This document shows, in pieces, positions 1 to 21,031 of a DNA stretch of 21,031 nucleotides (positions are counted from its first letter, which is position 1; every line of letters begins with the position of its first letter). Below the pieces are notes generated by a model. That model saw only the letters and a program-made list of their open reading frames with translations. It did not search any database and was not told the DNA's origin. Position numbers and translations under genes: made by a program. The stretch spans positions 1 through 21,031 of the forward strand of contig JAYUCR010000397.1 in assembly GCA_043740165.1 (NCBI GenBank), in the 5' to 3' direction. This stretch comes from Acidobacteriota bacterium (GTDB lineage: Bacteria; Acidobacteriota; Polarisedimenticolia; Gp22-AA2).

Positions 1-49
1 GAAATCAAAATTATCAGCATAAATTGCGCGAAGAGAATCAGCAGTCGAT

Positions 50-3000
50 TCATCGAGCTCCGCCGGGCCCCGGTGACTGCTCCCGTCCGCCAGGATCGAC
101 GGCCTTCTCGCCGCTCAGCGTGTTCAGCCGCTGCTTCAGTTCCGGCTGGTCCGGATTCAATCTGAGGGATTCGCGAAAAGCGCGGACAGCCTCGTCGGGC
201 ATCCCGAGCTTGAGGTCGATCTCCCCGAGGAGCTCCTGAAGTCCGGCCTCGCTCGGAAGGCGCTGGATCGCCGTGCGTATCAGATCCAGCGCCTCGCGCT
301 CACGCGATTGATCGAGGAGCCATCTTCCCAGGTTGAGGTACGCGGGGACGTAGAGCGGATTGATCTGTAATGCGCGGCGCATTTCGCTCTCCCCTTCTTT
401 CGCGTTCCCGCGTTTCAACAGGGCCAGCCCCAGGTTGTGGTGCACGTCGGCATACCCCGGATCCAGGGCAGCCGCCTTGCGGTAGGCGGCGATTTCGTCC
501 TCGGGGCGGCCGAGCCGTCCGAAAACCGCCCCGAGATTGTTGAACGCGGAGGCGTAGGAGGGATCGATGACCGTAGCGCGCTCGAGCTCCTGGCGCGCCT
601 CCTCCAGCCGGCCACCCAGATAGAGCAGCCCTCCGAAATTGGTGCGGACGGCGGCATTGTCCGGGTCGCGGCGAAGGGCATTGCGGAACTGCGTCTCGGC
701 GGCCTTCATGTCGCCGCGATCCTCGTAAACCAGGGCGAGGTTGCTGTAGGAGCCCGCGAAACTGGCGTCGGCGGCGATGGCCCGATGAAACGCCTCGATC
801 GCCGGTTCGATTTGTTTCCGGTTCTTCAGGATGACGCCGATGTTGTTGTAGGCCTCGGCGTAGTCCGGGTCGATCGCGACCACCTTCCGAAATTGCTCCA
901 GCGCCTCGTCGGTCCGCCCCAGCCGGTCAAAGAGGATGCCGAGGCTGTTGCGGGCGTCGGCGAAATTGGGCTCGTATTCCAGCGCGCGCCGGAAGTGCGT
1001 CTCCGCCCCGGCCGTGTCTCCCTGATCGAGCGCCATGTTGCCGAGCAGATTCTCAGCCTCCTTGGAACGGGGCTGCCGCTTCATGTGCTCATCGAGGGCC
1101 CGTGTCGCGGCGGCGTAGTCCTTCTTCTTGTAGTACGCGCGCGCCATGTTCAGGCGGGCGATCGTCAGGTCCTCGGAAGCCGCGACGGCCTTTTCGAACT
1201 CCCCCAGGGCGTCATCGTAGCGGCCCTGGCCGAGCAGGATGGTGCCGCGGTTATTGTGCGTGTTCGCCGTCTCCCCCGCCAGGTACCCGAGAGATCGGAG
1301 TTTTTCGATCCGCTCCGCGTCACCGGCAGCGTCGGGGCTCGCGCCCGACGGCGCCGGGGGGACGCCGCCCGCCGAGGAGCTGGAGCCGGGAGGCATTTCG
1401 GGTGGCGCCGCCTCCGGCCCCGCGGCGACCCTGGCCGGCGCCCCGGTCGCCGCCGGGTTGGCGGGGTTCTCCCATGATGGAATGTAGGCTTCGGGATGCT
1501 CCTTCAGGAATTCCGGGGCGAACGCCTCGGTGATCGGCCGCCCGTCCATGTCCTCGCCCACGGGCAAGCCGTACAGGCGCAACAGGGTGGGGGTGATGTC
1601 GAGCACGGAGGCCTCATCCAGCTCGACCCCGCGCCGGAATTCCGGGCCGTGCAGCACGAGAATCCCGTACTTACGATGCCAGTCCGCCGCGGCCCCGTAC
1701 CCGATGCGCGACTCGGTGAGCGGACGATTTTCGCCGGTCCTGAATCCATGGTCGGAGAGCACCATCACCGTGGTCGGATGGATCCCTTCCAGAAGTCGAC
1801 CCAATGCGGCGTCGGCCTGGACGTAGTATTCATCCACGACCCTCCCGAAGCGCTGCCGGGATTCGGCGTCGATGCCCTGCAGCGGCGGCGGCGCATAGGG
1901 CATGAACAGGTGCGCCGCCGTGTCGGTGCCCTCGAAATAGACCGCGGTGAAGTCGGTGTCATAGCGCGCCTCGAGCGCCAGTGCCACCCTCTCGTAGGTC
2001 CTGCCCGAGGCCAGAAGCGTCTTGAAGTTCTCGACCAGCCGGCTCTGATTTTCCGGCAGCGAGCTCGGATCCGGAGGCATCCGCATGAAGGGCGTCAGAT
2101 CCTGCATCAGGATGTTTTCCGGCGTCACGGTCAGCGATGTCACCAGCGCGTCCGCCTCGGGGGGCGAAACCTTGCCTTCGCGCGCCCCGCCGTCGACGGC
2201 GCGCGCGCCGAACAGCTGGTACGCGACCCGGTCGGAGACCACGAACCCGTTCACCTGCTCGGCGGGATAAGTCGCCCACCACCCGACGATTCCGACCCTC
2301 ACCCCGCGCTCTCCGAGCATGTTCCAGATCGCCTTGACGCGGCGCTGCGTCGCGCTGACCGGGACGCGCTCCCCTTCCCGCTCGGTGTTGGCCACGAAGT
2401 CCAGAATGCCGTGGCGCGCCGGCACCACTCCCGTCGCGATGCTGGTCCAGATGACCGGCGAAAGCATCGGATTGATGCTGCGCAGCCGGGCCCGAACCCC
2501 CTCGTGGACGAGCCGGGCAAGATGCGGCATCCGGCCGCTGCTCATCAACGGGTCGATGATGTTCCAGTCGGCGCCGTCCAGGCCGACGAGGAGCACCTTT
2601 CCCAGGGCGCCCCCGCGCGTCGCCGTCAGGGGGGTCCCGTTGTCGGCCCGGATGCGGACCCCCGGAACCTCGCACGACAGGAGGACCAGCCCCGCCTCCC
2701 GGAAGCGATCCCCCAGGGTGCGGCTGAGCGCCGCCTGGAGCTCCTCGGTGTGCGTCCCGGAGATATCCGCATAGCTGGCCGCCGCCAGGGCGCCACGGAT
2801 CGCCTCCAGGACCCATCGGCTGATGGCGTCGCCTTCCAGGCGCGGTCCGAGGGTCCGGTGCACCTCGATCAGCCGCTCCGGATCGACGCGGTAGCGCAGG
2901 GTCACCGAGGTTTCAACTTCGGTCCCTTCGCGCGTGGCGAGCGGCCGGCGGGAGCCGCCCAGGGAAATATCGAGGGTCGCTGAACGGACGGCGTAGAGGC

Positions 3001-3199
3001 TGATCCGGAACAGCCCCGGCGGGGCGAGGTGCCATCCCTCGGGCACGATGCGCGGCGAGATGAGGCCGAGCCGTGAATCCAGAACGGCAGCCCGGCCGTC
3101 GTCTTCGGTGCGGCGCAGGCCGGCTCCGAGCCAGACGCATAAAAACAGCAGGAGGACGCCGGCGGCCATACGGCGTCGTCTCAGCACCTCCGGTGTCAT
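50..3199 (-). CDS. Membrane-anchored multidomain protein. It has an N-terminal signal/TM segment, a type I phosphodiesterase/alkaline-phosphatase-superfamily domain and a C-terminal array of TPR repeats.
   Basis: 1049-aa ORF. The N-terminus MTPEVLRRRRMAAGVLLLFLCVWLGAG looks like a signal/anchor. The stretch VLLVGLDGADWNIIDPL...VLSDHGF resembles Phosphodiest/AlkP-family metal-site motifs. The C-terminal half consists of repeated 34-aa TPR-like units (AxxYxxLGxxxxxxGxxxEAxxxxxxAL pattern, many copies). Stop TGA at 52-50. Confidence 0.75.
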   Translation of the reverse strand: MTPEVLRRRRMAAGVLLLFLCVWLGAGLRRTEDDGRAAVLDSRLGLISPRIVPEGWHLAPPGLFRISLYAVRSATLDISLGGSRRPLATREGTEVETSVTLRYRVDPERLIEVHRTLGPRLEGDAISRWVLEAIRGALAAASYADISGTHTEELQAALSRTLGDRFREAGLVLLSCEVPGVRIRADNGTPLTATRGGALGKVLLVGLDGADWNIIDPLMSSGRMPHLARLVHEGVRARLRSINPMLSPVIWTSIATGVVPARHGILDFVANTEREGERVPVSATQRRVKAIWNMLGERGVRVGIVGWWATYPAEQVNGFVVSDRVAYQLFGARAVDGGAREGKVSPPEADALVTSLTVTPENILMQDLTPFMRMPPDPSSLPENQSRLVENFKTLLASGRTYERVALALEARYDTDFTAVYFEGTDTAAHLFMPYAPPPLQGIDAESRQRFGRVVDEYYVQADAALGRLLEGIHPTTVMVLSDHGFRTGENRPLTESRIGYGAAADWHRKYGILVLHGPEFRRGVELDEASVLDITPTLLRLYGLPVGEDMDGRPITEAFAPEFLKEHPEAYIPSWENPANPAATGAPARVAAGPEAAPPEMPPGSSSSAGGVPPAPSGASPDAAGDAERIEKLRSLGYLAGETANTHNNRGTILLGQGRYDDALGEFEKAVAASEDLTIARLNMARAYYKKKDYAAATRALDEHMKRQPRSKEAENLLGNMALDQGDTAGAETHFRRALEYEPNFADARNSLGILFDRLGRTDEALEQFRKVVAIDPDYAEAYNNIGVILKNRKQIEPAIEAFHRAIAADASFAGSYSNLALVYEDRGDMKAAETQFRNALRRDPDNAAVRTNFGGLLYLGGRLEEARQELERATVIDPSYASAFNNLGAVFGRLGRPEDEIAAYRKAAALDPGYADVHHNLGLALLKRGNAKEGESEMRRALQINPLYVPAYLNLGRWLLDQSREREALDLIRTAIQRLPSEAGLQELLGEIDLKLGMPDEAVRAFRESLRLNPDQPELKQRLNTLSGEKAVDPGGREQSPGPGGAR

Positions 3200-3224
3200 G
3201 GGCCGGGTGGCGAGCGGAACCCGA

Positions 3225-5671
<2,447 letters not shown>

Positions 5672-5750
5672 GCTCAACTCCTCCGCCCGCCGCACCAGGC
5701 GGTGGGATCGTGTCCAGAAGATAAGGTCGGATGAAAGAGGTCAGGATACG

Positions 5751-5767
5751 GGAGGACGCCGCCTCCG
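5751..5767 (-). terminator. GGAGG-N6-CCTCC hairpin immediately 3-prime of the dnaE stop codon; weak candidate terminator
   Basis: The inverted repeat was read directly from the sequence. The following minus-strand sequence is only moderately U/C-rich, so it may act as an RNA stability element rather than an intrinsic terminator. Confidence 0.2.
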
Positions 5768-9235
<3,468 letters not shown>

Positions 9236-9236
9236 C

Positions 9237-10787
9237 CTACTCCCACTCGATGGTGGCCGGGGGCTTGCTGCTGATGTCGTAGACGACGCGGTTGATGCCG
9301 CGCACCTCGTTCACGATGCGCAACGAGACGCGCGCCAGGAATTCGTGCGGCAGCCTGGCCCAGTCGGCGGTCATGAAGTCGTCGGTGGTGACGGCGCGGA
9401 TCGCCGCGACGTTCTCGTAGGTCCGGCCATCCCCCATCACGCCGACCGACTTGACCGGCAGGAGCACAACGAACGCCTGCGCGGTCGCGTCGTACAGCGA
9501 CGCGGCCCGCAGCTCGGCGATGAAGATCGCGTCGGCGCGGCGCAGGAGATCGAGACGCGGGCGTGTCACCTCGCCGAGGATCCGCACCGCCAGCCCCGGC
9601 CCGGGAAACGGGTGCCGCATCACGAGATCCTTCGCCAGGCCCAGCTCCAGCCCGACGCGGCGGACCTCGTCCTTGAACAGATCGCGCAGCGGCTCCACCA
9701 GCTTGAGGCGCATCGCTTTGGGGAGGCCGCCGACGTTGTGGTGCGTCTTGATGACCGCCGAGGGGCCCTTGAAGGAGGTCGATTCGATCCGATCGGGATA
9801 AAGGGTCCCCTGCGCCAGGAACTCGACCGGCCCGAGCGTCCTGGCCTCCTTGTCGAACACCTCGATGAAGACCCGGCCGATGGCGCGGCGCTTGGCCTCC
9901 GGATCCTCGACCCCCGAGAGCGCGGTGAGAAAGGCGTCGGCGGCCTCGACGCGCCGGACCGCCAGGTGGTACCCGGTGGAAAAGGCGCGCACCACCTCGT
10001 CCCCCTCGTCCTGGCGCAGCAGGCCGTTGTCGATGAACAGACAGGTGAGGCGATCGCCGATGGCGCGGTGGATCAGGAGGGCCGCCACGGCCGAGTCGAC
10101 GCCGCCCGAAAGCCCGGCGACCACGCGCCCCGCTCCGACCGTCTCCTGCACTTCGCGCACCGCCTCCTCGATGAACGAGCTGATCTTCCAGTCCCCGGAG
10201 CAGCCACAGACGGCGTGCAGGAACGACCCCAGGATCTCGCGCCCATGGATCGTGTGCGACACCTCGGGATGGAACTGGATGGCGTACAGCCGGCGCCGCG
10301 CATCCACCATGGCGGCGCAGGCGGCGTTGGTGCTCCGGGCGACGGTGCGGAAGCCGGGCGGTGGCTCCAGGATCGAGTCGCCGTGGCTCATCCAGACCCG
10401 CTGCGACTTCGGCACGGAGCCGAAGATCGCCGCGTCGCCGGTGATCGTGAGATCGGACGGGCCATACTCGCGCTCCGGCACGCGCTCCACCCGGCCGCCC
10501 AGCGTGTAGGCCATGAGCTGCATGCCATAGCAGATCCCGAGAATCGGCACGCCGAGATCGAACAGCGCCGGGTCGACGCGCGGCGCCCCTTCGCCGTAGA
10601 CCGAGTCGGGCCCGCCGGAAAGGATGATGCCGCGGGGCCCCATGGCGCGCAGCGTCCCGATCGGCGTGTTGAACGGAAGCAATTCGCTGTAGACGCGCAG
10701 CTCGCGCACCCGCCGCGCGATCAGCTGGCTGAACTGCGACCCGAAGTCGAGGACCAGGACCGTCTCGCGGGTCGCCCCTCGGCTCAT
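9237..10787 (-). CDS. guaA: GMP synthase (glutamine-hydrolysing)
   Basis: 516-aa ORF with an N-terminal class-I glutamine amidotransferase domain ([28 protein letters not shown]) and an ATP-pyrophosphatase P-loop (SGGVDSAV). It ends with the universal IEWE terminus. Its start overlaps the holA stop by 4 nt (ATGA). Confidence 0.93.
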
Positions 10788-11812
10788 GACGCTCCCCCCG
10801 CGGCGCGGGCGATGCCATGCACCAGGCGCTCGAACGCATGCGCCGGGTTCTTCGCTCCGGCCCCTTTGATCTCCCGGTCGGCGCGCAGGCAGAGTCTCAG
10901 GGCGCGCCGCAGCTGCGGCGCGCTCACCTTCCCTGTCTCGCTGCGGAGCTGCTCGACGCGGCCCGGGTTGAGACCGTAGAGAGCCTGGAGATCGCGCGGC
11001 GGCACGCGGCGATCGGCAGCGGCGCGCGCCTTCAGGGCGGCGCGCAGGTACCAGGCGATGGCCCCCAGCATCATGGGCGGCTCCTCGCCCGATTCGAGGA
11101 GATCGCGCACGCTCCTGAGGGCAGGCCCGCGATCGCCTCGCAGCGCCAGGAGGGCCACCTGGAACGCCGAGCCGACGCGCGGCACGTCCGCCAGGATGCC
11201 GAGGTCGGTCACCTCGACCGGCCGGGGCGCGCCGATGGCGGCCATCAGCTTTTCCATCTCCGAATCAACGCGCGCCAGGCCGGCGCCCGACAGGCCCACC
11301 GCGATCGCCTCCGCGAGCTCCGGCGAGAGGCCGAAGCTGCGCCCCTTCAGGCGATCCCGCACCCAGGCGGCCACCTGGGAGACGTCGCGCAGGGCGCCGC
11401 AGTCGACGCGAGTCGCCGCGGCGGCCAGGGCCTTGTAGACGGCCCGGCGGGCGTCGAATTCGGCGTCGCTGAAGATCAGGCAGGTGCTTGCGCTCGGTCG
11501 CGCCAGGTAGGCCTTGAGAGACTCGACGCTCTCCGCCTTCAGGCCTGAAGCGCGCCGGACCAGGATCAGCCGCCGGCCCGCCCCCATCGGATAGGTCGAG
11601 GCGAGGTCGAGAAGCTCTTGCAGGTCGGCCTCCCGCCCGTCGACGACGTGCCGGTTGATCCCCCCCGCGTCGACGGGCAGGGCGGCCCGTTCCAGGAGGC
11701 GGATCCCCTCCTCGTGAAAAAAAGTCTCCGGCCCCTCGAACAGGTAGACGGGATCGATCTGCCCGCGCAGGAGCGCCTGCTGCAATTGCGCGAATCGCAG
11801 GGAGGCGACCAT
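10784..11812 (-). CDS. holA: DNA polymerase III delta subunit
   Basis: 342-aa ORF. The N-terminus [23 protein letters not shown] and the overall AAA+-like architecture match HolA. Its position between lptE and downstream genes matches the conserved leuS-lptE-holA synteny. Confidence 0.8.
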
Positions 11813-11817
11813 CGGCT

Positions 11818-12348
11818 TCAGAACCCCTCCAGGATCGAGCTGACCACGCTCTTCGCGAAGTCGGTCGCGACCTCGTCGATCGCGACGATTTCCTGATCCA
11901 CGAAGGTGCTGGGAGTCGCCGGCACCTCGTACTGGCGCTTGAACAGGAAATGGTCGTCGGACCAGAGAACCTTGTCGGTTTTGACCTCGCTCAGGACGAC
12001 GCGCGCGGTGATCAGAATCTCGTAGCGCCGCGCCCGTCCCTGCTCGCTGATCACGACCGGCGTCGTCGTGTAGCTGTAGAGCGTGCCGCGCAGCACGGCA
12101 TCGGCCCCTTCCTCTCCCGGCACGATGCGCACCCGGCCGCGGGTCGTGAACTCGTCGATCACGTGCTCGGTGACCCGCTGCTCGACCTCGGCGCGGCTTG
12201 TCCGGTTGATGAAGATCGGGATCCCGACGGCATGGACCGTCGGCGGCAGCGTGCTCCCCCGCCCGGCCAGGTGGTAGCCGCAGCCCGTCGACGCGATGGC
12301 GAGCGTCAGGGAGAGGGATCGCGCCAGCGCGGCGGTTCGGGGCGACAT
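11818..12348 (-). CDS. lptE: LPS-assembly lipoprotein LptE (RlpB-like)
   Basis: 176-aa ORF with a lipoprotein signal ending ...LAIASTGC followed by the characteristic CGYHLAG mature N-terminus of LptE. It sits immediately downstream of leuS, the conserved position. Confidence 0.7.
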   Translation of the reverse strand: MSPRTAALARSLSLTLAIASTGCGYHLAGRGSTLPPTVHAVGIPIFINRTSRAEVEQRVTEHVIDEFTTRGRVRIVPGEEGADAVLRGTLYSYTTTPVVISEQGRARRYEILITARVVLSEVKTDKVLWSDDHFLFKRQYEVPATPSTFVDQEIVAIDEVATDFAKSVVSSILEGF

Positions 12349-12361
12349 GGTCGCATTATAG

Positions 12362-12378
12362 CAGCGCCGCCGCGGCGC
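12362..12378 (-). terminator. AGCGCCG-CCG-CGGCGCT perfect 7-bp hairpin between the leuS stop and the lptE start
   Basis: Read directly from the sequence. On the minus strand it is followed by GCUAUAAUGCGACC-AUG, so a TATAAT hexamer sits 6 nt before the lptE ATG. It could be an attenuator or a stabiliser, and the call is unproven. Confidence 0.2.
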
Positions 12379-12421
12379 TCCCGCCGGCGAATGGGACCCA
12401 TGGGAATACCCGGACGGGCGC

Positions 12422-14956
12422 CTACTGCGCGACGATATTCAGCAGCTTTCCCGGCAGGTAGATGATCTTGCGAATCGACTTGCCCGCGAGGTGCGCCTCG
12501 ACCCGCTGGTCGCCGCGCGCCAGGGCCACCGCCTCGGATTCGCCCGTCGACGCCGGCACGCGCAGGTGACCGCGGAGCCGCCCGTTGACCTGGACCACGA
12601 CCTCGACCAGGTCCTCGCGCATCCAGGCGGGATCGGCGGCCGGCCAGGGCTGCGCCATCGCCTCCCCCTTCCCCCCGAGGCCCTCCCAGATCGCCTCCGA
12701 GATGTGCGGTGCCAGCGGCTGCAGCAGGAGCGCCATGCTCATGCCGGCTTCCTTGATGTAGGGATCGTCCCCCGGCGCGGCGTCGCGGGCGAAGTCCTGG
12801 GTGGCGTTCAGGAGCTCCATCACCGAGGAGACCGGGGTGTTGAGGTGCAGCCGCTTCTCGATGTCGGAGGTCACGCGTTCGATCGTCTGATGGACCTTGC
12901 GCCGCAGGGCCGCCCGGCGCGCATCGTCCGCCCCGTCGAGCCCGGAGGGCAGGGAGGCCGCCGCGAGCGCCGCCGCGCGCGGCGCCAGCAGCCGCCACAC
13001 CTTCTCGAGGAACCGGAAGCACCCCTCGACCCCTTTCTCGTTCCACTCCAGATCCTTCTCCGGCGGCGCGGCGAACAGGGTGAACAGGCGCGTCGTGTCG
13101 GCGCCGTAGCGCCGGATCATCTCGTCAGGGTCGACGACGTTCCCCTTCGACTTCGACATCGCCGTCCCCCCCTTCAGCACCATCCCCTGGCAGAGGAGGC
13201 GGGTCACCGGCTCGTCGACGCGGACCAGGCCCAGGTCGCGCAGCACCTTGGTGAAGAAGCGGCAATAAATAAGATGAAGCGTCGCGTGGGTGATCCCTCC
13301 GACATACAGATCGATGGGGAACCAGGAAGCGACGATCTCGGGGTCGAACGGCGCCTGGTCGTTGCGCGGATCGCAGTACCGGTAGAAGTACCAGGCGGAG
13401 TCGAAGAAAGTGTCCATGGTATCGGTCTCGCGACGCGCCGCGCTGCCGCAGCGCGGACAGGTCGCCCGCACGAACGTCTCGGAGAGGGCCAGGGGCGATC
13501 CGCCCTGCCCGGTGAGCGGCACGTCCTCCGGGAGCAGCACCGGCAGGTCCCTGTCGGGCACCGGAACCACACCACAGCGCTCGCAGTAGACCACCGGGAT
13601 CGGGGTCCCCCAGTAACGCTGCCGCGAGATCCCCCAGTCGAGCAGGCGGAACTGCACCGTGGTGCGGGCGAACCCGCCCTCCTCGCCGGCCCGCGCCATC
13701 GCCGCGCGCGCTTCGGCCGAAGACAGGCCGGTGAAGCGCCCCGAATCGACGAGCACGCCGTCGGCGGTCATCGCCGCGAGGGGCGCTCCCCGCTCCGCCG
13801 GCGACGGAGAGGACTCCGGCGCTGGGGCAGCGGGCGCCTGCTCGCGGATCACGAACCGGATCGGCAGGCCGTAGCGCCGGGCGAATTCGAAATCGCGCTC
13901 GTCGTGCGCCGGGACCGCCATGATGGCGCCGGTGCCGTACCCCATCAGCACGAAGTTCCCGGCGTATACGGGTAAGCGCCCGCCGCTGCAGGGATTCCGG
14001 ACGACAAGCCCACTGTCGACCCCTTCCTTCTCCGCCAGATCGGCGCCGGGCCTGGTGACATCGCGCGCCGCGCCGACCCGCCGCCGGAATTCCTCCAGAC
14101 GAATCCCGGCGGGGCTCGCTGGCTCGACGCGCCGCAACACCGGGTGCTCCGGGGCGACCACGCAGAAGGTCGCGCCGAAGATGGTGTCGAGACGGGTGGT
14201 GAAAATCTCCAGCGCCTCCCCGGTCTCCGCGGACCCGTCGAGAATCGGGAAGCGCACCACGGCCCCAACGCTTCGGCCAATCCAGTTCTGCTGCATCAGC
14301 CGGACCTTCTCCGGCCAGCCCGGCAGCCGATCCAGGCCGGCGAGCAACTCCTCCGAGTAGGCGGAGATGCGCAGGAACCACTGCTCCAGCTCGCGGCGCG
14401 ACACGACCGAATCGCAGCGCCAGCAGCGCCCCGCCTCGACCTGCTCGTTCGCCAGGACGGTCTGGCAGGAGTCGCACCAGTTCACGTCCCGCCGGCTGCG
14501 GTAGGCCAGACCCCGCTCCAGCATCCGGAGAAAAAACCACTGGTTCCAGCGGTAGTAGTCGGGCCGGTGGGCGGCGATCTCGCGCGTCCAATCGTAGGAG
14601 AAGCCGAGCCGGCGGAGCTGTTCCCCCATGACGGCGATGTTCTCGTTGGTCCACTTCGCGGGAGGAATGCCGCGCTGAATGGCGGCGTTCTCCGCCGGCA
14701 TCCCGAACGAATCCCACCCCATCGGATGGAGCACCTGGTCGCCGCGCATCCGGCGGAACCGGGCCACCGCGTCCCCGATGGCGTAGTTGCGCACGTGCCC
14801 CATGTGCAGCCGTCCCGATGGATACGGCAGCATCTCGAGGCAATAGAACTTCCGCCCGGCGGCGCGCGCCGGCGCGCGAAACCCCCCGGCCGCGCGCCAG
14901 CGCTCCTGCCAGGCGCGCTCGATGGCGTCGAACTGATCGCGGTAATCGCCCTGCAT
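12422..14956 (-). CDS. leuS: Leucyl-tRNA synthetase
   Basis: Class I aaRS HMGH motif (PYPSGRLHMGHVRNY), KMSKS motif (VLKGGTAMSKSKGNVVDP) and a CxxC Zn cluster. The likely start is the ATG at 14956 (MQGDYRDQF..., matching the usual LeuS N-terminus). The ORF track offers an in-frame extension to 15034. Confidence 0.9.
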   Translation of the reverse strand: MQGDYRDQFDAIERAWQERWRAAGGFRAPARAAGRKFYCLEMLPYPSGRLHMGHVRNYAIGDAVARFRRMRGDQVLHPMGWDSFGMPAENAAIQRGIPPAKWTNENIAVMGEQLRRLGFSYDWTREIAAHRPDYYRWNQWFFLRMLERGLAYRSRRDVNWCDSCQTVLANEQVEAGRCWRCDSVVSRRELEQWFLRISAYSEELLAGLDRLPGWPEKVRLMQQNWIGRSVGAVVRFPILDGSAETGEALEIFTTRLDTIFGATFCVVAPEHPVLRRVEPASPAGIRLEEFRRRVGAARDVTRPGADLAEKEGVDSGLVVRNPCSGGRLPVYAGNFVLMGYGTGAIMAVPAHDERDFEFARRYGLPIRFVIREQAPAAPAPESSPSPAERGAPLAAMTADGVLVDSGRFTGLSSAEARAAMARAGEEGGFARTTVQFRLLDWGISRQRYWGTPIPVVYCERCGVVPVPDRDLPVLLPEDVPLTGQGGSPLALSETFVRATCPRCGSAARRETDTMDTFFDSAWYFYRYCDPRNDQAPFDPEIVASWFPIDLYVGGITHATLHLIYCRFFTKVLRDLGLVRVDEPVTRLLCQGMVLKGGTAMSKSKGNVVDPDEMIRRYGADTTRLFTLFAAPPEKDLEWNEKGVEGCFRFLEKVWRLLAPRAAALAAASLPSGLDGADDARRAALRRKVHQTIERVTSDIEKRLHLNTPVSSVMELLNATQDFARDAAPGDDPYIKEAGMSMALLLQPLAPHISEAIWEGLGGKGEAMAQPWPAADPAWMREDLVEVVVQVNGRLRGHLRVPASTGESEAVALARGDQRVEAHLAGKSIRKIIYLPGKLLNIVAQ

Positions 14957-15030
14957 AGAGGCGGATTCTAGGAGCCTGTCCGAGTATTCGCAAGGGCCGC
15001 GTTCGCCGCGCCGCGGCGAACCCGGAGGGC

Positions 15031-15053
15031 GCATGGGGATTGCGGCCCCATGC
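15031..15053. promoter_or_regulatory. Perfect 8-bp GC-rich inverted repeat GCATGGGG-N7-CCCCATGC in the leuS leader / divergent promoter region
   Basis: Read directly from the sequence. It is the first of four copies of a CCCATGC-type motif in this intergenic region. Confidence 0.3.
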
Positions 15054-15220
15054 TTCGTGGCTCCGCCTCATCAAGTGCACCCACATCGATTCCTCCTCGC
15101 GTCTCGCCTGGGACACGCAAGCCCCATGCGCGCGACCCATGCCAATACTCGGACCGGCTCCTAGTCGATTTCAGAATTGCAAGCGGGGCCTTCCGCCTTC
15201 CTTCCACCCCCCGCGTCACC

Positions 15221-15249
15221 TTGCGAGTCTGTCATCGGAACCTATATTC
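15221..15249 (+). promoter_or_regulatory. Sigma70-like promoter for the plus-strand operon: TTGCGA (-35), 17-bp spacer, TATATT (-10)
   Basis: Hexamers at 15221-15226 and 15244-15249 with an exact 17-bp spacer. The predicted TSS is near 15256, about 30 nt upstream of the first CDS, with a GGGGAGAGGGG SD in between. Confidence 0.4.
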
Positions 15250-15285
15250 CCTCCGCTCAAGACGCGGAAATAACCGGGGAGAGGG

Positions 15286-16428
15286 GTGATGCAGGAAGCG
15301 ACGAGGCCGGTAGACATAGAGGAAGACCCCGGACCGTCACAGGGGCTCGACCTCATTGGCCTGCTCGCGGCGCCGGGGCCGATGGGGGCCGCGCTCCGGT
15401 CGGCGATGCGCGATCTCCCCCCCTCCGCGGTCCCGGGACTCGTGGAGCGGCTGGTCTACCACCGCATCGACGGCCTGGCCTGGCGCGCCATCGCCGGCCT
15501 TCCGGCGGACGAGATCGACCCCTGGCTCCGCGCCACGCTGCGCCGCCGGCACCAGCAGCGCAGCGCCGCGGTCCTGGCGCAGGGACTGGGGCTCGCCGAG
15601 GTGCTCGATCACCTGACGCGGGCCGGCGTGCCGGTCGCGGTGACGCGCGGGCTGCGGGTCATCGAGTGGATCTACCGTGACACGGGGGCGAGGCCGTTCG
15701 AGGATCACGATCTCCTGGTCCGGCCCGCCGACGAGCCGCTGGCGTGCGCCGTCCTGCAGCGCCTGGGGTACGAGGAACGCGCCCCCCGCCTTTTCCGCCG
15801 CACCACCATCACGCTGGACCTGCACACCGACCCGCTCGGAGCGCGCCGCCGCCCGACGCGCGCGCAGCTCTTCCCGATCGACGTCGAGGCGCTGTTCCGT
15901 GACGCCAGCCCCGGCTGGATCGCCGGCGGCCCGGCGATGATCCTGGCCCCCGAGGACGAGATCCTGCTGCTCGCGCTGCACGTCGTGAAACATTCCTTCG
16001 ATCGCCTGATCCGCACCGCCGACCTGGCGCACCTGGTCGCCGTGCACGGCAACGCCATCTGCTGGGAAAGGGTTCGGGAGCGCGCCGAGGAGGCGCGCGC
16101 CACGCGGCTCCTCGGCCTGGCGTTTGGCGCCGCGACGCCGTTCGGCATCACGGTGCCGGCGGCGGTGCGCCTGCCGGAGCCTTTCGCCGGCCTCGAAGGG
16201 CTGCTGCTCGATCGCGTCCGCGCCTTCCGTCCCCTCCCCTACTGCGGAGAGGTGCTGATGGCGATGGCCGCTCCGCGCTTCCTCGATCGCCTGCGCTACG
16301 TCCTCGATGCGCTCGTCCCGGCGGGCGAGGCGCCGGCGGGCGGCTGGTCGGCGGCGGAGATCCCCCGCCGCAGCGTGATTCTGCTCGACGGCGCCGCGCG
16401 CCGGATGCGTGAAAGGAGACGGGCGTGA
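15286..16428 (+). CDS. Uncharacterised nucleotidyltransferase-family protein (PF14907/NTP_transf_5-like; Pol-beta superfamily)
   Basis: 380-aa ORF. The block AGVPVAVTRGLRVIEWIYRDTGARPFEDHDLLVRPADEPLACAVLQRLGY matches the KG..-Y.dpg.R..sDiDlLV...d...a...L...Gy signature of this family as I remember it. The start is GTG 15286 or ATG 15289 after a G-rich SD. The stop TGA overlaps the next start as GTGA. Confidence 0.6.
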   Translation: MMQEATRPVDIEEDPGPSQGLDLIGLLAAPGPMGAALRSAMRDLPPSAVPGLVERLVYHRIDGLAWRAIAGLPADEIDPWLRATLRRRHQQRSAAVLAQGLGLAEVLDHLTRAGVPVAVTRGLRVIEWIYRDTGARPFEDHDLLVRPADEPLACAVLQRLGYEERAPRLFRRTTITLDLHTDPLGARRRPTRAQLFPIDVEALFRDASPGWIAGGPAMILAPEDEILLLALHVVKHSFDRLIRTADLAHLVAVHGNAICWERVRERAEEARATRLLGLAFGAATPFGITVPAAVRLPEPFAGLEGLLLDRVRAFRPLPYCGEVLMAMAAPRFLDRLRYVLDALVPAGEAPAGGWSAAEIPRRSVILLDGAARRMRERRRA

Positions 16429-16730
16429 TCGAACCTGGAACCGCACGTTACATCCCCTCCCCCGACGTGGTGACGCGCAACATCGCCGGCGAGCACCTGC
16501 TGGTGCCGGTGCGCACCGGTGTCGCGCAGATGGACTACCTGTACACCGCCGACGAGGTGGGGAGCGTCATCTTCTCCCTGCTCGACGGGCAGCGCGACGC
16601 GACCGCCATCGGCCGCCATGTCGCGGAGCTGTTCGAGGTCGACGCGGCGCAGGCCACGGCCGACGTGGCGGCCTTCCTCCAGGAGCTGGAACAGGCCGGA
16701 CTGGTCCGCCTGGCCGGGGAGGACCGTTGA
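16425..16730 (+). CDS. PqqD-family protein, a standalone RiPP precursor recognition element (RRE)
   Basis: 101 aa. The pattern VTRNIAGEHLLVPVRTG..YLYTADEVGSVIFSLLDGQRDATAIGRHVAELFEVDAAQATADVAAFLQELEQAGLV is the canonical PqqD/RRE pattern. The GTG start has AAGGAG 6 nt upstream and overlaps the upstream stop as GTGA. Confidence 0.85.
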   Translation: MIEPGTARYIPSPDVVTRNIAGEHLLVPVRTGVAQMDYLYTADEVGSVIFSLLDGQRDATAIGRHVAELFEVDAAQATADVAAFLQELEQAGLVRLAGEDR

Positions 16731-18031
16731 GCGCCTGCTCCCCGGTCACGTACCAGGAGTTCGGCAAGAGCGTGATGCAGGCATGCGCCGGGGCACGCGT
16801 GCCGCTGTCCGGCTCGTTCGAGCTGACCTTCAAGTGCAACCTGCGCTGCGTGCACTGCTACATCCCGGACTTCTCCGGGCGCGACGAGATGACCACCTCC
16901 GAGGTGCAGCGGATCCTGAGCGAGGCGGCCGATGAGGGATGCCTCTGGATGCTGCTCACCGGCGGCGAGGTCCTGTCGCGCGCCGACTTCCGCGAGATCT
17001 ACCTGCACGCCAAGCGCCTGGGGCTGCTGCTGACCGTGTTCAGCAACGGCACCCTCCTGGACGAACGGATCGCCGATCTGCTGGCCGAGTACCCGCCGCG
17101 GGGTATCGAGATCACCCTCTATGGGATGTCGGACGCGACGTATCTGCGCACCACCGGCTCACCGGGGCGTTTCACGCGGGTCAAGCGGGCGGTCGAGCTG
17201 CTGGCGGAGCGCCGCATCGACCTCACCCTGAAGGCGATCGCGATGGAGGAGCTGCGCGACGAGATCCCGGTCATGCAGGCCTGGGCGGCGTCGATGGGGA
17301 TCCGCTTCCGGTACGACGGCACCATTCACGGCCGGCTCGACGGCTCGCTCAGCCCCACGGCGGCGCGTTCCACCCCGGAGCGGCTGGTGCAGCACGACAT
17401 CAACGACCCGCGGCGGCGCGCCGACTGGATGACCTTCTACCGCGACTACGTCAAGCCGGCGCGCAAGAGCGAGATGCTGATGTCGTGCGGCGCCGGGGTG
17501 CAGAGCTTCCACGTCGACCCCAAGGGGACCCTGCTGTCGTGCGAGGCGCTCAACCTCGACGCCTACGATCTGCGCCGCGGCACGTTCCGGGAAGGCTGGT
17601 ACGGCATCGTCGGCCGCGTGCGCGAGCGCCGCGCGGCGGCCCACAACGTCTGCGCCGGCTGCGAGATCAAAGCCCTCTGCGATCGCTGCCCGGCCACGGC
17701 GCTGCTCGAGACCGGCAGCCCCGACGGCTGGATCCCCTACTACTGCGAAGTGACCCACAGGCGGGCCTCCTTCCTGGAGGCCGAGCTGGGAAACACGGAA
17801 GCCGCGGCGCGCTACATGGCCCACGCCGAGAAGGTGGCCGGCGGGTGGACTCCCGAAGGGGTCATCCTGCCGCGCGCCTCGGCGCTGCGCGCGAGCGCCG
17901 CCCCGGCGGGCGGCTGCGCGTCCGGCGGATGCACCTCGGGCGGGTGCGGCAAGCCTGCCGCGGCCGCCGCCAGTCCCCAGCCGTTGCAGATCGATTTGAA
18001 CCGCAGCAACACGATGGAGAGACAGCGATGA
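16727..18031 (+). CDS. Radical SAM / SPASM-domain peptide maturase (PqqE/sactipeptide/ranthipeptide-synthase-like)
   Basis: The CNLRCVHC (CxxxCxxC) AdoMet cluster is near the N-terminus and a GGE-like motif (LLTGGEVL) follows. A full SPASM signature is present: CGAGVQSFHVDPKGTLLSC is CX12GX4C, then CAGCEIKALCDRC, then a final YYCEV Cys. The start is uncertain. TTG 16727 overlaps the PqqD stop as TTGA with GGAGG 4 nt upstream. GTG 16772 and ATG 16775 are alternatives. The first ~100 codons of the ORF-track entry (16409-) are out-of-frame overlap with the PqqD gene and are not real. Confidence 0.88.
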   Translation: MSACSPVTYQEFGKSVMQACAGARVPLSGSFELTFKCNLRCVHCYIPDFSGRDEMTTSEVQRILSEAADEGCLWMLLTGGEVLSRADFREIYLHAKRLGLLLTVFSNGTLLDERIADLLAEYPPRGIEITLYGMSDATYLRTTGSPGRFTRVKRAVELLAERRIDLTLKAIAMEELRDEIPVMQAWAASMGIRFRYDGTIHGRLDGSLSPTAARSTPERLVQHDINDPRRRADWMTFYRDYVKPARKSEMLMSCGAGVQSFHVDPKGTLLSCEALNLDAYDLRRGTFREGWYGIVGRVRERRAAAHNVCAGCEIKALCDRCPATALLETGSPDGWIPYYCEVTHRRASFLEAELGNTEAAARYMAHAEKVAGGWTPEGVILPRASALRASAAPAGGCASGGCTSGGCGKPAAAAASPQPLQIDLNRSNTMERQR

Positions 18032-18219
18032 CACGCAGCCCCGAGAAGCCCGGCGCGCCGGCGCGCCGGTCGTACCACCCGCCGCAGCTGCAGCGGGTCA
18101 GCCTGGTCCCCGACGAAGCCGTTCTCGCCTCCTGCAAGACCGCGACCGTGCAGGGGCCGCTGGGCGCCTCGGCAAAATGCACCGGCACCCCTTCACTCTG
18201 CTCGCACGATGGCTCCTAA
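18028..18219 (+). CDS. Candidate RiPP precursor peptide, 63 aa: MTRSPEKPGAPARRSYHPPQLQRVSLVPDEAVLASCKTATVQGPLGASAKCTGTPSLCSHDGS
   Basis: It is not listed separately in the ORF track because it is the 3-prime end of the long frame-1 ORF 16939-18219. ATG 18028 overlaps the rSAM stop as ATGA and has a GGAGAG SD 6 nt upstream. The stop TAA at 18217 is overlapped by the kinase start. GC3 is high. The product has three Cys in its C-terminal third and a C-terminal Ser. Confidence 0.6.
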   Translation: MTRSPEKPGAPARRSYHPPQLQRVSLVPDEAVLASCKTATVQGPLGASAKCTGTPSLCSHDGS

Positions 18220-19132
18220 CACACCCCGTCCGTTGATCCTGGAGATCGCCGGCATCGGCCTCTCCGTGCGGCCGGCCGAGCCGGGGATCGATCTGGTCAC
18301 CGACGCCGCCCACGAGCCGTTTCTGGCGGAAGGGATCGGCGACGACTGCGCCTCGATCGTCCTGGCGCCGGTGGCCTCCACCCGGCCGCCGCGCACCAAG
18401 GGCCGGACGATCTTCGACACCGGCTGCGTCTGGCGTCTGGAGGAGAGCGGCGACGGGCACCTCCTGACGCTGCGCTCGCCGGTGTTCGGCGCCGACCCGT
18501 ATCTCGCGGTGGAATTCGACGCCCAGTATTCCCGCGGCCAGGGGGAAACGCTCGACGGCGGCCCTCATCTGCTGGGAGCGACCATGCACCCTTTCGTCTA
18601 TCCGTTCGACGAGGTGGTCTTCCTGGCCCGCCTGGCGCGCGGCCGCGGCGTGCTGGTGCATGCCTGCGGTCTCACCTATCGCGGGCGCGGCATCCTGCTG
18701 CTCGGCACCTCGGGCGCCGGCAAGAGCACCTCGGCGCGCCTCTGGTCCGAGCGCCCCGCCGCCCGCGTCCTCTCGGACGATCGCATCGTCATCCGCCGCG
18801 ACGACGAGGGTTATCGCATCTTCGGGACCCCCTGGCACGGGGACGCCGGGCTCGAGTCGCCCGGCTCGGCGCCGCTGTGCGCCGTCTTCATCCTCGAGCA
18901 GGCGCCGCGCAATCGCGTCGTCGAGATGCCTCCCTCGCAGGCGGTGGCCCAGATGATGGTGCGCGCCTTTCCCGCCATGTGGGATCAGGGAGGCCTGGAG
19001 TTCGCGGTGAAGTTTCTGTCGCAGATGACCGAGCGGGTCCCGGTGCGGCGGCTGCAGTTCCTGCCCGAAGCCTCGGCGGTCGATTGCGTGCTCGGGGCGA
19101 TCGATGGGGGGCTCGATGCCGAAGGGGCCTGA
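18209..19132 (+). CDS. HprK-like serine kinase (HPr kinase/phosphorylase C-terminal-domain fold; RiPP peptide kinase-like)
   Basis: 307 aa. The block VLVHACGLTYRGRGILLLGTSGAGKSTSARLWSERPAARVLSDDRIVI matches the HprK C-domain P-loop region (VHG..V...G.GVLI.G.SG.GKS..AL.L...G..LVSDD.V.I). The ATG overlaps the precursor gene end by 11 nt. Confidence 0.8.
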   Translation: MAPNTPRPLILEIAGIGLSVRPAEPGIDLVTDAAHEPFLAEGIGDDCASIVLAPVASTRPPRTKGRTIFDTGCVWRLEESGDGHLLTLRSPVFGADPYLAVEFDAQYSRGQGETLDGGPHLLGATMHPFVYPFDEVVFLARLARGRGVLVHACGLTYRGRGILLLGTSGAGKSTSARLWSERPAARVLSDDRIVIRRDDEGYRIFGTPWHGDAGLESPGSAPLCAVFILEQAPRNRVVEMPPSQAVAQMMVRAFPAMWDQGGLEFAVKFLSQMTERVPVRRLQFLPEASAVDCVLGAIDGGLDAEGA

Positions 19133-19136
19133 AGAA

Positions 19137-21031
19137 GTGAACGGGGGCTCTCCCGGGTCGAGCCCGGCCCCGCCGGTCCTCCTGGCGGAGCGCCAGGGAG
19201 TGGTGTTCGTCGCCACGTCACAAAGCGTCGACGGCCTGCGCGTCCCGCGGCGTTACTGGGGGACCGACATGGGTGTCGTGGCGATCCCGGCGCACGAGGA
19301 GGAGGTGCGGGCCTGCGAGCTGCTCCCCCCTTCGGATGCCGGCGCCTGGCCGCGCGCCCTGCCGCGCCCCGACCTGCTCTCTCCGGTTCTGTCGCGTCTC
19401 CTCAGCGTCGAGCACATGGAGATGAGTCTCTATCCGGGGCGCGACGGCCTGAAAGCGATGCTGATCGCCCCGGACGGGCAGCGCCTGCCGTTCCCGATCG
19501 CCCCCAAGGATGCGCTCGGCCTCCTGGCCGCGGTCTTCCACCATGCGCCGCGCGGTGTCGTCGCCCTGAACGCGAGCCGCCCCGGGCGGCTGCTCCTCGC
19601 CGTCCAGCCGGCCGCCCGGCCGCACGAGTACCGCGTGCGGCTCGCCGGCGCCGTGGCCACACCGAAGCCGGGCAGCCTGCCCGAGATTGGCGCCTCGATG
19701 TCGCTCCTCGAAATCCTGAACGAATCGCTCGATCGTCCCTCGGGATTGATGCTGGTCGCCGGGGGCAGCTCCTCGGGGCGCAGCACGACCCTGGACCTTC
19801 TGGCCGGATCGCTCCTGGCGCGCGGCCGGAGCGGCGGCCGGATCGGCCCGCGGCGCGAGACCGCGAACCCGAACCTCCCCTGGCTCGCCGACGCCGTCAC
19901 CGACTGGCCGTTTCCGGAGAGCCTCAAGGAGGCGGCGCCCGACTTCGTCATGATGGAGCGGCTGGAAGGACTGCGGCACCTGCTGCTCGCCGCCCGCCTC
20001 GCCGGGACGGGGACGCTGGTGCTGGCCGGCGCGCCCCCCGCCGAGCCGCAGGCGCTGGTGCGCCGCGTGGCGCGCGAGCTCGAGGCCGGCGCCGGACCCG
20101 AGGTGCCGGTGATGGTGCTGGCGCAGTCCCTGCTGCGCACCGTCTGCCGCGGATGCACCACGTGGACGGCGATCCCGGCGGCGCGCGCGTTGCGCCTCGG
20201 GTTCCACCGCTGGGATCTGGAGGAGATGGAGCGCCGCGGCGGGCTCGCCGTCCCGGCCCGCAAAGGCTGCCCCACCTGTGCCGGGACCGGCATCGCCGGG
20301 CTCACGGGGGTGTTCAGCTATGCCGGGTCGGACGGCCTCTCGAGCGCGCTGCCGACGCTGCGCGAAGAAGGCTGGCGCAAGGTTGTCGAAGGCATCGCCG
20401 ACGTCGATGACGTCGCGGCCCTGCCGGGTGGGCATCACGCCATGCGTTCCCTGCGCGAGATCGCCGTGCTGGCCGGCACGACGCCGATGGCGCGCCATGA
20501 GCCCGACGGCGTCGCCACCGCGGCGTCGGCCCGTCCGGTCGCCGCGCGACCCGCCGCGGCCCCGCCGGTCAAGTCCGGCGCCGTCGCGCGCGGCTCCTCC
20601 TCCGCCGACGTCGACATCCTCGTGGCGCTGTTGCGCGCCGCGCGCGCCGGGCAGCCGCCGCAGCCGGAGCGCATGGCCGAGCTGGCGCGCGGCGTCGCCG
20701 GCCGGGCGATGCAGGGCGAGCTCGACACCCAGCTCCAGCCGCCGCCCGCCGGCTACCACATGGGGCGCCGGGCGGTGAACACGGCGGTCCTGGCGGTGCG
20801 GATCGTGGCGGCGCTGGGTCAGACCGAGGACGCTCCGGCGACGGCCACGCTGGCGCTGCTCCATGACATCGGGCTGCTCGAGGCGGGTGTCGATCCGGGG
20901 GCCGAATCGGGCCCTCAACTGAGCGAAGCCGCTCTCGATCCCCAGGGGGCACGGATGCGCCCCGCCACCATGCTGCGCGCGCTTGGCCTTCCCGACGCCG
21001 AGCTGGCGGCCCGGATCGCCGACGCGCAGAC
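19137..21031 (+). CDS. Partial (3-prime end runs off the window) GspE/PilB-type secretion-ATPase-fold protein with degenerate catalytic motifs, fused to a C-terminal HD domain
   Basis: I translated this manually (frame 0, no stop to the window end, over 630 codons), and it is absent from the ORF track. It aligns by eye to GspE/EpsE. LMLVAGGSSSGRSTTL matches LVTGPTGSGKSTTL, with the Walker A Lys replaced by Arg. APDFVMMERLEGL matches DPDVVMVGEIRDL. The His box is lost (TGTLVLAGAPPA for TGHLVMSTLHTN). The tetracysteine Zn motif is kept (VCRGC ... GCPTCAGTGIAGLTGVF). A C-terminal HD signature follows (YHMGRRAVNTAVLAVRIVAALG ... LALLHDIGLL). The start is GTG 19137 (AAGGGG 9 nt upstream) or an in-frame ATG at 19104/19116. 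Confidence 0.7.
   Translation, partial: MNGGSPGSSPAPPVLLAERQGVVFVATSQSVDGLRVPRRYWGTDMGVVAIPAHEEEVRACELLPPSDAGAWPRALPRPDLLSPVLSRLLSVEHMEMSLYPGRDGLKAMLIAPDGQRLPFPIAPKDALGLLAAVFHHAPRGVVALNASRPGRLLLAVQPAARPHEYRVRLAGAVATPKPGSLPEIGASMSLLEILNESLDRPSGLMLVAGGSSSGRSTTLDLLAGSLLARGRSGGRIGPRRETANPNLPWLADAVTDWPFPESLKEAAPDFVMMERLEGLRHLLLAARLAGTGTLVLAGAPPAEPQALVRRVARELEAGAGPEVPVMVLAQSLLRTVCRGCTTWTAIPAARALRLGFHRWDLEEMERRGGLAVPARKGCPTCAGTGIAGLTGVFSYAGSDGLSSALPTLREEGWRKVVEGIADVDDVAALPGGHHAMRSLREIAVLAGTTPMARHEPDGVATAASARPVAARPAAAPPVKSGAVARGSSSADVDILVALLRAARAGQPPQPERMAELARGVAGRAMQGELDTQLQPPPAGYHMGRRAVNTAVLAVRIVAALGQTEDAPATATLALLHDIGLLEAGVDPGAESGPQLSEAALDPQGARMRPATMLRALGLPDAELAARIADAQ

Follow-up and report, generated by a model that had tools for sequence, protein, structure and literature searches.

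Phosphorylated lasso peptide clusters (paeninodin, pseudomycoidin and Bradymonas Bsf) combine a stand-alone PqqD/B1 RiPP recognition element (RRE) with a precursor that ends in Ser and carries a YxxPxL motif at positions -17 to -12 of its leader (PMC10368454). A homologue of HPr kinase acts on the precursor, in paeninodin-type clusters at the C-terminal Ser (PMC8498205, PMC10368454), and is accompanied by a nucleotidyltransferase (NTase) of the PF14907 type, which in some cases forms one polypeptide with the leader protease. In pseudomycoidin, this NTase attaches hexoses to the phospho-Ser (phosphoglycosylation; PMC8498205), and BsfK, a RiPP kinase of the HprK type, phosphorylates Ser3 and not the C-terminus (PMC10368454). 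Sacti- and ranthipeptide systems (AlbA, SkfB, CteB, PapB, StsB) modify a Cys-bearing core by means of a radical SAM (rSAM) enzyme whose SPASM domain has seven Cys, and likewise use an RRE. In the PQQ (PqqA/D/E) and mycofactocin (MftA/B/C) pathways, a chaperone of the PqqD type and an rSAM/SPASM enzyme act on a small precursor, alongside a dedicated peptidase, and the mycofactocin product is glycosylated. The SynChlorMet cassette (TIGR04248-04251), which was described in silico only and is not known to have a product, groups a PqqD homologue, the HprK-like ScmC and rSAM/SPASM enzymes. The elements named here have counterparts in a single acidobacterial locus, which we read, with a probability of about 0.62, as a conserved, uncharacterised RiPP-type peptide maturation cassette heading an EPS operon.

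Layout of the locus

The window, i.e., the whole stretch of 21,031 nt that was analysed, and the DNA just past its end carry the following features:

12422-15034, opposite strand: leuS, divergent from the six-gene set
15221..15248, plus strand: candidate sigma-70-like promoter (TTGCGA-16-TATATT), 38 nt ahead of gene 1
15286..16428, plus strand: PF14907 nucleotidyltransferase, 379-380 aa (PF14907, 7.4e-31)
16425..16730, plus strand: PqqD-family RiPP recognition element, 101 aa (PF05402, 2.1e-14)
16727..18031, plus strand: radical SAM/SPASM peptide maturase, 434 aa, TTG start (Radical_SAM, 2.5e-21)
18028..18219, plus strand: candidate precursor peptide, 63 aa, MTRSPEKPGAPARRSYHPPQLQRVSLVPDEAVLASCKTATVQGPLGASAKCTGTPSLCSHDGS
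18209..19132, plus strand: HprK-like P-loop kinase, Pfam family ScmC, 307 aa (P-loop GTSGAGKST, SDD motif)
19116..21031, plus strand, cut by the window end: GspE/PilB-like and HD protein, N-terminal 638 of 781 aa
L001:13250-14665, just past the window end: S26 peptidase fused to a Wza-like exporter

The six plus-strand genes between 15286 and 21031 are tightly coupled, each start overlapping the preceding stop (by 4, 4, 4, 11 and 17 nt), and diverge from leuS as the initial annotation had it. Two sigma-70-like sites occur in the region, against 0.1 expected as the mean of shuffled sequence. The end of the proposed unit at 21031 did not hold, however: the window cuts gene 6, and on the full contig at least six further coupled genes follow, specifying the S26-Wza fusion, Wzc, Wzy_C, a flippase-like protein and glycosyltransferases, so that at least 12 genes are translationally coupled. 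Judged by this gene content, the cassette opens a long, translationally coupled operon for EPS; the genome is that of a Polarisedimenticolia-like member of the Acidobacteriota.

Conservation of the cassette and its peptide

The comparison set consisted of 85 related loci from about ten phyla (18 close, 67 distant). Every relative came from a MAG or a metagenome contig, and none was found in a cultured strain. Across these loci the genes follow one another as PqqD, rSAM, peptide and kinase, and because both this gene order and the peptide are conserved there, the locus is not a product of chance. Where 3 kb or more of sequence follow the rSAM gene (56 distant and 13 close loci), the kinase was present in 56/56 distant and 13/13 close loci, and PqqD in 52 of the 56 distant ones. 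A peptidase of the S26 family (SipW/archaeal type), whose gene normally follows that of the kinase and which was absent from the earlier six-gene reading, was found in 46/56 distant and 11/13 close loci on the same basis. Of the close loci, 16/18 have the PF14907 NTase, and of the distant ones 21/67. Only the acidobacterial clade has the GspE-like part of gene 6, and the HD half of that gene appears as separate HD_5 proteins in seven distant loci. By this distribution, the conserved unit is composed of PqqD, rSAM, peptide, kinase and S26 peptidase, with the NTase and the GspE/HD protein as lineage-specific accessories. Fusions also join cassette parts, namely, S26-NTase (loci L055 and L062), S26-GNAT and S26-Wza.

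The candidate precursor gene has a GGAG 7 nt upstream of its start, which overlaps the rSAM stop as ATGA. Its product shows a leader motif Y16-x-x-P19-x-L21, a junction E30-A-V-L33-x-x-C36-K37, two further Cys (C51, C58) and a C-terminal S63. A profile search of 5.8 billion sequences (E <= 1e-3) placed it in a family that comprises 510 or more clusters of sequences, all annotated as 'hypothetical', with no name and no Pfam domain. Family members share a lasso-type YxxPx[LIV] leader followed by the EAVLxxCK junction, and their cores are hypervariable save for a three-Cys framework and the C-terminal Ser. The Cys-bearing, Ser-ending precursor claimed at the outset was borne out: among the 120 best clusters of the 510, the last residue is Ser in 120/120 and exactly three Cys occur in 114/120. 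Conservation of the ORF beside the same genes elsewhere, which the initial annotation had set as a test, was likewise found, in the rSAM-peptide-kinase order across phyla in the 85 loci.

A sceptical reading would take this small ORF as a non-functional overlap of the rSAM and kinase genes, the enzymes acting on something else; it is short, has no Pfam or NCBIfam match of its own, and many spurious ORFs arise in high-GC DNA. The conservation data contradict such a reading at the sequence level, since the ORF is maintained as protein, including residues that do not vary, in phyla that range from Acidobacteriota to Chloroflexota and Nitrospirota. Added to the size of the family and to the ribosome-binding site and stop-start overlap, this makes a spurious ORF extremely improbable. 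The gene set most likely modifies this small Cys-containing, Ser-ending peptide. A precursor whose leader is conserved and whose core varies, encoded beside an RRE and modifying enzymes in many genomes, matches the generic description of a RiPP cluster as far as sequence can tell. The residues preceding the junction Cys are not consistently small, which leaves S26 without a clearly assignable cleavage site.

Cassette enzymes and a proposed route

The PF05402 match agrees with the proposed PqqD RRE. Its best NCBIfam matches are the PqqD chaperones of lasso clusters (B1 models), below cut-off (32.8 versus 70), and it is 38% identical (1.9e-12) to PqqD of a lasso-type cluster. The rSAM enzyme carries the CxxxCxxC motif (C37/C41/C44), seven SPASM Cys (C254, C272, C309, C312, C318, C321 and C340) and, at the C-terminus, about 90 additional aa that are specific to the clade and include a Cys-rich tail. 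Its rSAM assignment is backed by PF04055, but PF13186 (SPASM) was not detected by the Pfam search. The SPASM assignment stands nonetheless, because none of the seven Cys (CX..GX4C / CX2CX5CX3C / C) varies in 18 sequences and the fold comes closest to those of PqqE (the top structural match), SuiB, SkfB, anSME and CteB. The best partial NCBIfam matches are AhbD/NirJ, MftC and PqqE. The enzyme reaches none of the cut-offs of the curated maturase families (StsB, 65.2 versus 625; AlbA, 45.2 versus 850; PapB, 44 versus 340; SkfB, 42.6 versus 300). With these assignments upheld and the peptide family conserved, the RiPP-type logic of RRE, rSAM-SPASM enzyme and small Cys peptide persists.

The HprK-like label given to the kinase is sustained by a PEPCK/HprK P-loop fold with GxSGxGKS and DD motifs, which place the protein in the HPr kinase/phosphorylase superfamily, but not by the profile thresholds: Hpr_kinase_C (PF07475) matches at 3.5e-4 with 20.6 bits, below its gathering score of 33.3, and TIGR00679 scores 18.3 against a cut-off of 240. 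A bona fide HprK/P identity was rejected on these scores and on the placement of the kinase in the separate ScmC family (precomputed Pfam family PF27840), ScmC being also its best NCBIfam match. The NTase, which starts at 15286 or, by the public gene call, at the ATG in position 15289, belongs to PF14907 as claimed, and a DHD motif was recognised by sequence inspection.

The catalytic boxes of the S26 peptidase (G-x-S-M-x-P, H-R and G-D; S38, H75 and D94) are invariant in 32/32 sequences, from which the enzyme is judged catalytically intact. The SipW/archaeal signal peptidase I shares these Ser (GxSMxP), His (HR) and GD boxes. The cassette enzyme apparently lacks an N-terminal membrane anchor, and it differs from the signal peptidase in its fusions to Wza, NTase or GNAT and in a presumed substrate that has no signal peptide. 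A simple hydropathy scan found no N-terminal hydrophobic segment and a transmembrane segment after the domain, preceded by RRRPRFVRR; the S26 domain is thus predicted to lie on the cytoplasmic side. Against TIGR02228 (cut-off, 51.85), stand-alone forms score 53.4 and 50.1 and the fused form 34. SodX, the Ni-SOD maturation protease of the S26 family, is reportedly a precedent for a soluble S26 enzyme cutting off a propeptide.

Gene 6 had been read as a pseudo-GspE/HD protein. Its T2SSE match (1.7e-6) lies just over the gathering score, and its Walker A (GGSSSGRST) has Arg in place of Lys, with the tetracysteine motif kept. The Lys is replaced by Arg or Cys in 9/9 GspE-like orthologues and the GspE/PilB equivalog cut-offs are missed (39.3 versus 675, 35 versus 630), on which grounds the identity of a GspE/PilB secretion ATPase was discarded. 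PF01966 (HD) was not detected by the Pfam search; the HD part of the reading stands even so, because the degenerate HD(-GYP)-like C-terminal half has an LLHDxG motif and BLAST ties it to HD_5 proteins of related loci. A regulatory or scaffolding role is probable for this Walker-A-defective accessory protein.

In the route that we propose, the PqqD RRE would bind the lasso-type leader and present the peptide to the rSAM/SPASM enzyme, which would cross-link the core via its conserved Cys. A sacti- or ranthipeptide-like thioether would be the likeliest product, at roughly even odds; the three conserved Cys are compatible with, rather than proof of, such a bond. The kinase would probably phosphorylate the C-terminal Ser, as in paeninodin-type lasso clusters, and the PF14907 enzyme might then decorate the phosphate as in pseudomycoidin, a more tentative step with slightly less than an even chance. 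Removal of the leader by the S26 domain at the inner membrane is a finely balanced proposition. The product would finally exit the cell with the EPS/envelope machinery or act on it. The thioether, phospho-Ser and glycosyl chemistry is drawn at every step from analogy. As counterpoints to the last three enzymatic steps, HprK-type RiPP kinases may act away from the C-terminus, the NTase is missing from about two thirds of the distant loci, and the S26 enzyme could serve neighbouring secreted proteins instead.

The recurring neighbours of the cassette are envelope and EPS genes, and the modified peptide might itself become part of a cell-surface polymer and not a free natural product, its phospho-Ser glycosylated by the NTase, to act as a primer, cap or anchor for the EPS that the downstream Wzc, Wzy_C, flippase and GT genes produce or, in other phyla, to be handled by a coupled giant C25 surface protease. 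S26 is the N-terminal domain of the Wza-like exporter in 11/13 acidobacterial loci, within a coupled set as long as that described above, Wzz-type genes occur in 10 distant loci, and Peptidase_C25 proteins in 24 loci, their genes overlapping that of S26 by 4 nt in L087 and L088. Consistent with the same idea are the top NCBIfam match of the Wzy_C protein, 'putative O-glycosylation ligase' (below cut-off), and the hexoses that the pseudomycoidin NTase puts on phospho-Ser (PMC8498205). However, adjacency and fusion do not imply a covalent link, and among the 56 distant loci in which the rSAM gene is followed by 3 kb or more, no C25 or EPS-type gene was seen over about 10 kb in at least 22, a count given as a lower bound and based on BLAST with few queries. 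To our knowledge, no ribosomal peptide has been described as the primer of a polysaccharide. Polymer attachment is an unlikely fate, and a peptide maturation cassette heading an EPS operon remains our preferred reading.

Comparison with described peptide systems

The link to the lasso tailoring pair is stronger than the initial annotation could see, because of the YxxPxL leader, the lasso B1 matches of PqqD and a lasso-type NTase/Asn-synthase/HprK/PqqD cluster that lies 3 kb from the rSAM cassette on contig L087 as a separate neighbouring cluster. The pairing of kinase and PF14907 enzyme beside an rSAM gene was thus found as claimed. An Asn-synthetase-like cyclase (C) and a transglutaminase-like B2 are absent from the window, in agreement with the first reading, and from the full contig, and neither recurs in the 85 loci, on which basis a lasso peptide cluster was rejected. 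Instead of cyclase and B2, the cassette has an rSAM/SPASM enzyme and an S26 (SipW-type) peptidase, and three conserved Cys mark a core that in lasso peptides holds an N-terminal Gly and an Asp/Glu for the macrolactam.

SkfB and CteB of the sacti- and ranthipeptide systems are among the folds closest to the cassette rSAM, but the RRE is a separate protein here and an N-terminal domain of the rSAM enzyme there, and those systems do not include the kinase, NTase and S26 peptidase. Membership of the curated maturase families (AlbA, SkfB, PapB, StsB and others) was dismissed on the scores given above.

The combination of PqqD, rSAM/SPASM enzyme and peptidase is also the architecture of PQQ and mycofactocin biosynthesis, in which a few invariant residues become a small molecule and the remainder is discarded. 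A peptide-derived cofactor would fit with MftC and PqqE being among the best full-length NCBIfam alignments, with the top structural match to PqqE and with an invariant C-terminal residue, as in MftA. Nevertheless, the equivalog cut-offs are far off (MftC, 77.6 versus 265; PqqE, 66.3 versus 381.35), and the precursor has neither the Glu-x3-Tyr of PqqA nor the C-terminal Val-Tyr of MftA, for which reasons membership was rejected. A hypervariable core on a three-Cys frame is typical of cross-linked RiPPs, and no partner dehydrogenases recur near the cassette in the 85 loci, its neighbours being of the envelope/EPS type. A cofactor is accordingly improbable.

The locus could also be a diverged member of a catalogued system, either SynChlorMet (Scm) or a phosphorylated lasso cluster. 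This would account for the ScmC assignment of the kinase (NCBIfam and PF27840), for weak matches to ScmD, ScmE and ScmF, and for a leader motif, PqqD, kinase and NTase that are all common to lasso clusters. The four Scm models fall far below their cut-offs (ScmC, 37.7 versus 125; ScmD, 17.6 versus 100; ScmE, 69.6 versus 400; ScmF, 38.6 versus 400), however, and with the single rSAM gene this argues against Scm membership; the missing lasso cyclase and B2 and the separateness of the L087 lasso set speak against the other version. We regard such a descent, too, as improbable, and favour a RiPP-type cassette in its own right. No paper describing an rSAM/kinase/peptide/S26 cassette was found in the searchable literature, where the claim that this is not a described class stands; the databases, however, already list SynChlorMet and Pfam ScmC. 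The cassette is widely conserved yet unstudied, and curators had already named a distant PqqD/HprK-like/rSAM-SPASM set, from which it differs in an identifiable precursor family, an S26 peptidase as a core member and one rSAM enzyme instead of two.

Gene layout and extent of the operon

Six plus-strand genes, running from 15286 to the window end with start/stop overlaps of 4, 4, 4, 11 and 17 nt, confirm the coupled operon at 15286-21031 described in the initial annotation:

15221-15248, plus strand: sigma-70-like site (sequence motif)
15286/15289-16428, plus strand: nucleotidyltransferase (NTase; gene call)
16425-16730, plus strand: PqqD protein (gene call)
16727-18031, plus strand: radical SAM/SPASM enzyme (rSAM; gene call)
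18028-18219, plus strand: peptide ORF, 63 aa (gene call)
18209-19132, plus strand: HprK-like kinase (gene call)
19116 to past the window end, plus strand: GspE-like gene (gene call)

The peptide ORF is preceded by GGAG at about 7 nt, and its start overlaps the stop of the rSAM gene as ATGA. leuS is divergent from the set; beyond it lie the housekeeping genes lptE, holA, guaA, dnaE, metK and ahcY and the gene of a TPR/phosphodiesterase protein. metK and ahcY adjoin each other (3225-5695, minus strand) about 10 kb upstream of the rSAM operon, a proximity that is probably coincidental housekeeping, and positions 50-3199 (minus strand) encode a 1049-aa protein in which a long array of TPRs is combined with a Band 7/SPFH domain and a type I phosphodiesterase/nucleotide pyrophosphatase domain. 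No Rfam family matched the window, and the spacer between leuS and the operon therefore contains no riboswitch. Antisense ORFs of 290-566 aa (15337-16446, 17159-18034, 18098-19216 and 19218-20918, all minus strand) were unsupported as genes; they are shadows of the real genes, typical of DNA with at least 70% G+C, and the G+C content of the window is about 70%. Six recurrent upstream ORFs returned by ORF clustering were likewise dismissed as shadow ORFs of high-GC DNA, with no Pfam match.

The window is 99.99% identical to a 68-kb ENA metagenome scaffold (L001). On the full contig the GspE-like gene encodes 781 aa, and the next genes follow with junctions of -4 to +8 nt:

L001:13250-14665, about 1 kb past the window end: 471-aa S26-Wza-like protein
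downstream on L001: Wzc-type chain-length/tyrosine kinase protein
downstream on L001: Wzy_C protein
downstream on L001: flippase-like protein (weak Polysacc_synt_3 and MatE matches)
downstream on L001: glycosyltransferases

Since coupled exopolysaccharide (EPS) genes continue past the window end, the six genes are the head of an EPS operon. The cassette is embedded in this operon, with a core peptidase of the S26 family encoded beyond the window end. Another metagenome contig (L002, ERZ27315235) shares 99.9% identity with the window only from 14968, in the leuS start region, onward and carries other genes upstream (EamA, MTTB, Met_synt_B12). This breakpoint could reflect a rearrangement between strains, a chimeric assembly, or movement of the cassette together with its EPS genes as a whole.

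Conservation of the cassette and its enzymes

Close relatives of the rSAM enzyme form about 98 clusters with 62-75% identity in Acidobacteriota/Polarisedimenticolia MAGs, and a second group, some 70 aa shorter, shows 38-48% identity. A scan of one genome per species gave 184 relatives, from which 80 loci were kept, and contig look-ups added five. The distant loci belong to Myxococcota, Chloroflexota, Nitrospirota, Desulfobacterota, Aminicenantes, Omnitrophota, WOR-3, Dehalococcoidia and others, and uncultured bacteria of soil and sediment account for nearly all of the cassette family.

Table. Occurrence of components by tblastn of the operon proteins, counted only where 3 kb or more follow the rSAM gene (56 distant loci, 13 close acidobacterial loci)
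PqqD: distant 52/56, close 12/13
Kinase: distant 56/56, close 13/13
S26 peptidase: distant 46/56, close 11/13
PF14907 NTase: distant 19/56, close 12/13
GspE-like part: distant 0/56, close 13/13

Of the proposed six-gene unit, PqqD, rSAM, peptide and kinase belong to the core, together with the S26 peptidase; the NTase and the GspE/HD protein have an accessory place. In two distant loci (L084:11083-12344 and L086:7602-9171), toxin-antitoxin-like and small mobile genes, including NTP_transf_2/HEPN, Uma2, DUF433, DUF5647 and DUF2283, break up the series of PqqD, rSAM and peptide genes; the cassette therefore tolerates interruption. An ABC cluster of the distant loci was rejected as evidence of a dedicated transporter, since it mixes ABC-F with ordinary ABC ATPases through single linkage.

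Pfam bore out four of the domain assignments made initially, namely PF14907 for the NTase (7.4e-31), PqqD (2.1e-14), Radical_SAM (2.5e-21) and, for the GspE-like protein, T2SSE (1.7e-6), but neither SPASM (PF13186) nor HD (PF01966) was reported for the window proteins, and the kinase reached only 20.6 bits with Hpr_kinase_C, under the gathering score. SPASM and HD were assigned from Cys patterns, motifs, BLAST links and folds. A sequence search of the NTase against the PDB gave no match. In the rSAM enzyme, CxxxCxxC and seven further Cys of SPASM pattern are invariant in an alignment of 18 homologues, JGI annotates homologues as SPASM proteins, and the best PDB matches of the AF2 model are PqqE, SuiB, SkfB, anSME and CteB. 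The acidobacterial enzymes are also extended at the C-terminus by about 90 aa (window 17760-18031) that the distant group lacks. This extension includes a conserved stretch, AHAxxVAxGWTPxGxILPRA, and the tail CxxGGCxxxGC; residues 385-434 are modelled by AF2 with a confidence below 50. The Walker A motif of the GspE-like protein reads GGSSSGRST in place of GxxxxGK[ST], its Lys being replaced by Arg or Cys in all nine orthologues, which retain the tetracysteine motif. The C-terminal half contains an LLHDxG motif, and BLAST links it to stand-alone HD_5 proteins from related loci. Therefore, the earlier label of pseudo-GspE/HD protein is a fair description.

Precursor peptide, proposed maturation and cell-surface context

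Essentially every non-truncated locus encodes a homologue of the small ORF between the rSAM and kinase genes. Across 43 aligned sequences, Y16 is invariant, P19, L26, E30, A31, V32, L33, C36, K37, C51, C58 and the C-terminal S63 are at least 90% conserved, and the inter-Cys stretches are hypervariable. When 5.8 billion proteins were searched with a profile, 510 peptide clusters were retrieved at E ≤ 1e-3, all of 53-70 aa, all annotated as hypothetical and without a Pfam domain. The proposed Ser-terminated precursor finds a match in the best 120 of these 510 clusters, where the C-terminal Ser occurs in 120/120 and exactly three Cys in 114/120; a few peptides of the wider genome set end in Thr. 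With peptide and gene order conserved across loci, sequence comparison supports the RiPP interpretation as far as this kind of evidence reaches. The precursor family spans Acidobacteriota, Myxococcota, Chloroflexota, Nitrospirota, Desulfobacterota, Aminicenantes, Omnitrophota and others, and its at least 510 clusters, nearly all from uncultured bacteria, therefore represent a sizeable unexplored area of peptide chemistry.

The leader carries Y-x-x-P-x-[LIV]. Residues 33-37 (window 18124-18138) form a lipobox-like L-x-x-C junction followed by the invariant Lys; a lipoprotein reading was rejected, the leader being charged and devoid of a hydrophobic h-region. Nor could the '-3/-1 small residue' rule of S26 enzymes name the cleavage site, as the two residues before the junction Cys are too variable. 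The invariant Lys next to C36 would be a suitable site for a putative cut of the gingipain type.

In the 471-aa protein of L001, an S24/S26 peptidase domain (residues 15-125) precedes a hydrophobic segment (about 151-172, with RRRPRFVRR just before it) and a Wza/EpsE-like remainder of Poly_export and SLBB. This S26-Wza fusion, with a predicted TM segment between the domains, occurs in 11/13 acidobacterial loci, and we know of no description of an S26 domain fused to a Wza-like exporter. In distant loci the S26 peptidase is a stand-alone gene of 140-190 aa immediately 3' of the kinase gene, or is fused to the NTase (L055 and L062). An S26-GNAT acetyltransferase fusion in a deltaproteobacterial locus (L052:12320-13372) suggests acetylation as an alternative tailoring step. 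The boxes G-x-S-M-x-P, H-R and G-D are invariant in 32/32 sequences and correspond, by sequence pattern, to the Ser/His signature of the SipW/archaeal/ER type; the stand-alone forms score 50-53 bits against TIGR02228 (cut-off 51.85), and none of the S26 proteins scanned has an N-terminal hydrophobic anchor.

The proposed maturation builds on what the sequences show directly: which parts are present and conserved, which residues are invariant, that the catalytic motifs are intact and that some of the genes are fused. PqqD would bind the leader, and the rSAM/SPASM enzyme would cross-link the core via the conserved Cys. The kinase may phosphorylate the invariant C-terminal Ser, by analogy with HPr-kinase homologues that do so in paeninodin-type precursors, with the rest of the sequence mattering little (PMC8498205); a related kinase acts on Ser3, not on the C-terminus (PMC10368454). 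Where encoded, the PF14907 enzyme would decorate the phosphate, in analogy to its pseudomycoidin counterpart, which attaches one or two hexoses (PMC8498205). The S26 domain would cut off the leader at the cytoplasmic membrane face, and the S26-NTase fusions are the counterpart of the NTase-B2 protease fusions sometimes seen in lasso clusters (PMC8498205). The reaction type of the rSAM enzyme cannot be read from its sequence, which scores far under the cut-off of every curated NCBIfam family. If this chemistry holds, the cassette would define a new RiPP class combining an rSAM/SPASM core reaction with kinase/NTase tailoring, the latter to our knowledge known so far only from lasso peptides. A SipW-type S26 enzyme would also serve as leader peptidase, a role for which we know of no report in any RiPP.

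The acidobacterial clade keeps the order kinase, GspE/HD, S26-Wza, Wzc, Wzy_C and flippase, and Wzz-type genes lie near the cassette in ten distant loci. A large secreted Peptidase_C25 (gingipain family) protein of 800-2300 aa with a Sec signal peptide is encoded in 24 of the distant loci, including L022, L058 and L085-L088, directly upstream of the cassette in Myxococcota and directly 3' of the S26 gene in Chloroflexota and the contig look-ups (4-nt overlap in L087 and L088). C25 proteins beside the cassette bear CLIPPER/DUF11 repeats and reach 2312 aa. EPS export and C25 proteins alike belong to cell-surface systems. This repeated adjacency to EPS export or giant secreted C25 genes makes a function at the cell surface or within the biofilm matrix more plausible than that of a classical antibiotic. 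Such a function can be tested directly, now that the precursor with its invariant residues and all the enzymes have been defined. A more specific scenario, which we consider improbable, is that the cross-linked phospho-Ser peptide is handed to the envelope polymer machinery and joined covalently via its phosphate to the exopolysaccharide, or in other phyla processed by or attached through the giant gingipain-like C25 surface protein. A ribosomally made peptide would then prime, cap or anchor a polymer at the cell surface, and leader removal would be physically coupled to a Wza-type exporter.

Relation to known peptide systems

The open-access literature yielded no paper on such a system, most subscription journals lying outside the search; apart from two unrelated papers, all hits dealt with lasso peptides. 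Sets of PqqD, HprK-like and rSAM/SPASM genes had nevertheless come to the attention of curators before, as is evident from the SynChlorMet (Scm) cassette and Pfam ScmC. The TIGRFAMs Scm entry reportedly leaves the precursor unidentified. Our cassette scores under the cut-off of four SynChlorMet models and has one rSAM gene where SynChlorMet has two. Membership among the curated sacti/ranthipeptide maturases fails, the rSAM enzyme scoring under their cut-offs, and neither the scores nor the precursor signatures of PQQ/mycofactocin systems are found.

The cassette also has ties to lasso peptides. The best NCBIfam matches of the cassette PqqD are two lasso PqqD chaperone models, under cut-off, and its similarity to a PqqD from a cluster of lasso type (38% identity, 1.9e-12) equals that to a distant cassette PqqD. 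The leader motif of the precursor is that of lasso precursors, in which a YxxPx[LIV]-type motif is described at positions -17 to -12 (PMC10368454). One related locus holds both systems on the same contig, with a lasso-type set (L087:178-5398; PF14907 NTase, 2OG oxygenase, Asn synthase, 54-aa peptide ending in Thr, HprK-like kinase and PqqD) 3 kb upstream of an rSAM cassette (L087:8255-18278) in the order PqqD, rSAM, peptide, ScmC, S24 and C25, and the two precursors share the leader motif [RK]KxYx[RK]P. Membership among lasso peptides nonetheless fails, as the cassette has neither cyclase nor B2 protease, in line with the initial annotation, which had seen no lasso cyclase or transglutaminase-like gene. 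The cassette works like a hybrid, with the core of sacti/ranthipeptide systems and the recognition and tailoring of phosphorylated lasso peptides.

Follow-up and report, generated by a model that had tools for sequence, protein, structure and literature searches.

The window, that is, the whole stretch of 21,031 nucleotides of acidobacterial DNA that was analysed, carries a forward-strand operon that begins beyond the intergenic region facing the divergent leuS gene and encodes, in order, an NTP_transf_5 nucleotidyltransferase-fold protein, a PqqD-family protein, a radical SAM/SPASM enzyme, a 63-aa precursor peptide and a ScmC-like P-loop protein with a putative kinase function, followed by a further co-directional gene (Table 1). 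A consensus promoter scan found two sites against 0.2 expected, and an Rfam scan of the window and the 5' region gave no match. The NTP_transf_5 gene, which is read here from GTG 15286 and in the public call from ATG 15289, retains its syntenic position in all orthologous loci with contigs long enough to reach it, and the PqqD gene lies directly upstream of the radical SAM gene in nearly all related loci. The gene for the ~780-aa protein, which starts at ATG 19104 or 19116 and overlaps its predecessor, is syntenic in all orthologous loci, and for an HD-like C-terminal region of its product there was only a Pfam match below cut-off, in the L009 orthologue. On a 97%-identical contig, this gene is followed by genes for Wza, Wzc, Wzy and glycosyltransferases, and in the Acidobacteriota clade the cassette stands at the front of an exopolysaccharide export locus (Wza-Wzc-Wzy). 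Loci with the cassette core (PqqD protein, enzyme, peptide and kinase-like protein) occur in many bacterial phyla. An earlier note on this DNA had overlooked that the enzyme gene is linked to genes for a kinase, a nucleotidyltransferase and exopolysaccharide functions, and a search of the open-access literature found no paper or functional study on the cassette. Several other open reading frames were rejected. ORF 15050-15289, considered as a further peptide gene, has an Arg/Ser-rich, junk-like translation and no counterpart in the public calls of the near-identical contig, while ORF 19218-20918 on the reverse strand (Arg-rich translation) and ORF 9232-10839, also on the reverse strand, match no family and are shadow ORFs of real genes that lie in a different frame or on the opposite strand.

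Table 1. Features of the cassette and its flanks, with positions in the window
Feature	Position	Strand	Basis or remark
Promoter-like site TTGCGA-16-TATATT, in the divergent leuS/operon intergenic region	15221..15248	+	consensus match only
NTP_transf_5 nucleotidyltransferase-fold protein, 380 aa, first operon gene	15286..16428	+	PF14907, 108 bits vs 31.2
PqqD-family peptide-recognition protein (RRE), discrete, 101 aa	16425..16730	+	PF05402, 54 bits vs 23.4
Shine-Dalgarno sequence GGGGAGGA	16716..16723	+	ends 3 nt (16724-16726) before TTG 16727; GGAGG core ends 4 nt before
Radical SAM/SPASM enzyme, 434 aa, predicted start TTG 16727	16727..18031	+	TTGA overlaps PqqD stop; own TGA stop overlaps precursor ATG
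CX3CX2C motif (C37/C41/C44), SAM-cleaving [4Fe-4S] cluster	16835..16858	+	invariant in 63 sequences
SPASM domain, seven invariant Cys (C254, C272, C309, C312, C318, C321, C340)	17486..17746	+	TIGR04085 and Cys alignment
Clade-specific C-terminal extension, aa 345-434	17759..18028	+	alignment
Precursor peptide, 63 aa, MTRSPEKPGAPARRSYHPPQLQRVSLVPDEAVLAS-CKTATVQGPLGASAKCTGTPSLCSHDGS	18028..18219	+	leader YxxPxL, EAVLxxCK motif, three Cys, C-terminal Ser
ScmC-like P-loop protein, PEPCK/HprK kinase fold, 307 aa, Walker A GTSGAGKST, putative peptide Ser/Thr kinase	18209..19132	+	PF27840 ScmC (precomputed)
Next co-directional gene, ~780-aa protein, cut by window end	19116..21031	+	weak T2SSE P-loop match

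For the enzyme gene, the earlier note had named three in-frame start candidates, namely TTG 16727 (within TTGA), GTG 16772 and ATG 16775, and had pointed out that the first would keep an unbroken pattern of overlapping starts and stops along the operon. All three codons lie where it placed them, and with TTG the overlap chain is real, comprising GTGA at 16425 (NTP_transf_5 stop and PqqD start), TTGA at 16727 and ATGA at 18028, and continuing with 11 nt at 18209-18219 and with ATG 19104/19116 ahead of the stop at 19132. Upstream, the frame stays open as far as 16379 and offers GTG 16409 as a fourth candidate; this codon falls inside the PqqD gene and lacks a ribosome-binding site. The calculated anti-Shine-Dalgarno duplex energy is -11.0 kcal/mol at TTG 16727 versus -6.9 and -6.4 kcal/mol at the two internal candidates. 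When the comparison of homologues suggested in that note was carried out, about 100 orthologues of 421-446 aa were found to begin with M-(S/T)-x-C-x3-(S/T)-Y-x2-F-G at the TTG position, with ATG, GTG or TTG within 1-3 codons of it in the orthologous loci, and in three loci of a second clade (L021, L023 and L045) a stop codon stands at most one codon upstream of the gene's own start. Because the ATG is not where the homologues begin, and because the N-terminal extension of 16 aa is conserved, the TTG start is supported; the public gene call likewise gives 434 aa. On this comparative basis the predicted start may be regarded as resolved at TTG 16727, which would yield the N-terminal peptide (f)MSACSPVTYQEFGK. 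Initiation at ATG 16775 or GTG 16772, with 16 upstream codons left untranslated, would use codons that are both in frame and, in the case of ATG, the commoner start codon, but it is extremely improbable in view of the conservation of the extension in ~100 orthologues and also in the second clade, the variability of the residue aligned with M17 (the ATG candidate), the NTGA coupling to the PqqD stop codon, a 4-nt overlap retained in 17 of 18 orthologous loci, and the weak and misplaced Shine-Dalgarno pairing of both codons.

The protein is a radical SAM/SPASM enzyme. Its earlier assignment to this class, from a CX3CX2C cluster and a seven-Cys SPASM domain, is confirmed by motif mapping of the translation, by domain models above their cut-offs and by the invariance of all ten of these cysteines in 63 homologues with 40-94% identity. 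The SPASM cysteines are arranged as CX12GX4C (C254-C272) and CX2CX5CX2C (C309/C312/C318/C321), with C340 as the seventh, and a GGE motif occurs at residue 79. Among the 16 cysteines of the whole protein, C72 is also invariant in both clades and lies outside the ten motif positions. Pfam Radical_SAM (PF04055) scores 77 bits against a cut-off of 29.5, and the SPASM model TIGR04085, aligned over profile positions 1-87 of 93, reaches 33.4 bits where its curated cut-off is 27; the Pfam SPASM model PF13186 is not matched. The seven-Cys arrangement that had been called textbook stands, but the label is slightly generous, since the last spacing is CX2C and not the CX3C of the canonical motif CX9-15GX4C-gap-CX2CX5CX3C-gap-C (PMC6231123). 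Only ~25 residues precede the radical SAM core, which has the partial TIM-barrel fold common to solved radical SAM enzymes. The AF2 model of the enzyme matches SuiB, anSME, ChlB, SkfB, PqqE and CteB; a sequence search of solved structures found no close relative (SkfB was best, at 61 bits), and a phmmer search with the SPASM region alone against solved SPASM enzymes, run to map the ligand cysteines, gave chance matches only (E > 0.8).

The enzyme exceeds the SPASM domain cut-off, yet it falls below the cut-off of every curated enzyme family. Models of known thioether maturases and related enzymes give only 11-65 bits against cut-offs of 300-850 (StsB 65/625, AlbA 45/850, PapB 44/340, SkfB 43/300, and the SCIFF maturase 10.9/425, the last on the SPASM part of the enzyme), and the models of the radical SAM enzymes from two bioinformatically defined cassettes likewise score far below their thresholds (ScmE 69.6/400, ScmF 38.6/400 and GeoRSP_rSAM 42.7/400). 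MftC (77.6 bits, cut-off 265) and PqqE (66.3 bits, cut-off 381), which both make C-C bonds, give the best HMM alignments over the full length. Since no curated maturase family cut-off is reached, the sequence gives no hint of the bond type.

Beyond the SPASM domain, the Acidobacteriota clade bears a C-terminal extension consisting of two helices followed by a disordered tail (pLDDT < 50 for residues 391-434), which, according to the alignment, is absent from the second clade of 360-390 aa. The tail contains a CX4CX4C triad (C397/C402/C407, nt 17915-17947) that is invariant in the clade bearing it, and the extension ends with a conserved P(L/I)xI(E/D)xP. Family-model searches of the extension returned no match, and a phmmer search for the tail outside this radical SAM family, against 1.84 billion representatives, gave only low-complexity noise. 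A tblastn alignment running from the enzyme into the L033 peptide had raised the idea that the tail is a fused copy of the precursor, which was rejected because hhalign of the tail against the peptide profile gave a probability of 0.2% and an E-value of 0.26. The clade-specific triad had not been mentioned in the earlier note.

A downstream peptide had also been proposed as the substrate, and the gene overlapping the enzyme stop does encode a real, conserved, Cys-containing precursor, which occurs together with the enzyme and a PqqD protein in the majority of the 60-odd related loci that were compared; an identical 63-aa product appears in the public gene calls (P0121). A small ORF occupies the position between the radical SAM and ScmC-like genes in ~40 loci from many phyla. 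Among 59 unique peptides, all carry a YxxPx[LIVM] leader motif and end in Ser or Thr, 58 carry EAVLxxCK, and 57 have exactly three cysteines (57 of the 58 with an EAVLxxCK-type motif). The peptide core has diverged about as little as the enzymes have. The lasso-peptide leader motif is YxxPxL (PMC10368454); the lasso-type leader and the invariant C-terminal Ser/Thr are features on which the initial description was silent.

The phosphorylated lasso peptide clusters (paeninodin, pseudomycoidin and Bsf, with genes A, B1, B2, C, K and N) show close parallels in the leader and in the tailoring proteins. The YxxPx[LIVM] leader is shared, and the leaders of the second clade read YKKPQ(I/L), similar to the YKKPQL of BsfA. 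A discrete PqqD/B1-type RRE is likewise present; its best NCBIfam matches are lasso PqqD chaperones, below cut-off, and it shares 28.6% identity with the lasso protein BsfB1 over 91 aa. An HprK-related P-loop kinase homologue and a PF14907 nucleotidyltransferase-fold protein mirror K and N. The ScmC-like protein gives weak matches to TIGR04249, TIGR04355 and PF07475, its AF2 model (pLDDT 92.4) resembles PEP carboxykinases (Foldseek E 6e-7) and HprK/P 1kkl (E 1.7e-4), and a profile of its family gives 36 bits with BsfK, a validated lasso kinase. An invariant Ser/Thr at the C-terminus of the peptide recalls the C-terminal Ser that is phosphorylated by PsmK, after which PsmN adds a hexose to the phosphate (PMC9266682), and the lasso B1 RRE is known to speed phosphorylation (PMC10368454). 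In contrast to these clusters, neither the lasso cyclase (the Asn-synthase-like C protein) nor the B2 leader protease was found among the window ORFs or the annotated gene tables of related loci, a radical SAM/SPASM enzyme stands in their place, and the core has three invariant cysteines instead of the Gly1...Asp/Glu macrolactam pattern.

A similar parts list, namely a PqqD-family protein, a radical SAM/SPASM enzyme and an HprK-related or ScmC protein, defines the Scm and GeoRSP/HPr-rel-A cassettes, which are bioinformatic definitions of NCBIfam/TIGRFAM and for which no open-access paper was found. Proteins of the present cassette match ScmC, HprK_rel_B, ScmD, geo_PqqD, ScmE and GeoRSP_rSAM weakly. 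The SynChlorMet equivalogs are not reached (ScmC 37.7 bits against 125, ScmD 17.6 against 100), and only the broader Pfam family ScmC (PF27840) is matched. Moreover, SynChlorMet has an ScmE and ScmF pair whereas the cassette here has one radical SAM gene, and, unlike the Scm and GeoRSP definitions, it includes a clear precursor peptide family.

The reading favoured here, and considered fairly probable, is that a TTG-started radical SAM/SPASM maturase, whose start is coupled to the PqqD stop, acts on the downstream peptide with the help of the PqqD protein. We infer that the discrete RRE would bind the YxxPx[LIVM] leader of the 63-aa precursor and offer its core to the enzyme, where the CX3CX2C cluster would cleave SAM to a 5'-deoxyadenosyl radical that takes a hydrogen atom from a core residue. 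The SPASM domain is predicted to carry two auxiliary Fe-S clusters, as the seven-Cys motif does in solved relatives (PMC6231123). Because there are seven cysteines for two clusters and the linker lacks an eighth (no Cys occurs between residues 73 and 253), Aux I probably has a free site, which could take a substrate cysteine thiolate; for AlbA, the same count had led to the proposal of an open site, and in CteB Aux I was seen to have one (PMC6231123). The product would then contain Cys-derived thioether cross-links from the three invariant core cysteines, an assignment of chemistry that is held tentatively, at slightly under an even chance; the earlier note had allowed for either thioether or C-C crosslinks. 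The ScmC-like kinase and the NTP_transf_5 protein would then probably phosphorylate a Ser/Thr residue and add to the phosphate, with the invariant C-terminal residue as the likeliest target; phosphorylation at the C-terminus is judged to be evenly balanced. On this last point, BsfK phosphorylates Ser3, so lasso kinase targets are not always C-terminal (PMC10368454), which was counted against the main model.

With the thioether enzymes CteB, AlbA, PapB and the SCIFF maturase (and SkfB, a Twitch-domain relative), the protein shares the radical SAM and SPASM fold and a Cys-containing precursor encoded next to the enzyme, and with AlbA and CteB also seven SPASM cysteines and no eighth ligand. It differs from them in the CX2C last spacing and, in the Acidobacteriota clade, the Cys-triad tail. 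Known thioether synthases usually bear a fused N-terminal RRE, whereas the RRE here is a separate PqqD gene, and the want of an N-terminal fusion weighs against the thioether model, as does the peptide alignment, which displays no obvious acceptor residues. The principal alternative keeps the same enzyme, partner and substrate and proposes instead a C-C or C-O cross-link, epimerisation or oxidative C-terminal tailoring, as carried out by PqqE, MftC, SuiB and epimerases, with the three cysteines serving, for example, in disulfides or metal binding. In architecture, the ~25-aa N-terminus, radical SAM core, SPASM domain and separate PqqD-family partner resemble the PqqE/PqqD and MftC/MftB pairs, and the operon, like those of PqqE and MftC, lacks a transporter and encodes a peptide core about as conserved as its enzymes. 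In contrast, the precursor is unrelated to PqqA and MftA, possessing neither the PqqA Glu/Tyr pair nor the MftA C-terminal Val-Tyr, and the CXC motif of PqqE, whose auxiliary clusters are fully ligated (PMC6231123), is not present. The alternative chemistry is regarded as rather unlikely, if still to be reckoned with.

A non-peptide substrate, for instance a tetrapyrrole as for AhbD and NirJ, or else a lipid or sugar from the neighbouring exopolysaccharide pathway, with the small ORF as an incidental neighbour, is very improbable: AhbD and NirJ2 are the top NCBIfam scores and the Acidobacteriota cassette does head the exopolysaccharide locus, but those scores (~80 bits against a cut-off of 500) fall mainly on the generic radical SAM core, and across phyla the enzyme is flanked by the PqqD protein and a conserved peptide with an RRE-type leader motif, irrespective of the other genes around them.

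New peptide chemistry comes in large part from radical SAM/SPASM enzymes, and a new bond type may be hidden in any family that is still uncharacterised. The present family comprises ~100 close orthologues plus a second clade that spans many phyla, reaches no curated model, has no solved close relative, and is accompanied by a clearly recognisable precursor family, a recognition protein acting in trans and two tailoring enzymes. With the start settled, the correct 434-aa construct and its partner genes are ready for co-expression. The shared components suggest that a module known from phosphorylated lasso peptides (leader, RRE, kinase and nucleotidyltransferase) can move between systems and has here been joined to radical chemistry. 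A more far-reaching reading, to which only a low probability is given, is that the cassette would represent a rewired lasso toolkit that retains the leader motif, the B1-type RRE, the HprK-like kinase and the PF14907 protein and in which the SPASM enzyme has replaced the cyclase and protease, yielding a cross-linked peptide with a phosphorylated or phosphoglycosylated C-terminal Ser/Thr; in the Acidobacteriota (Polarisedimenticolia), such a peptide would be no antibiotic but a conserved, fixed chromosomal factor coupled to the Wza-Wzc-Wzy machinery, for instance as a regulator or as a peptide-phosphate primer or anchor of the polymer, with the Cys-triad tail serving that role as a docking element or as an additional site for a metal or cluster. 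In uncultured Acidobacteriota, the fixed place of the cassette as the first part of an exopolysaccharide export locus is a hint that its role is physiological rather than antibiotic.

The window has a G+C content of 70% and is a chromosomal piece. Its minus strand carries housekeeping genes, and its plus strand carries, from ~15286 onward, a run of genes in which the stop of one overlaps the start of the next. The same genes are present in a 68-kb ENA metagenome scaffold (L070), with 97% identity across the 6.2 kb compared, and its public gene calls include the 434-aa radical SAM protein, the 63-aa peptide, and a 307-aa "ScmC" family protein. An Rfam scan of the ~250-330-nt region 5' of the operon, which contains a promoter-like site, returned zero matches, and hence gave no sign of a riboswitch preceding the cassette and the exopolysaccharide genes behind it. 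Two long minus-strand frames were rejected as spurious shadows: a 535-aa ORF without family that overlaps guaA, and an Arg-rich 566-aa ORF on the strand opposite the T2SSE-like gene. In the T2SSE-like gene, an HD-like region was matched below cut-off in the orthologue of the related locus L009 only.

Features of the window and of related loci, with their coordinates
Locus	Feature	Position	Strand
Window	TPR/phosphodiesterase protein, ahcY, metK, dnaE, guaA, holA, lptE, leuS (housekeeping genes)		-
Window	535-aa ORF (rejected)	9232-10839	-
Window	guaA, 516-aa frame	9237-10787	-
Window	Operon 5' region	15035-15285	
Window	Promoter-like site	15221-15248	
Window	NTP_transf_5 (PF14907)	15286-16428	+
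Window	PqqD (PF05402)	16425-16730	+
Window	Radical SAM gene	16727-18031	+
Window	C-terminal extension, aa 345-434	17759-18028	+
Window	Tail Cys triad	17915-17947	+
Window	63-aa ORF (precursor peptide)	18028-18219	+
Window	307-aa P-loop protein	18209-19132	+
Window	Large T2SSE-like gene, last in chain	runs past window end (21031)	+
Window	566-aa ORF (rejected)	19218-20918	-
L023	Small gene directly after ScmC-like gene	8264-8743	
L065	Genes inserted between rSAM and precursor genes	9083-10344	
L065	Small gene directly after ScmC-like gene	11758-12201	
L066	Small gene directly after ScmC-like gene	4179-4703	
L067-L070	wza (Poly_export); wzc (Wzz/GNVR/P-loop)		

The evidence settles TTG 16727 as the start codon of the radical SAM enzyme. 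Searching 5.8 billion proteins yielded ~100 orthologues (62-94% identity, 421-446 aa), mostly from Acidobacteriota or Candidatus Polarisedimenticolia MAGs, together with a second clade of homologues (360-390 aa, 42-48% identity). The orthologue N-terminus, M-(S/T)-x-C-x3-(S/T)-Y-x2-F-G, falls exactly at the TTG position, and the alignment column of the internal Met17 is variable. The earlier note had listed this codon beside GTG 16772 and ATG 16775 as candidates, remarking that it would preserve the overlap pattern of the operon; the 16-aa N-terminal extension on which it proposed to decide is kept in the ~100 orthologues, and homologues do not begin at the ATG. Across 63 loci from GTDB species genomes, ATG, GTG, or TTG occupies this position, and a 4-nt NTGA overlap with the PqqD stop is found in 17 of the 18 orthologous loci (8 ATG, 7 GTG, 2 TTG). 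In three second-clade loci (L021, L023, and L045), a stop codon no more than one codon upstream fixes the N-terminus. In the window, GGGGAGGA precedes TTG 16727, with its GGAGG core ending 4 nt upstream, and the anti-SD duplex reaches -11.0 kcal/mol, compared with -6.9 and -6.4 for the internal candidates. The TTG start therefore stands.

In fold and motifs, the enzyme is a typical SPASM protein, and the family to which it belongs is uncharacterised. It carries the CX3CX2C motif (C37/C41/C44) and GGE at residue 79, and it scores 77 bits with Pfam Radical_SAM (cut-off 29.5) and, over residues 254-334, 33.4 bits with the NCBIfam SPASM domain TIGR04085 (cut-off 27). The three radical SAM cysteines, the seven SPASM cysteines (CX12GX4C, C254-C272; CX2CX5CX2C, C309-C321; C340) are invariant in an alignment of 63 homologues (40-94% identity), and C72 is a further invariant Cys. 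The CX3CX2C motif claimed earlier is thus borne out, whereas the "textbook" SPASM arrangement holds for the presence and invariance of seven cysteines but not for the last spacing, which in this family is CX2C rather than the canonical CX3C (PMC6231123), a small deviation. None of the curated NCBIfam enzyme families reached its cut-off, the best scores being AhbD 81, NirJ2 78, MftC 78, ScmE 70, PqqE 66, and StsB 65 bits, where the cut-offs range from 265 to 625 bits; the AlbA, PapB, SkfB, and GeoRSP models gave 42-45 bits, and a PDB-sequence profile search was led by SkfB (61 bits) and PqqE (50 bits). Since only ~25 residues precede the core, an RRE fusion is absent, and the RRE of the cassette is a separate 101-aa PqqD protein, a discrete organization also seen in PqqE/PqqD and MftC/MftB.

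In the Acidobacteriota clade, the enzyme ends in a ~90-aa extension of two confident helices and a disordered tail, the latter containing a conserved P(L/I)xI(E/D)xP motif and a triad, C397/C402/C407 (GGCxxGGCxxGGC, CX4CX4C), that is invariant in this clade and absent from the earlier note. Family searches matched the extension to nothing, it proved unrelated to the precursor on comparison, and it occurs in this enzyme family only. The Cys-triad tail may serve as an additional metal site or in docking.

The 63-aa ORF is a real gene: tblastn located it between the radical SAM and P-loop genes in 17 orthologous loci and in ~23 second-clade loci from Chloroflexota, Desulfobacterota, Aminicenantes, Omnitrophota, WOR-3, and other MAGs. 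Loci from Nitrospinae, Methylomirabilota, and one Thermoplasmata archaeon have PqqD and the radical SAM gene with no peptide match by tblastn. The 23 public-database protein clusters that match the peptide are all named "hypothetical". Among 59 unique peptides, YxxPx[LIVM] is universal, E(A/Q)(V/I)LxxCK occurs in 58, and exactly three cysteines from this motif onward in 57; the C-terminal residue is Ser (54) or Thr (5), usually preceded by Gly or Ala. YxxPxL is the lasso peptide leader motif, located at positions -17 to -12 (PMC10368454), and the same spacing would place the leader/core boundary ~3 residues before Cys36; second-clade leaders read YKKPQ(I/L), a match to YKKPQL in the lasso precursor BsfA. 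From the first Cys, the Acidobacteriota-clade peptide has a fixed 28 residues (CKx5GPxGx3KCx3Px2Cx4S), with a mean identity of 60%; identity is higher, 79%, over the last 22 residues of the leader and drops to 29% in the N-terminal part. Many antimicrobial RiPPs have hypervariable cores, but this core is well conserved, about as much as the cassette enzymes. In the Chloroflexota-type locus L065, a HEPN/nucleotidyltransferase pair and a Uma2 nuclease gene separate the radical SAM and precursor genes, indicating that the cassette tolerates interruption.

The partner proteins also resemble those of phosphorylated lasso peptide clusters. The PqqD protein matches lasso PqqD chaperones best among curated families, below cut-off, and is 28.6% identical to the lasso RRE BsfB1 over 91 aligned residues. 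The 307-aa protein has a Walker A motif (GTSGAGKST), the Pfam family ScmC (PF27840), and weak matches to ScmC, HprK_rel_B, and Hpr_kinase_C; its predicted model (pLDDT 92.4) matches PEP carboxykinases (E 6e-7) and HprK/P (E 1.7e-4), that is, the PEPCK/HprK kinase fold, and against BsfK (sequence from PMC10368454), a lasso-precursor kinase validated by experiment, its family profile reaches 36 bits in the nucleotide-binding core. BsfK targets Ser3, and in lasso systems the B1 RRE accelerates phosphorylation (PMC10368454). The lasso kinase PsmK phosphorylates the C-terminal Ser, and the PF14907-type PsmN adds hexose to the phosphoserine (PMC9266682). Four modules are shared with phosphorylated lasso clusters, but their class-defining enzymes are absent, with no lasso cyclase or B2 protease in the window or annotated related loci. 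In the second clade, a small gene of 147-174 aa often follows the ScmC-like gene, S24/S26-like in L023 and L065 (a candidate leader peptidase) and without a recorded Pfam match in L066 (174 aa). The window operon has no separate small gene of this kind; the Wza-like protein of L070 contains a weak S24 match. A similar parts list is found in the SynChlorMet, GeoRSP, and HPr-rel-A cassettes, which are defined by bioinformatics, but the window cassette stays below every one of their equivalog cut-offs and has a single radical SAM gene instead of two. No description of the cassette was found in the open-access literature. The cassette joins lasso-type recognition and tailoring to radical SAM chemistry.

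The earlier reading of the enzyme as a SPASM maturase is supported by the above-cut-off TIGR04085 match and the adjacent conserved Cys-containing peptide, and the enzyme is probably a leader-dependent maturase of that peptide. In the proposed pathway, the PqqD protein would bind the YxxPx[LIVM] leader, and the radical SAM enzyme, whose translation is coupled to that of PqqD, would take a core hydrogen via the 5'-deoxyadenosyl radical; a core cysteine held at an open Aux I site may then yield thioether cross-links. Because residues 73-253 are Cys-free, the two predicted auxiliary clusters are limited to seven Cys ligands. For AlbA, the same ligand count prompted the proposal of open coordination; in CteB, Aux I was seen to have an open site, and full ligation is found in anSME, SuiB, and PqqE (PMC6231123). 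The seven-ligand limit lends indirect support to a substrate-thiolate-binding, thioether-forming mechanism. Thioether synthases share the fold and Cys count, but the enzyme fails their models and lacks their fused RRE, and thioethers are a plausible product at slightly below even chances. The main rival reading, in which the enzyme modifies this peptide in another radical reaction (C-C or C-O linking, epimerisation, or MftC-like C-terminal tailoring), is less likely. Following thioether formation, the kinase and the nucleotidyltransferase-fold protein would decorate a Ser/Thr residue, for which the invariant residue at the C-terminus is the most plausible candidate; phosphorylation at the peptide C-terminus is an evenly balanced prospect.

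In all four long contigs (L067, L068, L069, and the near-identical L070), the cassette adjoins leuS-lptE-holA-guaA-dnaE and is followed by a T2SSE-like gene, wza, wzc, a Wzy_C gene, a flippase-like gene, and glycosyltransferases. This co-directional array, linked to the cassette by overlapping junctions, is an exopolysaccharide locus in the Acidobacteriota clade. Given this neighbourhood, the well-conserved core peptide, and a cassette operon without a transporter, the product may have a physiological, exopolysaccharide-linked role rather than that of an antibiotic.

Follow-up and report, generated by a model that had tools for sequence, protein, structure and literature searches.

The window, that is, the whole 21,031-nucleotide stretch of DNA that was analysed, contains a run of closely packed forward-strand genes in which an HprK-like kinase gene directly follows that of a short precursor peptide. 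The features of this region are as follows.

15221–15248, forward strand: promoter-like site TTGCGA-16-TATATT upstream of the operon, a consensus match only
15286–16428, forward strand: nucleotidyltransferase-family protein of PF14907 (NTP_transf_5), 380 aa, 108 bits against a Pfam cutoff of 31.2
16425–16730, forward strand: discrete PqqD-family RiPP recognition element (RRE), 101 aa, 54 bits against the Pfam PqqD cutoff of 23.4
16727–18031, forward strand: radical SAM/SPASM-type maturase, 434 aa, TTG start, Radical_SAM match of 77 bits
18028–18219, forward strand: precursor peptide of 63 aa, MTRSPEKPGAPARRSYHPPQLQRVSLVPDEAVLASCKTATVQGPLGASAKCTGTPSLCSHDGS; a gene call is present in three assemblies
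18073–18090, forward strand: leader motif Tyr16-His-Pro-Pro-Gln-Leu21 (YxxPxL), with Tyr and Pro invariant in the peptide alignment
18209–18219, forward strand: 11 nt shared by the 3' end of the peptide gene and the start of the kinase gene, conserved in all 16 close-clade loci
18209–19132, forward strand: P-loop kinase of the HprK/PEPCK fold, Pfam ScmC family, identified from profile, homologue, structure and alignment evidence
18214–18216, forward strand: codon of the C-terminal Ser63, the proposed phospho-acceptor and the last residue in all peptides recovered
18659–18661, forward strand: codon of His151 of the His-Lys-Asp-Asp set, nearly invariant in the kinase alignment and paired with the His of HprK/P
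18704–18730, forward strand: Walker A motif or P-loop, Gly166-TSGAGKS-Thr174 with Lys172; Gly166, Gly169, Gly171, Lys172 and Thr174 are invariant
18773–18781, forward strand: Ser189-Asp190-Asp191, the equivalent of the catalytic Asp-Asp of HprK/P, paired with 'ADD' of PDB entry 1jb1
19116–21031, forward strand: PilB/GspE-like protein, 781 aa, of which only the start is present as it runs off the window; co-operonic with the kinase

Neighbouring genes overlap by 4 nt at the nucleotidyltransferase/PqqD junction (the stop of the former and the start of the latter share GTGA), by 4 nt where the radical SAM start overlaps the PqqD stop, by 4 nt at the radical SAM/peptide junction, by 11 nt between peptide and kinase and by 17 nt between the kinase and the PilB-like gene. 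No terminator-like site lies between 14900 and 19400, and there are none inside the operon. Together with the start/stop overlaps, this supports an operon organization. Two promoter-like sites were found, with 0.2 expected. The PilB-like gene follows the kinase in the close clade only. A search against Rfam found no RNA families in the window, and PADLOC found no tie to defence systems, the radical SAM protein giving generic viperin matches only.

The sequence-only reading of this DNA had noted the 11 nt overlap and had taken it to imply stoichiometric co-expression of the kinase and its presumed substrate. The overlap itself is as described, and in each of the 16 close-clade loci the ATG or GTG of the kinase lies inside the 3' end of the peptide gene, which in the window ends with the TAA stop at 18217–18219. 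It supports translational coupling rather than a fixed stoichiometry, and in one clade only: the two genes are adjacent without overlap in distant clades, with gaps of 4 and 70 nt in loci L084 and L085.

The kinase ORF (307 aa, ATG start) is a real gene and not a chance product of high GC content, since third-position GC in its frame is 0.84–0.93, homologues are abundant and the AlphaFold model is confident (pLDDT 92.5, pTM 0.90). Homologues number 558 in 90% clusters, the best at 100% identity, matches extend to 20,165 50% clusters (E ≤ 1e-3) and relatives are encoded in no fewer than 584 species genomes. An antisense ORF of 372 aa at 18098–19216 was rejected as an artefact.

The segments GTSGAGKST (residues 166–174) and LSDDRIVI (residues 188–195) had earlier been read as placing the protein in the HPr-kinase C-domain family. 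The protein is indeed HprK-like by motif, sequence and fold, and its catalytic residues are intact. Formal membership of Pfam Hpr_kinase_C (PF07475) does not follow, as the match of 20.6 bits lies below the cutoff of 33.3; the family is instead ScmC (PF27840), for which a precomputed match (E ≤ 1e-5) is available on a 100% identical protein. All matches to HprK-type models of NCBIfam and Pfam are real yet sub-threshold, and they span mainly residues ∼142–208, extending to residue 253 for ScmC. The ScmC equivalog TIGR04249 is the best NCBIfam match (37.7 bits, cutoff 125), and TIGR00679 reaches 18.3 bits against a cutoff of 240. The best PDB sequence match for the catalytic segment is Lactobacillus casei HprK/P, and His151, Lys172, Asp190 and Asp191 pair with its catalytic residues in 1jb1. 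In the alignment of the kinase family Ser189 and Asp190 are invariant, while the conservation of Asp191 is 90% or higher.

With HprK/P this protein thus has in common the catalytic His, Lys and Asp-Asp as well as the fold of the C-domain, the P-loop and the 'SDD' segment, as would be expected of a canonical HPr kinase/phosphorylase acting in carbon catabolite control through HPr-Ser46. This identity is effectively refuted by the missed cutoffs, the domain architecture and the genomic context: the protein is devoid of the HprK N-terminal domain, no HPr or PTS partner accompanies it, and its likely substrate is a RiPP precursor. The HPr-rel-A system was likewise rejected, with 15.7 bits against a cutoff of 200 for HprK_rel_A and 21.9 against 35 for PqqD_rel_X (TIGR04352/TIGR04353).

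A profile of the kinase family was compared with kinases from two uncharacterized RiPP clusters on plasmids, located by tblastn, which serve as proxies for PadeK, ThcoK, PsmK, BsfK and LppK. The score is 71.5 bits for the kinase from a Butyrivibrio cluster resembling those of linear polyphosphorylated peptides (LPPs), 37.3 bits for the 'serine kinase' of a Paracoccus lasso cluster, whose precursor also ends in Ser, and 23 bits for HprK/P. Judged by sequence, the resemblance to any characterized kinase appears weak, but the higher scores against the RiPP-cluster kinases support a RiPP-kinase reading.

The nucleotidyltransferase of the Butyrivibrio cluster belongs to the same PF14907 family (117.8 bits) as that of the window. 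The NCBIfam models nearest to the PqqD protein are those of lasso-peptide PqqD chaperones, all sub-threshold. The radical SAM protein carries the CX3CX2C motif CNLRCVHC as well as a Cys cluster at its C-terminal end (CAGCEIKALCDRC...C), and its matches to MftC, PqqE and ScmE, again all sub-threshold, reach through the SPASM region.

Neither Pfam nor NCBIfam has an entry for the peptide family. We found 72 distinct peptide homologues that adjoin kinase homologues, and the peptide profile matches 5,006 clusters. The leader is of the lasso type, YxxPx[L/V], in every peptide recovered, and three Cys residues are found in almost all of them. YxxPxL is the RRE-binding leader motif of lasso- and LPP-type precursors (PMC13381572, PMC10368454). 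Invariant in the alignment are Tyr16, Pro19, Leu26, Glu30, Ala31, Val32, Leu33, Cys36, Lys37 and Ser63. Ser is the final residue in 76 of the 76 peptides from the loci and in all 120 best database matches, and it is preceded by Gly or Ala in an invariant pattern. Among the hydroxyl residues of the family only the C-terminal Ser is invariant, none of the internal Ser or Thr positions being fixed. Its invariance is not a by-product of the gene overlap because it is equally fixed in loci where the genes do not overlap.

The order PqqD, radical SAM, peptide, kinase recurs in the majority of the 85 loci examined, even at kinase identities as low as 34–42%, and was also found in all three loci sampled from the peptide side. 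The conservation beside RiPP genes on which the earlier proposal relied is therefore borne out. A SpI-like (SipW-like signal peptidase) match is present in 75 of the 85 loci, in the close clade after the PilB-like gene. On the contig of the window it lies just outside the window (locus L001, 13250–14665) and is fused to a Wza-like exporter; elsewhere the domain is standalone (L084 and L085) or, as the gene calls suggest, forms a single protein with a giant PorU-like C25 peptidase. None of L001, L084 and L085 has an MsbA-like ABC exporter, and Wza/Wzc-type or PorU-like proteins are found instead. The operon continues into an exopolysaccharide (EPS) locus. The hosts of the cassette are mainly Acidobacteriota, where the operon is very widespread yet unstudied; within the literature searched, nothing relevant was found on ScmC/SynChlorMet, HPr-rel-A, HprK with radical SAM/SPASM or ranthipeptide kinases.

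From these data we infer that the ORF at 18209–19132 probably encodes an active ATP-dependent Ser kinase that would act in RRE-dependent RiPP tailoring on Ser63 of the adjacent peptide. The conserved His151, Lys172, Asp190 and Asp191 support a Ser kinase, as they match the His-Lys-Asp-Asp motif that is essential in lasso-peptide kinases (PMC9266682). The synteny across loci supports a role in RiPP tailoring, and the status of the C-terminal Ser as the only invariant hydroxyl supports Ser63 as the acceptor. Precedents are in agreement with a peptide kinase: in the precursors acted on by PadeK, ThcoK, SyanK and PsmK it is the C-terminal Ser that is phosphorylated, and a conserved C-terminal Ser is a hallmark of PadeK/ThcoK-type systems (PMC9266682). 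PsmN attaches a hexose to phospho-Ser (PMC6993621), and LppK is found in polysaccharide loci, where its partners are an RRE, a SpI peptidase and an NTP transferase (PMC13381572). With PsmK/PsmN and LppK/LppN both studied (PMC6993621, PMC13381572), the earlier statement that no function has been assigned to the association of kinase, PqqD protein and nucleotidyltransferase is outdated.

The fold also allows for a P-loop protein that does not act on the peptide, such as a kinase of an EPS sugar, lipid or polysaccharide intermediate, a phosphorylase or NTPase, or a protein that assists the radical SAM enzyme or the peptidase in an ATP-dependent manner. Small-molecule kinases, the PEPCKs, are the best whole-protein structural matches (226–230 residues aligned), the ScmC family has no experimentally assigned function and is named by NCBIfam merely as a 'cassette protein', and the operon leads into an EPS locus. 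We nevertheless consider such a role rather unlikely. The kinase gene directly follows the peptide gene even in clades without nearby EPS genes, the His-Lys-Asp-Asp set is that of protein and peptide Ser kinases with this fold, and all experimentally studied HprK-like enzymes beside a PqqD-type RRE are peptide kinases.

The choice of acceptor is a separate matter. That HprK-like RiPP kinases phosphorylate the C-terminal Ser, as the sequence-only reading assumed, is correct for the PadeK/ThcoK type but not for BsfK (PMC10368454) and LppK (PMC13381572), which phosphorylate core Ser3. The closest relative in a characterized cluster type is LPP-like, scoring above the lasso kinase whose precursor ends in Ser, and this argues against Ser63. 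A RiPP kinase could then use an internal acceptor near the leader/core junction, which in the close clade would be Ser35 of 'LASCK'. The acceptor of LppK and BsfK lies 19–20 residues past the Tyr of the RRE-bound YxxP; in the clade of the window Ser35 falls at position 20 when counting from Tyr16, in the register of BsfA Ser3, and 'VLAS' is present in all 16 close-clade peptides. Outside this clade, however, the position is occupied by His, Phe, Asn, Ala, Gly or Thr, while the kinase and its catalytic residues are still conserved, and no internal Ser or Thr is invariant. An internal acceptor is therefore very doubtful. The invariant C-terminal Gly/Ala-Ser could instead be a site for the radical SAM enzyme or a recognition element for the peptidase. 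MftC-type enzymes work on C-terminal residues.

With Ser63 as the preferred acceptor, a plausible order of events can be drawn up by analogy. The discrete PqqD protein would hold the 63 aa precursor by its YxxPxL leader, after which the radical SAM/SPASM enzyme would modify the three-Cys core. The side chain of Ser63 would then receive at least one phosphate from the kinase, and the PF14907 nucleotidyltransferase-like protein may decorate this phosphate, comparable to the action of PsmN with hexoses. Finally, the SipW-like signal peptidase would cut off the leader, probably after AVL[A/G].

Several known systems resemble this arrangement in part. The lasso kinases PadeK, ThcoK, SyanK and PsmK, of the paeninodin/pseudomycoidin type, are likewise standalone HprK-like P-loop proteins with the His-Lys-Asp-Asp set. 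Their clusters share with the window operon a discrete PqqD RRE, a YxxPxL leader, a conserved C-terminal Ser in the precursor and often an 'uncharacterised NTP transferase' and polysaccharide loci. In contrast, the window cluster has neither a lasso cyclase (Asn-synthase-like) nor a B2 protease; its class-defining enzyme is the radical SAM/SPASM protein, its core has three conserved Cys residues, and kinase similarity is low at 37 bits with the Paracoccus lasso-cluster kinase as comparator.

LPP clusters, which are reported to be restricted to Bacillota and to contain an MsbA-like exporter (Popov et al., Nat Commun 2026, PMC13381572), share the RRE, the HprK-like kinase, the SipW-like signal peptidase I, the PF14907-type NTP transferase, the YxxPx[V/L] leader and a location within or next to capsule or EPS loci. 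Of the kinases found in clusters whose type is known, the one nearest to the window family is LPP-like. In LPP products, which are linear, phosphorylation falls on core Ser3, whereas the conserved Ser of the window precursor is C-terminal and a radical SAM/SPASM maturase is inserted between RRE and precursor, so that the operon departs from the linear-product definition. The loci checked also differ in their exporters, and the hosts are mainly Acidobacteriota rather than Bacillota.

In the SynChlorMet cassette, too, the HprK-like protein (ScmC) is accompanied by a PqqD homologue and by radical SAM/SPASM enzymes, of which NCBIfam lists two (ScmE and ScmF) compared with the single gene in the window. 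To our knowledge, the TIGRFAM description gives no precursor for this cassette, whereas a precursor family is evident here. The locus thus gives a precursor family for an ScmC-type cassette and offers a directly testable acceptor residue.

To date, experiments have connected HprK-like peptide kinases only with lasso peptides and, from 2026 onwards, with the linear LPPs of Bacillota. In the window the same toolkit (RRE, kinase, PF14907 transferase and SipW-like peptidase) is joined to a radical SAM/SPASM pathway that is very common in soil Acidobacteriota, the radical SAM enzyme being the addition relative to phosphorylated lasso peptides and the LPP family. The association of phosphorylated RiPPs with polysaccharide loci, so far unexplained, also gains independent cases from this locus.

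A more far-reaching and quite unlikely proposal is that the cassette defines a large undescribed class of acidobacterial RiPPs: a radical-SAM-cross-linked peptide whose C-terminal Ser would be (poly)phosphorylated, with the PF14907 enzyme and its neighbours using this phosphate to couple the peptide to exopolysaccharide or a cell-surface glycan. If so, the product would be a ribosomal peptide–polysaccharide conjugate or primer and not a free antibiotic. The candidate coupling machinery would include the SipW-like peptidase, either as a protein of its own or in fusion with a Wza-like exporter or a PorU-type sortase-like C25 peptidase.

The kinase-like protein is encoded by the last of five genes that are joined in a chain by overlapping start and stop codons. 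A promoter-like site is present at 15221-15248, and no terminator-like site was found downstream of it as far as 19400.

Genes of the chain and the gene that follows it (window coordinates)
15286-16428, PF14907 nucleotidyltransferase-family protein, first gene of the chain
16425-16730, PqqD-family protein, second gene
16727-18031, radical SAM/SPASM-type enzyme, third gene
18028-18219, precursor peptide, fourth gene
18209-19132, + strand, kinase-like protein of 307 aa, fifth and last gene
19116 to beyond the window end, PilB/GspE-like gene, after the kinase

The G+C content across the window is 64-77% and spurious long ORFs are abundant. Two of these, rich in Arg, Pro and Gly, overlap real genes: a 372-aa ORF antisense to the kinase (18098-19216, - strand) and a 426-aa frame with the peptide at its end (16939-18219, + strand). 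Both were rejected as GC-content artefacts. The real peptide gene begins with the ATG at 18028, where it overlaps the stop codon of the radical SAM gene. The kinase frame has a third-position GC of 0.84-0.93, as expected for coding DNA, and its homologues in the database number 558, including an identical one (100%) from a 68-kb metagenomic scaffold. A 25-member kinase profile matches 20,165 clusters (50% identity) at E ≤ 1e-3, of which 2,025 also reach E ≤ 1e-30. The kinase gene is therefore real. The sequence confirms the ORF, its P-loop GTSGAGKST (residues 166-174) and LSDDRIVI block (residues 188-195), and the 11 nt shared with the peptide ORF (63 codons, TAA stop at 18217-18219), as described in the sequence-only reading. 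The overlap supports translational coupling of peptide and kinase but not the stoichiometric co-expression that was read from it, and it is specific to one clade, in which the kinase gene begins within the final codons of the peptide gene in 16/16 loci.

All matches of the kinase to curated NCBIfam and Pfam models are sub-threshold and fall mainly on residues ∼142-208, extending to 253 for the SynChlorMet cassette protein ScmC.

Scores of curated models against the kinase (bits; cutoff in brackets)
ScmC TIGR04249, 37.7 (125)
HprK_rel_B, 34.1 (200)
HprK/P TIGR00679, 18.3 (240)
HprK_rel_A, 15.7 (200)
Pfam Hpr_kinase_C, 20.6 (33.3)

The best solved structure for residues 141-214 is that of L. casei HprK/P (phmmer), with His151, Lys172 and Asp190-Asp191 aligned to its His, P-loop Lys and Asp-Asp. 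Each of the four is invariant or at least 90% conserved among homologues of the kinase, and together they correspond to the His-Lys-Asp-Asp motif whose essential role in lasso-peptide kinases was established by mutagenesis (PMC9266682). The proposed placement in the HPr-kinase C-domain family thus stands for these residues but not for the family itself, as the Hpr_kinase_C cutoff is not reached and Pfam's precomputed annotation assigns the identical database protein to PF27840 (ScmC). Judged from the conserved catalytic residues and the sub-threshold scores, the protein is apparently an active HprK/PEPCK-fold kinase with an N-terminal domain of its own. Model cutoffs, domain architecture and genomic context effectively exclude a canonical HprK/P, and membership of HPr-rel-A was rejected because the proteins fall outside its models.

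At least 584 genomes encode a relative of the kinase in a scan with one genome per species. The 80 genomes kept are nearly all MAGs, most of them labelled Acidobacteriota or its groups (Polarisedimenticolia, Acidoferrales, Thermoanaerobaculia, Terriglobales), with other phylum labels also present. The order PqqD, radical SAM, small ORF, kinase is found in most of 85 loci, down to 34-42% kinase identity, and also in three loci fetched from peptide instead of kinase matches.

The small ORFs form a single family with the layout YxxPx[L/V], L-x-P-[D/E]-E-A-V-L-[A/G]-x-C-K, a G-P, two more Cys and a [G/A]-S end. Exactly three Cys are present in 68/72 peptides and a final Ser in 76/76; no other hydroxyl residue is invariant across the family. 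A peptide profile search returned 5,006 clusters at 90% identity, none of them named or covered by Pfam, and all of the top 120 matches end in Gly-Ser. The peptides matched no NCBIfam or Pfam model, so that a large precursor family with an invariant C-terminal Ser is without an entry in either. The invariance is not a by-product of gene overlap, since the Ser is equally invariant where the genes are separate.

We favour a route, probable when taken as a whole, in which the YxxPxL leader would be bound by the PqqD-family protein, the three-Cys core modified by the radical SAM/SPASM enzyme and Ser63 phosphorylated by the kinase. The phosphate may then be extended by the PF14907 protein, and the leader would be cut off by a SipW-like peptidase; cleavage after AVL[A/G] is plausible and conforms to the -3/-1 rule. 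Discrete leader-binding proteins of the lasso type bind the YxxPxL motif (PMC13381572, PMC10368454), and lasso PqqD models are nearest to the PqqD protein of the window. In lasso clusters, the HprK-like PadeK, ThcoK, SyanK and PsmK attach one or more phosphates to the precursor's C-terminal Ser while the leader is still present (PMC9266682), and PsmN, an 'uncharacterised NTP transferase', places hexoses on that phosphate (PMC6993621); the earlier remark that the association of kinase, PqqD and nucleotidyltransferase has no assigned function is outdated. BsfK (PMC10368454) and LppK (PMC13381572) target core Ser3. Ser35 is found 20 residues past the leader Tyr, in the register that BsfK uses. 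It is confined to the clade of the window, and is unlikely to be the acceptor instead of Ser63. Somewhat less unlikely is that the protein acts on something other than a peptide or is no kinase at all; in favour of this are its best whole-protein structural matches, which are PEPCKs, and the lack of an assigned function for ScmC. The radical SAM enzyme or a peptidase might also make use of the invariant Gly/Ala-Ser end.

Linear polyphosphorylated peptide (LPP) clusters, defined by Popov et al. (2026), lie within capsule loci and are reported to be restricted to Bacillota (PMC13381572); the acidobacterial cassette shares their accessory set of discrete leader-binding protein, HprK-like kinase, NTP transferase and SipW-like peptidase. 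Using tblastn against plasmids, we found two annotated clusters for comparison: one of LPP architecture in Butyrivibrio fibrisolvens, with PF14907 transferase, kinase, YxxPxL precursor, PqqD, a 155-aa S24/S26 peptidase and then PssD/E, and a Paracoccus lasso cluster that has a 'serine kinase' and a Ser-terminated precursor. The profile of the kinase family scores 71.5 bits against the Butyrivibrio kinase, across the whole catalytic domain, 37.3 against that of Paracoccus and 23 against HprK/P. Among the sequences compared, this ranking places the family with RiPP kinases, apparently closest to the LPP type, and the clustering with canonical HprK that would have spoken against the sequence-only reading was not seen. 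The acidobacterial peptidase is a homologue of the Butyrivibrio one (E = 2e-8). Kinases of this kind are already known; their combination with a radical SAM/SPASM maturase was noted before only as the uncharacterised SynChlorMet cassette, and no paper on it was found in the literature searched.

The Butyrivibrio cluster adjoins a lasso cluster on pNP243, a 243-kb plasmid of this rumen Clostridia member (NZ_CP146964.1, ∼184-200 kb), and its Cys-, Pro- and Tyr-rich 57-aa precursor (MKKAYVKPELK...) does not end in Ser. The Paracoccus cluster (sp. MC1862, plasmid NZ_CP067230.1, 7-13 kb) is of phosphorylated-lasso type and lies between O-antigen-ligase, sugar-transferase, GNVR and glycosyltransferase genes, a further lineage with a kinase-type RiPP cluster inside a polysaccharide locus.

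On the parent contig the operon runs on into an exopolysaccharide locus encoding a SipW-like signal-peptidase domain fused to a Wza/EpsE-like exporter, a Wzc-like tyrosine autokinase, a Wzy_C/O-antigen-ligase-like protein and glycosyltransferases. A SipW-like match is present in 75/85 loci. In L084 (10885-11343) and L085 (10932-11399) it is a SipW/archaeal-type signal peptidase I domain of ∼155 aa that stands alone immediately behind the kinase, and in the clade of the window it is fused to the exporter N-terminus (13250-14665 of L001, the fetched locus holding the operon; ∼3.4 kb past the window end). In many loci it comes just after the kinase and before a giant PorU-like C25 peptidase; three of these (L090-L092) have gene calls that suggest its fusion to this 2,000-2,700-aa PorU-like protein (Peptidase_C25, CLIPPER/beta-helix). 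These three forms suggest coupling between removal of the leader and export or surface attachment.

The PilB/GspE-like gene follows the kinase in 19/85 loci, all of the close, Polarisedimenticolia-like clade. Its 781-aa product (window 19116-21031; full gene L001 10908-13253) may lack ATP hydrolysis because its Walker A motif, GGSSSGRST, has Arg in place of the expected Lys; the C-terminal part carries an HD-like motif, HDIGLLE.

The acidobacterial contig of L084 also contains, 4.6 kb upstream of its cassette, a separate lasso-like cluster (178-5398) with PF14907, 2OG-Fe oxygenase, Asn-synthase, a 54-aa YxxPxL peptide whose last residue is Thr, an HprK-like protein and PqqD. This HprK-like protein has TEN in place of the SDD of the window's kinase family and may be inactive or catalyse other chemistry. 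L001 and L002, from two assemblies, are nearly identical over >14 kb, a stretch that starts in the intergenic DNA ahead of the nucleotidyltransferase gene and takes in the operon and exopolysaccharide genes up to the end of the fetched loci. The sequences to its left are unrelated, with leuS in one assembly and EamA and methyltransferase genes in the other, and the break at window ∼14968 (locus ∼6760) may reflect a strain rearrangement, a mobile block or a chimeric assembly.

Follow-up and report, generated by a model that had tools for sequence, protein, structure and literature searches.

A predicted pseudoenzyme combining secretion-motor ATPase and c-di-GMP phosphodiesterase folds, encoded beside an exopolysaccharide operon in Acidobacteriota

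Background

What can a secretion ATPase be for once the residues that hydrolyse ATP are gone and the remnant of a second enzyme has been joined to it? The question is raised by a gene at the end of a 21,031-nucleotide stretch of DNA from an Acidobacteriota bacterium (hereafter the window). The original prediction, made from the sequence alone, read this gene as a catalytically degenerate GspE/PilB-like ATPase fused to an HD domain. It offered three roles: a sensor of a nucleotide or second messenger, a scaffold for export of a modified peptide, or a phosphatase. Regulators that are pseudoenzymes descended from c-di-GMP enzymes are well known. Based on our analysis, the gene is real and the fusion reading is confirmed: judged by its motifs, the encoded protein unites a secretion-motor ATPase with a c-di-GMP phosphodiesterase, each without its catalytic residues. 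In our opinion, such a protein most likely switches the production of exopolysaccharide (EPS, or slime) on and off, and would be neither a motor nor an enzyme.

The gene and its reading frame

It was noted from the start that the protein runs past the window. The downstream sequence has now been obtained from a 68-kb metagenome contig, where the gene encodes 781 aa (P0001); the window product is 100% identical to residues 1-638, and the gene extends 430 nt past the window end. An alternative in-frame ATG lies at 19104. The frame is open to the window end, with a GC3 of 0.90. P0001 consists, in order, of an N-terminal beta-rich region with an N2-like domain, the ATPase fold, a linker, an HD-GYP fold and a barrel (Table 1). 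Motif counts given here and below are over 58 relatives, and all family sequences come from uncultured MAGs.

The Walker A Lys is not hidden by a frameshift or by an error of sequencing, because Arg222 recurs in 56 of the 58 relatives, which come from independent metagenomes; the other two have Cys and none has Lys. The Arg222 codon, CGC, is two changes away from a Lys codon.

Table 1. Features of the window, with the evidence for each
Feature	Position	Strand	Evidence
Peptide-modification cassette, upstream	15289..18219	+	domain matches, locus comparison
NTP_transf_5 gene	15289-16428	+	cassette member
PqqD gene	16425-16730	+	cassette member
Radical SAM gene	16727-18031	+	cassette member
63-aa Cys-rich peptide gene	18028-18219	+	cassette member
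ScmC/HprK-like kinase homologue, upstream, overlaps target start	18209..19132	+	domain matches; operon context, outside conserved core
Target gene, first 638 of 781 codons	19116..21031	+	start as called on source contig L001
N-terminal beta-rich region and N2-like domain, residues 20-182	19173..19661	+	Foldseek, MAFFT alignment
PilB/GspE-type C-terminal ATPase-fold domain, residues 186-440, catalytically degenerate	19671..20435	+	profile, sequence and structure matches
Walker A P-loop GGSSSGRST, Arg222 for Lys (codon 19779-19781)	19761..19787	+	alignment
Asp-box remnant GGRIGPRRE, Mg-coordinating Glu and ED pair gone	19833..19859	+	alignment to PilF, column counts
Walker B region DFVMMER	19941..19961	+	alignment, column counts
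His-box remnant TGTLVLAGAPP, both His gone	20007..20039	+	alignment, column counts
First CxxC of tetracysteine Zn site, CRGC (C344, C347)	20145..20156	+	58/58 invariant
Second CxxC of tetracysteine Zn site, CPTC (C385, C388)	20268..20279	+	58/58 invariant
Ala/Pro-rich disordered linker, residues 455-494	20478..20597	+	pLDDT, conservation
Degenerate HD-GYP-fold domain, residues 495-638 of 495-706 in window	20598..21031	+	motif comparison, structure
R552 in place of first metal His	20769..20771	+	motif comparison
HD dyad	20862..20867	+	motif comparison

A PilB/GspE fold without the residues for hydrolysis

The membership of this protein in the PilB/GspE superfamily is supported at several levels. 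The Pfam T2SSE profile (PF00437) is passed narrowly, at 26.6-27.3 bits against a cut-off of 24.9, and the scan for it that had been proposed at the outset gave 27.3 bits. With phmmer, the window protein matches PilF at E=1.4e-7 and EpsE at E=4.5e-6, and the family profile matches PilF at E=5e-24. Foldseek aligns the model to PilB/PilF (E=2e-18); the alignments extend over about 390-400 columns and, as the targets have about 380 residues, both N2 and the C-terminal domain are covered; the N2 plus C-terminal RecA-like ATPase fold of PilB/GspE is therefore present. On the other hand, the NCBIfam scores, which together range over 34-39 bits, fall far below the cut-offs for PilB (TIGR02538, 38.5-39.3 against 675.65) and GspE (TIGR02533, 34-34.9 against 630.25). 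By these scores, P0001 belongs to the PilB/GspE superfamily of secretion ATPases rather than being an equivalog. The MshEN N-domain, also proposed for checking, gave no Pfam match at E<=1 in the window protein or the scanned relatives, and the modelled N-terminus of P0001 is predicted to be beta-rich, unlike the helical MshEN domain.

In PilT-like ATPases the Glu of the Asp box coordinates Mg2+ and the catalytic Glu follows Walker B (10.1101/082750). Here the Asp box of the family reads GGRIGPRxx without a conserved acidic residue, the catalytic Glu position holds R, H, S, Q or P, and the His-box consensus, SGxLVLAGAPAAD, contains no conserved His. GspE/EpsE and PilF/PilB (PDB 1p9w, 5oiu, 5tsh), by contrast, keep all the residues that are replaced family-wide here, namely the Walker A Lys, the Asp-box Glu, the catalytic Glu and the His-box His. 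Other parts of the site are well kept: G221 and T225 of the P-loop in 57/58 and 56/58 relatives, and an acidic residue (E/D) after the hydrophobic Walker B strand in every one. Two putative arginine fingers in N2, R158 (50/58) and R175 (53/58), were located in a MAFFT alignment with canonical T2SSE proteins, in which N2 is very divergent. Mean column conservation is 0.82 for both P-loop and barrel, 0.69 for the ATPase domain, 0.58 for the HD-GYP remnant, which is the least conserved folded part of the protein, and 0.30 for the linker.

The three features first read from one sequence, a Walker A Lys changed to Arg, a lost His box and retained Zn cysteines, are thus seen across the family, and the pseudo-ATPase assignment is supported. 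Judged from the alignments, the residues required for ATP hydrolysis are gone, while the P-loop, the Walker B acid, the probable arginine fingers and the Zn site are strongly conserved.

An HD-GYP remnant and its less decayed cousins

The Ala/Pro-rich linker of the original prediction is real and predicted to be disordered (pLDDT below 50 at residues 466-492). The HD domain that follows turned out to be degenerate itself, which the original prediction could not have shown. With the motif definitions and roles of Galperin & Chou (10.1101/2021.11.05.467447), the HD dyad is kept in most relatives (H583 in 54/58, D584 in 49/58) and so is the first metal His (53/58); the window copy has Arg at this position. 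Nothing remains of H250, a single His now and then is all that is left of HHE, the last Asp is Ser, Ala or Cys, and the GYP loop is deleted across the family. Among the motifs that contact c-di-GMP, HDxGL replaces HDxGK, and KPG, RxxK and RxY[K/R] are absent. This leaves no more than 2-3 of the roughly 8 metal ligands.

The assignment to the HD-GYP type deserves a comment. Pfam HD_5 gave no match in five full-length family members scanned or in the fragment P0084; Pfam HD gave E=0.26 in P0001 and was above cut-off in P0019, P0055 and P0084. A family-profile search of this part against PDB sequences returned only noise (best YfbR, E=0.65), and the assignment therefore comes through a bridge of outgroup fusions and through structure comparison, where the HD-GYP helical fold is found and Bd1817 of Bdellovibrio (PDB 3tm8) is the closest match. 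Together these support an HD domain of the HD-GYP type, as had been suggested.

The bridge is a second, more distant family, known from metagenomes (P0100, P0102, P0104 and P0108; 672-748 aa; JGI name 'HD-GYP domain-containing protein'). As in P0001, a T2SSE-like part, an HD-GYP part and a C-terminal barrel stand in the same order, the Walker A Lys is Arg, and the gene lies directly 5' of Wza-Wzc-Wzy-flippase genes. Unlike P0001, these proteins keep the Walker B Glu (PEI), lack the extra N-terminal region and show a clear HD-GYP domain (Pfam HD_5, E=3e-25) with H, HD, H, xHE, GFP and Asp kept, the GYP motif being GFP, GEP or further degraded; no peptide cassette was seen beside their genes. 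The fusion had been called unusual. It is indeed rare, although this gene is not the only one to have it. The HD-GYP census of Galperin & Chou mentions no T2SSE, GspE, PilB or ATPase partner (10.1101/2021.11.05.467447).

Inactive HD-GYP proteins have been described before: HnoD, ECA3548 and RpfG by Galperin & Chou (10.1101/2021.11.05.467447), and Bd1817, an unconventional HD-GYP deposited as a non-canonical 'HDG"Y"P'. The decay in P0001 exceeds theirs, with the GYP loop deleted and HHE, KPG, RxxK and the last Asp gone; further, its receiver is a separate, unfused gene, and a PilB-like module precedes the HD-GYP domain.

P0001 ends, beyond the window, in a conserved small SH3/Tudor-like beta-barrel. 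A PilZ identity, raised by RxxxR ... ELSSGD, was rejected: the combination of a beta-barrel with RxxxR and [D/N]xSxxG some 20-30 residues apart is not found.

Could the protein still be an enzyme, either a slow or non-canonical NTPase or an HD-type phosphohydrolase whose substrate is phosphorylated or nucleotidylated, for example Wzc phosphotyrosine or the modified peptide of the cassette upstream? The retained P-loop, Walker B acid and probable arginine fingers agree with this, as does the HD dyad; genes for an HprK-like kinase and a nucleotidyltransferase stand immediately upstream, and the locus showed no Wzb-type phosphatase. However, four distinct elements used for catalysis by PilT-like ATPases are absent (roles in 10.1101/082750), and the HD-GYP losses, deeper still in the window copy without its first His, fall in the least conserved folded domain, whose nearest structure is itself non-canonical. 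We consider an enzyme improbable. We rejected an active HD phosphatase in view of the motif loss, and the phosphatase once suggested to remove a phospho or nucleotidyl tag is not supported, given that most metal ligands and all c-di-GMP-binding motifs are lost.

Gene neighbourhood

The boundaries of the gene overlap its neighbours on both sides; its stop overlaps the start of a Wza-like gene by 4 nt. Wza-Wzc-Wzy-Wzx-glycosyltransferase genes lie directly downstream in 20 of 21 family loci, and the same order occurs in all three loci of the distant fusion family (P0100, P0102, P0108). Wza and then Wzc follow in all family loci with downstream sequence save L003 and L018, and Wzy_C, flippase-like and glycosyltransferase genes stand further on wherever the contig reaches. 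The Pfam matches of these products are Poly_export/SLBB, GNVR/AAA_31 and a weak Polysacc_synt_3. In the deep-branch relative L003 the downstream EPS genes are absent. Such an order shows co-inheritance, but the direction and nature of any control are not given by it.

Indeed, the gene order would fit a structural or mechanical subunit of EPS export equally well. A PilB-like ring could dock below the inner-membrane complex of Wzc, Wzy and Wzx, serve there as a static cytoplasmic platform or an assembly chaperone, and carry no signal, which agrees with the tight synteny with Wza-Wzc-Wzy, with the translational coupling to the Wza-like gene, and with the conserved Zn site and N2/C-terminal-domain fold, typical of ring-forming secretion ATPases. 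But a CheY-like receiver as conserved upstream partner and an HD-GYP-derived domain point to signalling, and a conserved P-loop with Arg suggests ligand-dependent behaviour. Moreover, neither the 22-kb locus nor the related loci have called genes for the platform protein GspF/PilC, for GspL/PilM or for pseudopilins. We know of no Wzx/Wzy pathway that needs such a component. A purely structural role seems unlikely to us, if somewhat less so than an enzymatic one.

Upstream, orthologues of one CheY-like gene (42-100% identical; Pfam Response_reg, E=1.9e-32) directly precede the target in 12 listed loci, 11 of them distinct, including deep branches and one outgroup (P0108). The receiver gene is absent from the window's lineage, and all receiver-less family members have the peptide cassette. 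NTP_transf_5-PqqD-rSAM-peptide-ScmC genes lie directly upstream in 16 loci, although L010 has no rSAM match and L015 has NTP_transf_5 and ScmC only.

This raises a further alternative, that the protein belongs to the (RiPP-like) peptide pathway as an export scaffold, chaperone or sensor of the modified 63-aa peptide and that the EPS operon is merely adjacent. The 16 loci, the overlap of the ScmC gene with the target start in the window, and the cassette in every receiver-less member all fit. Against it, the cassette is absent from the deep-branch P0081 and P0089 and from P0100 and P0108 of the outgroup (for P0102 the contig lacks the upstream flank), and the EPS operon is retained in P0100 and P0108. 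Where both occur, the receiver gene separates ScmC from the target; L015 has the target with a cassette reduced to two genes; and the protein has no transmembrane or transporter domain. The radical-SAM/HprK-like cassette is a later addition to the locus. We find the peptide pathway a doubtful home for this protein. In particular, the export scaffold first suggested loses ground because cassette-less relatives retain the EPS operon, the conserved neighbours being the receiver upstream and Wza/Wzc/Wzy downstream; phosphatase and peptide-exporter roles alike are unlikely. Our literature searches found nothing on 'SynChlorMet' and nothing relevant joining an HprK-related kinase, a nucleotidyltransferase and PqqD with EPS.

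Presentation of the hypothesis

We favour, with a confidence somewhat above even, a cytoplasmic signalling pseudoenzyme dedicated to the Wzx/Wzy-type EPS pathway. The switch role is suggested because in relatives the gene sits between the CheY-like receiver gene and the polysaccharide export operon, and a 'nucleotide or second-messenger sensor', one of the roles proposed at first, remains the most plausible class of function. A precedent exists in Myxococcus: when the Walker A motif of M. xanthus PilB is mutated, the ATPase-deficient protein still allows EPS to be made, without pili, and PilB therefore acts as a signalling protein for which ATP hydrolysis is not needed (PMC5544727). Both proteins have N2 and the ATPase fold and a tetracysteine Zn site, and both are linked to a Wzx/Wzy-type pathway, functionally for PilB and by gene order for P0001. 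Yet PilB is a true motor ATPase with a c-di-GMP-binding MshEN N-terminus and a pilus machine, whereas P0001 lacks MshEN, appears hydrolysis-dead in its natural form, has an HD-GYP-derived domain together with a barrel, and comes from a gene within an EPS locus, with no pilus genes nearby. We found no description of such PilB-type pseudo-ATPases in the literature, nor anything relevant linking Acidobacteria, Wzc and GspE.

The mechanism that we propose derives wholly from sequence and gene order. The ATPase module would still bind a nucleotide or another phosphate-bearing ligand, probably at the subunit interfaces of a PilB-like oligomer, and binding rather than turnover would be the conformational switch, a hard-wired version of the hydrolysis-independent signalling of M. 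xanthus PilB. The ancestor probably sensed or hydrolysed c-di-GMP, because HD-GYP is nearly intact in the distant fusion family; after the loss of metal ligands and c-di-GMP motifs, the remnant is now probably a structural or interaction domain. The ancestral input would have been the phosphorylation state of the receiver encoded immediately upstream. This cannot apply to the window copy, since its lineage lacks the receiver gene, and there the input may come from the adjacent peptide/kinase cassette. The output would be a protein-protein contact controlling the Wza/Wzc/Wzy/Wzx machinery encoded immediately downstream.

A bolder version, to which we give little credence, has the non-hydrolysing ring dock to the Wzc/Wzy/Wzx platform as a ligand-gated clutch with an ancestral phospho-CheY-type input; in the receiver-less lineage of the window, the Arg P-loop or the SH3-like barrel would read the C-terminal Ser of the 63-aa radical-SAM-modified peptide once this Ser is phosphorylated or nucleotidylated. 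If true, a modified peptide would directly gate polysaccharide export, an EPS control module of an undescribed kind.

Implications of the hypothesis

On this hypothesis, the family represents a PilB that nature has fixed in a 'signalling-only' state: joined to a decayed HD-GYP, integrated in a Wzx/Wzy EPS operon and, in many relatives, accompanied by a CheY-like receiver. It would offer a system for asking what a secretion-ATPase ring does without ATP turnover and how the cytoplasm regulates Wzc-type EPS machines. It also displays a stepwise decay of two catalytic domains, HD-GYP being almost intact in the outgroup and not in this family, and it bears on biofilm or aggregate formation in uncultured Polarisedimenticolia-type Acidobacteriota.

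Walker-A-Arg T2SSE proteins also occur unfused. The contexts of P0150 and P0133, on short contigs, are uninformative, and P0189 and P0193 are orphan genes, tied to neither EPS nor pilus genes. As to annotation, members of the present family are currently labelled either hypothetical or, misleadingly, 'HD-GYP phosphodiesterase' or 'T2SSE'.

The gene and its family

By fold, the protein encoded at the end of the window (P0001, 781 aa) lies in the PilT-like ATPase and HD-GYP superfamilies, and it fails the catalytic definitions of both. In a window of about 70% G+C, G+C in the frame of this gene is spread over the three codon positions as in genuine coding sequence (GC3 0.90), and its translation matches the first 638 residues of P0001 with 100% identity. 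The coding frame of the original prediction is thereby borne out, as is its statement that the protein runs past the window, which stops 143 residues short of the C-terminus. P0001 is called on two contigs, L001 (a 68-kb ENA metagenome contig) and L002 (another sample).

Relatives found by protein search form 87 clusters at 90% identity, most of them of 720-795 aa and the remainder shorter and partly fragments. Where names are given they read 'hypothetical protein' and, once, 'HD domain-containing protein', mostly from MAGs of Acidobacteriota or Candidatus Polarisedimenticolia. All family sequences come from uncultured MAGs, some of which carry inconsistent labels. Family loci also occur in MAGs labelled Verrucomicrobiia, Dongiaceae, Binatia and Cryosericum (L009, L019, L022, L023); these loci are 53-72% identical to Acidobacteriota loci in the best aligned segment, with synteny unchanged, and the odd labels most probably go back to mistakes in binning or labelling.

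The combination of T2SSE-like and HD-GYP domains is rare, since a profile search of 1.84 billion cluster representatives returned only 29 at E<=1e-30, several of them fragments. The published census of HD-GYP architectures (10.1101/2021.11.05.467447) does not mention a T2SSE/GspE/PilB partner, and our literature searches turned up no account of PilB/GspE homologues that are naturally hydrolysis-dead and either fused to HD-GYP or located in EPS loci. We class the protein as a probable signalling pseudoenzyme made of known domains; what is new is their combination and context.

Positions of the features discussed
Feature	Sequence	Position	Strand	Remark
Target gene	window	19116 to past window end	+	frame 19104/19116 to window end
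Walker A Arg codon (CGC)	window	19779-19781		motif GGSSSGRST
63-aa ORF	window	18028-18219	+	between radical SAM and ScmC genes
L001/L002 break	window	~14955-15021		leuS / NTP_transf_5 intergenic
Perfect 10+10 palindrome	window	15001-15021		GTTCGCCGCG/CGCGGCGAAC
1049-aa protein	window	50-3199	-	SPFH/Band 7
Wza-like protein	L001	12343-13758	+	just past the window
CheY-like receiver gene	L004	9613-10050	+
Early-branching cassette locus	L015	2872-7495

The ATPase-like half

Judged from the single sequence, the homology to PilB/GspE-type ATPases is weak: the target scores 27.3 bits against Pfam T2SSE (cut-off 24.9), E=1.4e-7 against Thermus PilF and E=4.5e-6 against Vibrio EpsE (phmmer), and falls far below the NCBIfam PilB/GspE equivalog cut-offs. 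With the family profile (PilF E=5e-24, GspE E=5.5e-19) and structure the homology becomes unambiguous. The AlphaFold model of the target (mean pLDDT 84.7; inter-domain arrangement uncertain, pTM 0.59) matches PilF/PilB in Foldseek at E=2e-18 over about 390-400 alignment columns, covering the N2 and C-terminal domains. The GspE/PilB-like alignment reported earlier therefore stands, while a search for the MshEN domain, one of the checks then proposed, gave no match.

PilT-like ATPases conserve Walker A, Walker B, a catalytic Glu, two Arg fingers, the Asp-box Glu, which binds Mg, and a His of the His box, which makes contact with the gamma-phosphate (McCallum et al., 10.1101/082750). We read the state of each element from a 58-sequence family alignment. 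Walker A reads SGGPxSGR[ST]TT, and the position of the Lys is occupied by Arg in 56 of 58 sequences, by Cys in 2 and never by Lys. The Asp box (GGRIGPR) has no conserved acidic residue, the catalytic Glu is replaced by R, H, S, Q or P, and the His box (SGxLVLAGAPAAD) has no conserved His. Still present are the acidic residue of Walker B (DFVLV[E/D], 58/58) and all four Zn cysteines, which are invariant; R158 (50/58) and R175 (53/58) are candidate Arg fingers, a tentative, alignment-dependent assignment from MAFFT with canonical relatives. The Lys to Arg exchange, the loss of the His box and the retained Zn tetracysteine had all been noticed in the window copy, and they hold for the family.

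Because these catalytic elements are missing across the family, ATP hydrolysis is very unlikely. The P-loop is among the best-kept stretches, with a mean column identity of 0.82 versus 0.69 for the whole ATPase domain, and the phosphate-binding site looks to be under selection, not abandoned.

Several unfused T2SSE-like proteins among the target's nearest neighbours (P0133, P0150, P0187, P0189 and P0193, L028-L033) also carry Arg for the Walker A Lys and have degraded Asp and His boxes. PilB-like proteins that have lost hydrolysis may thus form a larger set, as yet undescribed. P0189 combines MshEN with T2SSE. Both P0189 and P0193 are encoded by orphan genes with no pilus, secretion or EPS genes nearby, and the contigs of P0133 and P0150 are too short to give a gene context.

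The HD-GYP half and the C-terminal barrel

Since the window ends 143 residues early, only the start of the HD domain was visible when the original prediction was made. An exhaustive profile search returned a more distant fusion family (P0100, P0102, P0104, P0108, P0101; E from 1e-53 to 3e-37), which matches T2SSE (about 1e-23 for the three best) as well as HD_5, the HD-GYP model (P0100: 3e-25). Among solved HD-GYP enzymes, PA4781 (E=1.4e-16) and PmGH (E=1.2e-11) match the C-terminal part of P0100. This fusion family is the bridge that links the HD half of the target to HD-GYP.

With motif roles taken from Galperin & Chou (10.1101/2021.11.05.467447), a joint alignment with HD-GYP proteins shows that the target family retains the HD dyad and lacks the HDxGK Lys, KPG, H250, HHE, the entire GYP loop and RxxK. 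The first metal His is kept in 53 of 58 sequences (it is Arg552 in the window copy), and the last metal-binding Asp has become Ser, Ala or Cys. This domain is the folded part of lowest conservation (0.58), and we judge it to be a dead HD-GYP remnant. Hence the HD-GYP type suggested earlier as a possibility was right, and the metal-dependent phosphohydrolase finds no support, as metal ligands and the GYP loop are lost.

The outgroup fusions retain far more of the HD-GYP motifs (H, HD, H, xHE, GFP, Asp) and the Walker B Glu, yet their Walker A already has Arg; by this comparison, catalytic decay was stepwise. Catalytic residues are lost from both enzyme-derived domains of the target. A residual enzyme, the phosphatase proposed earlier included, might make use of what survives, the HD dyad and the Walker B acidic residue, and given the extent of the losses we regard it as quite improbable.

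The best-conserved part of the whole protein (0.82) is the C-terminal barrel, residues 708-770, where many invariant alignment columns fall. Certain stand-alone HD-GYP proteins, a subfamily that includes P0118 and P0122, have this tail too.

Genomic neighbourhood

The gene order in L001 is NTP_transf_5, PqqD, radical SAM, the 63-aa ORF, ScmC/HprK-like, target, Wza-like (Poly_export/SLBB), Wzc-like (Wzz/GNVR/AAA_31), Wzy_C, a 530-aa membrane protein weakly similar to flippases, three glycosyltransferases and a methyltransferase, and the target overlaps its neighbours at both boundaries. We surveyed 20 loci of a species-representative genome collection by tblastn with the L001 proteins. Among loci with downstream sequence, Wza is directly 3' of the target in 19 of 20, the exception being L018 (same contig as L003); adding L001 makes 20 of 21 distinct family loci. 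On contigs that are long enough, Wzc comes next after Wza, except in L015, whose Wza match is partial. The outgroup fusions P0100, P0102 and P0108 (L024, L025, L026) also stand directly upstream of Wza-Wzc, followed by Wzy_C, flippase and GT where the contig extends that far.

The Wza-like protein of L001 has an N-terminal Peptidase_S24-like domain (GGSMEPT; Pfam E=5e-7) before Poly_export/SLBB; its outgroup counterparts have FG-GAP repeats instead.

A single-domain CheY-like receiver (Pfam Response_reg, E=1.9e-32) is encoded immediately 5' of the target in many loci. In L004, L005, L007, L008, L011, L012, L015 and L017 it stands between ScmC and the target; the others are L003/L018 and L027, which are deep branches, and the outgroup L026. 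The copies are 42-100% identical to each other and thus orthologous. The gene is missing from the window/L001 and from L006, L009, L010, L013, L014, L020 and L023, with no copy elsewhere within the window. A neighbour-joining tree points to one loss or more, among the branches around the window's protein.

Only the main clade has the peptide cassette upstream of the target. The deep-branch relatives P0081 (L003) and P0089 (L027) lack it, as do P0100 and P0108 on their upstream side; the P0102 contig starts 91 nt before the gene. These patterns leave the receiver, the pseudo-PilB/HD-GYP protein and a Wzx/Wzy-type EPS operon, in that order, as the conserved core, and mark the cassette as a later acquisition. 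It is very doubtful, then, that the target is a component of the peptide pathway, as its position behind the cassette in the main clade might suggest.

L015, an early-branching member of the cassette-bearing clade, has NTP_transf_5, ScmC, the receiver and the target and lacks the genes for PqqD, radical SAM and the peptide. The cassette may thus be made up of two separable modules, one the kinase/nucleotidyltransferase pair and the other the rSAM/peptide part.

Proposed function

We lean, without great confidence, towards a non-catalytic signal transducer. The ancestral input would be the phosphorylated receiver, the P-loop with its Arg would add a further one by binding a nucleotide or phosphate ligand, and the output would be protein-protein contact with the polysaccharide polymerisation/export machinery. 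We are far less sure of details such as a hexameric ring or direct contact with Wzc. Myxococcus xanthus PilB is a precedent for a hydrolysis-independent role in EPS production: a Walker A mutant deficient in ATPase activity has no pili and still supports EPS production, and the authors concluded that PilB acts in signalling, in a form other than the hydrolysing one (PMC5544727). Inactive HD-GYP proteins are likewise reported to regulate via protein contacts, EPS control included (10.1101/2021.11.05.467447). The conserved place beside Wza would also suit a static structural subunit of the export machine; with a receiver gene next to the target in many relatives and a conserved P-loop within it, we consider this unlikely.

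Other observations

The 63-aa ORF is kept in 16 cassette loci and has the invariant core '...LVPDEAVLASCK....GP.G...KC.G.P..CSH.[AG]S*', which contains three Cys and ends in Ser. No NCBIfam model matches it. We see in it the likely precursor peptide on which the PqqD/rSAM/HprK-like/nucleotidyltransferase cassette acts.

Between L001 and L002 the operon is 99.94% identical from the break onward, and the flanks before it are unrelated, one with leuS and the other with an EamA transporter. The break adjoins the palindrome and may mark the edge of a rearrangement or island, or else reflect a chimeric assembly.

The 1049-aa protein joins SPFH/Band 7 to a type I phosphodiesterase/nucleotide pyrophosphatase domain and to a long array of TPRs, an unusual architecture in a gene unrelated to the target operon.
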